This document shows positions 1 to 64,000 of a stretch of DNA of 64,000 bases, piece by piece. The notes under the pieces are model-generated. The model was not told where the DNA came from. It was given only the letters and a program-made list of their open reading frames with translations, and searched no databases. Position 1 is the first letter of the stretch. Each line of letters starts with the position of its first letter. Where the stretch lies: positions 32,001 to 96,000 of the forward strand of contig CAWFAK010000008.1 of the NCBI GenBank assembly GCA_963813715.1. The letters run 5' to 3'. The stretch is from an uncultured Planctomycetaceae bacterium. GTDB lineage: Bacteria > Planctomycetota > Planctomycetia > Planctomycetales > Planctomycetaceae. Both the position numbers and the translations under genes were made by a program.

Positions 1-10
1 GCACGCCCAG

Positions 11-241
11 GTGGTCAATGCGTCGGACGAGCTGACGGGCCGCGTCCGCAAAATCCGCGGCGTGGAGAGCGTCGAGGCGCGGGGTGACCGGCTTTCAATT
101 CGCGTGCGGGCCGAGGCACTGGCGCCCGAGGCGTTGCTGGAAGAACTGCGGACGGCCGGCGCGTCGGTGCGAATGTTCCAGCCCGAATCGCTCGAACTGG
201 AGACGGCCTTCCTCAAATTGACGGAGGGCCGGACCGCGTGA
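11..241 (+). CDS. ABC transporter ATP-binding protein, C-terminal fragment (truncated by window edge)
   Basis: Ends 'SLELETAFLKLTEG', typical of ABC-2 ATPase C-termini; stop overlaps the start of the permease. Confidence 0.7.
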   Translation: MVNASDELTGRVRKIRGVESVEARGDRLSIRVRAEALAPEALLEELRTAGASVRMFQPESLELETAFLKLTEGRTA

Positions 242-1902
242 TGTCCGCGTTGCGCCGGCTGCCTCTGGCCTCGTTCCGTTTGCCGGTGCTGGTCAAGGAT
301 CTGACCGAGCAAGCCGCGCAACGGCGGACCTACATCATTCGCTTCGCCTACGGACTCGTGCTGTTCACGTCGACGGTCGTGCTCTTTTACGCGAATCTCG
401 GCACGGGGGCTTCGGCCCGACAGACGCTCGGCCGCGGGTCTAGCTATTTCGCGATCCTGCTCGCATTCCAGATGATCGCCATGTATCTGGTCATTCCGCT
501 GCTGACGGCCGGGGCGATCGCCGGGGAGCGGCAGCGGGAAACGCTCGTGCTGCTGTTGCTGAGCCCGCTGACGCCGATGCAGATCGTGTTGCAAAAATAC
601 CTGAGCCGGATGGCTCCCGTGCTGACGTTCGTGTTTCTGTCGTTCCCCCTTCTGGCAATCACGTACACGTTTGGGGGCGTGACGGTGGGTCAGCTCTTGT
701 TGGGAATTGCCTTGGTGACGTTTGTGTGCCTCGAGTTGGGGGCGTTCGGCATCATGTGCTCGAGCTGGTCTGCGACGACGGCTCAGGCCCTCGGGGCGAC
801 TTATGTCGGCTCGCTTTTGTTCCCGTGGGTTTGTTCGGGCGTCTGCTGTACGTTTCCCGTGGCCGCACTCTCGGGCTCGACAAACGTTGTCGATCTCGGC
901 GCGCTCACGTCGGCCGGTTTTTGCCTGTTCTCGACGGTCGCCTGCCTCTCGATTGCGGAATTCGTTCTCTCCGCGCGGGCGTCGGCCAGTGCGCCGCGGA
1001 GCGTGCCGCCCCTGTTTCAAAAGATCGATCGCTTCTTCGAGGTGGTCAACGGCGTGGCCGGCGGCATCGTCGTTTGGCGAGACCGCGCCAGCCTGCCCTC
1101 AAGCGAGCCGATCCGCTGGCGCGAGACGCGCAAACGCACCTTCGGCACGCCCCGCTATCTGGCCCGCGTGCTGTTGGCACTCGAGCTGCCCGTAGTGGTT
1201 CTGGTGCCGGCGATCCGCCTCAAAGCGGCTCCTGCCATCCAAGAGCAGGGCCTGGCGATTGTGCTCGCAATCACTTGGGTCAGCGCGGTCCTGCTGGTCG
1301 GCGTATTTGCCGCGAGCATTGTGTCGCAGGAACGCTCGCGACAGACACTCGCCGTGCTGTTGACCGCACCTCTTTCCGGCCGCCAAATCCTGCAGCAAAA
1401 ACTGGCGGGCGTCGACCGCTTGATCCTGGTGCTCTTGGCGCCCTTGGTCAGCTTCATCGGTTTTCAGTTCTGGTGGAAATCGCCCGGGGCCGGTCGCTAT
1501 CTGGTATTGGCGCTGCTGACGCTCATTTATCTGCCGTGTGTGAAATGGCTGGCGACCGGATTCGGGCTCAGGATGCGAACACAACTGATCGCCATCGTGG
1601 TGACGGTCTCGACGCTGGCGATCTGGACGCTGGCACCGCCCCTCGCGCTGGCAGTCCTGGGTCAGTTCCAACTCGACGGGCCTGCCGTGAGAGAATTCGT
1701 CCTGGTGTTGAGTCCCCTCAACGCCGTGGCCGCGATCCAAAAAATGGCGACAAATTCATCCGGTTTGCCTGGCAGGCTGCTCGAACGCGATCGGCCATTT
1801 CTGTGGCACTTCGCCCTTTACGCGGGCCTCTGGTTTCTGCTGCGGCAGTATTGCCTGCGGAACCTCGACCGCCGCCTGGGCCGCGTTCCGCAACCGGGCT
1901 GA
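238..1902 (+). CDS. ABC-2 type transporter permease, internally duplicated
   Basis: Many TM segments; two 'IAGERQRETL..LL.SPL' / 'IVSQERSRQTL..LL.APL' motifs. Confidence 0.8.
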   Translation: MMSALRRLPLASFRLPVLVKDLTEQAAQRRTYIIRFAYGLVLFTSTVVLFYANLGTGASARQTLGRGSSYFAILLAFQMIAMYLVIPLLTAGAIAGERQRETLVLLLLSPLTPMQIVLQKYLSRMAPVLTFVFLSFPLLAITYTFGGVTVGQLLLGIALVTFVCLELGAFGIMCSSWSATTAQALGATYVGSLLFPWVCSGVCCTFPVAALSGSTNVVDLGALTSAGFCLFSTVACLSIAEFVLSARASASAPRSVPPLFQKIDRFFEVVNGVAGGIVVWRDRASLPSSEPIRWRETRKRTFGTPRYLARVLLALELPVVVLVPAIRLKAAPAIQEQGLAIVLAITWVSAVLLVGVFAASIVSQERSRQTLAVLLTAPLSGRQILQQKLAGVDRLILVLLAPLVSFIGFQFWWKSPGAGRYLVLALLTLIYLPCVKWLATGFGLRMRTQLIAIVVTVSTLAIWTLAPPLALAVLGQFQLDGPAVREFVLVLSPLNAVAAIQKMATNSSGLPGRLLERDRPFLWHFALYAGLWFLLRQYCLRNLDRRLGRVPQPG

Positions 1903-1957
1903 CCCCCATCCCCGCCCGAGCCGTTAAAATAGTACTGCCGGTGGGTAGACCGGACGT

Positions 1958-2443
1958 TTGGGCGAATCCTCAACAGCAGGCGGCGAACGCGTGTCGGAAG
2001 GCTTGAACGATCCTCACGATTTGAACCGCTTCCTGCGCGCTCAAGAAAGCGACTATGCGCAGGCGCTTGAAGAAATCCAGTGGGGCCAAAAGCGGTCGCA
2101 CTGGATGTGGTATATCCTCCCGCAGTTCGACGGCCTGGGGCAAAGCTCGACGTCGAAGAAATACTCGATCAAGAGCGTGGCCGAGGCCAAGGCGTACCTC
2201 GCGCATCCCGTTCTTGGTTCGCGGCTCATCGAGTGCTGCGAAGCCGCGCTCAAAATCGAGGGACGATCGGTGCATACAATCTTCGGTTCTCCGGACGATC
2301 TCAAGCTCAAGTCGTGCGCGACGTTGTTTGCCCACATCTCACCGCGCGGATCGGTGTTTGAACTTTTGCTCGACAAGTATTTTGACGGCGATCGTGACCA
2401 AAAGACGTTGCGCCTGATGGGCGCCGCGACTGACGGAGCGTAA
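1958..2443 (+). CDS. DUF1810 family protein
   Basis: DLNRFLRAQ, GQKRSHWMWYILPQ, YLAHPVLGSRL, IFGSPDDLKLKSCATLF motifs; start uncertain. Confidence 0.9.
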   Translation: MGESSTAGGERVSEGLNDPHDLNRFLRAQESDYAQALEEIQWGQKRSHWMWYILPQFDGLGQSSTSKKYSIKSVAEAKAYLAHPVLGSRLIECCEAALKIEGRSVHTIFGSPDDLKLKSCATLFAHISPRGSVFELLLDKYFDGDRDQKTLRLMGAATDGA

Positions 2444-2484
2444 TCGGGGGAAGGCGTCCGAGTCGGGCCAAAATTCGTTCCCAA

Positions 2485-3874
2485 TTGCCAAAGGTAGGTT
2501 CTGTGTCCGAAAACGGTCGACGATTTCCGATCCCCACAATCCGCGAGCGAAAGGACCATGGCCGCGGCCTGCGGAAGGTGATTGGCCGCACGGCGCAGGG
2601 CGATTGGGAACCAGCCGCCAATCGACCCCAGGCGCTCGAAATGCTGGCTGCGCGTCAACCAACAGCGGTTGAAGGCCCTGTTGCCGATCAAGATGGGACG
2701 CATGGCCGCGTCGCCGTTCGGCTTTTTGCGCGGTGCGGCGGCACTGATGGCGTTCGACTTGTCGCAATGGCCGACGACTGGGCTGAACGTGCAAATGTGC
2801 GGCGACGCGCACGTCGGCAATCTCGGCGCCTTCGCGGCCCCCGATGGGCATCTGATCTTTGACCTCAACGACTTTGACGAGTCGATGCCCGGCCCCTGGG
2901 AATGGGACGTCAAACGAATGGCGACCAGTCTGGTGCTGGCGGGACGGGTCGCTCGGGAAAGCGAGTCGACCTGCCGCGACGCCGTCATTTCGTTTGTCGC
3001 CGAATATCGTCGGGCCGTCTGCGAATTCTCGAAGCTGTCGGTCTTCGATTTGGCGAAGTACGAGATCCGCCGTCGCAGTCAGGTCCCGCTGGTTCGGAAG
3101 GTCCTGGCGAAGGCAGAGCGGGTGACTTCACAGTACGTGCTGGAAAAGTATACGGACTGCGCGAACGGCCGCCCGTCGACGCGATCCCCTCGAGTCAGCA
3201 CGCCGCGTTTTCGCGACGAGCCCCCACTGCTGCGGCGCGTTTCGAGGGGCGTCGTCCGGGATGTGATCGCGTCGTTGGCCGAGTATCGCGAGACGCTGGG
3301 GCCCGATCGCCAGCTCGTCTTCGACGCCTACCATCCAGTTCAAGTCGGATTCAAGGTCGCCGGGACGGGCAGCGTGGCCCTACGAAACTACCTCGTGCTG
3401 TGCCTGGGCAAAAAACGCGACGACGCGATCGTGCTGCAGGTGAAGGAGGCGCGGGAGGCGTGCGCCGCGGCCTATCTCGCCAACGTGCAAGTTCCCGCTC
3501 ACCAGGGCCGACGCGTCGCCGAGGGCCAGCATCGGCTGCAGACCGAGTCGGACCCGTTGTTGGGCTGGACGACGATCGGCCAGCACCACTTCCTGGTGCG
3601 GCAACTGGCTGACCACAAAGCCCGGTTGGACGCCGCCGAACTGCACGGTCCGACGCTGTGCGAGTACGCGGCGCTCTGCGGACGTATTCTGGCCAAGGGG
3701 CACGCCCGCACCGGCGATCCGGTGGCGCTCTCCGCCTATTGCGGCGAGTCCGACCGTCTCGACCGGGCCATCGCCAAATTCGCCGTTCTGTACGCCGATC
3801 AAACCACGCGAGACCACGGCCTGTTGACCGCCGCCATTCGCAAACACCGCATCAAAGCGCTCCTGGGTGTGTGA
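2485..3874 (+). CDS. DUF2252 family protein (frameshift near 2630-2660)
   Basis: RMAASPFGFLRGAA, CGDAHVGN, FDLNDFDE, GPWEWDVKR, KVAGTGSV; N-terminus (RERKDHGRGLRK) lies in another frame. Confidence 0.85.
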
Positions 3875-3985
3875 CGTCTGGTCCTTGGGTGAGACTGCGC
3901 AACGAAGCGCGCTTTTCGAGCCTTCGCCCCAAAACAAGCCGGGGCAAACGACCGTCCACGCCAACCCAAGCCGATCCGCCCCAGG

Positions 3986-4006
3986 TGCAGGGGCGTTGCC
4001 CCTGCA
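3986..4006. repeat. REP-like palindrome
   Basis: TGCAGGGGC-gtt-GCCCCTGCA, perfect 9-bp stem, intergenic. Confidence 0.5.
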
Positions 4007-4037
4007 GGAAAGGAGGGGCTAGAATGCGCGGAAAGAG

Positions 4038-4775
4038 TTGTGGCAACGGATGACTTCGGAATTGGAGATTGGGATGCGTCGGTGCTCGTCGACTTTTGTG
4101 GCCCTGTGCGGTTTGGTTCTGGCTTCGGGCTGTAGCGCTGCGGCGAAAGAAAAAGAAGCCGGGCCGCATCCGCGGTGCTACCTGGATATCACGGCTAACG
4201 GCAAGAAGCTGGGACGGATCGTCGTCGAGTTGCGACAGGACGTCGTGCCGAAGACGGCCGAGAATTTCCGGGCGCTGTGCACGGGCGAGAAAGGCTTTGG
4301 CTTCAAGGGGAGCCCGTTTCACCGCATTATTCCAGGGTTCATGTGCCAAGGCGGCGACTTCACCGAGTTCAATGGACAGGGCGGCAAGTCGATCTACGGC
4401 GATCGCTTCGACGACGAGAATTTCGAACTGAAGCACGCGACCGGCGTGCTGAGCATGGCCAACCGAGGACCGAATACCGACGGCTCGCAGTTTTACATCT
4501 GCACGGGGCCGACTAAGTCGCTCTCCTACCTGGACGGCCACTACGTCGTTTTCGGCCGGGTGGTCCAGGGCATGGACGTCGTCAGCAAGATCGAAAACCT
4601 CGGGTCGCAAAGCGGCAAGCCACGAGCCAAGGTGATCATTGAAGATTGTGGCGAATTGAAGCCAGAGAGTCAGAAAACGAGCGAGCTGAAGTCGGAACCT
4701 GCAAAGCCCGCTGAGCTGACGCCTGCGCCGGCCAAGCCGGGTGTGGCGCAGCCATCGGTGAAGACGAGCGCCTGA
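4038..4775 (+). CDS. Cyclophilin-type peptidyl-prolyl cis-trans isomerase, probable lipoprotein
   Basis: [48 protein letters not shown]; lipobox-like LASG-C; true start probably ATG at 4074. Confidence 0.95.
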
Positions 4776-4828
4776 GCAACGGCGTTCGACTCGGAATTTC
4801 GACGCCGGCGAGTGCTGCCCGGGGGCGC

Positions 4829-5302
4829 TCAGGCCGAGGCGTTCTTCAAGAGCGCAATCTGTCCGGCGTGATAAGCGTCGTGCTGAATGATGCCGTGCGC
4901 CAGCACATAGAGCGAGAACTTATTTTTGGGGGCTTTCTCAGGCAGGCGTTCGTCCGTTACTGCGACGATCGCCGCTTCCAGATGTCCCTGCGTGCGGGCC
5001 AGTTCGTCGAGCGACTCTTGCCACGCCGTGGCCGACGGGCTTTCCGGGACCTTCGGCCAATTTTCCTCGAAGGTGACGGGGGCAACCGTCTCGCCGCTTA
5101 AGAGTCGAATCGCGACGCTCCGCCAGGTAATCGCGTGCAGCACTTCCTCCCAGATGCTGTGGGCACCGGGAATCGGGTGGGCGGCGGCGCGTTCGGCCGT
5201 CATCCCCTCGAGCAGTTTGCACAGCGAGGTGCCGTACCAGGGCTCGCCATCGAAGGCGTCGTGCGAGAGCAGGGCAATGCGGCTGACTTCGATCGTGCTC
5301 AT
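4829..5302 (-). CDS. DinB family protein
   Basis: HSIWEEVLH and HGIIQHDAYHAGQI motifs. Confidence 0.85.
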   Translation of the reverse strand: MSTIEVSRIALLSHDAFDGEPWYGTSLCKLLEGMTAERAAAHPIPGAHSIWEEVLHAITWRSVAIRLLSGETVAPVTFEENWPKVPESPSATAWQESLDELARTQGHLEAAIVAVTDERLPEKAPKNKFSLYVLAHGIIQHDAYHAGQIALLKNASA

Positions 5303-5312
5303 GGTCGAGACC

Positions 5313-6781
5313 TCAGCGGTGCGGGGCAATGTCGGGCAGCTTCAACACGGGCCGCAGGCCGAGACACGCCCGATAACTGTCGCGGACCCGCTCGACGCCG
5401 AAGGCCGACGAAATTGCTTTCCAGCGATTGCCGACCTCGGCGAGGGCGGCTTCGGGCGTCGCCTTCTTCTCCAGGGCGGACGTGATGCCGTCGGAGAGCG
5501 CGCGGCGAAATTCGTTTCGCCCGACGACCGGCAATTCGGGAGACAGATTGGCTGTGCGCAAGCTTTCAGCAGTCACTCCCAGATAGCCGTAGACCTCGTC
5601 GGTTCTCAACTCGGGACCCGACCAATCGATGGCCTTGGCCAGTTGGGTCTCGCGGGAGACGGTCTTGGGCACATTGGCGAGCGCCTGTTGAAAACGCTCG
5701 ACGCCCAGAAAGTTGACGAGGTTCCACGCGGCTTCCGCGCGGTCGGCGGGGGTCGACTTGGCGACGGCCAGCGCCAGCCCACCAATGGGGGCAAGCGTCG
5801 CGTAGTTGATCTCGCCGTTGGGCGGAGGCTCCCAGCTTTTCGTTTGCCGATCGTAAATCTGTCGCACGCCGGGCAGCCGGACGAACGTCAGAAACTCGCC
5901 CGCCGCCCGCTCGGTTGGCTTTTCGTCGGCGCGGCCAGACTCGAACGCGAGGGCCATCGCCGCCTTGCCGGTAAAAACCAGGCGACGACACTCGGCCGGG
6001 CCGAGCTTCAACGAGTCGGGCGACAGTTTGGGCACCTGAGCCAGCGACGTCTCGAGTGCCCGCGCGAACCCCGGCGAGTCGATCAGCGGGCGCCCGTGTC
6101 GATATCGAAGTAGACCGAATAATTCCCCGGCTTCATCACATCGGGCAGGGCCCGGGCCAGAAACACGGTCGAGCGGAACTCGGGCGCCCAGGGTTCGACG
6201 GCCGTCAGTCCGGGGGCCCATTTTGGCAACGTGTCGAGCAGCGTCTGGTAGTCGTCCCAAGTCTGCGGCGGCTTCAGTCCCGCCTTCGTCAGCAAGTCGC
6301 TGCGCAGATAACAGGACAGGACCGGGGCGGAAATCGGCACAAGCGTCGGCCGGCCGCTGATCGTCAGCACGCGGTCGCGCAGGCCGGGGAAGAAGTCGAT
6401 CCAATCGCCGGGGGTTTCTCCGGCCTGCGTGCCCTCGGGAATCCGAGCCAGCCGATTCGCGGCATCGATCGCCGGCAGATCGGCAAAGGGCAGGACGAGC
6501 ACGTCGCCCGCCGGCAATTCCTTGAGGCCGCCCGCAGCGCGGTTGTACTCAGCCAGTTTGCACTTGGCCCCGGTCTGCTCGGACCACTCGTCGAGAGCCG
6601 CCCGCCACGAGTCGCCGAAGCCAAGCCCCGCGGGAAAGGCGACGGTGACCGTTTGGCCCGAAAACGGATGCGCGGGGGCACGAGGCTTGTCGGGTTGATC
6701 TTCGCAGCCCGGCAGCGTCAGCAGGCAAACGCTGGCGACCAACCCTAAACAGCCCAAGAGTCCCAGTCCGCGGAGCTTCAT
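5313..6781 (-). CDS. Extracellular solute-binding lipoprotein (frameshift near 6085)
   Basis: Lipobox LTLPG-C, YLRSDLL..AGLKPPQTWDDY, C-terminal TPEAALAEVGNRW; joins ORFs 6083-6781 and 5313-6404. Confidence 0.75.
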
Positions 6782-7113
6782 AAGAGTTCAGTTCTCCAGT
6801 TTTGGACGCTGGGCTGAGAACCGAGTTTCGTGTGTGGCATGGACTGAGGGCGTTGACCCTCACGCGGTTGCAACTGGCTCTCTGGAAATGCCTTGCAGCG
6901 ATCGGCGACTTTGTGAGCAGGCGTTCGGGAAGGTGCGGAACCCCAGGGTCTGGCTCAATCGGCACAATCAATAGAACCGATAAATCTTACAGGCTATTCC
7001 CAAGAACGTAAATCTTGCGCGAAACCGCACGGGGGCAACGGGGCCGGTTGCCCGTGTGAGGAATTGCCACAGCTGAGGAATTGCCACAGCATCGTCGTCG
7101 CGGAGGGATTCCC

Positions 7114-9015
7114 GTGAGATCGAAATGGCTTACGCTCGCGTTTGTCGGCTCGTTGGGGCTAATGGCCACGCTTTGGTGGGCCAGCGGCGGTGCTTCGTTC
7201 GCCGCGGACGAGGACCGGCCGCCCCAGATCGGAGACAACGACCAGCGGCGGCAGGCGCTCGAGCTGCTCCGACGCGCGAATGCCGAGCTACAGGCCAATC
7301 GATTCGATGCGGCACGCCAATTGGCGAAGCAGGCGGACGATTTGCACGCGACCTACAGTCTGTTTGACGTGCGGCCGGAACACGTGCTAGCCGACGTCGA
7401 GCGACGCGAGCGTTCGAGCGAATTTCTGGCACCGGCTTCCTCCGCCCAACATACGGAGAGCCAGGCTCCAACGCCGTCACCCCAACCGGCTGAACACCAA
7501 GTGCAGGCTCCCAAGACGGCGACTGCGAGCGATCCGAACTTCACGCTGACCGATCCCTTCAGCCATCCGAAGACCTGGCTCCCCAGTGCCGGCGGGACGT
7601 CCAGCAATTCGTCGGCAACGGACAACGATCCGAGTGCCGCGACTCAGAGCGTTCCGGTCGGCGCAGGCTGCCGAGCGGCCCGCGCGTCCGCTCGTTCCCG
7701 CTACGCCCACGCCGGAGCAGCGGATCAAAGCCCGCGCTGTGACGATGCTCGACCAGGGCTTACAAGCACTCGACGAACACCGGCTGGACGATGCCGACCG
7801 CTACGCGCGGGCCGCGCTGGCACTCCACGCGTCGTTCGGCAAACTCGAATACAAGCCGGAGTACCTGCTGACGGAAGTCGGCATCGCCCGCGCACGCCGG
7901 CGACTCGAGACGGAAACGACGCCGGCGACGCAGTCGCAGTTGTCACAGTCACCGGCGTCGCGATCGGCAATGGCGGCGTCGCCAATGTCGCCGTCGTCGC
8001 CATGGCAGACGTCATCGAGCGGTTCGCCAGCCCAGATGTCACCCAATCAGACGTTTCCGAACCAGATTGCCTCGAACCAGATAGCCCCGAACTCGGCATC
8101 AAGCGCTGCTCTGCCGCAGGCAGCGGTTACCGCTACACAACCGCCGGCGCCCCTGTCACGCGCAACGACCGCAGCACCCGCTGCGGCAACGCCGATCGCC
8201 CCCACGGCACAAGGATCGGAGTTAGCAGACCGTCATCGCGCCGAACAGATGTTGCAGGAGGCGGTCGACGACCTGCACGCCGGTCGCGACGATTTGGCGC
8301 GGCTGCGGATTCAAGGGCGCTCCGCGTGATGCATCCGAATGCGCCGTCGCCCCTGCCCCTGCCGACCGTCGGCTCGACGATCGGTGCCGAACCGATAGCC
8401 GGCGGACCATTGCCGCCGCAGCCGGGGATGCCGCGTGCTGGTTTTCCGTCCTACGTTCCTCCTCCCGTGGCCGACGACCGCGACGCGGTCCTCAAGCCGC
8501 TGCACGATCCTTATTTCGGCGACGAAGCGACGTCGACCAAGAAGAGCACGGCGGCCGAAAACTCGCTCCGCGAAATGCTGCCCGACGAAGTCCCGTTGCA
8601 CCCGGCTTTGTCGCTGGACCGTCCGCTTCCGGTGATGTCGACCGAAGTGGCAAATCCGCCCGTCGCCGCGTCGAACCCGCCGAACGCTGCCGCAAGTCGG
8701 TTCGCCGCCGCGCCCGGAGGCGTCATGCAAGCGGTTGGGGGTCCGCAGACACAGGGGGCCAAGGTTCATTGGCCGGAAAGCGATCCGGCCCCGCCGTCGC
8801 AGTCGACCGCCGCATTCAGCGGGTCATCTCGCAGTGCCTACCCCGCGTCGAACCCGCCGACAGCTGCGTCACAGGCTCCCGCAGCGCCGCCGGCAAATTC
8901 GACGGCCCGTTATCCCTACACGCCGCCGACCACCGATCCGGTGACGCCGGCCTCCCCGGACTCGCAACATCCCGGTTACTTCCGCCGCGTTTGGAGCGCT
9001 TTGACCGGCGACTGA
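7114..9015 (+). CDS. Secreted hypothetical protein with three helical repeats and Pro/Ala/Ser linkers (frameshifted)
   Basis: Signal peptide after GGAGGG; repeated 'A..LL..A...L...R.D.A' units split between ORFs 7081-9015 and 7586-8329. Confidence 0.6.
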   Translation: MRSKWLTLAFVGSLGLMATLWWASGGASFAADEDRPPQIGDNDQRRQALELLRRANAELQANRFDAARQLAKQADDLHATYSLFDVRPEHVLADVERRERSSEFLAPASSAQHTESQAPTPSPQPAEHQVQAPKTATASDPNFTLTDPFSHPKTWLPSAGGTSSNSSATDNDPSAATQSVPVGAGCRAARASARSRYAHAGAADQSPRCDDARPGLTSTRRTPAGRCRPLRAGRAGTPRVVRQTRIQAGVPADGSRHRPRTPATRDGNDAGDAVAVVTVTGVAIGNGGVANVAVVAMADVIERFASPDVTQSDVSEPDCLEPDSPELGIKRCSAAGSGYRYTTAGAPVTRNDRSTRCGNADRPHGTRIGVSRPSSRRTDVAGGGRRPARRSRRFGAAADSRALRVMHPNAPSPLPLPTVGSTIGAEPIAGGPLPPQPGMPRAGFPSYVPPPVADDRDAVLKPLHDPYFGDEATSTKKSTAAENSLREMLPDEVPLHPALSLDRPLPVMSTEVANPPVAASNPPNAAASRFAAAPGGVMQAVGGPQTQGAKVHWPESDPAPPSQSTAAFSGSSRSAYPASNPPTAASQAPAAPPANSTARYPYTPPTTDPVTPASPDSQHPGYFRRVWSALTGD

Positions 9016-9045
9016 CGAATGCCGGCGAAATGAAGATCGAGGCGC

Positions 9046-9136
9046 GTGCCACGGCTGAGACGCTTCGACTCAGCCGTGCTCTTTCCGGCTGCTGATGACG
9101 CTTGCTGAACCGTGAAGAGCACGGCTGAGCAAGCTC
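9046..9136. repeat. Inverted REP-like doublet; second unit split by an IS
   Basis: GTGCCACGGCTGAG..CTCAGCCGTGCTCTT (9046-9083) and AAGAGCACGGCTGAGCAAGCTC (9115-9136), which continues as AACCGTGGCAC at 10322-10332. Confidence 0.75.
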
Positions 9137-10311
9137 GAGGGGATCCGGGAATTAGGCGCTCTAAGAGAAAGGGTCTCCGTGGGTTAATGTTTTTTTGTCA
9201 CAAAGAACATTGGCCCCACGGGAGACCCAGGATGGGACATTCTACCCGCGCCGAGAAGCCTGCATGCGTTGGTGAAGTTGATGATTCCTGTGTGCCAGCG
9301 TGCTGGAGAGAGCACCCGCGTCGCGGTCCGGGACGACCACCGGAGATTGCTGATTGGGTCATGCTCGTGCTCGTAACTGTCGCGATTCTCAAATACCGTC
9401 GGAACAAATCGCCCAATACCGATTTCTCAGTCAAAACCGAGCCAAGCTTTTGGAATGGATCGGGACCACCCGGTTCCCGTCACGCAGCACGTACTGTGAG
9501 CGTTATCGAAGGGCCCATCGCCTGTTTCAGGTTGCCGTTCGTCTTCAAGGCAGGTGTCTGTTGAAGCATCAAGTCGGCGACGCACGTTGTGTGGCTGTCG
9601 ACAAAAGCCTGATTCGGTCGTTGGGTCCGAAGTGGCCAAAACGGCTGCGCATCCAAGGAAAGCTTTTGCGGGGTGTGGACCGTGAGAGCACGTGGGGCTA
9701 TTGCAAGCACCATGGTTGGGTCCAGGGCTACTCCTACGAAGTCCTACTTTCTGCGGGGAAAAAGGGACTTGTTGTGCCCCTCTTGGCGTCGGTGAATCAG
9801 GCTCACTGGAGTGAGCACCGGTCATTCCCCGAAAAGATTCCACACTTGCCTCGACCACGAAGTACGTTCTGGCGGATAGCGGCTACGACGGCAATGACCA
9901 CGCTGACGCCATCGAGCGAGATTCGCGTGGCAACCCGACAGGCCGGCGGTTTTTATGCCCTCAAATCTACCGAGGAGGACATCGTCGCCAGCCGGGACCA
10001 TTTCACGACGCACATCGTGCTCGAAGAGAAGTCCGCACTCGCCGGGAGGCGCGATATCAGTACTTCCAGACGAAGACAGCCCGCCTTCACTATTCGCGGC
10101 GAGGCAGAACCGCCGAGCCGTTCCACGAATGGTTCAAATCCACATTGCAACTTCACGAGCGAGCCTGGCACCGTGGCTTGGACAACAACCGCACCCAAGT
10201 TCTCGGCGCCCTGTTCGCCTACCAGCTACTCGTTCGCTACAACCGCCGAAAACACAAACACAACGGCTCAGTTCGCTGGATCCTCGACGGCCTCTGAATT
10301 CCCGGATCCTC
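9137..10311 (+). mobile_element. Insertion sequence with DDE transposase (IS4/IS5/IS982-like; family unresolved)
   Basis: TIRs GAGGGGATCCGGGAATT / AATTCCCGGATCCTC; 10-bp direct repeat GAGCAAGCTC at 9127-9136 and 10312-10321. Confidence 0.85.
9232..10297 (+). CDS. DDE transposase (several frameshifts)
   Basis: GRPPEIADW, VAVDKSL, WGYCKHHGWVQGYSYEV, LADSGYD in a shifted frame, RRGRTAEPFHEWFK; stop TGA overlaps the right TIR. Confidence 0.75.
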
Positions 10312-10366
10312 GAGCAAGCTCAACCGTGGCACCTCGCCAAGAATCCCTCGCTCCAGCTTTTTCGAG

Positions 10367-10881
10367 AGGGTAAAGCTACACGCGGTGGTCGGCAGCGATG
10401 GCTCGACGCTGCGTGGCGCGTGGCTCCCATGCAAAAGGATGAGCGGGCGATGGGGCGGCGGATGTTGAAGCGAGCGGCTGTGCAAGGGTACTTGCTCGCC
10501 GATGCAAATTTCGACTCGAACGAGTTACACGACGTCTGCCTCGAACGCGGCGTGCAACTGGTGGCACCTCCGCGTTACGGATTTGGCCGTCGCCGTGGCC
10601 ATCGGCGTCAGAGTCCCGCTCGGCTGCGATCTCTTGACGCTCTCGAATCCGCAAAGCTCGTTCGGCCGTGCCCTCCATCAAGAACGTAACGCGATCGAAC
10701 GCTACTTCGGAGACTGGAGCACTTGGAGCGACGGATTGCAGGCACTGCCCGCTTGGGTTCGCGGCCACCGACGCGTCCACCGCTGGGTGCAAGGCAAGCT
10801 CATCTTTACCGCCTTGCGACGGCGATGCCAAAAAACGACTTACGTCACGAGATGAAAAAAGTTTCACGCTTCGGGTTGGTA
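10367..10881 (+). repeat. Degenerate direct duplicate of 11345-11864 (3' half of transposase, right end and flank)
   Basis: Near-identical sequence with small deletions and substitutions. Confidence 0.9.
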
Positions 10882-10955
10882 GTCATAAAGACTTGCGCAA
10901 TAAAAAGTTGGTGCTACACATAGTCTCAATCGTAACCACACGAAAGGAGACGGAT

Positions 10956-11837
10956 GTGGAACACCAACTCTGGAAGGCGATTTTGATCCTTCTCAAACAG
11001 GCGAGCAAGCTTCGTCGGTGCACGCGAGAACGATACGGGGCAGACGACATTGTGCAGGTTTGGCTGTGGGCCGTTCTGCACGGTCGGCCTGTGTCCTGGG
11101 CGTGCGATCTTCGGAACTGGCCGCTGCATGAGCGTCGCCGCAAATTGCCATCGTCGAGCACCATGTCGAGACGACTGCGGAGTGCCGAGGTCCAGCAAAT
11201 GCTGCAAGAGATCGAACGTTCTGAACTGGCTCCTCGTGGGAACAAGCCCCTGTATTGGATGATCGATGGCAAGCCTCTGCCGATCGGCGGTTGCTCGAAA
11301 GACCGGCAAGCTGGGTACGGCCGCGCCGCGGGCTGCAAAGCCAAAGGGTACAAGCTACACGCGGTGGTCGGCAGCGATGGCTCGATCGCTGCCTGGCGCG
11401 TGGCTCCCATGCAAAAGGATGAGCGGGCGATGGGGCGGCGGATGTTGAAGCAAGCGGCTGTGCAAGGGTACTTGCTCGCCGATGCAAATTTCGACTCGAA
11501 CCAGTTACACGACGTCTGCCTCGAACGCGGCGTGCAACTGGTGGCACCTCCGCGTTACGGATTTGGCCGTCGCCGTGGCCATCGGCGTCAGAGTCCCGCT
11601 CGGCTGCGATCTCTTGAACTGCTCTCGAATCCGCAAAGCTCGTTCGGCCGTGCCCTCCATCAAGAACGTAACGCGATCGAACGCTACTTCGGATACTTGA
11701 GCACTTGGAGCGCCGGATTGCAGGCACTGCCCGCTTGGGTTCGCGGCCACCGACGCGTCCACCGCTGGGTGCAAGGCAAGCTCATCTTTACCGCCTTGCG
11801 ACGGCGATGCCAAAAAACGACTTACGTCACGAGATGA
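10956..11837 (+). CDS. DDE transposase
   Basis: AAGGAG then GTG; IDGKPLPIGGCSKD, GYKLHAV, LLADANFDSN, RNAIERYFG. Confidence 0.9.
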   Translation: MEHQLWKAILILLKQASKLRRCTRERYGADDIVQVWLWAVLHGRPVSWACDLRNWPLHERRRKLPSSSTMSRRLRSAEVQQMLQEIERSELAPRGNKPLYWMIDGKPLPIGGCSKDRQAGYGRAAGCKAKGYKLHAVVGSDGSIAAWRVAPMQKDERAMGRRMLKQAAVQGYLLADANFDSNQLHDVCLERGVQLVAPPRYGFGRRRGHRRQSPARLRSLELLSNPQSSFGRALHQERNAIERYFGYLSTWSAGLQALPAWVRGHRRVHRWVQGKLIFTALRRRCQKTTYVTR

Positions 11838-11846
11838 AAAAAGTTG

Positions 11847-11898
11847 TCACGCTTCGGGTTGGTATGACGCATTCACTAACCCGAAGCGTCAGCGAGGG
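11847..11898. repeat. REP-like inverted pair
   Basis: (CCCTCGC)TCACGCTTCGGGTTGGT is complementary to ACTAACCCGAAGCGTCAGCGAGGG (11875-11898). Confidence 0.75.
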
Positions 11899-12016
11899 CC
11901 AGCGTCCAGGGTGAGCGGGCCCAGCCGCCGAATCTCGTGATCCGAATCGCCCAACGCATCGTTCGCCCGACAACCGCTCTTTCGGCAGCGGCATTCTCAT
12001 TCATCGGGGCGCAGCG

Positions 12017-12388
12017 ATGCGGAAAACGGAATTCTACGTGTCCAGCGCGGACGAACTCAGCGACACGACGGATGCCAGCCCGTTCAAACAGTGGGCCGTT
12101 GGCGTGGGAGTCGCCGCGGCGATCGCGGTCTACGCCCTCTACTGTTTTTGGACAGACACCGCAATCCTACCCGGCGGCCGATTTCAGCGCGTGATTCACC
12201 TCCAGGGATTGGCCGCCCGGGCGGTCGCTTCGGGCTGGCTGAGCCTCGCCGCGTTCGTGCACCTCCACTGGTTCTGGACGGCCAGCCCCCGCTTCTGGGG
12301 CTACGCGCAGCTCGGCAAAATGGCTGCAATGGTCGCACTCGTCGCGAGCTTGGCTGTGCTGGGTTACGCGATGCTGATGATGTCGTGA
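12017..12388 (+). CDS. Hypothetical membrane protein
   Basis: 123 aa, three hydrophobic segments, GC3-biased codons. Confidence 0.6.
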   Translation: MRKTEFYVSSADELSDTTDASPFKQWAVGVGVAAAIAVYALYCFWTDTAILPGGRFQRVIHLQGLAARAVASGWLSLAAFVHLHWFWTASPRFWGYAQLGKMAAMVALVASLAVLGYAMLMMS

Positions 12389-12453
12389 ACGCGAGTTGAA
12401 ACCGCTCTGGGTGGCACTCGCGGGCTTCGGAGATTTCTTTGTGGGCCGCGTTA

Positions 12454-12501
12454 CCCAGGGTTAGAAACCCTGGGCTATTTTCTGACGCCCCTGGGCGGGG
12501 C
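12454..12501. repeat. REP-like palindromes
   Basis: CCCAGGGTT-aga-AACCCTGGG followed by GCCCC...GGGGC. Confidence 0.55.
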
Positions 12502-12616
12502 TTGAATTCGGAATCGATGCGTCGGCCCGCTCGCTGACGGTCCGCGGCGTCAGTCATGGATTCTCAGAAAACTGATCTTGGACGGATCTCATTTTTCCCT
12601 CGGTCCAAGGCGCGGC

Positions 12617-12868
12617 CTAACCCGCGGATGTTTTCACATCATCCAAAGTCAGTTCAACATGACCGCAGTTGCGACAGGCGTACGCTGAAAGCGGCTCCCG
12701 CGAACCAAGCATGCCAAAAAGACTCTTAGTCCATGACGTAAATGTCACACTGCCGAATCCGTTGAGCCGACCAAACTCCAATTTAGTGGCCCCGCATCTT
12801 GGACATTGTTTGGGGTCTGCCATGTCAATTGCCTTGGGCATGAGGTCTATGAGTGACATTTTACCCAA
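12617..12868 (-). CDS. Small zinc-ribbon protein
   Basis: CPRCG ... AYACRNCGHVEL; start uncertain. Confidence 0.65.
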   Translation of the reverse strand: MGKMSLIDLMPKAIDMADPKQCPRCGATKLEFGRLNGFGSVTFTSWTKSLFGMLGSREPLSAYACRNCGHVELTLDDVKTSAG

Positions 12869-14206
12869 AATCGGTCAGTTGCCGGGACTAGTCGTTGTCA
12901 CGGCTGTGCAGCGGCAAGAGTCCGTAGCGTGCGACAACGCGGCAAAGCGCCCGCCGGCACACCATCTTTGTTGGACCGACCGGTGTGCCTCCGCTCCCAT
13001 CGCGAGCCGACACGTCCTACTCCGCTCACGGCGACCCGGAAATCTCAAAAATTGATCTTGGACGAATCTCGTTTTTCTGGCTGAATGGAGAGAGCGGACT
13101 CTTTGCGCGCCGATGGCGGTGTAGCGGAATGGCCTAGGTGGAAACACGGGGGGTTGGGTCGCGAATTTATTCTCAGATAGGTGACCCACGAAATTCGTGA
13201 CCCGGCCCCCGATCGCAGGTCGGGTCGGGACGGGACACGAACGCGTTGGGACGGAATGGCGGGCGTACGCTGGGGGTGGATCCCCGCGGACGACAGAACG
13301 GTCCTTGCCGGTGGTGGGGATCCTTTTTACTAAGGGGGACGAAGGATCCCCAGCAAGCCGGGACGGGACCTCAAGGGTGGGACGGGATTGAATTGCGAGA
13401 ACTGGGCTCTACGGTGGATTCGTTGCGGTTCGAGTCACGCCGTCGAGCCAGGCGATCAAGTCTTGTGTCACTTCGTCGCGGTTGGTTTCGTTCAGCGTCT
13501 CGTGTCGCGCGTTGGGATAGAGCTTATAGGTGACATGTTGCAGGCTGGCCGCACGATAGGCGTTGAGCAACTGGTGGACGTTGCTGCCCACCGGGTCACG
13601 GCTGCCACGGAAGATGTAGATCGGCAGCGATTTGGGGATGCGAGTCTGCCGCGCCGGATCGGACATCTCGGCCAGGCCTCCGAGAATGTCGAGGAAGAGT
13701 TGCACTTGGGAGTCGAAGCCGCACAACGGATCCGCCACGTACTTGTCGACCTCGGCGGGATCGCGTGAGAGCCAGTCGAATGGTGTCCGCGCCGGCTCAA
13801 ACGGCTTGTTGAAGGCTCCAAAGAAGAGCGACTGCAGCAGCGGGCTCTTGCCGTGCGGACCGACTCGCAGCCGCTCGAGCTTCGCGATGTTTCGCCCCAA
13901 CCCCGCGGTCGCGGGCGGGCGGCCGTTCGTCCCGGAAAGCACCGCTGCGACGACCGCGTCGCCATGGTCGCCGAGAAATTGCTGGACCATGAACGATCCC
14001 AGCGAATGGCCAAAGATCACGACGGGCGTGTTTGGATGGTCCGCGCGAATCCGCTGGTTGAGCTGCCACAAGTCCTGGACACACCGATTCCATCCATCAT
14101 TCTCGGCGAAGTAGCCCAGGTCGGCAGGCGTCTTCGCTGTACGGCCGTGTCCCCGATGATCGTCGGCGTAGACGGCGTAACCAGCCCGGCACAGGGCCTC
14201 GGCCAT

Positions 14207-14480
14207 CTATGAGAAGGGTAGCGTCAAGGGTTGGTTTTTGCGTTTGAAGTGGTGATCTGGGCGATGCGGTACGCTCAACCATCTATTCGGGATCACCAAC
14301 GGTCTGGAACAGGTCCGTCGATGTCGCCAGGAAGCCGACTTTCGAGAGACGCCCCATTCACCCTTCGAAGGTCGCTCTTTTGAGGGAACGCCTTCATGGC
14401 CGGGGGCGGGGTCGTCTGTGGGTCGTCGCAGCGCTTTCGATCGATGTTTTGTTTTGTGCTCTCCTGCCAAGGTCAGGGAT
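14207..14480 (-). ncRNA. Putative bridge/seekRNA in the IS1111 right end
   Basis: Contains 5-8 nt matches to both strands of the target and of the circle junction; boundaries approximate. Confidence 0.65.
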
Positions 14481-15500
14481 TTAAGTCGGTTGCTGGCTGA
14501 GCGAGTAGGGTTGGCCCGTCTTCAAGATCGCTGTCATCAGGCACAACAACCGGCGGGCCACGGCGACGATCGCCTTCTTGGCACGCACGCGCAACTTCAA
14601 TCGTTCATAAATCCGACGCCAACGTAACGAGTGCTGAACCAGCCGCCAGGCGGCTTCGACCAGCGTCGAGCGCAGCAGCGTCGAACCGTTCTTCTCCAGG
14701 TGCAGCTCCCGACTCTTGCCCGCACTCTCGCGTTGACCCGGTGAGAGCCCTGCGTAAGCGACGACCCGCTTTTGCGAACCGAAGCGATCAATGTCTGCCA
14801 GCTCGGCCAGCACAACTTCGGTGGTCACGAAGCCCATTCCGGGGATCGTCCGCAACAGCGTCCGCGCTTCCTGCTCGCAAAGCGGCGCCGCCTCGGCGAA
14901 CTCCTTCAGCCGGGCGTTGACGGCCAGCAGCTGACGCCGCCCGAAGTGCAACTCTTCGACCATCTGATCCACGGCGAACCGATCCGCTCCCAAGAGAGGC
15001 ACTTGGGCGAGATACGCCAACCCGTCCACGGTGAACAGACTGGGACGATCCGCGTTGTAGTCGCAGAGAATGCGGGGCAGACGGTTCTTGACGGAGGTCA
15101 ATCGCCGTTGAATGCCCCCTCGATGGCGCACTAATCGCCGATGCTCCTGCTGCCGCGGAGTCGCGCGATAAGAGGTCGGAATCATGTCCAAGGCCAGGAA
15201 CTCCGCGAGGATTTGCACGTCGAGCCGATCGCTTTTACGCGTGCTCTCGGCAATCACACGCAGCTTCTTGGGGTGAGCCAACAACACGCGATGGGCCACG
15301 GGCTCGATCAATCGCACGAACCATTCGTAGCTGGCGGTCGCTTCCACGACAGCCTCGAACTCCCCGAGCCTCTCGAAAAATGCGAGGATGCTCCGCTCTT
15401 CGCCACAACGCACGGTCCGACGCTCCAAAACCCGCCGCAATTGGTCGACGACGCAAATCGTGATAGTCTGCTTGTGTAGGTCGCAGCCGGCAAATTTCAT
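14481..15500 (-). CDS. IS110-family DEDD recombinase/transposase
   Basis: GCDLHK, VVEAT, KSDRLD, LLRTIPGMG, AYAGLSP..RESAGK, AIVAVARRL. Confidence 0.95.
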   Translation of the reverse strand: MKFAGCDLHKQTITICVVDQLRRVLERRTVRCGEERSILAFFERLGEFEAVVEATASYEWFVRLIEPVAHRVLLAHPKKLRVIAESTRKSDRLDVQILAEFLALDMIPTSYRATPRQQEHRRLVRHRGGIQRRLTSVKNRLPRILCDYNADRPSLFTVDGLAYLAQVPLLGADRFAVDQMVEELHFGRRQLLAVNARLKEFAEAAPLCEQEARTLLRTIPGMGFVTTEVVLAELADIDRFGSQKRVVAYAGLSPGQRESAGKSRELHLEKNGSTLLRSTLVEAAWRLVQHSLRWRRIYERLKLRVRAKKAIVAVARRLLCLMTAILKTGQPYSLSQQPT

Positions 15501-15830
15501 GGCGGTGTCCTTTTGCGGAAACGGTTTTGCAACAAACTCCGTTTACCACGTTCAAGCACAACCACCAACCGGCTCGGCCTACCTCTTACCGCTCCTCATA
15601 GCTTCACCCGGGCATAGCGGCCGGCATGCTCGGCCCAACCGTGTGCGATCTGCACCACGGCCTTCGTCGGCTGCTCGGGCAGCCAGCGATAAACGAAGAG
15701 GGAAACACCATCGGGCGTTTCAAGTTGAAATGTCGAAGCCTGCATGAAATCACCGCTGACTGTCACCGAGGTCAGTTTGTAGTCTTGTAGGCCAGGCTGT
15801 GCCTGCCGTCCGCGTGCACGCGTCTTCGGG

Positions 15831-16376
15831 TCACTTCTTCGGCCGAAACGCCACCAGTTTCGATTCGTTGGTGGTCAGGTACGGGCCGTTTAGGAGGTCG
15901 ATGCAATACGGGATCGCCGGGAAAACCGCGTCCAGGCACTCGGCGATGGCGCCGGGTTGGCCGGGGAGGTTGAGGATCAGCGTGCCGCCGCGGATGCCGG
16001 CCGTTTGACGGGAGAGGATCGCAGTGGGGACTTTTTCGAGCGAGACTTTGCGCATCAACTCGCCGAAGCCGGGCATCATTTTCGAGCAGACGGCCTCCGT
16101 CGCCTCGGGGGTGACGTCGCGGAGGGCCGGGCCGGTGCCGCCGGTGGTGACGACCAGGCAGCAACCCTCGGAGTCGCAAAGTTGTCTGAGGGTCGCCTTG
16201 ATCCTCGGCCGCTCGTCGGGGATCACCCGCACGATGGCGGTCCAAGGCGAGGTCAGAATGCCCTTGAGATACTCGCGGATGGCCGGGCCGCCGCGATCCT
16301 CATACTCGCCGCTGCTGGCACGGTCGGAGACGGTCACCACGCCGATTTTTGCGGGCTCTTCGGGAGAATCTGCCAT
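15831..16376 (-). CDS. mog: Molybdopterin adenylyltransferase
   Basis: VTVSDRAS, TTGGTGPALRDVTPEAT, PTAILSRQTAGIR, NLPGQP. Confidence 0.95.
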   Translation of the reverse strand: MADSPEEPAKIGVVTVSDRASSGEYEDRGGPAIREYLKGILTSPWTAIVRVIPDERPRIKATLRQLCDSEGCCLVVTTGGTGPALRDVTPEATEAVCSKMMPGFGELMRKVSLEKVPTAILSRQTAGIRGGTLILNLPGQPGAIAECLDAVFPAIPYCIDLLNGPYLTTNESKLVAFRPKK

Positions 16377-16586
16377 CGGGAAGACCTTCTAGAGCGGTCG
16401 GAGCGCGGGCGAAAACCGGAGCGATGTGGGCCGCTCGGCCGGTCCCGTCAGGTGTAGCAGGTCGGCGTCGAATTCGACACGGTTTGGATGCCGGTTGCCG
16501 TGCGGTTCGTTTGTTTCCAGCCTCTTTTGGTGTACATTGAAACCCGTGCAAATGGCAAATAATGTCCCGGTTCAGAGGAGTGAATA

Positions 16587-17162
16587 ATGGCTCGGCTGTG
16601 CGCGATCGTGATCGGTTTGACCTTCCTGACGCAGGCGACGCTGTCCGCCGCGGAAACCAAGTCGAAGGATGTGCCTCCCGTGCTGCAGTTCAAAGCCAAG
16701 TCGCTCGAAGGCAAAGACGTCGACCTGTCGCAGTACAAAGGCAAGGTGCTGTTGATTGTCAACGTGGCCAGCCGTTGCGGCTACACGCCGCAGTACAAGG
16801 GCCTCGAACAGTTGCACGAGAAATTCGGCAAAGAGGGGCTCGTGGTGATGGGCTTCCCGTGCAACCAGTTCCTCCGCCAGGAGCCGGGCGACCCGCAGCA
16901 GATTCGCGAATTCTGCACGGAAAAGTACAACGTGAAGTTCGACCTGTTCGAGAAGATCGACGTGAAGGGGCCGCACCAGACGCCGATTTACAAGTGGCTC
17001 ACCTCGCGCGAAGCCACGCCGACCGATCCGGGCGACGTGAAGTGGAACTTCGAGAAATTCCTCGTCGGCAAAGACGGCAAAGTGGTGGCTCGTTATCGCA
17101 GCGGCGTGAAGCCGGAGAGCCCGCAGGTCGTCGAGGCCATCGAGGCTGAGTTGAAGAAGTAA
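16587..17162 (+). CDS. Glutathione peroxidase family protein (Cys type, signal peptide)
   Basis: VNVASRCGYT, GFPCNQF, KWNFEKFLV. Confidence 0.95.
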   Translation: MARLCAIVIGLTFLTQATLSAAETKSKDVPPVLQFKAKSLEGKDVDLSQYKGKVLLIVNVASRCGYTPQYKGLEQLHEKFGKEGLVVMGFPCNQFLRQEPGDPQQIREFCTEKYNVKFDLFEKIDVKGPHQTPIYKWLTSREATPTDPGDVKWNFEKFLVGKDGKVVARYRSGVKPESPQVVEAIEAELKK

Positions 17163-17581
17163 CGACGGCCGTAGCCGCGCGGGGAACAGTAAAAAGAACG
17201 TTCTTCGCTGTTCGATCCGCTCGGTTATCGACGCCGCCAGCGGCAAACAGCACTTCGTTGCCCGCCGCATCGGATTACGGAACTTCCTACGCGTCACTCG
17301 TCGCGGCCCGCTGCTACTTTTAGCTGACCACGAGAAACGGGACCACATTGGTCGTCAACGACGCCGACCAACTCAAGATCGTCACCACAAATCGGTCGAC
17401 GGTCGCTGAAAACTGCTGTAACTCAGAGATATTTGCACTTCCAATTTGCAGCGCCCATTGTGTAATGGGGAAGGATCGGGTTTTTGTTGGAGGGGGCGAT
17501 GACCATTGCAGGTAGCACCGCCCCTCGGCATTCGTGGGAAAATCAGCCGCCCCCTTTTGATCGCCGGCCTAAGTGCGGACG

Positions 17582-17974
17582 ATGACTCGCTCACAGCGGA
17601 TTCTCGTTGTCCTGTCGCTTGCCAGTTATTTGCTGGCCACGACGGCGATCCATGCGCTGCACGATCATTCGGCTGCGGGGCATTGCTGTCACAACGAGCT
17701 GTCGTGCGACGACGGCGCGTTCCCTACGGAGCATGGTGACTGCGCCGATGCCTGCGATGAGTCGGCTCGCCACGACGGGCACTCCTCGCCGACCAACTGC
17801 GAAGACTCGTGCTTTGCGTGCCGTTTCCTGGCCGCGAAGGCGATGCCGGCGGCCGTGGTTCTCCCTGTCGACCGGCTCGAGACCGTTTGCCAGTTGGAGG
17901 TCCTGCCGCCCGCCCTCGCGCCCCACACTCAACTCGAGTGCTCTCTCTGTCGTGGCCCTCCCGGCGCTTGCTAG
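17582..17974 (+). CDS. DUF2946-like His/Cys-rich putative leader peptide
   Basis: Signal-like N-terminus, His/Cys-rich middle, CFAC, C-terminal RGPP. Confidence 0.7.
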   Translation: MTRSQRILVVLSLASYLLATTAIHALHDHSAAGHCCHNELSCDDGAFPTEHGDCADACDESARHDGHSSPTNCEDSCFACRFLAAKAMPAAVVLPVDRLETVCQLEVLPPALAPHTQLECSLCRGPPGAC

Positions 17975-18235
17975 CGCTCGGCCGATTTCCGCGTTCGCGC
18001 CCGGATCCTGCCGGCGCTTGCCAGTCATCCCTAGGCGCAGCGTCCCCAGACTTTTGCTGCTCCGCCGGGTGAATGGTCAGATCGGCCGCACACGGCGCCC
18101 ATACGTGTAGGGCCTCTTGAACGATCCGGCAAACCTTGCGTGAACGGATCGCAAGAGAGGACGCAATCGACGATCTATCGGCGACTTTCTCTGCCGATTT
18201 TCCGCATAAGAATTCCCAGAGAGAGGCGAGTAAAC

Positions 18236-19327
18236 ATGAATAAGTCCCATTGCGCCCGACGCGCCTTTACGCTGATTGAGCTCCTTGTCGTGATTGCAAT
18301 CGTCTCAATTCTGATGTCGCTACTGTTGCCCGCGGTGCAGGCCGCCCGCGAATCCGCGCGTCGCACCCAGTGTGTCAACAACCTCAAGGAGATCGGTCTG
18401 GCTTTTCATAACTACGTGGACAGCCATCTCTGCTTTCCGCCCGCGTACATTCAAGGATCCGGCACGCAGTCCGGCGTCTCTTACGGCGTCAGCTACCCCG
18501 ACGGGGGCTATAACGGCCTGTCCGGATGGGGGTGGGGCGCCTTGATCCTGCCCTACATCGAACAGGGCAATCTCTACAAGAAATTGAATCTCAACCTTCC
18601 GTGCTGGGCGACAGAAAATGCGACGATCGTCCAGACCAAAATACCGGGGTACCTCTGCCCGTCGGCGACGGGTGGCAGCGACGGGTTTTCGGTACTGCAG
18701 TACACGGCCGGCACCAACCAGGACCCGCAGAATCCGGCCCCATTCAGCCCGAACATCTTTTTTGCGCATAGCCACTACTCAGTCAACGCGGGTCAAAACG
18801 CGCCCTGGAATCGCTCGACTCCGTATTCGATCGATTTCTCGATTCCGGAACCTGTCCCGTTTGGCTCGGAAATCGCCTATGACATTATCAATGGGCCGTT
18901 CTATCGGAATTCCCACACACGCCCGCGAGATGTCACCGACGGCCTGTCCCAGACCGTCTTCGCCGGAGAAACCGACTCGATCCTGACCAACAAAACCTGG
19001 GTCGGCGTCGTTCCCGGAGCCTGTACGCCCTCTCATGTCAATCCGACCATCGGCGCGGGCGACAACAACGGCGCCGGATGCCTGGTCAGCATCCACAGCG
19101 GTCCCGACATCCACGAGCGCCCGCAGTTCATCATTCACCAGCCGTCCGATCCCATCGGGCTCACCGACGAGATGTACTCGGAGCATGCCGCTTCGACCGG
19201 CGGCAATGTCCTGTTCGGGGACGGTGGCGTGCGGTTCATCAGTGCCTTCATCGACGCCGACACCTGGTGGTATCTGTCGACGATGAATGTCGGCGACGTG
19301 CCGAGCCTGGAGACCTTGGCCGACTGA
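18236..19327 (+). CDS. DUF1559 prepilin-type N-terminal cleavage/methylation protein
   Basis: AFTLIELLVVIAI..LLLPAVQAARESARR.QC.NNLK, DVTDGLSQT, SEH..GGNVLFGDGGVRFI. Confidence 0.95.
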   Translation: MNKSHCARRAFTLIELLVVIAIVSILMSLLLPAVQAARESARRTQCVNNLKEIGLAFHNYVDSHLCFPPAYIQGSGTQSGVSYGVSYPDGGYNGLSGWGWGALILPYIEQGNLYKKLNLNLPCWATENATIVQTKIPGYLCPSATGGSDGFSVLQYTAGTNQDPQNPAPFSPNIFFAHSHYSVNAGQNAPWNRSTPYSIDFSIPEPVPFGSEIAYDIINGPFYRNSHTRPRDVTDGLSQTVFAGETDSILTNKTWVGVVPGACTPSHVNPTIGAGDNNGAGCLVSIHSGPDIHERPQFIIHQPSDPIGLTDEMYSEHAASTGGNVLFGDGGVRFISAFIDADTWWYLSTMNVGDVPSLETLAD

Positions 19328-19387
19328 AAATCACCAGCGAATACCGGCCACGCCCCCAAAGGGGCGCCGCCAGCGGCGAGCTAAAAA

Positions 19388-19726
19388 ATGTTTGACGAAA
19401 TGAACATGAAAAAGGCGGCGATCGGGACGGCAGGCGCCGGCCTTTTGTTGATTGGGATCTGGTATGCCTGGTGGAGCCGGCCTCCGCAGGTCGGGGCAGA
19501 CAAAGAGAGCATGAAGGTCGTCGACGCCCTTTATACTGCCGTCAGTTCCCACAACCCGACGCGACTCGCGGATTGCGAGCACCGACTGCACACACTGCGG
19601 GATGACGGCAAATTGCCACGAGCGACCGCCGACTATCTCGACGGTCTGATCTCGACGGCGCGAACGGGTGATTGGCAGAAAGCGACGCATCAGCTTTTCA
19701 ACTTCATGAAAGCACAGCATTCATGA
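19388..19726 (+). CDS. Hypothetical single-TM protein
   Basis: N-terminal TM plus helical domain, directly after the DUF1559 gene. Confidence 0.65.
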   Translation: MFDEMNMKKAAIGTAGAGLLLIGIWYAWWSRPPQVGADKESMKVVDALYTAVSSHNPTRLADCEHRLHTLRDDGKLPRATADYLDGLISTARTGDWQKATHQLFNFMKAQHS

Positions 19727-19917
19727 AAGAACAGAGCCGTCAGCAGCATTAAGCCGGAGCAGGCAACATCGGGGGCACCGACAAGTGTGCCCGGCCTCCT
19801 GGCGCGCCTCGGTCACATCGATCGATGCACGTCCGCGCGGCTGCGGAGCTAGTCTAGTCAGCATGTTTTGCGCCGACACATGCTAGTGCCCGCGGCCGGG
19901 GCGCGAGGCAAGAAATC

Positions 19918-21258
19918 CTATTTCTTCGTCCCGGCGATCTTGTACAAGCGGTGAAGCGTACGCAGATAGAGCGCCCCGTCCGCGACGGCTGGAGAGGCCC
20001 GCATGCCCTCGTTGAGGCGATTCGAGGCGACAATCTTTTGCGGCCCACTCAGCTGCACCACAGTGGTCGTCCCCTCCTCGTCGGGCGCGTAGAGGTGTTC
20101 ATCGGCGATCAGCGGCGACGCCACAAACGTTCCGCCCAGCCGCAGCGTCGTTTCTTGTTTGCCGGTTTTCGCATCGAGTCCGAAGAGCACCCCATGGTCC
20201 GTCAGCATCCAGATGCGACCACGATCGAGCACGGGTGCACACAGCCGGGAGTTGGCCTTCGTGCGATTCCAGACGACGTGTGTATTGGTGACGTCGCCGC
20301 GCGTCGAATCGTCGAGCCGGACGGCCATGAAATTCGTGCCTCCGGTGCCGGAGTGGATGATCGCCATGTTCTCGAAAAAGAGCGGAGGAGCGGCTGCGTT
20401 GAAGTCTTCGTGCGGGATCGTCCAGATTTCGCTACCCGTCGCGGCGTCGTAGCCGAAGGCAGCGCGCGAGCCGACTGAAACGATTTGGGTGTGACCCGCC
20501 ACGTCCGTCGTGCCGGGAGTGCCGTACCCCTTGCGAACGTCGCCCTCGCGTTGTGGCTTACCGTCGGGACCCAGGTCGTGGTAGTTGGTCGAGCGATCGG
20601 TGCGCCAGACCGTTTTGCCGGTTCTCTTGTCGAGCGCCGTGACGTATTGCTGGTCGATGCCGTCGAACGTCAGGACGAGAAGATTCTTGCAGACGATCGG
20701 CGAGGAGCCTGGTCCGCGATAGTGGCGACAGTGAAGGTCCCGGCGCCGCCAGACAATCGCCGCCGTCTGGGGGTCGAGTCGGGCGGTGCCATAGGTCCCG
20801 AAGTGCACATAGACCGCGTCGTCCTCCAGCACGCAGCTCGGCGACGCGTAAGTATTGACCCTGTTTCCCAGTCGCTCGGGAGCAGCGTTCTCAAACACGA
20901 GTTTGTGATGAACGATCCGGCCTGTGCGCGCATCGATCGCGTACCCAAACTGCTGTTTGCCGTCTTCGGTGGCGGCGGTAAACCAAATTCGGTCATGGCC
21001 GATCACCGGGGTCGAGTGGCCCAAACCTTCCAGGTCGACCTTCCAGGCGATGTTCTTGCCGCTCGCCTCATCCCATTCGATGGGCACACCGCGGGCATCG
21101 CGTTCGGTCGCAGTGCCGTTTTGAAAAGGGCCGTTGCGACAGGGCCAGGGAAGATCCCCTGTCGAAACGCTTGCCGCCCCCAGATCGAAAAGCAGCAACA
21201 ACGCCGCCGAGAGGAGCGCTGCGGTGGAAGTGGTGATCAAAGTCGAGAGCCGAGACAT
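19918..21258 (-). CDS. PQQ-like beta-propeller (BamB-like) protein
   Basis: NIAWKV..G.GHSTP, ASPS, repeated TG..W motifs, ASPAVADGALYLRT. Confidence 0.9.
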   Translation of the reverse strand: MSRLSTLITTSTAALLSAALLLLFDLGAASVSTGDLPWPCRNGPFQNGTATERDARGVPIEWDEASGKNIAWKVDLEGLGHSTPVIGHDRIWFTAATEDGKQQFGYAIDARTGRIVHHKLVFENAAPERLGNRVNTYASPSCVLEDDAVYVHFGTYGTARLDPQTAAIVWRRRDLHCRHYRGPGSSPIVCKNLLVLTFDGIDQQYVTALDKRTGKTVWRTDRSTNYHDLGPDGKPQREGDVRKGYGTPGTTDVAGHTQIVSVGSRAAFGYDAATGSEIWTIPHEDFNAAAPPLFFENMAIIHSGTGGTNFMAVRLDDSTRGDVTNTHVVWNRTKANSRLCAPVLDRGRIWMLTDHGVLFGLDAKTGKQETTLRLGGTFVASPLIADEHLYAPDEEGTTTVVQLSGPQKIVASNRLNEGMRASPAVADGALYLRTLHRLYKIAGTKK

Positions 21259-21271
21259 CGGGGCCTTTCTC

Positions 21272-22801
21272 TTATGCCAGCACGTCGGTGAGGACGCGGC
21301 CGTGTACGTCGGTCAGCCGGCGCTCGAGGCCGTTGTGATAGAAGGTCAGCCGTGTGTGGTCAAAGCCCAACAGCCAAAGCAGCGTCGCGTGCAGATCGTG
21401 AATGGAGGAGACGTCAGCGGCCGCCTTGTAGCCCAGCTCGTCGGTCGCCCCGTACGAAAAGGCCCGTTTGACGCCGGCGCCGGCCAGCCACGCGGTGAAG
21501 CCGTGCGGATTGTGGTCGCGGCCGCTCGCTCCCTTCTGGAACGTCGGCATGCGGCCGAACTCGGTACACCAGACGACCAGCGTTTCGGAGAGCAGGCCGC
21601 GGGATTTGAGGTCGCTCAAGAGGGCGGCGGCCGGCTGGTCGAGGACCGGCCCATGAATGTCGTACTGCTTCTTGAGGAAGCGGTGCCCGTCCCAGTTGCC
21701 GACGCCCTCGCCCATCGCGTAGGCGCCATTAAAGAGCTGCACGAACCGCACGCCAGACTCGATCAGCCGGCGGGCGAGGATGCAGTTGCGGGCGAAACCG
21801 GCTTTGAGCTTGTTCTCGACGTCGTCGGCTCCGTAGGCGGCCAGCGTTGTCCGAGACTCGCTCGAGAGGTCCATGATTCGCGGCACGCTCAGCTGCATGC
21901 GGGCCGCCATTTCGTAGCTGGCGATGCGGGCCGAGAGTTCGGTGTCGCCCGGAAACTGGGCGAGGTGCCGCTCGTTGAGCAGCTTAAGCAGGTCCGACGT
22001 GGCGAGATCCCCCGCGCTCGACACGCCGGGCGGTCGCTCGAGATGGCGGATCGGCTGGCTGCTATTGAAGGGCGTTCCCTGGAAGACGGCGGGCAGGAAA
22101 CCGGCTCCCCAATTGTTGACGCTCGACTGCGGCACGCCGCGCGGGTCGGGGATCGCCACGAAGGCGGGCAGGTCGTTGTTCTCGGTCCCCAGGGCGTAAC
22201 TCACCCAGGCGCCCATGCTGGGATAGCCGTCGAGCGTGAAGCCGGTGGAGAGGAAGTTTTCGCCCGGGCCGTGCGTGTTCGTCTGGCTGGTGAGCGAGTG
22301 GATAAAGCACATCTCGTCGGCCAGCTCGCCCAGCCGCGGCAACAGGTCAGAAGTCATCTTGCCCGACTGGCCGCGGGGACGAAACGCGTACGGGCTCTTG
22401 ATCAGGTTGCCGTTCGCACCCTGAAAGGTGACGAGGCCGGCGCCCCCCGGCATCGGCTGGTCGTGCCGGCGGATCAGCTCGGGCTTGTAGTCGAAGGTAT
22501 CGATCGAGCTGCAGGCGCCCGAGCAAAAGATGACGAGCACGTTCTTCGCGCGGGCTGGCAAGGGTGGACGTCGTGCCCCGAACGGGTGGGCCGGATCGAT
22601 GGCTGGCCGGAACGGGCCGCTAGTATTTGCCGCGGTGGGAACGGACGCGCTCGCCGCACCGAGTGCGCCATCCCGCGCGAGCAAGTGCGCGAGTGCGATC
22701 CCCGACAGTCCGCTCGCCGTCTGGGCGAGGAACCCGCGGCGGTCGAGCAGCCGGCGGCCGGCGCAGGAGAGGGGGGACGATTGTTGTTGACGAGCAGACA
22801 C
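21272..22801 (-). CDS. DUF1501 family protein (Tat signal)
   Basis: [46 protein letters not shown]. Confidence 0.95.
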
Positions 22802-22816
22802 GCAGCCGGCCTCAGA

Positions 22817-25615
22817 TCAAGGAAGAAACAGGAACTCGTTGGCGTTGAACAAAGCACGACAGAGCGACCGGAGGCCGTACCGCGCGACGAGTCGTTCGGC
22901 GGCTCGGCTTTCCACTTCGTCCGGCTGGCGGCCGAACGCGAGCTCGAATGCCCGCTGCACTCCGGGTGCCGCTCCGCTACCCGCCTCGTGCCGGCAGCGT
23001 TCGGCCATCAGGTCGGCTTGCTCTTCAGTGAAGCGGCTATTGAAGAGGCCCAGCGCTTGCACGGCGGTCGTCGATTGCGTGCGGCGCGGGGCGATCAGGC
23101 CGGCATCGGGGCAATCGAACGCGCCGAAGACCGAATCCTGTTCCATCCGCACTTTCGACATGTAAACCATGCGTCGCCACTCGGACGGACCGAATTGTTC
23201 TTTGGGCCGGTAGACGCGGACGTAGTTCGTGTTCGGTTGGAAGGGGCTGAAGCCGGGGCCACCCATCCGTTCCTCGAGCACGCCGCTGGCCGTCAGCATC
23301 GAATCGCGGATGGCCTCCGCCTCGAGCCGGCGCGGCGGGAACCGCCACAAGAGGCGTGCACTCGCGTCGACCTTCAGGCCGTCAACTCGCGGAGCCGACA
23401 ATTGCCGATACGTGGCCGATGTCAGAATCAGCCGATGGACGTGCTTGAGCGACCAGCCGCTGTGAACCAGCTCGTTCGCCAGCCAATCGAGCAGCTCGAG
23501 ATGCGACGGGCGGCCGCCGTTGTGGCCGAAATCGGACGGCGTCTCGACGATGCCGCGGCCGAAGTGGTAATGCCAGAGCCGATTCACCATGACCCGAGCG
23601 GTCAGCGGATTCTGCGGCCGAGCGATCCAACGGGCCAGGGCGACGCGACGCTCTTGCTCGGGAGCGGCGGGCGGAATCTCGAGCGGACCGACGGCCGCAA
23701 TCGCCCCGGGATTCACCACGTCGCGCGGGGAGCCGGGGTCACCGCGATAGAGCCGATGAACCGGATCGGGTTGCTCGAACAGGCCGGCATAAACTCGGGG
23801 CGAGGCCGACGTATTTTCCCGCTCGTTGCTGAGCCGCTGCAACTCGGCAAAGAGTTTGGATGCTTCGTGGCGTTTGTCCGACGAGAAACGCGCGGGGAGC
23901 ACTGCGAGCGGCAGCGCGCCGGCGCCCGGAGGCAGGCGTCCATCGGAGCCGGCGATCGGCTTCCAGCGGCCGTCGGCGCTTTGGGCCTCGATCAGATAAT
24001 CGGTCGGCAGGCGATCGCGGTAGACGCCCGAGCGGTCGCGTCCCCATTCGATCTGCGAGATCAGGCAATCGCGGGGGAACTCGACGATTGCCCAGCCCTT
24101 GCCGCGCTCGTTGGAGATCCAGCTCCGCTCGTTGCCAAAGCGGCCGTCGTTGAGATGCGCGCGTTTGTGGAAGCTCGACCCGGGAAAGACGGACGAAACG
24201 GAAACCGTCGCCCCAGCCGACGCCAGCGCCACGTTTTCGAGCGTTCGGACTCCGCTGTTGCCACGTGCAGCGGCGAGAATCACCAGCTCATCGAGGCACG
24301 GCTCGGTGCCGTCGTTCGTGGCTCGAATCGTAAACCGCACGCGCCGAGCCCGCACGGGTTCAAAAACCTCGGTGTTGCGGCGCGGATCGACGGGGGGCCG
24401 CAAACCGAGTCGGGCCAGCGCCGGGTCGTGCGTTCGATCTCGGCGATGAGCTCCTGGCGATGGGCGATGCGCCGCGGCTCGTCGACGGCATCGAGCGGCC
24501 GCTCGCCGTGCTGCACGCCGGCAAAGACGGCCTCCACCGCGTAAAAGTCATGCTGCGGAATTGGGTCGAACTTGTGGTTGTGACACTTGGCGCAACCCAG
24601 CGTCAGCCCCAAAAAGGTCGTGCCCGTTGTATTAATGATGTCGGTGAGTTCGTCCTGCCGCTGCATCCGCGTCAGGACGGGGTCCGGGCTTTTCACCTTG
24701 TCGCATGGTCCGCCGACGAGAAACCCGGTGGCCGCGTCCGCGCCGACGCTGTCGCCCGCGAGCTGCTCGAAGACGAGCCGGTCGTACGGCTTGTCGGCGT
24801 TGAAGGCGCCGATCAAGTAATCGCGATAGGGATAGGCGTTGGGCCGCTCGATGTTGGTCTCGAAGCCATCGGTCTCGGCGAACCGCACGACGTCGAGCCA
24901 GTGACGGGCCCAGCGCTCGCCGAAATGAGGGCTGGCCAGCACGCGATCGACGAGCCGGTTCCAGGCGAGCGGATCGGTGTCAGCCGGCAAACTGGGCGAT
25001 CTCGGCCGGCGACGGCGGCAGGCCGAGCACATCGAGATAGAGCCGGCGAATGAGCGTGCGACGATCAGCGGGCGGCGACGGCGCGAGACCGGCTGCATGG
25101 AGCTTCGCTGCAACGAACGCGTCGAGCGGATTGCCGGGAAAGTCTTTGTCCTGCGTTACCGGCGGCCGATCGACTCGCACAGGCTTGAACGACCAGAAGT
25201 CGGCACTCGGCCCGGAGCTGGCGGCGCCGTCGTCGAAGGCCGCTCCTTGATCGATCCACCGACGAAGAATTTCGATCTCGCCCGCGGTGAGCCGTGCGCC
25301 GTCCGGCGGCATCGAGAGTTTTTTGTCCTTCCCCGAGACGACCAGCAGCAGCCGACTGTCGGCGCTTCGACCAGGCACGACGCCCGCGCGCCCGACTTGC
25401 CCCCTTTCAGCAAATCGGCACGTCGATCGACACGCAGATTGCTCTCCTGAGTGTCGGCAGCGTGACATTCGAAGCAGTGCTTCGAGAGAATCGGTCGCAC
25501 GTCCCGCTGAAAGCTGACGGGTGCTTCCGCGGCCGTCGCGTGCGCTGCGATCAGAACGACCGCGAGGGAAGTGACCGATGCTGAAATCGGAAAGCGCAAA
25601 CCCGATCTCCGCCAA
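22817..25615 (-). CDS. Planctomycete cytochrome c / DUF1549 / DUF1553 protein (several frameshifts)
   Basis: CFECH, GERWARHWLDVVRFAET, CAKCHNHKFDP, NPLTARVMVNRLW, LFNANEFLF spread across four ORFs. Confidence 0.9.
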
Positions 25616-25861
25616 TAATCGCGCGAGGACAAGTTGGCGAGGGGCCGGACAAATCCGGCCGAACGTTCAGGCGTGATCGCGGAATTCTCCGCGACATCGT
25701 GCAGGCAGGGCACCGTGGAGTTCGTCTCGACAGCCGCCCTTAGGATACCATCTCGGTCAACCCCGGGTCACCTGCTCCGCGAGCCTCTTCCCGAATTTCG
25801 TTTCGCCGGTGTGCGCCCTTGCTCGCCGTGCTCCGCTTCGACTGCGGCCCGGCTCATATAC

Positions 25862-25896
25862 TTTGGTTTGACAAACAAAACTATTTGAAGTATCGT
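25862..25896 (+). promoter_or_regulatory. Sigma70 promoter with overlapping inverted repeat (probable MarR operator)
   Basis: TTGACA (25868) -17- TATCGT (25891); TTTGGTTTG-a-CAAACAAAA. Confidence 0.65.
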
Positions 25897-25901
25897 TCTT
25901 T

Positions 25902-26390
25902 ATGGACGCGGTTCAGGCCAGCAAGGCGGTGATTCGGCTTTATCCGCGGATTTACTTCGCGTGCCATCGCCGGCACGTGCGGGATCCCGGCAGCAACCGA
26001 GTGCTGTCGTCGCACCAAGTCTCGATTCTCGATCATCTGGACGAGCGTGAAGTGACCTTTATTTCGAGCCTGGCCGAGCACATGGGCGTGACCGTCTCCA
26101 CGATCTCGCTCGCTCTCGATCGGCTGGTCGAGCAGGGATTCGCGCGACGCGTGCCCGATAAGGCCGATCGTCGGCGTGTCGGCGTGCTTTTGACGAAGGC
26201 CGGAGTTCGCATCCGGGATTCCTCGGGGCCGCTGGATCCCGATCTCGTCGCGACGCTCGTTGAGCGACTGAGCGACGAGGAACGCAGGCAAGCGGTGCGG
26301 GGCCTGAAGCTGTTGGCGGATGCAGCAGGCCGCGCCGGGACTGCCGATGCGGCCAGACAAGTCATGCGGGAAGCGGACTCAAAAGAATAA
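25902..26390 (+). CDS. MarR family transcriptional regulator
   Basis: LAEHMGVTVSTIS..LDRLVEQGF..R...ADRR...V.LTKAG. Confidence 0.9.
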   Translation: MDAVQASKAVIRLYPRIYFACHRRHVRDPGSNRVLSSHQVSILDHLDEREVTFISSLAEHMGVTVSTISLALDRLVEQGFARRVPDKADRRRVGVLLTKAGVRIRDSSGPLDPDLVATLVERLSDEERRQAVRGLKLLADAAGRAGTADAARQVMREADSKE

Positions 26391-26492
26391 GGCGGGATCC
26401 GGCCGCGCGGCCCACGGCCGCATGGGACTCACCAGTGCGGCGCACGGCCGCACGTAACTCACAGGGATCAGACAACTCGCGAGGAATGAACG

Positions 26493-27017
26493 ATGGGCAG
26501 CGTGATCTACTTTCTGGTTGGCCTTGTGCTGATGGCGTCGGGGGTGGTCCTCTCGTTCGGGGCCGTCATGCCGAGGGAGCACATCGTCACGCGATCCGCC
26601 GAGCTGTGCGCCTCGCCTCAGGCCGTTTGGACCCTGATTTCCGAACCGGAGAACTTTCCCTCGTGGCGCTCGGGCGTGAAGAGCGTCGAAATGCTCAGCG
26701 GCGCGAACGAACCCAAGAAATGGGTGGAAGCCTCCGGCCGTGATCGCCTCCAGTTGGCTATCGTTGAGGCGAAGAGTGCGGAAACGCTCGTCACCAAGAT
26801 CGACGACGACAAACTGCCCTACGGCGGAACCTGGACCTACTCGCTCCAGCCGTCAGTGAGCGATGGCGGGAGCCACCTCGAAATCACCGAACAGGGATTC
26901 GTGAACCCGCCGCCATTTCGTTTCCTGGCAAAATTCGTCTTCGGTCACGCCACAACAATCGATCGCTACCTGGCCGACTTGCGGAAGCGGACGGACGCGG
27001 ACCGATCGGGCCAGTGA
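26493..27017 (+). CDS. SRPBCC (polyketide cyclase-like) protein
   Basis: ASPQAVWTLISEPENFPSWRSGV, LPYGGTWTYSL. Confidence 0.85.
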   Translation: MGSVIYFLVGLVLMASGVVLSFGAVMPREHIVTRSAELCASPQAVWTLISEPENFPSWRSGVKSVEMLSGANEPKKWVEASGRDRLQLAIVEAKSAETLVTKIDDDKLPYGGTWTYSLQPSVSDGGSHLEITEQGFVNPPPFRFLAKFVFGHATTIDRYLADLRKRTDADRSGQ

Positions 27018-27056
27018 TCCGTCCGAGAAACTTTCACTCCCGCGGAAAGTCGTCGA

Positions 27057-27728
27057 TTACTTTGACTTCGGCGGAGGTTTTGAATCGTCTTCGTCCTCTG
27101 CAAACGAAAATGAAGAGCCGCGCTCGTTTTTGTCGTTATGAGGCTTGCCAAACATTCGCACAGTCACGGGCCGAAACAAGACAACCAGTTCGCCTGTCCG
27201 ATGGGTCATCTGAATTGGAGGAAACATCCCGGCGATTTCTCGAGGCCATGCCACAATTTCCGCGGTTTCGACGCCTCTCATTTCCCACTCGTCGCCCTCA
27301 TAGACGTCCGGCAAGAAAACCGCGTTATTCTGCCACCACTTCGCTGTCCATGTGCGCGTGCCATCGGGCGCTGCCGTCACGATGCCGCGGGACTTAATTG
27401 GAGTCACAGTATCAGCAGGGATTGTAATGGGGACGCGTACCGGCTTGCCGTCGATGCTGTTTACGACAAACACGAATCCTTCCGGCTTAGCGTGGCCTTC
27501 CGGGATCTTGTCGGAATTCTTCCATTTGCCGCGAATTGTCACGACGTCTTCACCCAACGAGTTTCCCAGTCGACCAAGCAGCTTCACTCGCCTGGGAACG
27601 TCCTCGAATTTCACTCTGACTGGCTCACGAGCGGGTTCGGGCTCCAGAGGGCCGTGCCCACTCGAAACGGCCATCGAGGCGGCGACAACCAGCACTCCGG
27701 CGACGCACGTCGTGACGAATCTGAACAT
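27057..27728 (-). CDS. Hypothetical secreted protein
   Basis: Signal-like N-terminus; LLGRLGNSLG motif; fills the gap between genes. Confidence 0.55.
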   Translation of the reverse strand: MFRFVTTCVAGVLVVAASMAVSSGHGPLEPEPAREPVRVKFEDVPRRVKLLGRLGNSLGEDVVTIRGKWKNSDKIPEGHAKPEGFVFVVNSIDGKPVRVPITIPADTVTPIKSRGIVTAAPDGTRTWTAKWWQNNAVFLPDVYEGDEWEMRGVETAEIVAWPREIAGMFPPIQMTHRTGELVVLFRPVTVRMFGKPHNDKNERGSSFSFAEDEDDSKPPPKSK

Positions 27729-27762
27729 AGCGAAGCTTTGAAGATGATTGTCGAGCGGAGAA

Positions 27763-28881
27763 TCAGTTTCGCGGAAAGACGTCCTCAATCGGCTTGCCGG
27801 CCTTGGGCTCGGCGGCGCAGTAGTCTTCGCCCAGAAAGCGGGCCAGCGTGGCGGCGATCTGGGTTTGGGTGAGAGTCGGGATGTGCTTCCGCTCGCCGAG
27901 CGGGGGCGTGTCGGGTCCGATCACCGCGATCCAGATGCTTTCGGAGCCTTTGAAGCGGTCGCTGTGGCTCTTCCATTCCTCGGGGCCGTGGCCCCGGCCG
28001 TGGTCGGGAGAATAGATCAGCGTGGTGCGGTCGCGGTATTTTGGGTGCGACTGCACGGCTTGCCACAGTTCGGCGACGTACGCGTCGACGCGGTGGGCCG
28101 ACCAGAGGTACTCGTCATACCGTCCTTCGTGAGCCCACTCGTCGCTTTCGCCCAGCGACACGAAAAAAATCCGCGGCTCGTGCAGGCGGAAGTACTCCCG
28201 GGCCGTGCGGTAGGTGAGGGCGTCGAACGGCTCGTTCGGCCAGTGCGAAGGAATCTCCTGCTTCAACTTATTGAGCAGCACGAATCTCCGGCGTCAGCTC
28301 ACCTTCGAGCATCGGCTCGAAAGCCGCGTTGATATAGAAGCCGCAACGCTCGCGATTGAAGATGAAGGGGAAACGGTCCCAGCGCGCCGAAGGCGGCCAC
28401 GCCGCCCCTCGAACCGCGGCTTGCGATAGAGCCACTCGATGACGGTGCGGTTCGGGTTATCGCGTTTGTCGTTGGTGCCGATCCGCGGGTCGGCGAATCC
28501 GCACAACGTCTCGCTGTAGCCGGGATAGGAAAAGTTGTGCCCGTTGGTGACGTGGACGGCACTTCCCTGGTCCTGGTTGCCGAAGAGCTGTCCCTGCCGC
28601 GCGACCGTCTTCCAGAGAAAGGGAAAGAGCGCTTCCCGCCGCGCCTCGACCGTCGGCCGGTCGAACTGCCGCTTGAGTTCGCTCGGCCGTTTCACGCCTC
28701 CCGGCCGGTTACTCATCAGCAGGTCCTCGGCCCCGCGAAAGACTTCCTCCCAGCGCACGCCGTCATTCATCACCAGGATCACGTTCTCGGTTTTGAGCGG
28801 TGGGGCGGCGGCCAGCGGTTGTCCCGAGATCGCTAGGGGGCCGGCGAGCAAGAGCACGACAAACAGCGGACGGATTCGCAT
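27763..28881 (-). CDS. Alkaline phosphatase/phosphoglyceromutase superfamily protein (frameshifted)
   Basis: NVILVMNDGVRWEE, FSYPGYSE, GESDEWAH, DHGRG. Confidence 0.85.
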
Positions 28882-29088
28882 GATCTCTCTATCTGGGGAA
28901 ATACTGGCGACTGCGCGGCGGTCGACAGGGTCGATCGGCCGATCTCCAATTAAACCATCCCTACGCCGAAAATTCGCTGCGCCAAACGCTTTAGAATCGT
29001 TGACACTCTGCGGAGGGTCAAATTAGGATCAAATTCGACGGCTCCCCCTTCTCACGTCTCCGTCCGACTCTCTGGCGAGATCGAGCCC

Positions 29089-29757
29089 ATGAACATCTCC
29101 GACATGATCATTCACGCCCGCGAGGGCGTTTACTTGACGCAGCTGGGCCTGGCGATCTTCGGCGTCTACCTGCTGATCGTGATGTTCCGTCAGCTCAGTC
29201 GGAAAAGATTCGCCAGCCAGGCGGCCGCATCACAGTTCCTGGAACAGGTGGACGAGAAGCTGCAGCAGCGCGACATCGACGGCGTCGCCGAGGTCTGCGA
29301 CTCGCCCGCTTACTGGTCGAAGGCCGTGCCGCAGCTCGTGATCGTCGCCTTGCAAAACCCGCAGCTCAATCCGCAAAAGCTCCGCCGGCACCTGGGCGAA
29401 ACGTTCGAGCGCGAGGTGCTGGCCGACTTCGATTTTCGCTCGTCGTGGATCGTGACGATCGTGCGGGCTGCCCCCATGTTGGGCCTCTTGGGAACGGTGC
29501 TCGCTCTGATCGCGGCCTTCGAGAAAATTGCCACCGTGCAGACGCAGGGGAACGATCCGAGCGCGCTGGCCGGCGACATCGGCCACGCCCTGTTGACGAC
29601 GGCATTCGGATTGGCGATTGCCATTCCGCTGACGCTGGCGGGCAACATGATTCACGTGCGGCTGGGCATGCTGCAGAACGCCGTCCAGCACCAGCTCGGC
29701 GCATTCCTCGAAATGTACGAGGCGGCCTTCCGTCCGACCAAAGGAAAGCCGGCATGA
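29089..29757 (+). CDS. MotA/TolQ/ExbB proton channel protein
   Basis: APMLGLLGTV, IGHALLTTAFGLAIAIP. Confidence 0.92.
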   Translation: MNISDMIIHAREGVYLTQLGLAIFGVYLLIVMFRQLSRKRFASQAAASQFLEQVDEKLQQRDIDGVAEVCDSPAYWSKAVPQLVIVALQNPQLNPQKLRRHLGETFEREVLADFDFRSSWIVTIVRAAPMLGLLGTVLALIAAFEKIATVQTQGNDPSALAGDIGHALLTTAFGLAIAIPLTLAGNMIHVRLGMLQNAVQHQLGAFLEMYEAAFRPTKGKPA

Positions 29758-30208
29758 CGCGTCGCACGATCCTGTCGGGCGAGTCGGCCGAACAGCAGTG
29801 GGGCACGAAAGTCCGCAAGCCCCACGAGGCGGACATCGACGTCACGCCGCTGGTCGACTGCGTCTTCCTCCTGCTCGCCTTCTTCATGATGACGTCGCCC
29901 ATGAAGGGCAACCCCGATAAGAAACTGCCGACGGCGCTACACGGCGGCCCGATCAATCCCAACTCGGCCACCATGATTCGCATCGCCGAGGCTGAGCCGA
30001 GCCCGCACATTCTGCTCAACGACCGCGAAAGCACGATCGACGACGTGCGGCCGTTCGTCGAGGAAGGTCTGCGCAAGGGTCACGCGACAGTGGTCATCAA
30101 GGCCGACCGAAAGTCCCCTGCGGGCTGGTCCAGAAAGTCGCCAAGGCCATCACCTCAGTCGAGGGGGTGCGGTTTTGCATCGGCGTGTTGGACAAGCCCA
30201 ATCAGTAA
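29754..30208 (+). CDS. ExbD/TolR protein (frameshift near 30120)
   Basis: IDVTPLVDCVFLLLAFFMMT, VVIKADRK. Confidence 0.85.
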
Positions 30209-30270
30209 GCGCGGCCCTCGATTGCGGCGAGCGTCGCTCGACGGGCCCGGCTGCGAAGCGTTCGTGAATT

Positions 30271-31070
30271 ATGGCCATCCGTTATCACTGCCCGCAGTGC
30301 CATCAGACTGCTGAGCATTGCCACGCGCCGGGCCGGCCAAACGACCCAGTGCCCCACGTGTGGCAACCGGCACACAGTGCCGACTGAGAGCGAGCCCGAG
30401 CGTCCGCACCCGGCACCCGCGGTGACCACGAAAGCAGTCCACCACCCGCCGCGGACGGAGCCGAATCCCGAGCGGAAAATCGTCGAGGCCGAACCCCCCG
30501 TCAAGCAAGTGCCCAGCCCGCCGGTTCACGGCGCGCTCGACCGGGCCGCGCCGCGGCGTCGCCCTATCTTGCCGGTGCCGCGGTTGAGGAACGGGGCCAT
30601 CACTGGGCCGAGGACGAGGAGGAAGACGAGGGATTCGTCATTCAGGGCGTCGAGCGGAAATCGGACGAGCTCGACCTGATTCCGATGGTCGACTGCGTCT
30701 TTCTGCTCCTGGTCTTCTACATGATCACCGCGTCGTACGCGCTGCAGAAAATGATCGACATGGCCGCCCCTGCCGCCGACAAGAAAGGGGTCGTCAATCG
30801 GTCCAAGCTGTCGACGACACGGCGCAAAGCTCGCTGGTCGTGCAGATCGACGCGGCGAATCGCGTCCTGATCGATGACGTCCCCGTGCCCAATCTCGGCG
30901 ACATCCCGGACATCTTGCGAACCAAGATGAACGGCGATCAGAAAAACGTCCTGATCATCGAAGCCGATCCCAAGGCCTTTCACGAAACGGTGGTGGCCGT
31001 AACCGATGCGGCCAAGGACCTGCCATTCCAGCACGTGCGGATGGCGGTGAAATCGGCCGACGAAGATTGA
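30271..31070 (+). CDS. Zinc-ribbon plus ExbD/TolR fusion (frameshifted)
   Basis: MAIRYHCPQCHQ, CPTCG, Pro-rich linker, LDLIPMVDCVFLLLVFYMIT, IIEADPKAFHE. Confidence 0.7.
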
Positions 31071-31111
31071 ATGTCGGTGCGGCCCAAGCGCTCGAAAGGA
31101 TAGGAACGCGA

Positions 31112-32827
31112 ATGCGCAAGGGCGTGTGCGGCAGTCGCTGTTTCGGATCGTGGTCTTGGTGATCGGCTCGGCGTGCCGCAGCGCTCGCTGGCGACGCAGC
31201 GAAAGCAGAAGTCGCATTGCCAGCCGCAGCGATCGCCGGCGTCCGCTTCCGCGAAAGCCGAGCCGCATTTCCGAAGCTCGGCATCGCACGCCGCAAGATG
31301 ACCACGACGTCGCGCGTCGCCCAAGAGTATTTCGATCAGGGGCTGGACTTTCTCTACGGATTCAATCATGACGAGGCGATTCGCTCGTTCGAGGCGGCGG
31401 CCGCGGCCGATCCGCACTGCGCCATGGCCTATTGGGGAATCGCCGCCGCCAACGGGCCGCACATCAACAATCCCAACGTGGACGAAGCATCACGCCAAGG
31501 CAGCCTGGAAGGCGCTCGGCAAGGCCCGCGAGTTGGCGGCCGGCGCGTCGCCCGTCGATCAGGCTCTGATCGAAGCGATGGGCAAGCGTTACGCCGAGAC
31601 GCAGCCGCAGATCGCCATCCGCTCGACGTCGCCTATGCCGACGCGATGCAAAAAGTCTGGGACGCACACTCGGACGATCCGACGTCGGGGCGCTGACGGC
31701 CGAGGCCCTGATGGATCTGCGTCCGTGGGACCAGTGGACGCCCGCCGGCAAACCGCAGCCGGGCACCGAAAAAGTGCTGGCGATCTTGGATGCCGTGCTG
31801 GCCAAATCGCCCAAGCATCCGCTGGCCGACGCACTTGATGATTCATGCCGCTCGAAGCCTCGCCCCATCCCAGAGCGAGCCGACGCGGCCGCCGATCGCC
31901 TCCGCGATCTGATGCCCGGAATCGGTCACCTAGTGCACATGCCGTCGCACATCGACGTCCGCCGGGGTCGCTGGCAGGACGCGGTGGTCGCCAACGAGAA
32001 AGCGATCGCGGCGGACAACGTCGTATCGCACGATGGTGCCGCGGCAGGGCTTTTACCGCCTCTACATGGCCCACAACCATCACATGCTGGCGTACGCGGC
32101 GATGATGCAGGGGCAGAGCCTGAAAGCCAGGGCGACAATCAAGGAGTTTTTGGTCTCGATCCCCGACGACGCGATCAAGAACCAGGCGGAGCTAATCGAC
32201 GGCTTCTTTTCGCTGCCCTACGAGTTGCACGTCCGCTTCGGCCAATGGGACGAAATGCTGGCCGAACCGAAGCCGCGCGACAGCATGCCCATCGCGACCG
32301 CGTTTTGGCATTACGCCCGCGGGGTTTCCTTCGCCGCCAAGGGACAAGTTGCCGAAGCTAAGGCCGAGCAAAAGGAATTCAAAGCCGCCGATAAGCGGAT
32401 TCCGGCCACTGCCACCTTCAGCAAGAACCTCGTTCTCTCCCTGCTCGGCGTCGCCGGCAAGATGCTCGACGGCGAGATCCTGTATCGCGAGGGGAAAGTG
32501 GACGAGGCAATCGCCGCCCTGCGCGAGTCGGCCAAGCGAGAGGACAGGCTGCACTATGCCGAGCCGCCGGCCTGGATTCAGCCCGTGCGTCACGCGTTGG
32601 GAGCGGCGCTGCTCGAATCGCACCGCTATGCCGACGCCGAACAGGTCTACCGCGACGACCTGGCCCGCTACCCCAACAACGGCTGGTCGCTCTTCGGTTT
32701 GTCCCGCGCGCTCAAGCTCCAGGGCAAGAAGGCCGAGGCGCTGAACGTCACGCTGGAGTTCGACAAAGCCTGGGAGCATGCCGACATCAAACTGGCGTCG
32801 TCCTGCTTCTGCCTGCAACCGAAGTAG
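31112..32827 (+). CDS. Secreted TPR-repeat protein (several frameshifts)
   Basis: AQEYFDQGL..YGFNHDEA.RSF, GHLVHMPSHI, EPPAWIQPVRH, PNNGWSLFGL; start approximate. Confidence 0.8.
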
Positions 32828-32846
32828 TTCCCGCGCGATCGCCCGT

Positions 32847-33848
32847 TCAGGCGTTGTCGCCCTTGCGACCGCCGCCGAGCATCCGCTTCCAGCGGCTGCC
32901 TGCCTGCTCGTCTTTGCCCGCGTCGGCGTCGGACGCTGCGCCGGATTCCAGGCGTGCCCGCTTGAGGTCCTTTTGCAGCTGCTCGTCGATGACGCGGATG
33001 CGGACCTCTTCGCGGGCCATCTTGCGCGCTGCAGCGAGAGCTCGACTTCCGCCAGACGCAGCGTTTCTTCCAGCCGCTTCTCGAGCGATTCGAGCCGCGC
33101 GTGGAGCTGATCGGGCAGGTTTTCGAGCCCGGCCCAACTGTTGGGCACGTGCCCCAGCGATTCAATTCGCCGCAGCCGTTGCAGCAAATAGACGACGTAA
33201 GTGTCGCGAGTTTCGCAGGCCTGCGCCAGCTCCTCGCGGGTCGCGTTCTGCGCGTCGACCGGTTCGGGAGCATCGGCAAGCGGCGGCAGCTCGATATTGA
33301 AGATCGGGCGCGGCCGCTTCGCTCGCGGAGCTGGGCAGCGCGGTGGCCGACGTCTCCTCGGTCTCCGCCGGTGGGTTGTTCTCGGCGAAGGAGGCTTTCA
33401 TGAAATCGAGCACGCTGCGCGGCGAATCGGACGGGTTTCGCCGAGGCGAGCTCGAGTCGAGCCGCGAATCGCCATGCGTGAACGCCGCGTCCGTGGGATT
33501 GTTGCCCCCGCCGTGCCCGCCTTGGCCGCCGTAGTTCAGCACCAGGTCGTGAATCTGGGTGAGCTGGCTTTCCAGCCGGCCGAAGAAGGCCCCCGGCTGC
33601 ATGTCCTCCCATTGCTGGATGGCTTGCTGCAGATCCTCAACGAGTTTCTGCTGCTGCTGAATCAGCTCGGGCGGAATGCCGAGAATGCCGGAGCGCACGC
33701 CCCGATCGGCGCCGGTGCGATGCAGCCGGTCGAGTTGCTCGGCCGCCTGCTCCAGGCGCTCGGTCAGCGCGGCGACAAGCTGATCCCGATCGGCCAGTTG
33801 GGCCTCGAGGGATTCAACTCGTTCCGGCGTAAGTTCTGCTTCGACCAT
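32847..33848 (-). CDS. Hypothetical coiled-coil protein (frameshifted)
   Basis: LTERLEQAAEQLDRL.RTGADRG at the N-terminus; RWKRMLG at the C-terminus in another frame. Confidence 0.6.
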
Positions 33849-34066
33849 CCTGCTGCCACCGTTGCCCGCGTCGTGCCGGTTCGGGCCGGATCAGTCCCGT
33901 CGATGGAACGGGCCTTCCGGCACCTAAATTCCTCCACAACAAACGCTGTTGCCGGACGATGGCCCAACGTCACTTGTGGGAAAAAGGCAACACCATAGCG
34001 TAGCTCACCAACCGGCGGAAGGAGGCTGACCGCAATGGAATTTTCGGACTCGCCCGCGCATCGTGG

Positions 34067-35041
34067 TCATGTCGTGCGGGCGTACACCTCGGGATTCACC
34101 ACGTTTGCCGGCCGTTTGCCCTCGAGCGCATCCGCGATCTGGCGCGAAGCACGCAGTCGTAGCTCGTGTAACGATTCTGCCGAAACAAATGCCGCGTGCG
34201 GCGTCACGATGACTCGCTCGTTCTTGTACAACGGATCCGAAAGGTCCGGCGGCTCCGGCTCGAAAACGTCGAGAGCGGCCCCGCCAATCCGCCCGGCCGC
34301 GAGCGCCGCCTCGAGAGCCGCATTGTCGATCAGACCGCCGCGCGACGTATTAATCAGCCACGCGGTCGGCTTCATCCGCGCCAGCTGCGGGCCGGAGATC
34401 ATGTGGCGGGTCGAATCCGTGAGCGGCGCATGTAGCGAAACAAAATCGCTCCTGACCAACAGCTCATCGAGCGGCACCATCGTGCAACCGGTGCCACAGT
34501 CGTCGAGCTGGCGGGTGTTCGCGATCACGGTCATGCCCAACGCCCGGGCCTTGGGAAAAGGGCGCGGGCGATATGGCCGAAACCGATCAGGCCGAGCGTC
34601 ATTTCCGAGAGTCGCCGCATCGGCGGCCCCGGCACTCAGTTGGTACTCGCCCGCCTTCGTCCGTGTATGAAAGAAAGCCACATTGCGGGCGGCGGCCAAG
34701 AGCAGCGCCAGCGCGTGATCCGAAACTTCCGACACGCAGTAGTCGGGGACGTTGGTGACCGGAATGCCCAAGCCGGTGGCCGTCGGCACGCTGATATTGT
34801 CCAGGCCGATGCCAAACCGCGCGACGGTCTTGCAGCGGGTTGCGGCGCGAATCACGTTGGCGGTGACCGGCGCCCAATTCGTGCCGATCGCGTCGGCGTC
34901 GCGGGCGAGCGAAATCAGCGTTTGTTCGTCGGTCCGCGGAGCTTCAACAACCTCGGCCCCCACCGACTTCAGCACGTCCCGCTCGATCGAGCAATCGGGC
35001 CACGCACGATCCGTGATCAGAACGCGGAAGGGCGGGCTCAT
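34067..35041 (-). CDS. D-2-hydroxyacid dehydrogenase family protein (CtBP-like); compensating frameshifts near 34560-34630
   Basis: RFGIGLDNI, NVPDYC..EVSDHA, LINTSRGG, ALDVFEPEP, TPHAAF. Confidence 0.9.
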   Translation of the reverse strand: MSPPFRVLITDRAWPDCSIERDVLKSVGAEVVEAPRTDEQTLISLARDADAIGTNWAPVTANVIRAATRCKTVARFGIGLDNISVPTATGLGIPVTNVPDYCVSEVSDHALALLLAAARNVAFFHTRTKAGEYQLSAGAADAATLGNDARPDRFRPYRPRPFPKARALGMTVIANTRQLDDCGTGCTMVPLDELLVRSDFVSLHAPLTDSTRHMISGPQLARMKPTAWLINTSRGGLIDNAALEAALAAGRIGGAALDVFEPEPPDLSDPLYKNERVIVTPHAAFVSAESLHELRLRASRQIADALEGKRPANVVNPEVYARTT

Positions 35042-35049
35042 GCAGCGGC

Positions 35050-35442
35050 TCAGCCCTGTTGTGCGGCCAGCTCAGACATGCGAATCGCCGGCTCGACCAC
35101 CCGCTCCCAATTCTCACGCAGATAATCGGGCGGGCCGCCCTTCGACGCCACGTACTCGGCCGCCTGCACAGTCGGCACCATCTCAATGGCGTCCCACGGG
35201 CAAACGGTCAGCTCGTACGGGTCGGTCTTTTTCGTGGGGATATGCACGCAGACTTCGCAACCGACGCATCGCTCGACGTCGATTTCGCACCACGACTGCA
35301 GCACGGAAACCGAGTCGCCGGGGACCTTATAAATGCAGTCGACGGGGCAGACCTCGAGGCACGCCTCGCAACCCGTGCAGTTGTCGGCATTAATGACCGC
35401 CACTTCCTTGGGCAGTTTTTTGCGGGCACCGCTCTTCGCCAT
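35050..35442 (-). CDS. 4Fe-4S dicluster ferredoxin
   Basis: CTGCEACLEVCP and CVGCEVC...CPW. Confidence 0.9.
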   Translation of the reverse strand: MAKSGARKKLPKEVAVINADNCTGCEACLEVCPVDCIYKVPGDSVSVLQSWCEIDVERCVGCEVCVHIPTKKTDPYELTVCPWDAIEMVPTVQAAEYVASKGGPPDYLRENWERVVEPAIRMSELAAQQG

Positions 35443-35782
35443 AATTTGTCCCGTTTTTCCGTTCGCAATTCCTCGCGGCCGTCAAAATCCGCCGCGGAGG
35501 GAATCGGAATTTGCTGCAATCCCTTGGGAGGCCCGATTTTAAGTGGCAGGACCCGTCCCCGCAATCGAGGAAACGCCTGCCCGCTTTGATCGACGCCTTT
35601 AGCCGCCAGAACGCTTTATCGGTAACCGCCCGGCCGATCAGAGAACCAAATCAATTCTTGCAGCAAAACCGGCCGCAGGCAACCCGCCCCCCCTCCGGGT
35701 GCACGACCGACAATTTACGCGGGCTTTTCTCGGTGAAACAACGTGTCCCGTCCCGCAGTTTACCTGGTTCCCGACGGCTTTC

Positions 35783-35857
35783 TCACCACAAAGACACGAA
35801 GGCACGAAGGTCAGACTTGGCAATTCGTTCTGCGTTCCCTTGGTGCCTTCGTGGTGA
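35783..35857. repeat. REP-like long inverted repeat
   Basis: TCACCACAAAGACACGAAGG against CCTTGGTGCCTTCGTGGTGA (17/20 complementary). Confidence 0.7.
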
Positions 35858-35998
35858 AAGTCTTCGATCTCCTACCTAGCCGCGTCCCAATCAATCCCGT
35901 CCCGACATTTGTCCCGTCCCGCTCGAGTCCCGTCCCATTCTTTCCCCTCGCCCGTCCGGCTCGGCGGATGGGAGAGCGGCTGTGTTTCTTTTCAAGAG

Positions 35999-38766
<2,768 letters not shown>

Positions 38767-38948
38767 GGGACGGGACACGTTGTTTCACCGAGAAATGCCC
38801 GGAGAAATTCTCGGGACGATGCAAAAAACACCCGACAGCTGACGCAGTCGGCTCGCCGGGGACGGACGAGCGGGAAGGAATCGGGAGGGGACACAGGACA
38901 CGGGCGCAATTCGCAGGACCCGCACGGCACTGGGACGCGGTCGGTCGT

Positions 38949-40077
38949 TCAGCCTTCGCGGAGCGCTTCCGACCGGGGCCAGGCGGGCAAAGCGCAGGGC
39001 CGGGTAGGCCGCGCCGAGAATTGCCATGAGAGCGGCCATCGCGATGCCTTCACAGACGGCGCGGAGGGGTAGATCGCCCTGCACCAATCCGGACGTGACA
39101 TGCCAATGGGCCAGAGCCAAGATTGCGAGAAAACCACCCGCGACGCCAACGACCGAACCCGCGCCGGCCAGGAGCAGCGATTCCTGGACGATGAGCATCA
39201 CCACGCGCCACGTCCGCCAGCCCATCGCGCGGAAGGCGCCGATCTCGGTGCGGCGCTCGAAGACGCTCATCGCCATCGTGTTCAGAATGCCGAACGCGCC
39301 CATCACGCAGGCGACGGCCGAGATCACCCACGACATCACCCGCGTCACTCGCATCTGGTTGAGCGAGCCGACGAACTCTGCGCAGGGCGTGGCGGCGATC
39401 TCAGGATCGAGGGCTTCGATCCGCGATTGAAGCGCAGCGACGGCATCCGGGTCGCCCGGCGGATTCGCCTGCACGACGTAGCCAGTCACCTGGCCGGGCC
39501 GGTCCATCTGACGCTGTAAATCGTCGATCAGCATGAAGACCGCGCCGTTTTCGTAAACGCTGAAGCTCTCGAAAATGCCGACCACATGGAATGGCTGCCC
39601 GTAGACCTCGACGGTGTCGCCGGCCTGCTTGCCGAGATTGGCCGCAAGAATTCGCCCGAGCATGACGCAGTTTTTGTCCTCGGCCTGGAGGCGGCGGCCC
39701 GATTGGATTTTGACGCGATCGAGCACGGGGCAATCGGGCTCCCAGCCGTTGACGATCACCATGAACAAGTCGCGACTCTCGAAGGCGACCATGTCCATCA
39801 GGCCGCCGATGACCTGTCCGGCCCCCGGCAGCTCGCGGATTTGTTGCCCCAACTTGAGCGACACGCCCTTGGAAAGCTGCACGGCCCCGCCGCGCCGCTG
39901 CACCACGAGGTCCGTCCCTTGCTGCGTGTAGAGCGCGAGGAACGAGCTTTCGAACGACTCCGCCACGCCGACGAGCGCGACGATGGCCGCCACCGCGGCG
40001 GCGAGACCGGCCGCGGTCAACAGCGAGCGGAAGGGCCGGCGGCGGAGGTTTTTGGCGGCGATCGTCAGACTGCGCAT
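38949..40077 (-). CDS. MacB/FtsX-like ABC permease (frameshift near 38970)
   Basis: KNLRRRPFRSLLT, NTMAMSVFERRTEIG..RAMGW, YPA...ARLAPV|EALR. Confidence 0.88.
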
Positions 40078-40799
40078 CGCGTGACGACTCCTCCGCTCAT
40101 TTGCAACAGGTCGATCTGCCCGTCGCGGATCCAGATCGTGCGCTCGGCCCGGGCGGCAACCTCTGCTCCGTGCGTGATCACAATCAACGTCACGCCCCGC
40201 TCGCGATGCAGTTGGTCAAACAAGTCGAGCACGCCGGCGCCCGCCCGCGAGTCGAGGTTGCCCGTCGGCTCGTCCGCCAACAGCACCAGCGGATCGTTCG
40301 CGAGCGCCCGCGCGATGGCCACGCGCTGCCGTTCGCCCACCGAGAGTTTTTGCGGCACGTGCTTGAGCCGATGGGAAAGCCCGACCAGGCACAAGAGTTC
40401 CTCGGCCTTGCGGACGCGGGCCCGACGATCGAGGGTTCCCTCGAACATCGGGATCTGCACGTTCTCAAGCGCCGTCAACGTCGGCAAAAGATGAAAGGAC
40501 TGGAAGACGAAGCCGATCGTGCGGGCGCGGAACCGGTCGAGGTCGCGCAGTGTGGTCAGCGACTGCCCCTCGAAACAAATCTCGCCACGGCAAGGATGGT
40601 CGAGCGCCCCGAGCAGGTTGAGCAAGGTCGACTTGCCGCTGCCGCTGGGCCCCATGATGGCCACGTATTCGCCGCGGAAGACGGAAAACGACACATCTTT
40701 GAGGGCGCGGACGGTGCCGTCGTCGTACGTGCGGCAGATCGAGCGCACGTCCAAGAGCGGCACCAGGCGGGGAAGGGCGTCGGGTTTTGTGTCGTTCAT
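40065..40799 (-). CDS. ABC ATP-binding protein (LolD/MacB type)
   Basis: GPSGSGKST, LSVGERQRVAIARAL, LLADEPTGNLD. Confidence 0.95.
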   Translation of the reverse strand: MNDTKPDALPRLVPLLDVRSICRTYDDGTVRALKDVSFSVFRGEYVAIMGPSGSGKSTLLNLLGALDHPCRGEICFEGQSLTTLRDLDRFRARTIGFVFQSFHLLPTLTALENVQIPMFEGTLDRRARVRKAEELLCLVGLSHRLKHVPQKLSVGERQRVAIARALANDPLVLLADEPTGNLDSRAGAGVLDLFDQLHRERGVTLIVITHGAEVAARAERTIWIRDGQIDLLQMSGGVVTRCAV

Positions 40800-40870
40800 C
40801 GGCTGTCCTCGATCGTTCGCCCGCTTGTCGCCCGTGGTTCCCAGTCAAACCGCTGATTTTTGCGCCGCAC

Positions 40871-42019
40871 TCATTCAAAATGCAGGGCCGTGAGTGGAAC
40901 ACAGGTCGCTCCCCGATAAGCCGGATAGAGCGAGCCGGCGACCCCGGCAAAGATCGTGAGCGCGATTCCCAGCACGACCGCCTCGGCCGAGAGGGTCGGC
41001 TGCACGAAGTTGCGCGTGTACGACCAGGTGCCCAGCGCCCGCACGAACAGGCCGGCGCCGGCCGCTCCGCCGAGCGACGCACACAGTCCGATCACCAGCG
41101 ATTCACCGAGCACCATCCGCATCACGCGGCCGCGCGACCAACCGATGGCCCGCAACAGCCCGAATTCCTTGGTCCGCTCGAGAACGGACATCAGCATGGT
41201 ATTGAGCATGGCCACGAGCGACAGCCCGACCGCAACGACCGACGTGCCCCACGCCATGGCCCAAGTGAGCCGGGTCTCGGTGTCGGAATCGACGAACTTG
41301 CGCATCGGCAGTGCTTTGAACCCGAGCGACCGTCCGGACGCGTCGTGCAGCGATTCGATTTCGCGGCAGAGCCGGGAGATGCCCGTGTCGTTGGCAGCGG
41401 CAGGGACGGCGCGGATTTGAAACTCGGACACCTGGCCCGGTCGCCCCATCAGGTCTTGCACATCGGTCAGCGGCGCGATGATGGTGTTGGCTTCGATGGC
41501 ATCCGCCGTCTGAAAAACGCCCGCGATGTGAAAGGCCGTCCCCTCGATTTGGAGCGTTTCGCCTGGACGGTGTTTGAGCCCCTCGGCCAGCGCGCTCCCC
41601 AACAGCACGGCCCGATGATCGCCGGCCGCCAGCTTTCGCCCGCTCGTCACCTCGAGCTTGTCTGCCGTCGGTCCGGAGGGGTCGACGCCGTGCATGGGAA
41701 TGCCGATCAGGGCGCGTTCGCCCAGGGAGACCATCTCCGTCAGGCTGCCTTCAGCCCAGGCCACGTCGGGCAGCGCGCGAAGCCGGCCGGCCAGCGCGGC
41801 GCTCAGGCTGCTGGTGATGCGCTCGGAAACGCCGGCGCGGCAGACGACCACGTCGACGCCGCGGGACGCGTAGTAATCGCGCGACGAGGAGGCAAACGAC
41901 CAGGCGCTGCTCAAGAGCGCGGTGCTCGTCGCCACGGCGGCCGCCAGTCCGGCAATCGTCAAGAGGGTGCGCGTTTTACGGCGCATCAGATTCTTGGCGA
42001 TGACTTCCAGGAACAACAT
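40871..42019 (-). CDS. MacB/FtsX-like ABC permease
   Basis: KNLMRRKTRTLLT, NTMLMSVLERTKEFGLLRAIGW. Confidence 0.9.
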   Translation of the reverse strand: MLFLEVIAKNLMRRKTRTLLTIAGLAAAVATSTALLSSAWSFASSSRDYYASRGVDVVVCRAGVSERITSSLSAALAGRLRALPDVAWAEGSLTEMVSLGERALIGIPMHGVDPSGPTADKLEVTSGRKLAAGDHRAVLLGSALAEGLKHRPGETLQIEGTAFHIAGVFQTADAIEANTIIAPLTDVQDLMGRPGQVSEFQIRAVPAAANDTGISRLCREIESLHDASGRSLGFKALPMRKFVDSDTETRLTWAMAWGTSVVAVGLSLVAMLNTMLMSVLERTKEFGLLRAIGWSRGRVMRMVLGESLVIGLCASLGGAAGAGLFVRALGTWSYTRNFVQPTLSAEAVVLGIALTIFAGVAGSLYPAYRGATCVPLTALHFE

Positions 42020-42186
42020 GGGGGATTCAATCGGCCGGAGCAAAAGCGGGCGGAGCGGAAGCCAGTCCGAATCGTCCTGATGCGGAAACTCGCCTCCCGC
42101 TGGAACGGGGCGATCGGGAGAGCCGGGACCGAGTCGCGATCAACGCGGACCGGCACCGGCCAAAAAATGCCCCGCGCGGCTCCGGA

Positions 42187-45100
42187 TCATCCTTTTTCAA
42201 ACGGGATGTGTCCACCCCGACTTGGGCCGAAGGCGTAGGGGTTCTCGTGGGTGTGGGTTTTCCCCGAGATCCAGAGGCGGAACCGGTCGAGATAGAGGTA
42301 GACGACGGGCGTCGTATAGAGGGTGAGGGCCTGGCTGACGATCAGACCGCCGACAATGGCGATGCCCAACGGACGCCGGAGCTCCGAGCCGGTGCCGGAG
42401 CCCATTGCCAGCGGCAGGCCGCCGAAGAGGGCGGCCAGCGTCGTCATCATGATCGGACGGAAGCGGAGCACGCAGGCGGTGTAGATGGCCTCGACGGGTG
42501 ATGTGTTTTCGTGCCGTTCGGCCGCAATCGCGAAGTCGATCATCATGATGGCGTTTTTCTTCACGATGCCGATCAGCAACAGAATGCCGATCAGTCCCAT
42601 CACGTTGAGTTCGTTGCCGGTCAACAACAGCGCCAAGAGTGCGCCGACGCCGGCCGACGGCAGGGTCGAGAGAATCGTGATCGGGTGGATGTAGCTCTCG
42701 TAGAGAATTCCCAGCACGATGTAGACGGCGGCCAGGGCCGCGGCGATCAGCACCGGCTCGTTCGCCAGAGATTCCTGAAAGGCCTGGGCCGTTCCTTGAA
42801 ACTTACCATGCAGGGTCCCCGGAGCGCCAAGCTCGTGCATGGCGTCGTTGATTTTCTCGACGGCATCTCCGAGGGCACCGCCGGGAGGAAGATTGAATGA
42901 CACGGTGACCGAGGGGAACTGCCCGGAGTGGTTGACGGCCAGCGGCCCCGTGCCGTTGACGATCTTGGCGAACGCTCCCAAGGGCACGCGAACGTTGTTG
43001 CTGCCGTGGACGTAGATGTAATTGAGCGCGCCCGGGTCCTCCCAGAATTTCAGGGGCACCGTCATCACGATGTGGTACTGGTTGAGCTCGGTATAGGTGG
43101 TGGCGACGAATCGCTGACCGAAGGCGTCATAGAGCGCGTTGTCGATGGTCTGCATCGAGATGCCGTACTGGGCGGCGGCGCGGCGGTCGACCGTGACGGT
43201 CGTCTGCAGTCCGGAATTCTGCTGGTCGGAGACGACGTCGACCATCACGTCGGTCAGCGTGCGAAGCTTGCTCACGACGCGGGGGGCCCACTCGTTGAGC
43301 TCGTTCAGGTCGTCGTCCTGCAGGGTGTATTGATATTGCGTGCTGCTCGAGCGGGCGCCGATCCGCAGGTCCTGGTAGGACTGCAGGTAGAGCGTCGCCC
43401 CCGGAATGGGCGAAAGCTTGGTCCGCAGCCGGCCGATGATTTCATCCGCGCTCGAATGGTGTGGGGGCATGAGCACGTCTCGCAGCCAGACGAAGAACTG
43501 GTACGGCGTAGGATGGCCGCCGGACTTGAACGGACTGGGAGTCCGCGGGGCGTAGGTGCGCCTTTCGATGGACTTAAGTGAGACATACATCGACCCTTGG
43601 TTGACGGTGCGGCCGCCGCCTCCTCCTCCTCCGCCCGTGAACGAGATCAGGTTTTCGACGTCGGGATCGTGGCTGACCTCGGTCGTGAACAGCGTCATCA
43701 GCTTGTTCATTTGCTGAAACGACGTGTCCTGGTCGGCCATGATCGTGCCGGTGAGCCTGCCCGCGTCCTGCTGAGGGAAGAAGCCCTTGGGCACCACCAC
43801 GTACAGCCACCCGGTGAAGGCAATGGTCAAGAGGGTGGCGATGATCATCGTGAACTGGTGCCGGAGCACCCACTGCAGGCTCGACTCGTAGCGGGCCAGC
43901 ACCCAGTCGAAGAGCGATTCGAAAAAGCCGTAAATCGGGCCGTGCTTGGCATGGTCGGCCTTCGCCTTGAGCAGCCAGGCGCACATCATTGGGGTAGTCG
44001 TGAGCGACACGCAGAGCGACACGCCGATCGCCACGCTGATGGTCACGGCAAACTCGCGGAACAGCCGCCCGATGATGCCCCCCATCATCAGGATGGGAAT
44101 GAACACCGCCACGAGCGACAGGCTGATCGAGAGCACGGTAAAGCCGATTTCCGCGGCGCCTTTGAGGGCGGCCTGCATCGGCTTCATGCCGGCCTCGAGG
44201 TAGCGGTCGATGTTTTCCAGCACGACGATCGCGTCGTCGACGACGAACCCTGTCGAGATCGTGAGCGCCATCAGCGACAGATTGTCGACGCTGTAACCGA
44301 AGAGGTACATCACGCCGAACGTCCCGATCAGCGAGACGGGCACCGCGACGCTGGGAATGAACGTGGCGCGGGCATCGCGCAGAAACAGGAACACGACCAG
44401 GATCACGAGCGCCACCGAGAGCGACAGGGTCAATTGCACGTCGCGCACCGACGCCCGGATCGTCGCCGTCCGGTCGACCACCTCGGCCATCTTGATTCCC
44501 TGGGGTAAATCGGACATCAACTGCGGCGTCTGGGCGCGGATGCGATCGACGGCGTCGATGATGTTGGCCCCGGGCTGACGGAAGATGATCATCAGCACCG
44601 ACGGTTTGATTTCGCCCGGCCGCGGGCTGAAATAGCCCGACGCGCGGATGTCCTCGACCGAGTCGAGGACGGTCCCGACGTCGGAAATCCGTACGGGCGC
44701 CCCATTGCGGTAGGCGATGATCAACGGCCGGTATTGGTCAGGCTTGAGCAGCTGGTCGTCGGTCGTCAGGAACCAGCTGTGTCCGTTTGTCGACATCTGC
44801 CCCTTGGGCCGATTGGCATTGGCCGTGCTGATCATGGTCCGCACGTCGTCGAGGCCCAGGCCGAAGTTGTTGAGCAAGGTCGGATTGATCTCCAGTCGCA
44901 CGGCCGGGGGCGAGCCGCCGCTGACGAAGACTTGGCCGACCCCGTCGATCTGCGAGAGTTTTTGCGCCAGGATGGTGTTGGCCGCGTCGTAAACTTTGGG
45001 CTTTTCGTAGATATCGGAGTAGAGCGCCGGAATGAGGATCGGGGCGTCGGCCGGGTTGGCCTTGCGCCAGGTCGGCTTCGACGGGAGGTTGGACGGCAGC

Positions 45101-45453
45101 TGGCCGGCCGCCGCGTTGATCGCCGCCTGCACGTCGCGGGCGGCGGCGTCGATGTTGCGATTGAGGTCGAACTGGATGCTGATACTGGTCGAACCGAGGT
45201 AGCTCGTCGAGCTCATCTCGGTGATGCCGGCGATGCGGCCGAACTGCCGCTCGAGCGGCGTGGCCACGGCCGAGGCCATCGTCTCGGGGCTCGCTCCGGG
45301 GAGCGTGGCCTGCACCGAGATCGTCGGAAAGTCGACGGCCGGCAGCGAAGAAACGGGCAAAAAGTTGTAAGCCAGGCCGCCCGCCAGCGCGACGGCCGCC
45401 GTCAACAGCGAGGTGGCGACGGGCCGTCGGATAAACAGAGACGACGGATTCAT
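42187..45453 (-). CDS. mdtC: RND efflux transporter subunit
   Basis: [52 protein letters not shown]; second RND gene of a pair. Confidence 0.9.
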   Translation of the reverse strand: MNPSSLFIRRPVATSLLTAAVALAGGLAYNFLPVSSLPAVDFPTISVQATLPGASPETMASAVATPLERQFGRIAGITEMSSTSYLGSTSISIQFDLNRNIDAAARDVQAAINAAAGQLPSNLPSKPTWRKANPADAPILIPALYSDIYEKPKVYDAANTILAQKLSQIDGVGQVFVSGGSPPAVRLEINPTLLNNFGLGLDDVRTMISTANANRPKGQMSTNGHSWFLTTDDQLLKPDQYRPLIIAYRNGAPVRISDVGTVLDSVEDIRASGYFSPRPGEIKPSVLMIIFRQPGANIIDAVDRIRAQTPQLMSDLPQGIKMAEVVDRTATIRASVRDVQLTLSLSVALVILVVFLFLRDARATFIPSVAVPVSLIGTFGVMYLFGYSVDNLSLMALTISTGFVVDDAIVVLENIDRYLEAGMKPMQAALKGAAEIGFTVLSISLSLVAVFIPILMMGGIIGRLFREFAVTISVAIGVSLCVSLTTTPMMCAWLLKAKADHAKHGPIYGFFESLFDWVLARYESSLQWVLRHQFTMIIATLLTIAFTGWLYVVVPKGFFPQQDAGRLTGTIMADQDTSFQQMNKLMTLFTTEVSHDPDVENLISFTGGGGGGGGRTVNQGSMYVSLKSIERRTYAPRTPSPFKSGGHPTPYQFFVWLRDVLMPPHHSSADEIIGRLRTKLSPIPGATLYLQSYQDLRIGARSSSTQYQYTLQDDDLNELNEWAPRVVSKLRTLTDVMVDVVSDQQNSGLQTTVTVDRRAAAQYGISMQTIDNALYDAFGQRFVATTYTELNQYHIVMTVPLKFWEDPGALNYIYVHGSNNVRVPLGAFAKIVNGTGPLAVNHSGQFPSVTVSFNLPPGGALGDAVEKINDAMHELGAPGTLHGKFQGTAQAFQESLANEPVLIAAALAAVYIVLGILYESYIHPITILSTLPSAGVGALLALLLTGNELNVMGLIGILLLIGIVKKNAIMMIDFAIAAERHENTSPVEAIYTACVLRFRPIMMTTLAALFGGLPLAMGSGTGSELRRPLGIAIVGGLIVSQALTLYTTPVVYLYLDRFRLWISGKTHTHENPYAFGPSRGGHIPFEKG

Positions 45454-48400
45454 CGCGATTCCGCCACGATCGGCTCTTCTTCGGGGCGCGCCATGCCGTG
45501 CGAGGTCTTACCGCCGAACCGCTGCGCCAGCCGATCAAAATAGAGATAGATGACGGGCGTGGTGTACAGTGTGAGCAACTGGCTCAAGAGCAGCCCGCCG
45601 ATGATGGTGATTCCCAGCGGACGCCGCAGCTCCGATCCTGTCCCGCTGCCGACAGCCAGCGGCACGGCCCCGAGCAACGCCGCCATCGTGGTCATCATGA
45701 TCGGCCGGAATCGCAAGAGGCAGGCCTGGTAAATCGCCTTGTCGGGCGACATCCCCTGGTGCCGCTCGGCCTCGAGCGCGAAGTCGATCATCATGATGGC
45801 ATTCTTCTTCACAATGCCGATCAAGAGGATAATGCCGATCAGCCCGATCACGCTCAGATCGATGCCGCAGATCAAAAGCGCGAGCACGGCGCCGACACCG
45901 GCGGAGGGGAGCGTCGAGAGAATCGTGATCGGGTGAATGTAGCTCTCGTAGAGCACTCCCAGCACGATGTAGACGGTGATGAGAGCGGCCAGAATCAGCA
46001 CCGGCTCGTTGGCCAACGACGCCAGAAAGGCCGCCGCAGTTCCCTGAAAGCTGCCCTGGATGCTGGCGGGCATCTTCAAATCGTCCTTGACCTTGTCGAT
46101 CGCATGGACCGCCGTTCCCAGCGAGGCGCCCGGCGCTAGGTTGAAGGAAACGGTCACCACCGGAAATTGCCCCTGGTGGTTGATGGCGATGGGGATCGCC
46201 GATTTCTTGGTCTGCGTGAACGCTGACAAGGGCGCGTGGCCCCCGGCGGTCTGGATGTAAATGTCCTTGAGATCCTCGGGCCGCGCGCTGAAGCTGGGTT
46301 CGACCTCGAGCACGACACGGTATTGATTGAGCTGCGTGAACATGATCGAGATCTGCCGCTGCCCGAATGCGTCGTAGAGCGTGTCGTCGATCAGTTCGGG
46401 CGTCACGCCCAGTCGCGAGGCGGTATCGCGGTCGATCGACAGATGCAGCTGCTGCCCGTTGTTCTGCTGGTCGCTCGCAACGTCGCGGAGCTCGGGAATT
46501 TCCCGCAGCTTTTCCACGAACCGCGGCACCCATACGTTCAGCTCGTCGGCGCTGATGTCTTCGAGGCTGTACTGGAACTGCGTGCGGCTGACGCGGGTCT
46601 CGACCGTCAGGTCCTGCACCGGCTGCATGAACAGGCCGATCCCGGCCACGCGGTCCACGAGCGGCTGCAGCCGGCGAATGACCGTGCTCGAATCGATGCC
46701 CCGCTCGGAGGCGGGCTTGAGGTTGATCTGAATGCGGCCGGTGTTGAGCGTGGGGTTCGTCCCGTCGATGCCGATGAACGACGACAGGCTGTCGACCGCG
46801 TCGTCCTGCAGGATCGCCCGGGCCAGGGCCTGCTGACGGCTGGCCATTGCCTCGAACGACACGTCCTGCGGACCTTCGGAAATGCCCATGATCACGCCCG
46901 TGTCCTGCACAGGGAAAAACCCCTTCGGCACGATCACATAGAGATAAATCGTGGCGACGAGCGTGATGAGGAAGACGAACAGTGTCATCGGCTGGTGGCG
47001 TAGCACCACCTGCACGGTCTTGCCGTAAAGGGCGATGGTGCTCTCGAAGAGCTGCTCCGAAGTGCGGTAGAACCAGCTCTGCTTGTCCTCGGGCTTATGG
47101 CGCAGAAGGCGGGCCGCCATCATCGGCGTCAGTGTCAGCGAAACGATCGCCGAAATCAGGATCGTCACGCTTAGTGTGACGGCAAACTCCCGGAACAGCC
47201 GGCCGACGACGTCGCCCATGAACAACAGCGGGATCAATACCGCGATCAGCGAAATGCTCAGCGAGATGATCGTAAAGCCGATTTCGGCCGAGCCCTTGAG
47301 CGCGGCGGGCAGTGGCTCTTCGCCCATTTCGATGTAGCGGGCGATGTTTTCGATCATCACGATCGCGTCGTCGACCACGAAGCCGGTCGAAATCGTCAGC
47401 GCCATTAACGTCAGGTTGTTGAGGCTGAAGTCGAGCATGTACATCACGGCGAACGTGCCCACCAGCGACAACGGCACCGCCACGCTGGGAATCACCGTCG
47501 CCGCGAACGTCCGCAGGAACAGGAAGATCACGAGCACCACCAGGGCGATCGTCAGCATCAGCTCGAACTGCACGTCCTCGACCGAAGCGCGAATCGTCAA
47601 CGTCCGGTCGGTCAGCACGTCGACCTTCACGGCCGCGGGCAGGTTGCTTTTGAGGTCGGGCAAACGCCGCTTGATGTGATCGACGACCTCGATGATGTTC
47701 GCCCCGGGCTGCCGCTGAATGTTGAGAATCACGGCCGGCGTCAGGATCGGTCCCTTGGTGCTGGCCGAGGAGCTCGTCGACTCGCCCTCCTCCCCTTCGG
47801 CGCCCGAGCGCTTCGTGAAACCCATCCACGCCGCCTGGCGCAGATTCTCGACCCCGTCGACCACCGACGCGACGTCGGAGAGGAACACGGGGCCGGTCGG
47901 CCGGTACGCGACCACGAGGTTCTGATATTCCTTGGCCGTCAGCATCTGGTCGTTGGCGGCGATCGTGTAGGCCAGCTTCTTGCCGTCGAAGTTCCCCTTC
48001 GCCTGGTTGACGTTGGCCGCGACGATCGCGTTGCGGACGTCTTCCAGGTTCAGGCCGCGAGACAAAAGCGCCGTCGGATTCAACCGCACGCGAATCGCCG
48101 GCTTTTGTCCCCCCGAAATGCTCACCAGCCCCACGCCCGACATTTGCGCGATCTTTTGCGCGAATCGCGTATCGGCCAGGTCCTCGATCTTCGACAGGGG
48201 CAGCGTGTCGGAGCTGAGGGCCAGCGTGAGAATCGGCGCGTCGGCCGGATTCGTTCTTGTTGTAAATCGGCGGGTTGGGCAGGTCGGCCGGCAGATAGGT
48301 GGCCGCCGCGTTGATCGCCGCCTGCACCTGCTGCTCTTCGACGTCGATGCTGAGCGCCAGGTCGAACTGCAACACGATCACCGAGCTGCCGTCGGAGCTC

Positions 48401-48648
48401 GTCGAAGTCATCTGGTCCAGGCCGGGCACCTGCCCGAACTGCCGCTCCAAAGGCGCCGTCACCGACGACGCCATCACCTCGGGGCTGGCTCCCGGGTAAA
48501 AAGTGACGACCTGAATGGTCGGATAGTCGACCTGCGGCAGCGCCGAGACCGGCAGCTGCTTATAAGCCACGGCTCCGCAGAGCACGATCGCCACCATCAA
48601 CAGCACGGTGGCGACGGGCCGCAGAATGAAGAGTCTCGATGGACTCAT
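45450..48648 (-). CDS. mdtB: RND efflux transporter subunit (frameshift near 48250)
   Basis: [45 protein letters not shown]. Confidence 0.9.
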
Positions 48649-50177
48649 TGTTCTGTTTTCGTCCCGTTCTGTTTCTGATGTCGGGTTCGTCCGGATCCCG
48701 TCTGCGGCGCCGAGGGGGCCTGGTTGGCAGCCGGGGCCGGCAAGTCGCGACCTGTCGCGGTGTCTGAGGAGCCGTCGCTCGCGGTCGACTGCGACTGGTC
48801 CGGGGCGCTCGTCGAGTCGGACTGCGCGGCACTCGCGTCGGCCGTGCTGTCTTTGGCGTTGTCTGACTTGCTAGCGTTTTTGCCTTTGCCCTTCTTGCCT
48901 GTTTTGATGCTGACCTTCGTCACGCCGGGCATGAGCCGGTCGGTTCCCTCCGTGACGACGACCTCGCCCATGGCCAGTCCAGATTCGATGATCGTCTGGT
49001 CGCCTTCGGTCTGGCCGACTTTGAGCATCCGCATTTCGATGTCCTTGTCCCCCGTCACCACGTAGGCGAACGTGCCGTTGGGGCCGCGCTGCACCGCCCC
49101 GGCCGGAACGATCAGCGCGTTCCGCTCGACCTCGATCAGCGTCTTGGCGTTGACGAACTCATTCGGAAACAGCAGGTTGTCCTCGTTCGAGAAGGTGGCC
49201 CGCAGCTTCACCGTGCCGGTCGTCGTGTCGACCAGGTTGTCGATTGCCGTCAGCTTGCCCGAAGCCAGCTTCGTAGCGAGATCGCGGTTCCACGCCTCGA
49301 CCAGCACGTCTTCGCCGCCCTTGAACTTCTGCTGCACGCGGTAAATGTCGTCCTGCGGAATCGTGTAGATCACCGTGATCGGCTGCAGCTGTGTGATCGT
49401 GGCGAGCGTCGTGGCAGCGGCCGCCTGGACCAGGTTGCCCTTGTCGACTTGCCGCAGGCCGATCCGTCCGGCGATCGGGGCCGTGATGTGGCAGTAGATG
49501 ATCTGCAGCTTGGCGGTGTCGATTGCCGCCTGGTCGGTCTTCACCGCTCCCACGAACTGGCCGACCGTTGCCACCTGCGCATCGAGGGTCTGCTGCGAGA
49601 TGGCATTGGTGACGATTAACTTCTGATAGCGCGCCAGGTCCTGGTTGGCCTGCACGAGCGAGGCTTGGTCCTTCGCCAATTGGCCTTCGGCCTGCGATTG
49701 CTGAACCTGATAGGGCCGCGGGTCGATCTCGACGAGCGGATCTCCGGCCTTGACCATCTGCCCTTCGGTGTAAAGCACCTGCATGACTTCGCCGTCGACC
49801 CGGGTCTTGACGACGTCAGTCTGCAGGGCCGTCACCGTCCCCAGGCTCGACAGATACACATTCATGTCGCCTTTGCGGACGGTCGACGTGACGACCGGGA
49901 TCGGCCGTTGCGCCTTCCCCGCGACCCCTTCCTTGGAGGATTGGAAGAGCGTCGTGTGCTCGACCACGTAGTAGCCGCCCCCGCCGGCCGCAACGAGCAG
50001 CAGCAGAATCCAAATCCACGCGCGGCGCTTTTTCCCCGTTTGGGGCCGAAAGCCCGCATCGTGAAGCTCCGCCCGCGACTCGCCCGTGCGGCCGCCATCG
50101 TGGTGATCCGGCTGCGGCCGCGACTGCACGCCGTCGTGGGGCAGCTCCTCAACTTTTCGAGGCTGAACTGTCGTCAT
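48645..50177 (-). CDS. mdtA: RND periplasmic adaptor (MdtA/MuxA)
   Basis: [42 protein letters not shown]. Confidence 0.9.
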
Positions 50178-50789
50178 ACTGAAGCCAACCTGTCGCGAAA
50201 GGATAAGAGAGCATCAACTAAGCGTTTACTCACAACCCATCCGTGCTCAATCGCGGCTATTCCCCGCGGCAATCCTCAACCGTCAACTTTCCGTCGTCGA
50301 TCGGTCGCTTCCGAAGATTCTACCTAACCCCAAAAGTTTTGTGCATACCGGCTTTGCGTCGCGGAGAGGACAAGCGGCAGTCCGCCAACCAGAATTCAAT
50401 CTCCGAGCGCCGAGCATCGCACCACGACGAAACGCAGGGCGACTCCCTGAAAAAACAGCCTAAGTCGCTGAGAGCTGCGAAAATGCAAAGCAAAGGCCGG
50501 GGCGGGAGTGCGCCACCAAGATTAAAAAGGGCACATTTCATGCCGCAGGGCCTCGCGCGCCTCATCGCGGCACCCGCCGAAAAAACTTCCTGAAAAGCAA
50601 CTGAAGACACCGACGAGCGATCGATTTCATCGCTCGACACCCAGTCGACACGCGTGCTTGTGAGCGTTTGCTCCCTCACGCGAACGGCGCCGTGCGAACC
50701 CCAGCGCGGTCGGCGGCGTCCCTCTCTCAATTCTAGAACACGCACCGTGCATGCCACGGCACAATCGTCGCGCACTTCCAGCCAATCGC

Positions 50790-50818
50790 TTGAAGCGCTC
50801 CCGCGCCGCAAGTAGAAT
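50790..50818 (+). promoter_or_regulatory. Sigma70-like promoter for the tRNA
   Basis: TTGAAG -17- TAGAAT, about 90 nt upstream of the tRNA. Confidence 0.5.
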
Positions 50819-50907
50819 TCGCGACTCGACTTTTCGCCGACCGGATTTAATTCGACGCTCGCCGCTCGCCGACGCAACGTCGGCAACGCGAGGCCCATCG
50901 GCCACCG

Positions 50908-50980
50908 GCCCCTATAGCTCAATTGGTAGAGCAACTGACTCTTAATCAGTAGGTTCTTGGTTCGAGTCCAAGTGGGGGCA
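50908..50980 (+). tRNA. tRNA-Lys(CTT), CCA not encoded
   Basis: Acceptor GCCCCTA/TGGGGGC, D-arm GCTC..GAGC, anticodon arm ACTGA-CTCTTAA-TCAGT, T-loop TTCGAGT. Confidence 0.97.
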
Positions 50981-51316
50981 TTTGACGGGCGAAGACTGTG
51001 GAAACGGACGGCCGCCCGCCAGGTTCGTCCGATGGTCCGACGGAATGGACCGGGCCGATGGGTTGGTTTGGCCTCTTCAGCCCGGTTCTTGCATCCGTCA
51101 TTGGTCAGACACTCCGCGGCACCTTGGCGAGGAGTGTGCCTGTCTTCAATCTAGGGACCGCGAACGGCGCCTTGGTCAGCCCCTGCCGAAGGCGTGAAGG
51201 TCTGCGTTGGATCAGTTCGGCGTGCGGTGACTCAACCCGGTTGCCCTCGTACGCTTGGCTGAGCAATCGGGCTGGTCTGCGGCGCGGGTTGCCGGTCTGT
51301 CCTGCGTCAGTCTGAC

Positions 51317-52615
51317 CTACTGGAGTAGGAGCCTAGCGGGAACAGACTCTTGCTGGCCCAACTGCCAGAGCTCGACATCGTTCCGATTGTCGTCGACCGG
51401 GGCGATGCTCACGTTCTTCCCGACCTGCGAGACGCCGACGCTCAAGGCGGCACCGGCCGTGCCGGAGTCGAGCTGCCGCGTTCCGACAAGCTGGCCCGTG
51501 CTGGGGGGCTCGACGGTCATGCTCGGCAAGCCCGTCGTCGGCATGTTCACGCTGGCTGCCACGCCGTTGGCCACGATCGGATCGCTGTTGAGGGCGGTGG
51601 TTAGCCCCATCGACTCGTGCAGAAACGCCAGGACGCTGGGCGTCGCTTCAAAGGAGTGGAAGACCCCGTTGGCGTCCGAATAGAACCCGGTGATCTGGCC
51701 GAAGTCGTTGATCCCGGTGATTTGCGTGACCTCAACGCCGTTGTCGAAGGCCTCGCTGGGATCGTCCAGGAACGTGTACTGACCCGTGTGGGTGTTATAG
51801 ATGAACCCGTGCTGGCTGGTCGTCGAGTCGCCGTAATAGCCCACCGCGATGCCTTCATCGTTGATCCCCAGGATCTGCGAGAAGACGAACGTGGCGCCCG
51901 GCTCGCCGGGGACAGCCGGAATCGTTGGGTCGGCGACCGCCGTGCCGGTCAACTCGCCGGAGCGCGCGTCGTACTCGTGGGCGATGAAGCCGTGGTCCTG
52001 GCCGTCCGTGCCGACGTAGAAGCCGACGACCAGGCCAAGATTGTTGATCCCCTGGGCGTTAACGATGTCAGGCCCCGAGGGCGCATCGATCCGGATTGCC
52101 GTGTGGGGATTGGGCAGGATGAAGCCGGGCATCTCGTCGCCGTCCGTGTACTGGCCGACGATCTGGCCGAGGTCGTTGATCCCGAAGGCCGTCGCGGCCG
52201 AACCGCCCAGCGGGATGAACGTGTGCACGTTGCCGTTTGAGAGAGAGAAGGCATTCCCGTTGCCGTCGTTGCCCACCACGGTCCCGAACAGATTGACCCC
52301 CAAGGCCATGGCGGTAGTCGACCCGTTGATGTTCAGTTCCTGGACCTTCGGCGACAGAAGCGGATTGACGGTGAAGTTGTGGAGATTCCCGTTGTTGTCG
52401 ATGTCGAACCCGACAACCCTACCGGAGTTGGAGATCCCGTTCTCGTTGCTGCCGGCCGCGGCGTTGGTCCCCGCGTTGGGCCCGTTGAAATTGAGGAACT
52501 TGTAGCCACCCGCCGCGGCGGTGCCGAGGACCGTGATGTTCGCCGAAAGCAGCGAACGGTCTTCCAGGATTTCGACGCTCAAGACACAGTCGGAACGCCT
52601 GCGAGTGGACTTCAT
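51317..52615 (-). CDS. Extracellular protein with LEPR-XLL-like leader and HAF-like propeller repeats
   Basis: VEILEDRSLLS; six GI(N/S)x.G.(V/I)(V/T)G-type repeats. Confidence 0.75.
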   Translation of the reverse strand: MKSTRRRSDCVLSVEILEDRSLLSANITVLGTAAAGGYKFLNFNGPNAGTNAAAGSNENGISNSGRVVGFDIDNNGNLHNFTVNPLLSPKVQELNINGSTTAMALGVNLFGTVVGNDGNGNAFSLSNGNVHTFIPLGGSAATAFGINDLGQIVGQYTDGDEMPGFILPNPHTAIRIDAPSGPDIVNAQGINNLGLVVGFYVGTDGQDHGFIAHEYDARSGELTGTAVADPTIPAVPGEPGATFVFSQILGINDEGIAVGYYGDSTTSQHGFIYNTHTGQYTFLDDPSEAFDNGVEVTQITGINDFGQITGFYSDANGVFHSFEATPSVLAFLHESMGLTTALNSDPIVANGVAASVNMPTTGLPSMTVEPPSTGQLVGTRQLDSGTAGAALSVGVSQVGKNVSIAPVDDNRNDVELWQLGQQESVPARLLLQ

Positions 52616-52899
52616 GGGATGTTCCTCCAAAGAGCGGTACGACGAAGAAGAACGGCCCGCTGACGCCGCCCCAGAGCGGCGTGAATTATAATAACAACCT
52701 GCGTGAAGAAACTGTGCCGGGGACGTGAGCACACGGTTAACGACGGGCGACTGCGGCATCGACAGCGGTCGGACGCACCGTGAACAACCTTGCTGAATAC
52801 CTCAACCGCATCGATCGCGTGCCCGGAGTCTCGATGAAGCGGGCGAACCCCTCCCTCGTCAAACCAGACACGCTAAGATGAAGAAAGTGGCGGACGAGG

Positions 52900-53349
52900 A
52901 TGGAAACGAGCGCGATGTCGGACACTCACGAACATCAATGTTCGCGATGCGGGAATTCCTGGCAGCACAGCCAGGTATCGCACGAGCGCTATCGTGACCA
53001 CATTTGTCCGTCGTGCGGCTATCTCGAGTTGATGGTCTTCAAACCGGGCGCGCCGCCGATGGGGGCTGACGATCTGCCGCGGGCCGTGGCCAATTTTCTC
53101 AAGGTGCTGACCGACTCCGACGAGTCCGCCCGCGCGGCGGCCGCCTGCTCCTTGGGTTATTTGCAGGCGGAACCCGATCGGGCCATTCCCGCGCTGGCGC
53201 TGGCGGCCATCGGCGATCGTGACGCTTCCGTTCGGCAAGCGGCCGCTGACGGCTTGCGCCGCTTCGGCCCCGCGAGATGTGAGGAAGCGGCCGGCTGCTT
53301 ATGGCCGGCCATCGCCGCGATCTTCGAAGAACGGAAAACGCCGCGGTAA
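52900..53349 (+). CDS. Zinc-ribbon plus HEAT-repeat protein
   Basis: CSRCG, CPSCG; D.DESARAAAA.SLG and DRDASVRQAAA..L. Confidence 0.7.
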   Translation: METSAMSDTHEHQCSRCGNSWQHSQVSHERYRDHICPSCGYLELMVFKPGAPPMGADDLPRAVANFLKVLTDSDESARAAAACSLGYLQAEPDRAIPALALAAIGDRDASVRQAAADGLRRFGPARCEEAAGCLWPAIAAIFEERKTPR

Positions 53350-53518
53350 GGCGCGCCGTGTTTGCCCGTCGCTCGTCCAGTCGATTACGCCGCTCGCATG
53401 CCAGCTGCGGGCGTCGGCGATACAATCAGCGAACGGCCCGTGGGGGGTCGGCGAATAGCCGCAAGCTCTGCGAAAATAAGCGCGGGGCCTGGGTGTGAGT
53501 TCTGTGCGAGGTGTCGCG

Positions 53519-54631
53519 ATGAGAATGCAGACGTTGAGCCTGGCCGTGGTGGTTGCCGCCGGTTGCGCTGTCGTGGGATCCGCGAGGGGCGACGGATATC
53601 TGACGTCCGTCGGCAGCGGCGACGAGAAAATTCCGGTCGTCGTGGTCCGGGGCACGCCCTTCGAGATGGGCAAGCGGCTGGGCGAGCTGACCAAGGCGGA
53701 TGCCGTCGAATTCACGCACACGGCGCTCGAGCGGATTCAGGCCAGCGATCCGAAGCGGTTCTCCAACGAGTCGTTGGATGCGGCCTGGAAGGCGATCGCA
53801 CCGCACACGGATCCCCGCTTCAAAGAGGAATTGCGCGGCTTGTCCGAGGGGACCAGCCTGTCGCTCGAAGAGCTGCATCGCTCGCATGCGCTGCCGGTGG
53901 TGGCCGACTATGCGTGCAGCAGCATCGCCGCCTGGGGCAGTGCGACCAAGGACGGGCATCTGTATCAGACTCGCAATCTCGACTGGGAGATGAACCTGAC
54001 GGCCCAGGACCACCCCTGCATCGTCGTCTACGTTCCCAACCATGGGATCCCGCACGCAAGCATGACGTTTGCCGGGTGCATCGGTGCGAATACGGGGATC
54101 AACGCGCAGGGGATTGTGCTGTCCGAAATAGGCGATTCGCCCGGCAGCGACTTTCCGTTCGACATCAACGGCGTGCACTTCACGACGCTGTTTCGCACGG
54201 TGCTCTACGATGCCGACAGCCTGGACAAAGCCGTCGAGATCTTCCAATCGGCCAAGCGGATCAAGAAGTATCACTTCGTCGTCGGCGACGGTAAGAACGG
54301 CAAGGCGGTGAAAATGCTGGCCCACGCCCCGGCTTTGATCGTCTGGCGCGACAACGACTCGAAGGATGAACTGGCCCCGCACGTGCTCAAGAACCTCGTC
54401 TACCACGACGAAGGTCGCGGTGCGTTTCCGCCGCTGAAGCAGTTGTACGGCAAGATCGGCGCTCCGGAGCTGATTGACGTCGCCTGCAAGATTCCGATCA
54501 AAGGGACGAACGTGCTCGACGTGATTTACGACGCGACGGCCCTGGAATTCTGGGTGTCGTACGCGAAGAAAGACGTCGAGGCGTACAAGCGGCCCTTCGT
54601 GCACGTCAAGTTGAAGGATTACCTCAACTAG
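53519..54631 (+). CDS. C45 family autoproteolytic peptidase/acyltransferase, secreted
   Basis: GTPFEMG, EELRGL, nucleophile A|CSSIAAWG, TRNLDW, GINAQG. Confidence 0.85.
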   Translation: MRMQTLSLAVVVAAGCAVVGSARGDGYLTSVGSGDEKIPVVVVRGTPFEMGKRLGELTKADAVEFTHTALERIQASDPKRFSNESLDAAWKAIAPHTDPRFKEELRGLSEGTSLSLEELHRSHALPVVADYACSSIAAWGSATKDGHLYQTRNLDWEMNLTAQDHPCIVVYVPNHGIPHASMTFAGCIGANTGINAQGIVLSEIGDSPGSDFPFDINGVHFTTLFRTVLYDADSLDKAVEIFQSAKRIKKYHFVVGDGKNGKAVKMLAHAPALIVWRDNDSKDELAPHVLKNLVYHDEGRGAFPPLKQLYGKIGAPELIDVACKIPIKGTNVLDVIYDATALEFWVSYAKKDVEAYKRPFVHVKLKDYLN

Positions 54632-55920
54632 TGCGTGGGTGATCCGGTCGGGCTCGGTGACTGCGCTTTCGGCAAGGTCTTGGCGGCGGCCAGATCTCGC
54701 TCTGCGTTCTGAAACTTGAGCAGTTGCGTTTTGAGCTCGTTGGTCAACTGGAGCTGGCGCCATGGCGGTAACCTCTGGGCGCGGACCAGGGCCTCTCGCT
54801 CGAGCCGAACGGCTTCCATCGGATTACCGAGTTGATAATGGGCCTCGGCCGCCGTATCGATGTATCCCGGCCGGCGGCGAATGGCCAGGGCCTTGGTGAC
54901 TAATTCCAGCGCGCGCGGGGGGTCTTTTGCGCCGTTTTGGTCCGGAAATAAGTAACTCCAGGCGAGCGCGTTGAGCGTTTCCGCGTGGTGGTCGCTCGAT
55001 TCGTCGTCGGAGCATGCCAGCGCCAGCTCGAGTGCCAGGCGGGCCGTGCGATAGTGCTGTACCCCCAACTCATCAATGCCGTGCGCCTGAATGGTTGCGA
55101 CCCAGGCCTCCGGCGACACCCAAACGTCGCGCCGCCGCTCGCTGGCCTCGGACGTTTTGGCAAAAGCGACCTGCGAGGCCTCGCGGAGAAAATAGCCACA
55201 GAAGAACGTCGCCAGACAGCAGAGTCCAAAACCCTCCACAGTTGTCCACGGTCGGCTCCAGCGCGAGGGAGCGGATTTCGGCGACGCGGTCACGACCGGG
55301 ACGCCACCGGGGAAACCGCTCACATCGTCCGTCGGGGCGAGGGTCGATGGCGCTGGCCAGGAGGCGACTGGCACGGGCCGACTCGCGAGGGAAGACGGGG
55401 GGGATGATGGTTGGCCGGACGATTCGGTACTTTTCTCCGTCGCTGCCACGTCGACTTCCTCGGGCAGGCGCTTGAAAATTCGCTGGGCCAGTTGCTCTCG
55501 CTGTTCCGCGGGCAGGTCCCTGAGCCGGACGGCAATTTGCTCGATCGGCGCAGCCGCCGCGCGGGTCTGATCGTCCTCCCCCGGAACGGCCGCATAACGC
55601 ACGCGATTGTAAGCGGCGGAGATGTCGGCGGCCGCCGTAGCGTCCAATAGGCCCTCGGCCGACAGGGCGATCAGGTACTCGGCCAGCAGGATATTCGTCG
55701 GTCGCGCCAGTCCGAGCGATTCCAGTTCAAGCAGCGCCCGATCCAACGCATTGTCAGTCACCTGAGTGGACGCCATCGCGAACCCTCGACAGGAGTGTAA
55801 ATCGAACCCCATTGCAGTCTGGTCGCGGGCCGCCATTGAAGCAAGGCGCAACTGGGGCGTGGCACTGCGCTCTGCAATGCAGAATGTCGATGGCAGCGAC
55901 ATAATCGAGTTGCCGGCCAT
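54628..55920 (-). CDS. Hypothetical membrane protein with C-terminal TPR-like region
   Basis: AYNRVRY (DUF4129-like), TM, LNALAW, YIDTAAEAHYQLG; start may be 55776. Confidence 0.6.
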   Translation of the reverse strand: MAGNSIMSLPSTFCIAERSATPQLRLASMAARDQTAMGFDLHSCRGFAMASTQVTDNALDRALLELESLGLARPTNILLAEYLIALSAEGLLDATAAADISAAYNRVRYAAVPGEDDQTRAAAAPIEQIAVRLRDLPAEQREQLAQRIFKRLPEEVDVAATEKSTESSGQPSSPPSSLASRPVPVASWPAPSTLAPTDDVSGFPGGVPVVTASPKSAPSRWSRPWTTVEGFGLCCLATFFCGYFLREASQVAFAKTSEASERRRDVWVSPEAWVATIQAHGIDELGVQHYRTARLALELALACSDDESSDHHAETLNALAWSYLFPDQNGAKDPPRALELVTKALAIRRRPGYIDTAAEAHYQLGNPMEAVRLEREALVRAQRLPPWRQLQLTNELKTQLLKFQNAERDLAAAKTLPKAQSPSPTGSPTH

Positions 55921-55993
55921 GTTGACGGCATTGTCGCGATGTCAGGCTGCCGACGGCGATTCCAGCTGATCTCTCCGGGCAAGGACGACAGAA

Positions 55994-56560
55994 ATGCCTC
56001 TCACCCAGCTCGACAACATCTCGGCCCTGGTCGTGATCGACTTACAGAAAGGGATCGTCGGCATTCCCACGGCCCACCTGGCCGGCGAGATCGTGGCCCG
56101 AGCTGCGCATCTCGCGCAGGCGTTCCGCGAGCACGGATTGCTGGTGGTGCTCGTGAATGTGTCGGGGCCGAGCGCACCGAGAGCGACACCGAAATTTGCC
56201 TTTCAGGCCGATTGGTCCGAGTTCGTTCCCGAACTGGCCGCCGTGCCCACGGATCTGCGGATCACGAAGCAACGCTTCGGCGCGTTCTTGGGTACGTCGT
56301 TGGACGCCGAACTACGAAAGCGCGGCGTCACGCAGATCGTGCTGGCCGGAATCTCGACGAGCATCGGCGTCGAATCGACGGCGCGCAGCGCCTACGACCT
56401 GGGTTACAACGTGACACTCGTCGTCGACGCGATGACCGATCGCAGTCCCGAGATGCACCGTCACAGCGTCGAGAAAGTCTTCCCGCGACTGGGGGAGACA
56501 GGCACGACCGACGAGTTACTTTGGCTGCTCGAGACGCGACGGGCCGCAGCCGCCAACTGA
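55994..56560 (+). CDS. Isochorismatase family hydrolase
   Basis: ALVVIDLQKG, ITKQRFGAF, GISTSIGVESTAR. Confidence 0.92.
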   Translation: MPLTQLDNISALVVIDLQKGIVGIPTAHLAGEIVARAAHLAQAFREHGLLVVLVNVSGPSAPRATPKFAFQADWSEFVPELAAVPTDLRITKQRFGAFLGTSLDAELRKRGVTQIVLAGISTSIGVESTARSAYDLGYNVTLVVDAMTDRSPEMHRHSVEKVFPRLGETGTTDELLWLLETRRAAAAN

Positions 56561-56647
56561 TGCGATGAATTTCGTGGCGAGCGAGGCCGCGCGGGCATAC
56601 ACTGGCCACGTGGTCGGACGCGAGAAGAAATCCGCGGAGAACGCCTG

Positions 56648-57139
56648 ATGTCAGTCAACACGGCCAAACCGGTCAACACAGCCAAGGTCGCCGGGAGGCG
56701 CCAATTGAAGTTTGCCTCCTACGAAGAGTTGCTGGCTGACCTCGATCGGCTCAACTCCGGCCCGATCCAGTCGCTGGGCAACTGGTCGCCGGGGCAAAAC
56801 TTTCGCCACTTGGCCGTCGTCTACAATTCGTCGATCGACGGCTTTTCGATGACATTCCCGCCGCACATCCGCCTCGTCGCAAAGCTGTTCCGCAAGAAAC
56901 TGCTGACCATGCAAATGCCCCCCGGCTTGAAACTGCCCGCCTCGGGCCGAAAGACCCTGCTGCCGCCTCCCACCCCCACTGACGAAGGGGCCGCGCAATT
57001 GCGCGAAGCCGTGGCGCGGCTGCAGCGCGAGCCCAAGCGGGCCAACCATCCCGTGTTCGGCCCCTTAACCCGCGAAGAGTGGGATCGAGTCCACCTGACC
57101 CATGCCAGTCTGCATTTGAGCTTCCTGGTTCCGCAGTGA
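56648..57139 (+). CDS. DUF1569 (DinB-like) protein
   Basis: GNWSPGQNFRHLA, HPVFGPLTREEW...HLTHASLHLSF. Confidence 0.88.
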   Translation: MSVNTAKPVNTAKVAGRRQLKFASYEELLADLDRLNSGPIQSLGNWSPGQNFRHLAVVYNSSIDGFSMTFPPHIRLVAKLFRKKLLTMQMPPGLKLPASGRKTLLPPPTPTDEGAAQLREAVARLQREPKRANHPVFGPLTREEWDRVHLTHASLHLSFLVPQ

Positions 57140-57214
57140 GCCGCGACAAACTTCGTGTGACGGCCCGTTCGATGAATAGCCGTCTCGACTCAAAGAGGGA
57201 ATAAAGCGAGAACG

Positions 57215-57631
57215 ATGACCACACAGGGAACGACGACCACTCAGCGAGTGTTTTCCGCCGCGCCGTGGGAGAAGAAAGTCGGCTACTGCCGGGCGATCAA
57301 GGTCGGCAACCTGATTTTTGTCACCGGCACCGCGGCCGTGGACGACAATGGCAAGACATTCGAGCCGGGGAATGCTTACGGCCAGGCCAAGCGGTGCCTG
57401 TTGTTGATCGAACGGGCCTTGAAAGGGTTGGGGGCCGACCTGTCGTCGGTCGTGCGGACGCGGATGTTCGTGACTGATATTTCGAAGTGGCAGGAGTTCG
57501 GCCGAGCTCACGGCGAAACGTTTCGCGACTTCCCACCGGCGACGACCATGGTCGAGGTCAAGTCGCTGATCGAGCCCGACATGCTGATCGAAATCGAGGC
57601 CGACGCCGTCGTTTCGCGCAACGAAACCTGA
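57215..57631 (+). CDS. RidA/Rid family protein
   Basis: WEKKVGYCRA, VVRTRMFVTDI, PATTMVEV..LI....LIEIEADA. Confidence 0.92.
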   Translation: MTTQGTTTTQRVFSAAPWEKKVGYCRAIKVGNLIFVTGTAAVDDNGKTFEPGNAYGQAKRCLLLIERALKGLGADLSSVVRTRMFVTDISKWQEFGRAHGETFRDFPPATTMVEVKSLIEPDMLIEIEADAVVSRNET

Positions 57632-57648
57632 CCGGAGAGGCGGAGGCG

Positions 57649-58146
57649 ATGGACCTTCTCGATCGGCTCATCGAACACGACATTTGGACGACGCGGCAGC
57701 TCTTGGAGATTTGCCGCGGTCTCACCGACGAACAGCTCGATCGTCCGATCGACATCGGTCCCAAGACCGTGCGGCTCACGCTGCGGCACATCATCTACAA
57801 CATCGAGGCCTGGTCCGACCTGATGGCGGGCCGGCCGATGCGGAAGAATCCGCCGCTCGAGGAGGCGTCGATTTCCGCACTCAGCGACCGCCTCGACGCG
57901 GCGGCCACTGAGTTTACCCGGATCGCGCGGGACGTGGCCGACCGCGGAGCCTGGGACGAGAAATGGCTCAATCGGCGCCACGACCCGCCCAAGCAGCTGT
58001 CTTACGGCGGGACTATCGCTCACGTCATTACGCACAGCATGCACCACCGGGCACAGCTGCTATATATGCTGCGGCTACTGGGTGTTGAAGACCGGCCGGA
58101 GGGCGACGTACTGAGCTGGGAGGAATGGCGGTCGTCCGCGAAATAA
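57649..58146 (+). CDS. DinB family protein
   Basis: GGAGG RBS; HDIWTTRQLL, TLRHII, HVITHSMHHRAQ. Confidence 0.88.
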   Translation: MDLLDRLIEHDIWTTRQLLEICRGLTDEQLDRPIDIGPKTVRLTLRHIIYNIEAWSDLMAGRPMRKNPPLEEASISALSDRLDAAATEFTRIARDVADRGAWDEKWLNRRHDPPKQLSYGGTIAHVITHSMHHRAQLLYMLRLLGVEDRPEGDVLSWEEWRSSAK

Positions 58147-58226
58147 CGGCGCCACAAATAGCCGCACCGATTGGGTGCGTGGAACCGCTGTGCGTGACCT
58201 GCTTCGTGATCTTTCGCGGCAATCAA

Positions 58227-58264
58227 CAAAAAACTCCCGGCGGAAGCTCTCTCCCGCCGGGAGG
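58227..58264 (-). terminator. Intrinsic terminator between convergent genes
   Basis: CTCCCGGCGG...CCGCCGGGAG stem preceded by an A-tract (U-tract on the minus strand). Confidence 0.7.
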
Positions 58265-58284
58265 ATTCGGAACCTGTCGGGCTG

Positions 58285-58731
58285 TTACTTCTGCTTCGCG
58301 CTGCAGCACGCTTTCTTGTCACTGCAGCACTTTTCTCCAGACTGACAACACGCGGACTTCGCGTCGGTTGAGCAGCAGGCCAACTTGGCGTCACAGCAGG
58401 CCAGCTTGGCTTTGCAGCAGTCGGCGACTTGCGCGACGGTCTTCCCCGTCGATTTCATCGCACAACAGCAGCAGGTCTTGGCCGCGGCGGTCGCGACCGT
58501 CCCCTTCAGGCTTGCCGGGTGCGCGGCCATGCAGCAGGCTTTGCCTTCCGCACAGCACTTTGCGCCCTTCTGGCAACAGGCGGGCTTAGTCGCGCTCTGG
58601 CAGCACGGCAAGTTTTGCTGACAACAAGCGAGCTTGGCGGCACAACAATCGAGCGGCTTTTGCTCGGCCGTGACTCCGGGAATCACCAGTCCGAGGCCAA
58701 GGATCGCGCTCACAAACAAATTGACGAGCAT
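58285..58731 (-). CDS. Secreted Cys-rich CC-repeat protein (metallothionein-like)
   Basis: GGAGA RBS, signal peptide, 28 Cys in 148 aa, two modules with identical CC spacing. Confidence 0.8.
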   Translation of the reverse strand: MLVNLFVSAILGLGLVIPGVTAEQKPLDCCAAKLACCQQNLPCCQSATKPACCQKGAKCCAEGKACCMAAHPASLKGTVATAAAKTCCCCAMKSTGKTVAQVADCCKAKLACCDAKLACCSTDAKSACCQSGEKCCSDKKACCSAKQK

Positions 58732-58853
58732 GGGAACTTTCTCCAGAAAAAGAGCGTTGGAAATCCGCTTTCCCTGCGCGAGAACGCGCGCAGTTCAACA
58801 TCCGGTGGACGTCAGGAAGTGCGCCCGGCCAAAACGCCGTCGCACGGAGCGAA

Positions 58854-59282
58854 TCAACAGCGCCAAACGCACTGGAGAAGATGCAAGGGCGGCCCCTCAC
58901 CCATGAGCCAGTCCGACGGAGTGCCGTCGCAGACCGAGGGGAGAACAGGCAGCAGCTCACAGACTGGAATCGGCAGGACCACCGTCGGCGCGACCGACTG
59001 CTGCACGCGCTTGGCTTGCAACGCCGCATCACGCTGACAGCAGCATCGCACGCTCGGCCGACCCGGAACGCCGCCGCAATCAGCCATCTTTCGCACGGTC
59101 CGTCGCTGGCAGCACGACCGCTGGCAACAAGCCCGCTTGGGCTGAGCGGCTTGGTTTTGATCGGAACGGTGCTGATGGGCCTGGGACTGTTCGCCGAAAA
59201 CACTGCTGCAGCACCAGCCGGCCGGCAGAACCATGCCGACGGTGGAAACGAGCAACAGCACTCGAAACAGCCAGAGCTTCAT
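58854..59282 (-). CDS. Cys-rich putative leader protein ending CVWRC
   Basis: TATAAT 9 nt before ATG; signal-like N-terminus; WCC, ACC, SCC, RCCC; terminal GPPLHLLQCVWRC. Confidence 0.7.
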   Translation of the reverse strand: MKLWLFRVLLLVSTVGMVLPAGWCCSSVFGEQSQAHQHRSDQNQAAQPKRACCQRSCCQRRTVRKMADCGGVPGRPSVRCCCQRDAALQAKRVQQSVAPTVVLPIPVCELLPVLPSVCDGTPSDWLMGEGPPLHLLQCVWRC

Positions 59283-59424
59283 ACGCCTGCCATTATACCG
59301 GGCAAAAATGGGCCGGACCACAGATCTTTGCAGTCCGGCCCACCCGCTGTGAATTTTTGAGCGACAAACCGACGCGACAATTCGCCAAGCTCGGCTCTGG
59401 AAGATGCAACGGCCCCGCCACTGA

Positions 59425-60654
59425 TCAGTCGACGGTCCATAAAGTCACGGAGTCGAAATCCTTAATGTAAATCCGATTTCCCGCGGCGATCGGGTAGGCG
59501 TAAGTTCCCTCATCGGCGACTTTGTAGCTGGCAATTTTTTTAAATTTCTCAGCCGGCTCAAAGACGATCAGCTGCCCGTTCGTGGGCAGCGCGAGCAGGA
59601 CGGTGCCGACGTCAACGACCGACCCGTACCCGCGATCGCCGCGGACGCGTTCGGCCGCCCACGCCGGCTTGCCCGTTTCGGCGTTGATGCAGAACAGGAA
59701 GTTGCGGCTCGAAATCCCGAACAGCAAGCCGTTCTTGAGAACCGGCGTGTCGAATTGCACGGACAGCTGCGGGTTCGCCCAAAGCTCTTTCGCCGCGTAC
59801 GAGTCTCCTTGTTTTTCGATCTTGAGCGCCTTGATGCCGCGGAGTGAGCCCGAAATGTAGACGGTATTCCCGCTCACGATGGGAGTGGCGGCGTTGTAAC
59901 CCATTCCGCTCACGGCAAACGGCGTCTGCCAGAGGAGCTTTCCGTCGGCGAGCCCGACGCCCACGAGACTCTTGGCCGTCAGCGCCACAACCATTTTGAG
60001 GCCGTCGACCGTCAGCAGGGCGGGCGAGGCATAGGCCGTGCCATCGCCGGGCCAGTTCCATTTCTCGCCGCCGCTGGCAAGGTCGTACGCCACGATGCCG
60101 CCCTTGCTCTCCCCGCCCAACTGCACGATGCACAGCCCCTCCACTACGATTGGCGAGCACGAAGTGAAAAACCGGGGCGGCTTTTCTGCAGAGTCCGTTT
60201 TGCGCCAGAGGACTTTCGCGCTCGTGGCATCAAAGCAGGACAGAGTTCCCTGCACGCCCAAGGTCACGACTTTTCCGTCGGCCACTGTCGGCGAGCTGCG
60301 CGGTCCCGGGAATTGGGCGGCGGGCCCGCTAGGCGCCTTCGCGGCCTGTTTGTCGGCCCACAGCTCATTACCGGTCATGGCGTCGAGGCAAGAGGCGACT
60401 TCATCGTCATCTCGGCGCGCAAAGACATAGAGCTTGTCGCCGACCAGGGCGGGAGTGGCAACCCCGTTGCCGACGTTCACTTTCCACTTTTGCGTGAGAG
60501 TCTTGGGCCAGGTCGCCGGCGCCTTGAAGCCGGTGGCGATCGCATCCCGGTTGGGACCGCGCCATTGAGGCCAGTCCTGCGCCAATCCCTGGCTCGCGCC
60601 GCACAAGGCCAGGCAGCCGACAACAATTCCCACCCGCCGAATTGCGCTCGTCAT
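59425..60654 (-). CDS. PQQ-like beta-propeller protein
   Basis: QDWPQWRGPNRD, GPRSSPTV, AYASP, TYAYPIAAGNRIYIKD. Confidence 0.9.
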   Translation of the reverse strand: MTSAIRRVGIVVGCLALCGASQGLAQDWPQWRGPNRDAIATGFKAPATWPKTLTQKWKVNVGNGVATPALVGDKLYVFARRDDDEVASCLDAMTGNELWADKQAAKAPSGPAAQFPGPRSSPTVADGKVVTLGVQGTLSCFDATSAKVLWRKTDSAEKPPRFFTSCSPIVVEGLCIVQLGGESKGGIVAYDLASGGEKWNWPGDGTAYASPALLTVDGLKMVVALTAKSLVGVGLADGKLLWQTPFAVSGMGYNAATPIVSGNTVYISGSLRGIKALKIEKQGDSYAAKELWANPQLSVQFDTPVLKNGLLFGISSRNFLFCINAETGKPAWAAERVRGDRGYGSVVDVGTVLLALPTNGQLIVFEPAEKFKKIASYKVADEGTYAYPIAAGNRIYIKDFDSVTLWTVD

Positions 60655-61099
60655 AGCGGCTTCCTCCAAGCTGGTTCGATTGTGTTCCGTTCGACGAACG
60701 AGAAACTGCGATGTCCCCGTTCACCGAAGCCAATTGCCTGCGGCACTCCGCTGAGTCTATCGCGGCACCGAGGGGAATCAATTGCGCAACCGACGGAATC
60801 AATCGCACCTGAAGCAGTATTAACCGGCGACGTGTCCCGGCTGGGCGGACAGCCGCCGTCGCGGGGAGGTCGCCGAGGATTCCGCAATCCCACCGCAACT
60901 GGCGCTCTTAGTTTCATCGTTGTGCTGGTTTTCATCGTTGTGCTGATCGTCGCACGGAGGGAATCGCCGGACTCGGGCGCAGTCTCACGCAGTAGCGTTT
61001 GTCCGACATCCGACAAATGAAGTGTCGCTGCAGAAAATCCGAACCTTTCGCAATGTAACGACCATTCGCGCACGACGTGTCCTCGCCAGGAAATTCCTC

Positions 61100-61420
61100 A
61101 TGAACGTGCGACGAACGTTCCATACCGTCTGCGCGACCGCCATGACGGCGGGCGCGTCGTTGCTCCTCCCGGCTCTGGTCTCGGCCCAGGACAACGCGGC
61201 GCAGGTCGCGCAGCCCGGCGCCTCTTACGGTTCGTACGCACCCCAAGAATCCTCTGGCCGTTCGTGGTCCACGCACTGGCCCTTCCACCACGCCGGCTAC
61301 CGCGCGACGAATCCCACCTGGCGGCCGCTGCAACCGTGCGACTGGGGCTACGGCCCGTACGGACCCCGCAACAACTTAAATTCCAGTCAGCGCAGCCCGT
61401 CTGGGATGACCTGGTGGTAA
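61100..61420 (+). CDS. Small secreted hypothetical protein
   Basis: AGGA RBS, signal peptide ending VSA-Q, Trp/Tyr/Pro-rich tail. Confidence 0.55.
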   Translation: MNVRRTFHTVCATAMTAGASLLLPALVSAQDNAAQVAQPGASYGSYAPQESSGRSWSTHWPFHHAGYRATNPTWRPLQPCDWGYGPYGPRNNLNSSQRSPSGMTWW

Positions 61421-61530
61421 GCCGCTATTGTGGCTGACCGTCGTTAACCGCCGGCCCGCCGAGCGCCGAATTGCAAGTGGGCCAGAAACGGAAACGGGCG
61501 CTTTGCCGGGTTCTCGGTTTGCTGCCGAAC

Positions 61531-62277
61531 TCAGCCCGACGTGAGAACGTCCGGCAGCCGGTGGTAAAGCAGCTTAAAGAACACGGTGCCGAGGATTCCG
61601 CCGGGAATGCTCGCCACGTTGGCCAGAAAGTGGCAGAGGATGGCCGGCCAGAGGCTCCGCGTCCGAGCGCGTAGCACCGCGCAACCCCAGCCCGCGAAGA
61701 ACGTGCCCGCGACCAGCGTGCCGCCCCCTTGGATGCCCATGGGCGACCAGATCAGCGGCACATGCATGCCCGCGAAGACCAGGGTCGACGCAACGATCGA
61801 CGGCGCGAACGGCGACCGAGCGGCCGCCTCGTCACGCTCGGCGATCCATGATTGCACGAGCCCGCGGACGTAAATCTCTTCGGAGATGCTGCTCAACATC
61901 CAGATGCACAGCACGAGCTCCAGAAAATTCATCTTCGCTGCCAGCGGGTGCTTCACCCCCAGGAAGATCATCACGACGGTGGCCGACATCATGGCGAGCG
62001 CGGCCACCGAGATCCACGGGGCATAGGATCGGTTCCACCACGGTGCTTTGCGCCAACCCATCTCGCTGAGCTGTCGACCGAGCGCTAGCCACACCACGAG
62101 TGCCACGACGATCATTGTCGTCTTGAGCACGATCTGCGAAATGACGGGCGACGCAGCCCATTCCGGTTTGAGCACCGCTTTCAGCGAGTAGGCGATGCCG
62201 AGGAACAGTAGCAGACCAACCACGAAACCGACGACGGCCCGGACCCAGGGATTCCGCATGGGGTCAGTTTTCTCCAC
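61531..62277 (-). CDS. CPBP (CAAX/Abi) intramembrane metalloprotease
   Basis: EEIYVRG, FAGMH, SLWPAILCHFLAN. Confidence 0.9.
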   Translation of the reverse strand: MEKTDPMRNPWVRAVVGFVVGLLLFLGIAYSLKAVLKPEWAASPVISQIVLKTTMIVVALVVWLALGRQLSEMGWRKAPWWNRSYAPWISVAALAMMSATVVMIFLGVKHPLAAKMNFLELVLCIWMLSSISEEIYVRGLVQSWIAERDEAAARSPFAPSIVASTLVFAGMHVPLIWSPMGIQGGGTLVAGTFFAGWGCAVLRARTRSLWPAILCHFLANVASIPGGILGTVFFKLLYHRLPDVLTSG

Positions 62278-62326
62278 TTAAATTCAAATACAAATGTGGG
62301 AGAGTCCGGCCACTCGGACGCAGATG

Positions 62327-63761
62327 TTATTTCGCACACAGTTCTCGCAAAGCCGCGAGCAGGATCGGCGCCCCCTCGGGCAGTTCGCTGCGGATCAGGC
62401 TCGCCGTCTGATCGGTGGCCATTCGAGGCAGCCGAGGGTAATGAAAACGAACATCGGGATGGGACTTGGCCAAAAACTGGCAGAGCGTTTCGGCCGCTGC
62501 CTTGGCCGCCGCATACTCGCCAAGATTGAGCGGCAGCTCGTGGACATAGACTGACGAGGGGTAAAGGACCCGCGTCAGGTCCGATCCCGAGCCGCGGACG
62601 GCGGCAAATGCCTCGCCAAAGCCGGCGACGTAATACGCCGCGAAGTCCTGAAAACGGGCGATGCTAAAACGACGATCGGCCGACGACGCAATATAAGGTG
62701 TCGCGAAGTAAGCAAGCAGCGTCGGCCGCCAATCGCCCATTAGGGTTGGAAGCCGCTCGGCATCGGTCCGCACGTCGTAGGCGAAGGGCCGGGCGATCGC
62801 TCCGCCAGCGGCGAGTTCGGCTGCGACACTTTTGGCATCCGCGGCACCCCGGTGATAGGTGAACCAGACGTCGGCTCCGCCTGCAGCGAGCAGCTTGACG
62901 GTCAGTTCGCCCAATCCTCTCGAGCCGCCGATCACGAGCGCCCGCTCGCCGCGAAATTCGTCGGGCCTGACCAGGGCTCGCACTGTGTTGAACGACGGTT
63001 GTGGCTGCGGTTCGGGCCGCACGAACGCCGTCACAGTCCCCGCGAAACCGGGAGCGTCCAGCCGCAACTCCAATCGTGAAACGCGCTCGTCGAAATCTTC
63101 GGTTCGATAGCTGAGGACCGCGCTCTCCGCCGACGGCGATTGATTATCTCGCAAGTCGAGCCCGGCCAAGACCGAGTTTCGGCCGGGCGCCTCCATGCCG
63201 ACCACGCGTGTGGCCGCCAACAGCGTCGCGATCTGTTCGGCAGGCAGTGCCCGCGCAGCGTGGGGAAAGAGTCGAGCGGCGAGCGCGGGCTCCAAGCAAA
63301 GGGGCAGTTGTCCGGCCGCCGACTGCAGTTCGACTGAGGTCGGTTCGCGACAAGCTTCCCGCGGCGGGATCAGGCTCGAAATCTGGGGTGCGATTGGCGT
63401 GACGACGCTTGCTGCCGTTTCGTACGCGACGTTCGCAGTCAGCAGCGAAATTCCGTCGGCCGCGACCTCAAACCGCACGTTCGCGGCATCTTTGCTCTCC
63501 ACAGCCAGCTCGACGCCGACGTTGAGACGCGATCGAATTGCGAAACCGGACCTTCAAACGTGCGAGCCGAGTCAAAGCCGAGTTTTCCCCCAGCCAGCCA
63601 TCGAGGGCCCACAAGAGCGCGTGCATCCCGTGGACAACCTGCTGCCCAAACAAGAAGCGGCGCGCGGCGATCGGATCGAGGTGAATGGGATTGTAATCGC
63701 CCGAGAGACGGGCGAAGGCGAGTTGATCGTCAGTGGTGAAGGCTCGGGTTCGCAGTGCCAT
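62327..63761 (-). CDS. MaoC dehydratase plus SDR oxidoreductase fusion (frameshift near 63500-63530)
   Basis: FARLSGDYNPIHLD..VVHGM; ALVIGGSRGLG; YAAAK. Confidence 0.8.
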
Positions 63762-64000
63762 CGATCCGGGCGAGGGAGATTCAACGACGGCGACGGAACA
63801 AGTGTCGTCAGAACCACTGCGTCGCGGGTTGTTAATCGGACCGCACGTGAGGGGACGTCTGGGTTCGGTCCGGGCTTCGGCCCAATTCTCCCCCGAAAAC
63901 CAACCGAACACAATCACCGTCGTCACCGGCCGTACAAGGCAGTCGATAGTGTCGACCGCTTCCGGTTTGGTTCCGCGGCTCCCGGCCGCCGGAAGGTTAC

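Follow-up and report, generated by a model that had tools for sequence, protein, structure and literature searches.

A conserved two-gene module of Planctomycetota pairs a predicted exported protein of vicinal cysteines, a candidate copper store, with a cysteine-motif partner

The window analysed here is a stretch of 64,000 nucleotides from an uncultured Planctomycetaceae bacterium. On its reverse strand lie a gene for a small cysteine-rich protein, designated the CC protein (CCfam), and, directly 5' of it, a partner gene (CCnbr), which together form one conserved two-gene module (59282..58285). Both genes are real and conserved, are under selection, are closely linked to each other and are found in RNA libraries. 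The parts of the CC gene and of its product are as follows.

58285..58731, reverse strand: coding sequence of the CC protein, 148 amino acids and a TAA stop, from translation, homologues and dN/dS
58666..58731, reverse strand: predicted Sec-type signal peptide, residues 1-22, MLVNLFVSAILGLGLVIPGVTA followed by EQ, from sequence
58531..58650, reverse strand: module 1 of the CC protein, DCC-x5-CC-x5-CC-x7-CC-x5-CC-x5-CC, residues 28-67
58462..58473, reverse strand: linker CCCC of the CC protein, residues 87-90
58303..58422, reverse strand: module 2 of the CC protein, with the spacing of module 1, residues 104-143

The 28 Cys residues of the CC protein all lie past residue 28, and the mature protein (126 residues after VTA/EQ) contains 26 Ala, 19 Lys and no Phe, Trp or Tyr, just as the original prediction had described a Lys/Ala-rich mature protein with 28 Cys and no aromatic residues. 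Successive CC-to-CC spacings are 7, 7, 9, 7, 7 in module 1 and, after an interval of 21, the CCCC element and an interval of 16, again 7, 7, 9, 7, 7 in module 2; the identical spacing of two six-CC modules claimed at the outset is thus borne out, as is the claim that both open with DCCxAKLACC, which can be read in the translation. The two modules agree in 25 of their 40 residues, or in 13 of 28 when Cys is left aside. Spacings of seven residues occur eight times in the mature protein, the maximum in 100,000 shuffles of the mature sequence being four, and the linker CCCC is replaced in orthologues by CSCC, CCC or CSC. Comparison with six orthologues gave dN/dS values of 0.11-0.23, which mark 58285..58731 of the reverse strand as the selected frame rather than the overlapping antisense frames; the CC gene is under purifying selection. 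The signal peptide, also part of the original prediction, is predicted from its hydrophobic core, from the small residues at positions -3 and -1 and from its conservation throughout the family, the N-terminus reading MFTKLFAGSxLxLGLL... in two family alignments.

Homologues with conserved spacing, for which the original prediction had called, were found in number. A word-indexed search gave 11 relatives, and phmmer over 1.84 billion representative proteins gave 107 clusters at E≤1e-3, with 10 at E≤1e-10 and 2 at E≤1e-30, whose common build is a signal-like N-terminus (MFTKxxAGSxLxLGLL) followed by DCCxxKLACC and CC pairs. The 110 family proteins used for composition and spacing statistics contain 880 CC-to-CC intervals, 641 of them of exactly 7 and 103 of exactly 9. 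Most typically, a member has nine CC pairs at spacings of 7, 7, 9, 7, 7, 7, 7, 7 and a repeat consensus of CC-[AED]-[EKA]-[GKN]-[LKQ]-[AK], in which Gly is more frequent than any other residue at linker position three (32% in the 110 proteins). This nine-pair module is duplicated whole in the two-module forms at loci L012, L019, L070, L101 and L104, and the two six-pair modules of the protein encoded at 58285..58731 are a lineage variant of it. Past the first CC, the 110 proteins consist of 22% Cys and 0.5% aromatic residues (47/9121), and lone Cys outside CC runs account for just 91 of 2064 Cys, a make-up that resembles metal-thiolate proteins and not a protein with a hydrophobic core.

Matches to described proteins were sought by sequence and by structure. 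No Pfam family was hit by the CC protein at E≤0.1 or by any of seven family members at E≤1, metallothionein families included, and NCBIfam gave no match to the CC protein at E≤1. The only match of PDB sequences to the CC-family profile was C3a anaphylatoxin at E 0.038, and kinship with it was rejected as this value is at chance level. AlphaFold2 modelled the CC protein with a mean pLDDT of 58.6 and just helical turns of 4-6 residues at each CC; a Foldseek search of the PDB with this model found nothing at E≤10, a result of little weight given the low confidence of the model. The ESM Atlas gave three unnamed clusters at 0.86-0.87, under the lead level. The original view that the family was not a recognised one therefore held, as no characterised match came from Pfam, NCBIfam, PDB sequences or Foldseek, and by profile comparison the CC family is an unnamed one outside Pfam-A (2025 copy) and NCBIfam 20.0. 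Literature on Planctomycetes Cys-rich and copper proteins and on bacterial or periplasmic metallothioneins described neither the CC family nor the partner family, with the proviso that the supplementary lists of CutF-like proteins belonging to PMC9973294 could contain the partner family. Source names in the records of both families are all 'hypothetical' or 'secreted protein'.

Located members of the CC family come nearly all from Planctomycetota. Organism-labelled records are Planctomycetota MAGs (Planctomycetaceae, Pirellulaceae, Pirellulales, Gemmatales and Schlesneria), and one 2-kb contig labelled Paceibacterota may be mis-binned. The family is rare in the phylum, being carried by 8 of 401 genomes in an even sample that included the genome of the window. 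This genome contains no CC paralogue, its four other matches having E values of at least 0.08, so that the gene is single-copy. Related CC loci were sought with a 7-sequence alignment.

In an alternative reading without a metal role, the CC protein is a structural or protective disulfide ladder, in which bonds between repeats would give rigidity to a small exported protein of solenoid-like form, such as a component of the envelope. Predicted export to an oxidising compartment and the strict period of seven residues are consistent with such a ladder, as are the regular turns that AlphaFold2 places at the CC pairs (pLDDT 74-83 over residues 30-60) with no metal in the model and the even Cys count of 48 of the 68 full-looking family members. 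The remaining 20 have an odd count, Cys number varies among orthologues, and no solved disulfide-rich fold was matched. The odd counts, together with the variation of the linker in orthologues, argue against an all-disulfide design, and we consider the ladder improbable.

The partner gene, of which the original prediction made no mention, and its conserved motifs are the following.

58854..59282, reverse strand: coding sequence of the partner, 142 amino acids and a TGA stop, from homologues and alignments
59208..59225, reverse strand: partner motif PAGWCC, from alignments
59106..59129, reverse strand: partner motif CCQRSCCQ, from alignments
59028..59045, reverse strand: partner motif CCCQRD, from alignments
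58857..58895, reverse strand: C-terminal partner sequence GPPLHLLQCVWRC, from alignments

Directly 5' of the CC gene on the same strand, the partner occurs at 18 of 20 loci from the genome collection (L025 ends at a contig edge) and at 61 of the 63 metagenome loci that have at least 450 bp upstream; of the seven loci added following the phylum search, four likewise have it directly 5' of the CC gene. The gap between the two genes is 122 nt in the window, which equals the median over the 90 loci that have both. Conservation in the partner (dN/dS 0.21-0.49) centres on P20-x-G22-x-C24, CC57-58 (mostly CCH), CCC80-82 and the C-terminal tail. This tail, which ends at the stop codon, is the sole strongly conserved long stretch, and in nearly all of the 90 loci the protein ends in 15 residues of the pattern xxGP[PR]L[HQ][VIL]L[QLH]CVW[RL]C. 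AlphaFold2, run with a 55-row alignment, gave a mean pLDDT of 56.2 and no confident fold past an N-terminal helix at residues 2-18 (pLDDT 82-90), which is predicted to be a membrane or signal helix. A complex prediction for partner residues 19-142 and the mature CC protein (residues 23-148) scored 0.00 and 0.00, which is evidence neither for nor against an interaction.

A profile search found 57 relatives of the partner, all named 'hypothetical' save one, a homologue in cultured Lignipirellula cremea annotated 'Secreted protein'. None of 16 homologues matched Pfam at E≤1, including DUF2946, which we take to be PF11162. The NCBIfam model HYC_CC_PP matched one of the 16 at E 0.02 with 15 bits, its cut-off being 28, and a link to it was rejected because the match is sub-threshold and limited to a single member. 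By the same searches the partner family lies outside both Pfam and NCBIfam.

Signals were located between and around the two genes.

58741..58744, reverse strand: ribosome-binding site GGAG, 9 nt 5' of the CC-gene ATG
58224..58263, reverse strand: intrinsic terminator with a 13-pair stem (10 G-C), a 4-nt loop and T6, 3' of the CC-gene stop
58774..58793, reverse strand: inverted repeat CTGCGCG-N6-CGCGCAG, conserved, between the partner and the CC gene
59292..59297, reverse strand: TATAAT -10-like box, 9 nt 5' of the partner ATG

The ribosome-binding site and the downstream terminator, a strong one with its hairpin at 58263..58234, are those that the original prediction had assigned to the CC gene, and GGAG stands at the matching place in 70 of 90 loci. 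In 11 aligned loci, both arms of the intergenic inverted repeat are unchanged in all but one and show no covariation, and the more general form CTGCGC-N(3-16)-GCGCAG is found in 31 of 90. The hairpin would lie about 30 nt 5' of GGAG and leave the ribosome-binding site uncovered, and the folding energy of the intergenic region is no better than that of shuffled sequences (z = -1.08). Upstream of the partner, TATnnT is found at the same distance from the ATG in six of six aligned orthologous loci; a sigma-70 scan called no promoter under its rule, and the -35 element that goes with TATAAT at 59292..59297 agrees by eye at 3 of 6 positions. With the box this close to the ATG, the message would have hardly any leader, or no leader at all, and its predicted start is at about 59282-59286.

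The 1.2-kb stretch containing both genes was found in 20 public runs from 20 studies, six of which are metatranscriptomes. Four RNA runs from four studies (X5, X11, X16 and X20) were compared over 5 kb. Contigs of X11, X16 and X20 span about 58268..59268, beginning at 58268 and 58276 (X11 and X16), just before the terminator stem, and ending at 59258-59268, which is 14-24 nt inside the start of the partner (X11, X16 and X20); the uncovered parts of the 5-kb stretch in X16 and X20 are uninformative. Single contigs extend over parts of both genes in X11 (58552-59258) and X20 (58590-59259). Assembled contigs of this kind speak for presence in RNA libraries and not for level, strand or a single transcript. 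The shared end points are a weak hint of transcript boundaries, and the two genes are probably carried on one transcript. The 2956-nt contig of X5 runs over convergent genes, may hold DNA and was left out of the transcription evidence. The CC gene, for which the original prediction had named lack of expression as a refutation, is found in soil RNA libraries and is present in RNA libraries of several studies.

The pair is flanked in the window by genes for PQQ_2 beta-propeller, DinB, RidA and DUF1569 proteins. No copper gene adjoins it there or in the closest relatives (L006-L010 and L094), and the Cu ATPase and Csp-like genes of the same genome sit on other contigs. Across loci, the neighbours outside the pair are mostly unrelated and variable. 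Among those that recur, a P1B-type ATPase gene lies 3' of the pair, full-length, directly adjacent and on the same strand in L012, L016, L018, L069 and L070, and truncated or cut by a contig end in L011 (an N-terminal piece at the contig end), L023 (a truncated copy), L043, L046, L047, L048, L049 and L068. The three ATPases tested (L012, L016 and L018) scored 617-622 bits with TIGR01511, for which the cut-off is 397, and are of the P1B-1 type with YHS and two HMBD domains and CPC and MSFSS motifs. Genes for Cys-rich four-helix proteins of Csp1-like or DUF326 type, each bearing a signal peptide, stand between the CC gene and the ATPase gene, or beside them, in L012, L013, L023, L049, L053, L070 and L072. 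The open reading frame at L012:8793-9392 matched TIGR04401 at 6e-11 with 42.7 bits, below the cut-off of 100, and is for that reason called Csp1-like and not Csp1; L070:7637-8077 matches DUF326. Thiol-related genes also occur: TlpA-like AhpC/TSA-thioredoxin genes lie directly 5' on the same strand in L019, L074, L101, L104 and L114, and Thioredoxin_3 genes lie near the pair in L018, L087 and L089. A CusB-like gene with HMBD is also among the metal genes near the pair.

An ATPase and/or Csp1-like gene was present at 6 of 27 genome loci and at 10 of the 53 metagenome loci having at least 300 bp downstream, counts to be read in the light of overlap between the genome and metagenome sets (L013 and L053 appear to be one sequence) and of redundancy among the 78 metagenome loci, which form 63 clusters at 95% identity. 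In the partner tree, all copper-linked loci fall within one 57-row part, to which the window also belongs. There the window sits in a clade of 13 rows whose sister is L016, an ATPase-linked locus (SH-aLRT 90, a node that is not starred). Copper linkage is thus a feature of a minority of loci that are phylogenetically clustered, and one ancestral arrangement may account for it. The absence of metal genes from most CC loci favours the disulfide ladder; the recurring linkage to CopA-type ATPase and Csp1-like genes stands against it, as do the TlpA-like neighbours, which as thiol-reducing proteins point to reduced Cys. This context of relatives, namely CopA-type ATPases, Csp1-like storage proteins and TlpA-like thioredoxins, lends independent support to reading the CC protein as a metal sponge. 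To the extent that sequence analysis allows, the original interpretation is supported.

The same neighbourhoods bear on what such a sponge might hold. Cys chemistry is not specific to copper, and the CC protein could instead soak up or carry Zn, Cd, Hg, As(III) or Ag, or serve in the periplasm as a buffer whose thiols are sacrificed to oxidants and electrophiles; this would fit with DinB-family neighbours in the window, L039 and L093, with the thioredoxin-like proteins, and with a chromate transporter in L058, a superoxide dismutase in L099 and a universal stress protein in L045. The metal genes that do recur are nevertheless all of Cu(I) type (P1B-1 ATPase, Csp1-like and CusB-like with HMBD), and ArsR, MerR, Zn or Cd genes do not recur at CC loci, so that a function of this kind seems rather unlikely.

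A small Cys-rich open reading frame with a conserved N-terminal part could also encode the precursor of a ribosomally made natural product, its N-terminus being a leader peptide and its Cys residues being modified enzymatically (thioether, thioamide and the like), and a radical SAM gene does lie directly 5' of the pair in L037. That gene, found at one of 27 genome loci, belongs to the PA0069 family (486 bits, cut-off 360), for which we know of no link to peptide maturation. No maturase, protease, transporter or exporter recurs over 27 genome and 78 metagenome loci, and the N-terminus resembles an ordinary signal peptide, which together make a peptide precursor highly improbable.

Extracytoplasmic copper buffering in bacteria is known to rest on few proteins: Csp1, CusF, CopC, PcoE/SilE and CueP. 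Csp1 is an exported protein whose thiolates store many Cu(I) ions; Vita and colleagues are said to have described it in 2015 as an exported, Cys-lined Cu(I) store. The CC protein is like Csp1 and Csp3 in being Cys-rich with no other obvious function, and genes of Csp type adjoin the CC gene and a CopA-type ATPase gene, so that a single copper locus can contain both types of protein. No sequence match links the CC protein to Csp1/Csp3 (TIGR04401 'TAT_Cys_rich', DUF326 PF03860), however, and it differs in build. Csp proteins carry single Cys residues in a CxxxC/CxxC register on the long helices of a four-helix bundle, whereas the Cys of the CC protein form vicinal pairs every seven residues and the low-confidence AlphaFold2 model has no long helix; the predicted signal is Sec-like and not Tat. 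The role of a sponge would thus be analogous to that of Csp1, with a different architecture.

The CC protein also resembles metallothioneins in being small, Cys-rich, poor in aromatic residues, modular and prone to tandem duplication. It differs from them (SmtA/BmtA PF02069, MymT, and the modular ciliate and fungal proteins, which have CC motifs) in lacking a Pfam match, in its motif, which is strictly CC-x5-CC and not CxC/CxxC, and, from the bacterial ones, in a conserved hydrophobic signal-like N-terminus that predicts export. To our knowledge, bacterial metallothioneins are cytoplasmic and have no signal peptide. A surface location has been reported for PmtA (PMC11237414).

For the partner, the comparison of interest is with CutF and CruR. 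Three sources describe these as exported proteins of <150 amino acids that carry a Cys motif besides their signal peptide and, at the C-terminus, an arrest motif containing Pro, encoded by open reading frames that precede copper genes, in which copper on the nascent chain alters ribosome stalling and thereby downstream expression (PMC9973294; bioRxiv 10.1101/2025.02.05.636593; PMC9426467). The portion of PMC9973294 at hand combines phyla beyond three as 'other' and does not name Planctomycetota. By the rules for CutF-like proteins given in that portion, the partner is short enough (142 amino acids), has an N-terminal signal-like helix and Cys motifs, carries PP within its last 15 residues in the window (GEGPPLHLLQCVWRC) and is followed 122 nt away by a gene on the same strand. 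Partner relatives, like CutF, CruR and CopL, occur near copper homeostasis genes, and the intergenic hairpin is conserved. Other observations weigh against the likeness: no more than 46 of 90 loci have PP and 63 have GP, the truly conserved tail being GP[PR]L..L.CVW[RL]C; DUF2946 matches none of the 16 homologues at E≤1; and the intergenic hairpin lies off the ribosome-binding site and shows no covariation, the folding of the region having a z of -1.08.

What we infer for the pair, namely that the CC protein is exported, that it binds metal, which metal this is and what the partner does, can be assembled into a mechanism. The CC protein is probably, on the evidence of sequence and gene context, an undescribed copper-binding protein outside the cytoplasm. 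That it acts as an exported thiolate sponge for Cu(I) or another soft metal is the reading we favour, at a probability slightly above even. Exported by Sec and lacking a hydrophobic core, the protein would reach the periplasm, where its 14 vicinal Cys pairs, mostly with a seven-residue period, would hold Cu(I) or a thiophilic metal as polynuclear thiolate clusters; it would in this way buffer or store the Cu(I), and possibly Ag(I), that CopA pumps out. Two roles for the partner are given about equal weight. It may be a membrane-tethered helper that receives metal, passes it on or holds it, or that holds the sponge itself; or it may be a copper-sensing leader open reading frame that sets translation of the sponge, a reading derived from the comparison with CutF and CruR.

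In its most specific form, the proposal is that the pair constitutes a self-contained, copper-responsive periplasmic module consisting of a nascent-chain sensor of a new class and a metal store of new architecture, both undescribed, and this combination we regard as possible but doubtful. The periplasm-facing CC, CCH and CCC motifs of the partner would bind copper while, with the ribosome at the stop codon, its tail GP[PR]L..L.CVW[RL]C lay within the tunnel, and this would gate how the downstream message is translated or how stable it is, by way of the intergenic hairpin. The logic of the partner would be that of CutF and CruR with unrelated sequence, and the heptad-period CC pairs of the store would wrap a polynuclear Cu(I)-thiolate chain.

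Cys-rich metal buffering and sensing by upstream open reading frames are known; the sequence families, the architecture and the compartment are new. If the sponge reading is correct, a Sec-exported, core-less protein of about 22% Cys in vicinal pairs would represent a new structural answer to copper buffering, and, if the combined sensor and store is also correct, the first exported bacterial protein of metallothionein type without a helical-bundle scaffold. The partner may extend copper sensing by exported nascent chains, as in CutF and CruR, to a new phylum and a new sequence class. With its 28 Cys, a protein exported by Sec would be exposed to the oxidising machinery of the periplasm, which is a point against a sponge; if the sponge is real, the CC protein would be a test case for how thiolates are kept reduced in an oxidising compartment. 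Both families are short, lie outside Pfam and NCBIfam and are named 'hypothetical', and they have therefore been invisible to annotation. The module is nonetheless accessible to experiment, since it is present in soil RNA and the partner family is represented in the cultured Lignipirellula cremea.

The pair formed by the cysteine-pair repeat (CC) gene and its partner, the 142-aa ORF directly upstream, is accompanied by two short sequence elements, one just before the partner ATG and one between the two genes:

59283..59297 (-), stretch upstream of the partner ATG that opens with TATAAT, from sequence and orthologue alignment
58774..58793 (-), inverted repeat CTGCGCG-N6-CGCGCAG in the partner/CC gene intergenic region, from the alignment of loci

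The TATAAT of the window is perfect and ends 9 nt 5' of the partner ATG, and a TATnnT occupies the same place upstream of the partner at all six orthologous loci (6/6). The partner message probably has little or no leader, and RNA contigs assembled from three public metatranscriptome runs end 14-24 nt inside the partner coding sequence. In 10 of the 11 loci aligned, neither arm of the intergenic repeat varies; the repeat itself occurs in 31 of 90 loci. It may form a hairpin in the RNA or serve as a binding site for a protein, and the aligned loci show no covariation by which the two could be told apart.

Genes found near the pair in the window and in L037, the locus of a relative, include the following:

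L037 10690..11841 (-), radical SAM gene of the PA0069 family (486 bits against a cut-off of 360), same strand as the pair and immediately upstream of it
window 59425..60669 (-), PQQ_2/BamB-like beta-propeller gene with a signal peptide

The radical SAM gene precedes the pair in L037 only, where a Thioredoxin_7-PDZ protein is also encoded nearby. Beta-propeller genes of the PQQ_2/BamB-like type, with signal peptides, also lie near the pair in L037, L074 and L110, and those of these distant loci share 24-29% identity. This recurrence may be due to chance, because the fold is frequent in planctomycetes.

The CC gene at L041 9765..10172 (genome G344) is degraded: HC, SC or VC replaces several of the CC pairs and the repeat is cut short. 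Its upstream partner can still be recognized (E 1.4e-5), and this CC gene copy is probably on the way to becoming a pseudogene. Two in-frame stop codons interrupt the partner homologue at L024 2879..3325, a locus with a short CC match as well. The database protein P0005 (99 aa) is near-identical to the window's protein up to residue 64, beyond which it leaves the frame and follows that of the 58391..58576 (-) ORF, owing to a frameshift or an assembly error in a different sample.

In MAGs labelled as groups other than planctomycetes, too, there are short contigs with the pair or with the partner alone. Among the sequences so labelled are L015, a 2135-bp contig assigned to Candidatus Paceibacterota, and P0114, assigned to Nitrospirales. 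The tree of the partner protein places L015 among planctomycete sequences, and the labels of these short contigs likely reflect mis-binning.

Elsewhere, the window contains an RND efflux locus, ~8 kb from the CC gene, and three transposase genes were noted:

42190..50177 (-), RND efflux locus
10668..11834 (+), transposase gene, DDE_Tnp_1
14484..15500 (-), transposase gene, IS110 family
37355..38623 (-), transposase gene, DDE_Tnp_1

The efflux locus comprises an HlyD-type adaptor and two AcrB-like ORFs side by side, one of 1088 aa and a second of 897 aa that starts at profile position 169.

Follow-up and report, generated by a model that had tools for sequence, protein, structure and literature searches.

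A candidate nascent-chain sensor gene preceding a secreted-type poly-cysteine gene in a Planctomycetaceae bacterium

Recent work on CutF and CruR has shown that a nascent chain undergoing export can signal metal levels to the ribosome. In SecM, VemP and MifM, the C-terminal 13-17 residues of an exported nascent chain are conserved, and its translation opens a downstream structure that hides a Shine-Dalgarno (SD) sequence; these proteins monitor the export machinery itself, and their arrest has been demonstrated. The three are named as arrest peptides in PMC9973294. For DUF2946 proteins, PMC9426467 describes an export signal, a CXXC motif, an RAPP motif three residues from the end with 45 residues between the two, and a position as first gene in copper-related operons. 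In CruR (Bp2923) of Bordetella pertussis, copper switches on Rho-dependent termination, and the intergenic region is 162 nt long (PMC9426467). In CutF of Rhodobacter capsulatus (cutFOG), a stem-loop that hides the SD is opened upon stalling at the Pro-rich C-terminus (PMC9973294; bioRxiv 10.1101/2025.02.05.636593). The first of these sources also gives the rules for CutF-like proteins: fewer than 150 aa, PP within the last 15 residues, an N-terminal signal peptide and a same-strand neighbour within 1000 nt, in proteins gathered by an iterative sequence search that starts from CutF.

Here we analyse a gene pair in a 64,000-nt stretch of DNA (the window) from an uncultured Planctomycetaceae bacterium (GCA_963813715.1, CAWFAK010000008.1:32001-96000). 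Our literature search found no paper with CVWRC or CVWLC, nor one that deals with CutF-like proteins together with Planctomycetota. The available supplement text of PMC9973294 has no Planctomycet, Acidobacteri or CVWRC entry; its full protein list may lie outside that text.

The two-gene unit and the gene 1 family

An earlier note on this DNA had pointed to a TATAAT box 9 nt before an ATG, Cys clusters, a C-terminal motif and a 122-nt gap to a CC-repeat gene. We found all of these elements, and the whole feature is carried by the minus strand (table 1). Gene 1 has 142 codons followed by TGA, and its product reads MKLWLFRVLLLVSTVGMVLPAGWCC...CCQRSCC...CCC...GPPLHLLQCVWRC. On the upstream side, the hairpin at 59341-59304 closes a PQQ-propeller gene (60669-59425) and isolates the two-gene unit. 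The arrangement is best explained as a self-contained two-gene operon with terminators on both sides, carried by a soil Planctomycetaceae bacterium. A longer GTG start for gene 1 at 59321 is unneeded, because the ATG of the relatives sits 21 codons before the G of GWCC; of the 134 representatives ending in C-x-W-x-C, 75 have this G at residue 22. Just beyond the unit's terminator lies a convergent ORF (57487-58146, plus strand) with the look of the DinB family, and the corresponding ORF at locus L011 matches PF05163.

Table 1. Positions of the elements of the two-gene unit, counted from the first letter of the window.
Feature	Coordinates	Strand	Basis or remark
Terminator-like hairpin GGGCCGGAC...GTCCGGCCC with T-run	59304..59341	-	Read from sequence; loop beyond the limit of the terminator scan
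TATAAT -10 box	59292..59297	-	9 nt (59291-59283) ahead of the ATG; leaderless or near-leaderless start
Gene 1, 142-aa leader-like protein with Cys motifs, putatively exported	58854..59282	-	ATG 59282-59280; TGA 58856-58854
LPAGWCC motif, residues 19-25, end of the N-terminal hydrophobic helix	59208..59228	-	Alignment of 21 sequences; AlphaFold2
CCQRSCC motif, residues 52-58, C58 invariant	59109..59129	-	Alignment
CCC motif, residues 80-82, 60 residues from the C-terminus	59037..59045	-	Alignment
Ala/Pro/Val-rich spacer	58896..59036	-	Length kept, sequence unconserved; low pLDDT
Conserved tail GPPLHLLQCVWRC, residues 130-142, flush with the stop	58857..58895	-	Logo of 134 representatives; wobble variation
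Predicted anti-SD TTCTCCAG in gene 1 codons about -8 to -5	58872..58879	-	Folding, codon bias, permutation, covariation
Intergenic region, 122 nt, with internal hairpins, e.g. CTGCGCGCG-TTCT-CGCGCAG at 58793-58774	58732..58853	-	
Gene 2 SD region CTGGAGAA, GGAG 58744-58741	58739..58746	-	Predicted to pair with 58879-58872
Gene 2, 148 aa, secreted-type, 28 Cys	58285..58731	-	Two CC modules; no Pfam, NCBIfam or PDB match
Strong intrinsic terminator, 13-bp stem with T-run, end of the unit	58224..58263	-	Terminator scan

A -10 box that has at least five of six matches and its end 4-11 nt ahead of the ATG is present in 20 of 45 unique relatives but in 1.4% of shuffles; TTGACA/T/C frequently accompanies it at a distance of 17-18 nt. 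By this measure gene 1 appears to be leaderless in many family members. RNA contigs from three metatranscriptome studies (X11, X16 and X18) span the intergenic region; they end at 59258, 59268 and 59261 on one side and at 58268-58316 on the other, while the contig from a fourth run (X5) reads through. These ends weakly hint that the unit is one transcript beginning near the gene 1 ATG. Six soil or rhizosphere RNA libraries (X5, X11, X16 and X18-X20; 108-930 million letters) contained 46-72% of the words sampled from 58200-59400, which for such small libraries means that the unit seems to be common in soil RNA data. Since contigs of soil metatranscriptome RNA contain the unit, it is probably active in soils.

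Gene 1 belongs to an unnamed family. A word-based search returned 13 relatives, none with a name, and a profile of 21 sequences run against 1.84 billion representatives gave 866 matches at E ≤ 1e-3, of which 391 reached E ≤ 1e-10. Neither the gene 1 nor the gene 2 protein scored over cut-off when scanned against Pfam and NCBIfam, and a language-model atlas placed gene 1 in unnamed clusters only, with DUF8199 and DUF6769 as weak leads and the nearest named entries. As judged by these searches, the family is large and absent from Pfam and NCBIfam. It is single-copy in the source genome and matched at E ≤ 1e-5 in 11 of 401 genomes of the phylum sample, source genome included, and is therefore patchy in the phylum. 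One family locus, L015 (CAZFGM010000094.1), shows planctomycete-like features and is filed in an Alcaligenaceae bin, possibly through a binning error.

Conservation in the family centres on cysteines and on the C-terminus. The exact C-x-W-x-C-stop ending is found in 134 of 148 relatives among the matches listed, and the logo of these 134 tails reads [P/A/S]-[G/S]-P(109)-[P80/R28]-L(110)-[H/Q/R/N]-[V/I/L]-L(129)-[H/Q/L]-C(134)-V(118)-W(134)-[R86/L46]-C(134)-stop. The residues invariant in the 21 aligned sequences are L19, P20, G22, W23 and C24, then C58, C80 and C82, and finally C138, V139, W140 and C142. Wobble positions of the tail vary (TGC/TGT, GTT/GTC/GTG, CGC/CGT) and leave the peptide unchanged; the gene 1 reading frame is therefore the selected one. 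Stop codons in the family are nonspecific (TAA 27, TGA 24, TAG 4). From this pattern, gene 1 is read as a real conserved protein-coding gene, far beyond chance.

Between the cysteines and the tail, length is conserved and sequence is not. The C-x-C motif stands a median of 60 residues from the C-terminus, with an sd of 1.6 in 103 of 111 representatives, compared with an sd of 7.2 for the linker that precedes it, and 44-52 residues (mode 47-48) separate it from position -12 in 119 of 128 representatives. The mean frequency of the top residue is 0.26 in the spacer, 0.74 in the tail and 0.86 in LPxGWCC. In the logo, a Pro-Pro pair lies 11-12 residues from the C-terminal end (residues 131-132 of gene 1); only 83 of the 134 representatives have Pro-Pro within their last 15 residues. 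AlphaFold2 with the alignment gave gene 1 a pLDDT of 48.8, with helices only at 2-18 and, a short one, at 134-141, and its product is probably largely unstructured. The N-terminus carries K2 and R7 ahead of a hydrophobic stretch (residues 8-21) that overlaps the first of these helices, and shows no clear cleavage site. A CAAX-like C-terminus was considered and rejected, as the cysteines stand at -5 and -1, not at -4.

Gene 2 encodes a protein with a hydrophobic N-terminus in which 19% of the residues are Cys (28 of 148), nearly all of them paired, in two modules of the form CC-x5-CC-x5-CC-x7-CC-x5-CC-x5-CC. Its relatives keep six invariant CC pairs per module and have one or two modules a protein. 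We found 11 homologues, none with a name, and a profile search against the PDB gave 0 matches. AlphaFold2 returned a pLDDT of 47.0 and no usable fold, and a role as a chelator is therefore a guess from composition.

The pair itself is conserved. A same-strand Cys-rich ORF with a hydrophobic N-terminus follows gene 1 in 13 of 13 genome loci, which come from MAGs of Planctomycetaceae, Pirellulales, Singulisphaera and others. Of 54 metagenome loci, 53 have the motif at the stop and 46 extend at least 300 nt downstream; in 45 of these 46 usable loci an ORF with at least 8 Cys (14-22% Cys) starts no more than 350 nt downstream. The gap between the two genes in the metagenome loci has a median of 115 nt (36-218). 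The sole exception, L062, carries a 185-aa signal-peptide protein with 4 Cys after 220 nt. Co-orientation with a secreted-type Cys-rich gene is all but obligatory.

Around the pair, the 77 flanking ORFs from 12 loci that were scanned against Pfam proved to be varied genes, with no conserved neighbour and no metal transporter. The thiol-redox genes among them are an AhpC/redoxin gene upstream in L014 and DsbD_N in L019. In L008, gene 1 is immediately preceded, on its own strand, by a gene for a CPBP/Rce1-like intramembrane protease (PF02517; 3114-3836). A 248-aa membrane ORF resembling it is found in the window at 61531-62277 (minus strand), approximately 2.2 kb upstream. A RiPP reading of the pair was discarded, as the 12 loci hold no modifying enzymes near it.

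Pairing between the gene 1 tail codons and the gene 2 Shine-Dalgarno region

The earlier note had proposed folding the region for occlusion of the gene 2 ribosome-binding site. The result was positive and came with covariation. The Leu-Leu-Gln codons CUUCUCCAG of gene 1 pair with the gene 2 SD CUGGAGAAG (58879-58872 with 58746-58739) both when the seven closest loci are folded by RNAalifold and in the minimum free energy (MFE) fold of the window. The helix encloses the intergenic hairpins, and the anti-SD lies about 130 nt from the SD. The window z-score was -2.34.

For the comparison across loci, gene 2 starts were picked by an SD-like word 4-16 nt upstream, and we dropped duplicates as well as any locus that lacked such a start, which left 49-54 unique loci of the 71 examined for the individual tests. 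Leu(-7) is encoded by CTC in 41 of 51 loci, against 20% of the other gene 1 Leu codons and 15 of 45 at -10, and CTCCA is present in 37 of 54 unique tails. In 41 of 54 unique loci, the 4-nt SD core is predicted at P ≥ 0.5 to pair with the final ten codons. The longest contiguous helix that codons -8 to -5 can form with the 20 nt ahead of the gene 2 ATG averages 7.63 bp over 49 unique loci, reaching at least 6 bp in 40 of them and up to 12. Permuting partners across loci lowered this mean to 6.35 bp (sd 0.16), and uniform synonymous recoding to 4.98 bp (sd 0.21); 0 of 200 trials reached 7.63 in either control. The third base of codon -6 (CAG, CAT, CAC or CAA; His/Gln) further covaries with the base two 5' of GGAG (CTGG, ATGG, GTGG or TTGG, respectively). 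Here, 26 of 30 loci are paired, a result equalled by 1 of 2000 permutations, in a scripted count that by construction excluded 19 loci without CCA or TGGAG. The loci are phylogenetically related, and the helix statistics therefore overstate independence.

Other stretches can rival the tail as partner of the SD: in a duplex scan with 24-nt windows the tail ranked 1st to 53rd of 418-638 windows. When wider windows were folded at 14 loci, the tail-SD pairing beat all 25 shuffles in only five, and it was absent in L013, L016 and L019. With the tail masked, the SD was still predicted to be 0.43-0.91 paired, to other partners. Rfam returned no family match.

Compared with these mixed results, the sharper tests across the loci were decisive: codon bias, permutation, synonymous recoding and covariation show, at the level of sequence, a gene 2 SD predicted to be held in a helix with gene 1 codons -8 to -5 that depends on codon choice. 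The same analyses give good support to a model in which the gene 2 SD would be unmasked by translation.

We also noticed a possible second helix in the close group, in which UGAUCCGCG (58854-58880), made up of the stop codon and the bases that follow it, pairs with CGCGGAUUU (58757-58768), about 20 nt upstream of the SD. It shows one compensatory change (alignment columns 26-34 and 116-124), and a terminating ribosome would open it.

Proposed mechanism and alternatives

We propose that gene 1 is a CutF-like nascent-chain sensor of an unrelated sequence family which gates the poly-Cys gene 2, and we see the chances of this reading as even. The gene 1 product would be exported co-translationally and would carry as Cys motifs CC, CCC and, where its signal anchor ends on the outer side, LPxGWCC. 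On the mRNA, the anti-SD in codons -8 to -5 and the gene 2 SD would form a long-range helix round the structured intergenic region. By the geometry of the ribosome, part of the anti-SD is covered or unwound whenever the P site stands anywhere from Pro(-12) to the stop. Because a ribosome there frees the SD in this way, gene 2 could be translated only while the last dozen gene 1 codons are occupied, and its output would scale with the dwell time on the tail. Pro-Pro, followed by C-V-W-x-C at the peptidyl-transferase end, may slow elongation or termination, with the dwell time depending on what becomes of the Cys motifs beyond the membrane. Given the fixed distance of 47-48 residues between CCC and Pro-Pro, and of 60 between CCC and the C-terminus, CCC would reach the translocon's outer opening, next to GWCC, at the moment when the ribosome occupies the anti-SD. 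A metal, most likely copper, that bridges the thiols would then retain the chain, lengthen the ribosome's stay on the tail and turn on gene 2, whose product is presumed to be a metal sponge for export.

Translation is known to be slow at Pro-Pro, and the 13-residue tail matches the length of known arrest elements. Selection on C-V-W-x-C acts on the peptide, whose effect must come during or after its own synthesis. We favour the nascent-chain sensor because the tail length, Pro-Pro, C-V-W-x-C and the spacer as a ruler all fit it. Metal sensing, ribosome arrest and metal chelation are what we infer, with copper as a first guess at the signal. More tentatively, and with somewhat less than even confidence, we suggest that the family may form a new, widespread class of leaderless nascent-chain sensors, in which P-P-L-H-x-L-x-C-V-W-x-C-stop would serve as arrest element and anti-SD at once, a 60-residue CCC/GWCC ruler would read periplasmic copper or thiol redox, and the targets would be Sec-exported poly-CC sponges.

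The earlier note had also proposed a test for enrichment upstream of metal-handling genes. No such neighbour is conserved in the 12 loci, and metal-related genes were met only beside remote relatives from the phylum sample, with modest E-values (1e-8 to 8e-6 per genome). Two of these, L028 (G305:C9, 1501-3351) and L030 (G229:C155), share the CC/CCC motifs, have 63 residues after CCC and carry P-L-H/Y-x-L-H at -11 to -6, with the tails PLHILHRMLLV and PLYTLHASLLI. L028 precedes a gene for an HMBD lipoprotein and an OEP outer-membrane efflux gene, and L030 precedes a YHS-domain gene; the tail-SD helix was not seen in the MFE folds of either. A third, L029 (G118:C13, approximately 578-1992, minus strand), ends in HCVWLE and is followed by a short CxC-rich secreted peptide and then by a DUF326 protein with a Tat signal (20.5 bits against a cut-off of 20.4). 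A weaker relative, L031 (G156:C1, 921-1749, minus strand), has the Pro-rich end PPTPPPNVA, precedes a 90-aa secreted Cys-rich peptide and is possibly a bridge between Pro-rich and CVWRC-type tails. The only metal link suggested by these comparisons thus comes from the HMBD/OEP, YHS and DUF326 genes that stand behind remote relatives.

The same relatives bear on the main alternative, somewhat unlikely in our judgement, which is plain translational coupling of two partners. Gene 1 would then be a stable membrane-anchored Cys helper of the poly-Cys protein, for example in metal loading or thiol handling, with no arrest or sensing, and the helix would serve only to have gene 2 made along with gene 1. 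A position before unrelated gene types (HMBD/OEP, YHS) fits a modular sensor better, and a helper accounts less well for a spacer fixed in length and unconserved in sequence, for the lack of a predicted fold and for the way the ORF stops right at the motif, as it does in 134 of 148 relatives among the matches listed. The tail-SD helix is equally expected from coupling, however, and conserved motifs across the whole protein and an almost exclusive pairing are what dedicated partners would show. The invariant C-V-W-x-C, made after Pro-Pro, needs a peptide role, which a helper could also provide.

A redox version of the nascent-chain switch, reading periplasmic thiol-oxidising capacity through a GWCC-CCC disulfide and matching it to the output of a 28-Cys protein, is improbable to us. 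As this version would have it, all the sensing residues are Cys and almost every locus has a Cys-rich protein for export as its target; the AhpC/redoxin and DsbD_N genes also speak for it, but such neighbours occur in only two of 12 loci, and the remote relatives head heavy-metal genes.

That gene 2 encodes an antimicrobial Cys-rich peptide for secretion and gene 1 its immunity protein, a small membrane protein made beforehand, is very improbable: the gene order and the CPBP/Rce1-like gene of L008 would suit it, but a protein with 19% Cys, arranged in regular CC-x5-CC repeats and with no further conserved residue, is unlike known bacteriocins, there are no conserved processing or export genes, and CPBP is adjacent in one of 12 loci. 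That gene 1 is a divergent true DUF2946 (CruR/CutF family) member is scarcely credible, in spite of the same architecture and a similar distance from the Cys motif to Pro-Pro, in view of the profile comparisons given below and of canonical DUF2946 existing separately in the phylum.

The covarying tail-SD helix predicts that synonymous recoding would break control and that compensatory changes would restore it. The family also offers a natural series, with CVWRC tails before poly-Cys genes and PLHxLH-only tails before efflux genes, that could show which part of the tail matters.

Comparison with described systems

The earlier note had suggested a DUF2946-like architecture with a different C-terminal motif, by implication outside DUF2946 itself. 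The PF11162 HMM matched 0 of 118 family members at E ≤ 0.1, and hhalign of the family against six planctomycete DUF2946 proteins gave a probability of 0.65%; because of these two results, gene 1 is assigned by sequence comparison to a family that is not part of DUF2946. CXXC is absent from the family, whose motifs are GWCC, CC, CCC and the terminal C-V-W-x-C, and RAPP is absent near the end, where the tail logo reads G-P-P-L-H-x-L-x-C-V-W-R/L-C. Of 301 genomes sampled from the phylum, 10 carry canonical DUF2946, with CxxC and R-A/G-P-P, above the cut-off (L086-L093), and PF11162 had no match in the source genome (82.6% complete). The likeness in architecture stands as regards a signal-like N-terminus, a Cys motif, a fixed spacer, a C-terminal motif at the stop, the first place in the unit and a structured gap of about 115 nt. 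It does not extend to membership by sequence.

As in DUF2946 and CruR, the distance between the Cys motif and the C-terminal motif is fixed, at 47-48 residues here and 45 there (PMC9426467). CruR also resembles gene 1 in its export signal (a signal-like N-terminus in gene 1), its long intergenic region (162 nt; 122 nt here) and its place as first gene of an operon, but uses CXXC, RAPP and Rho-dependent termination (PMC9426467), whereas gene 1 has neither motif and the evidence points to masking of the SD. A CruR-type termination switch is not favoured here because the intergenic region holds no intrinsic terminator and neither a C-over-G skew nor a C-rich Rho site.

HYC_CC_PP (NF047658) and the Bacteroidota families DUF6769 and DUF8199 show weak, sub-threshold likeness only, in 1 of 118 members each. 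HYC_CC_PP aligned with residues 8-62 of gene 1 at 15.3 bits (14.9 in the genome search; cut-off 28), the one family member being counted at E ≤ 0.1. A literature search on these three families found nothing bearing on function.

Gene 1 shares with the arrest peptides a conserved C-terminal tail and a predicted SD-hiding structure, with arrest only inferred here. To our knowledge, the sequence of its tail is unlike those of SecM, VemP and MifM.

The closest parallel is CutF. With 142 aa, PP at 131-132 and a same-strand neighbour after 122 nt, gene 1 agrees with the length, PP and neighbour rules for CutF-like proteins (PMC9973294), and its N-terminus is signal-like. Both are small Cys proteins with an N-terminal export signal (signal-like in gene 1), Pro-Pro in the terminal region, a next gene on the same strand and an SD-hiding RNA that translation opens or, for gene 1, would open. 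They differ in their cysteines, one CxxxC in CutF (PMC9973294) and CC/CCC plus a terminal CxxxC in gene 1, and in the RNA, a local hairpin in CutF (PMC9973294) and here a predicted anti-SD within gene 1's own codons, approximately 130 nt from the SD. The gene 1 tail, in contrast to CutF, extends ten residues beyond Pro-Pro to C-V-W-x-C-stop, and the gene 1 start is predicted to be leaderless. The targets also differ, a Tat-exported multicopper oxidase for CutF (PMC9973294) and a Sec-type poly-Cys protein for gene 1. If the sensor reading is true, the logic of CutF and CruR would extend to a family outside Pfam and NCBIfam with at least 391 representatives at E ≤ 1e-10, with a different tail motif and with exported poly-cysteine proteins as a new class of target.
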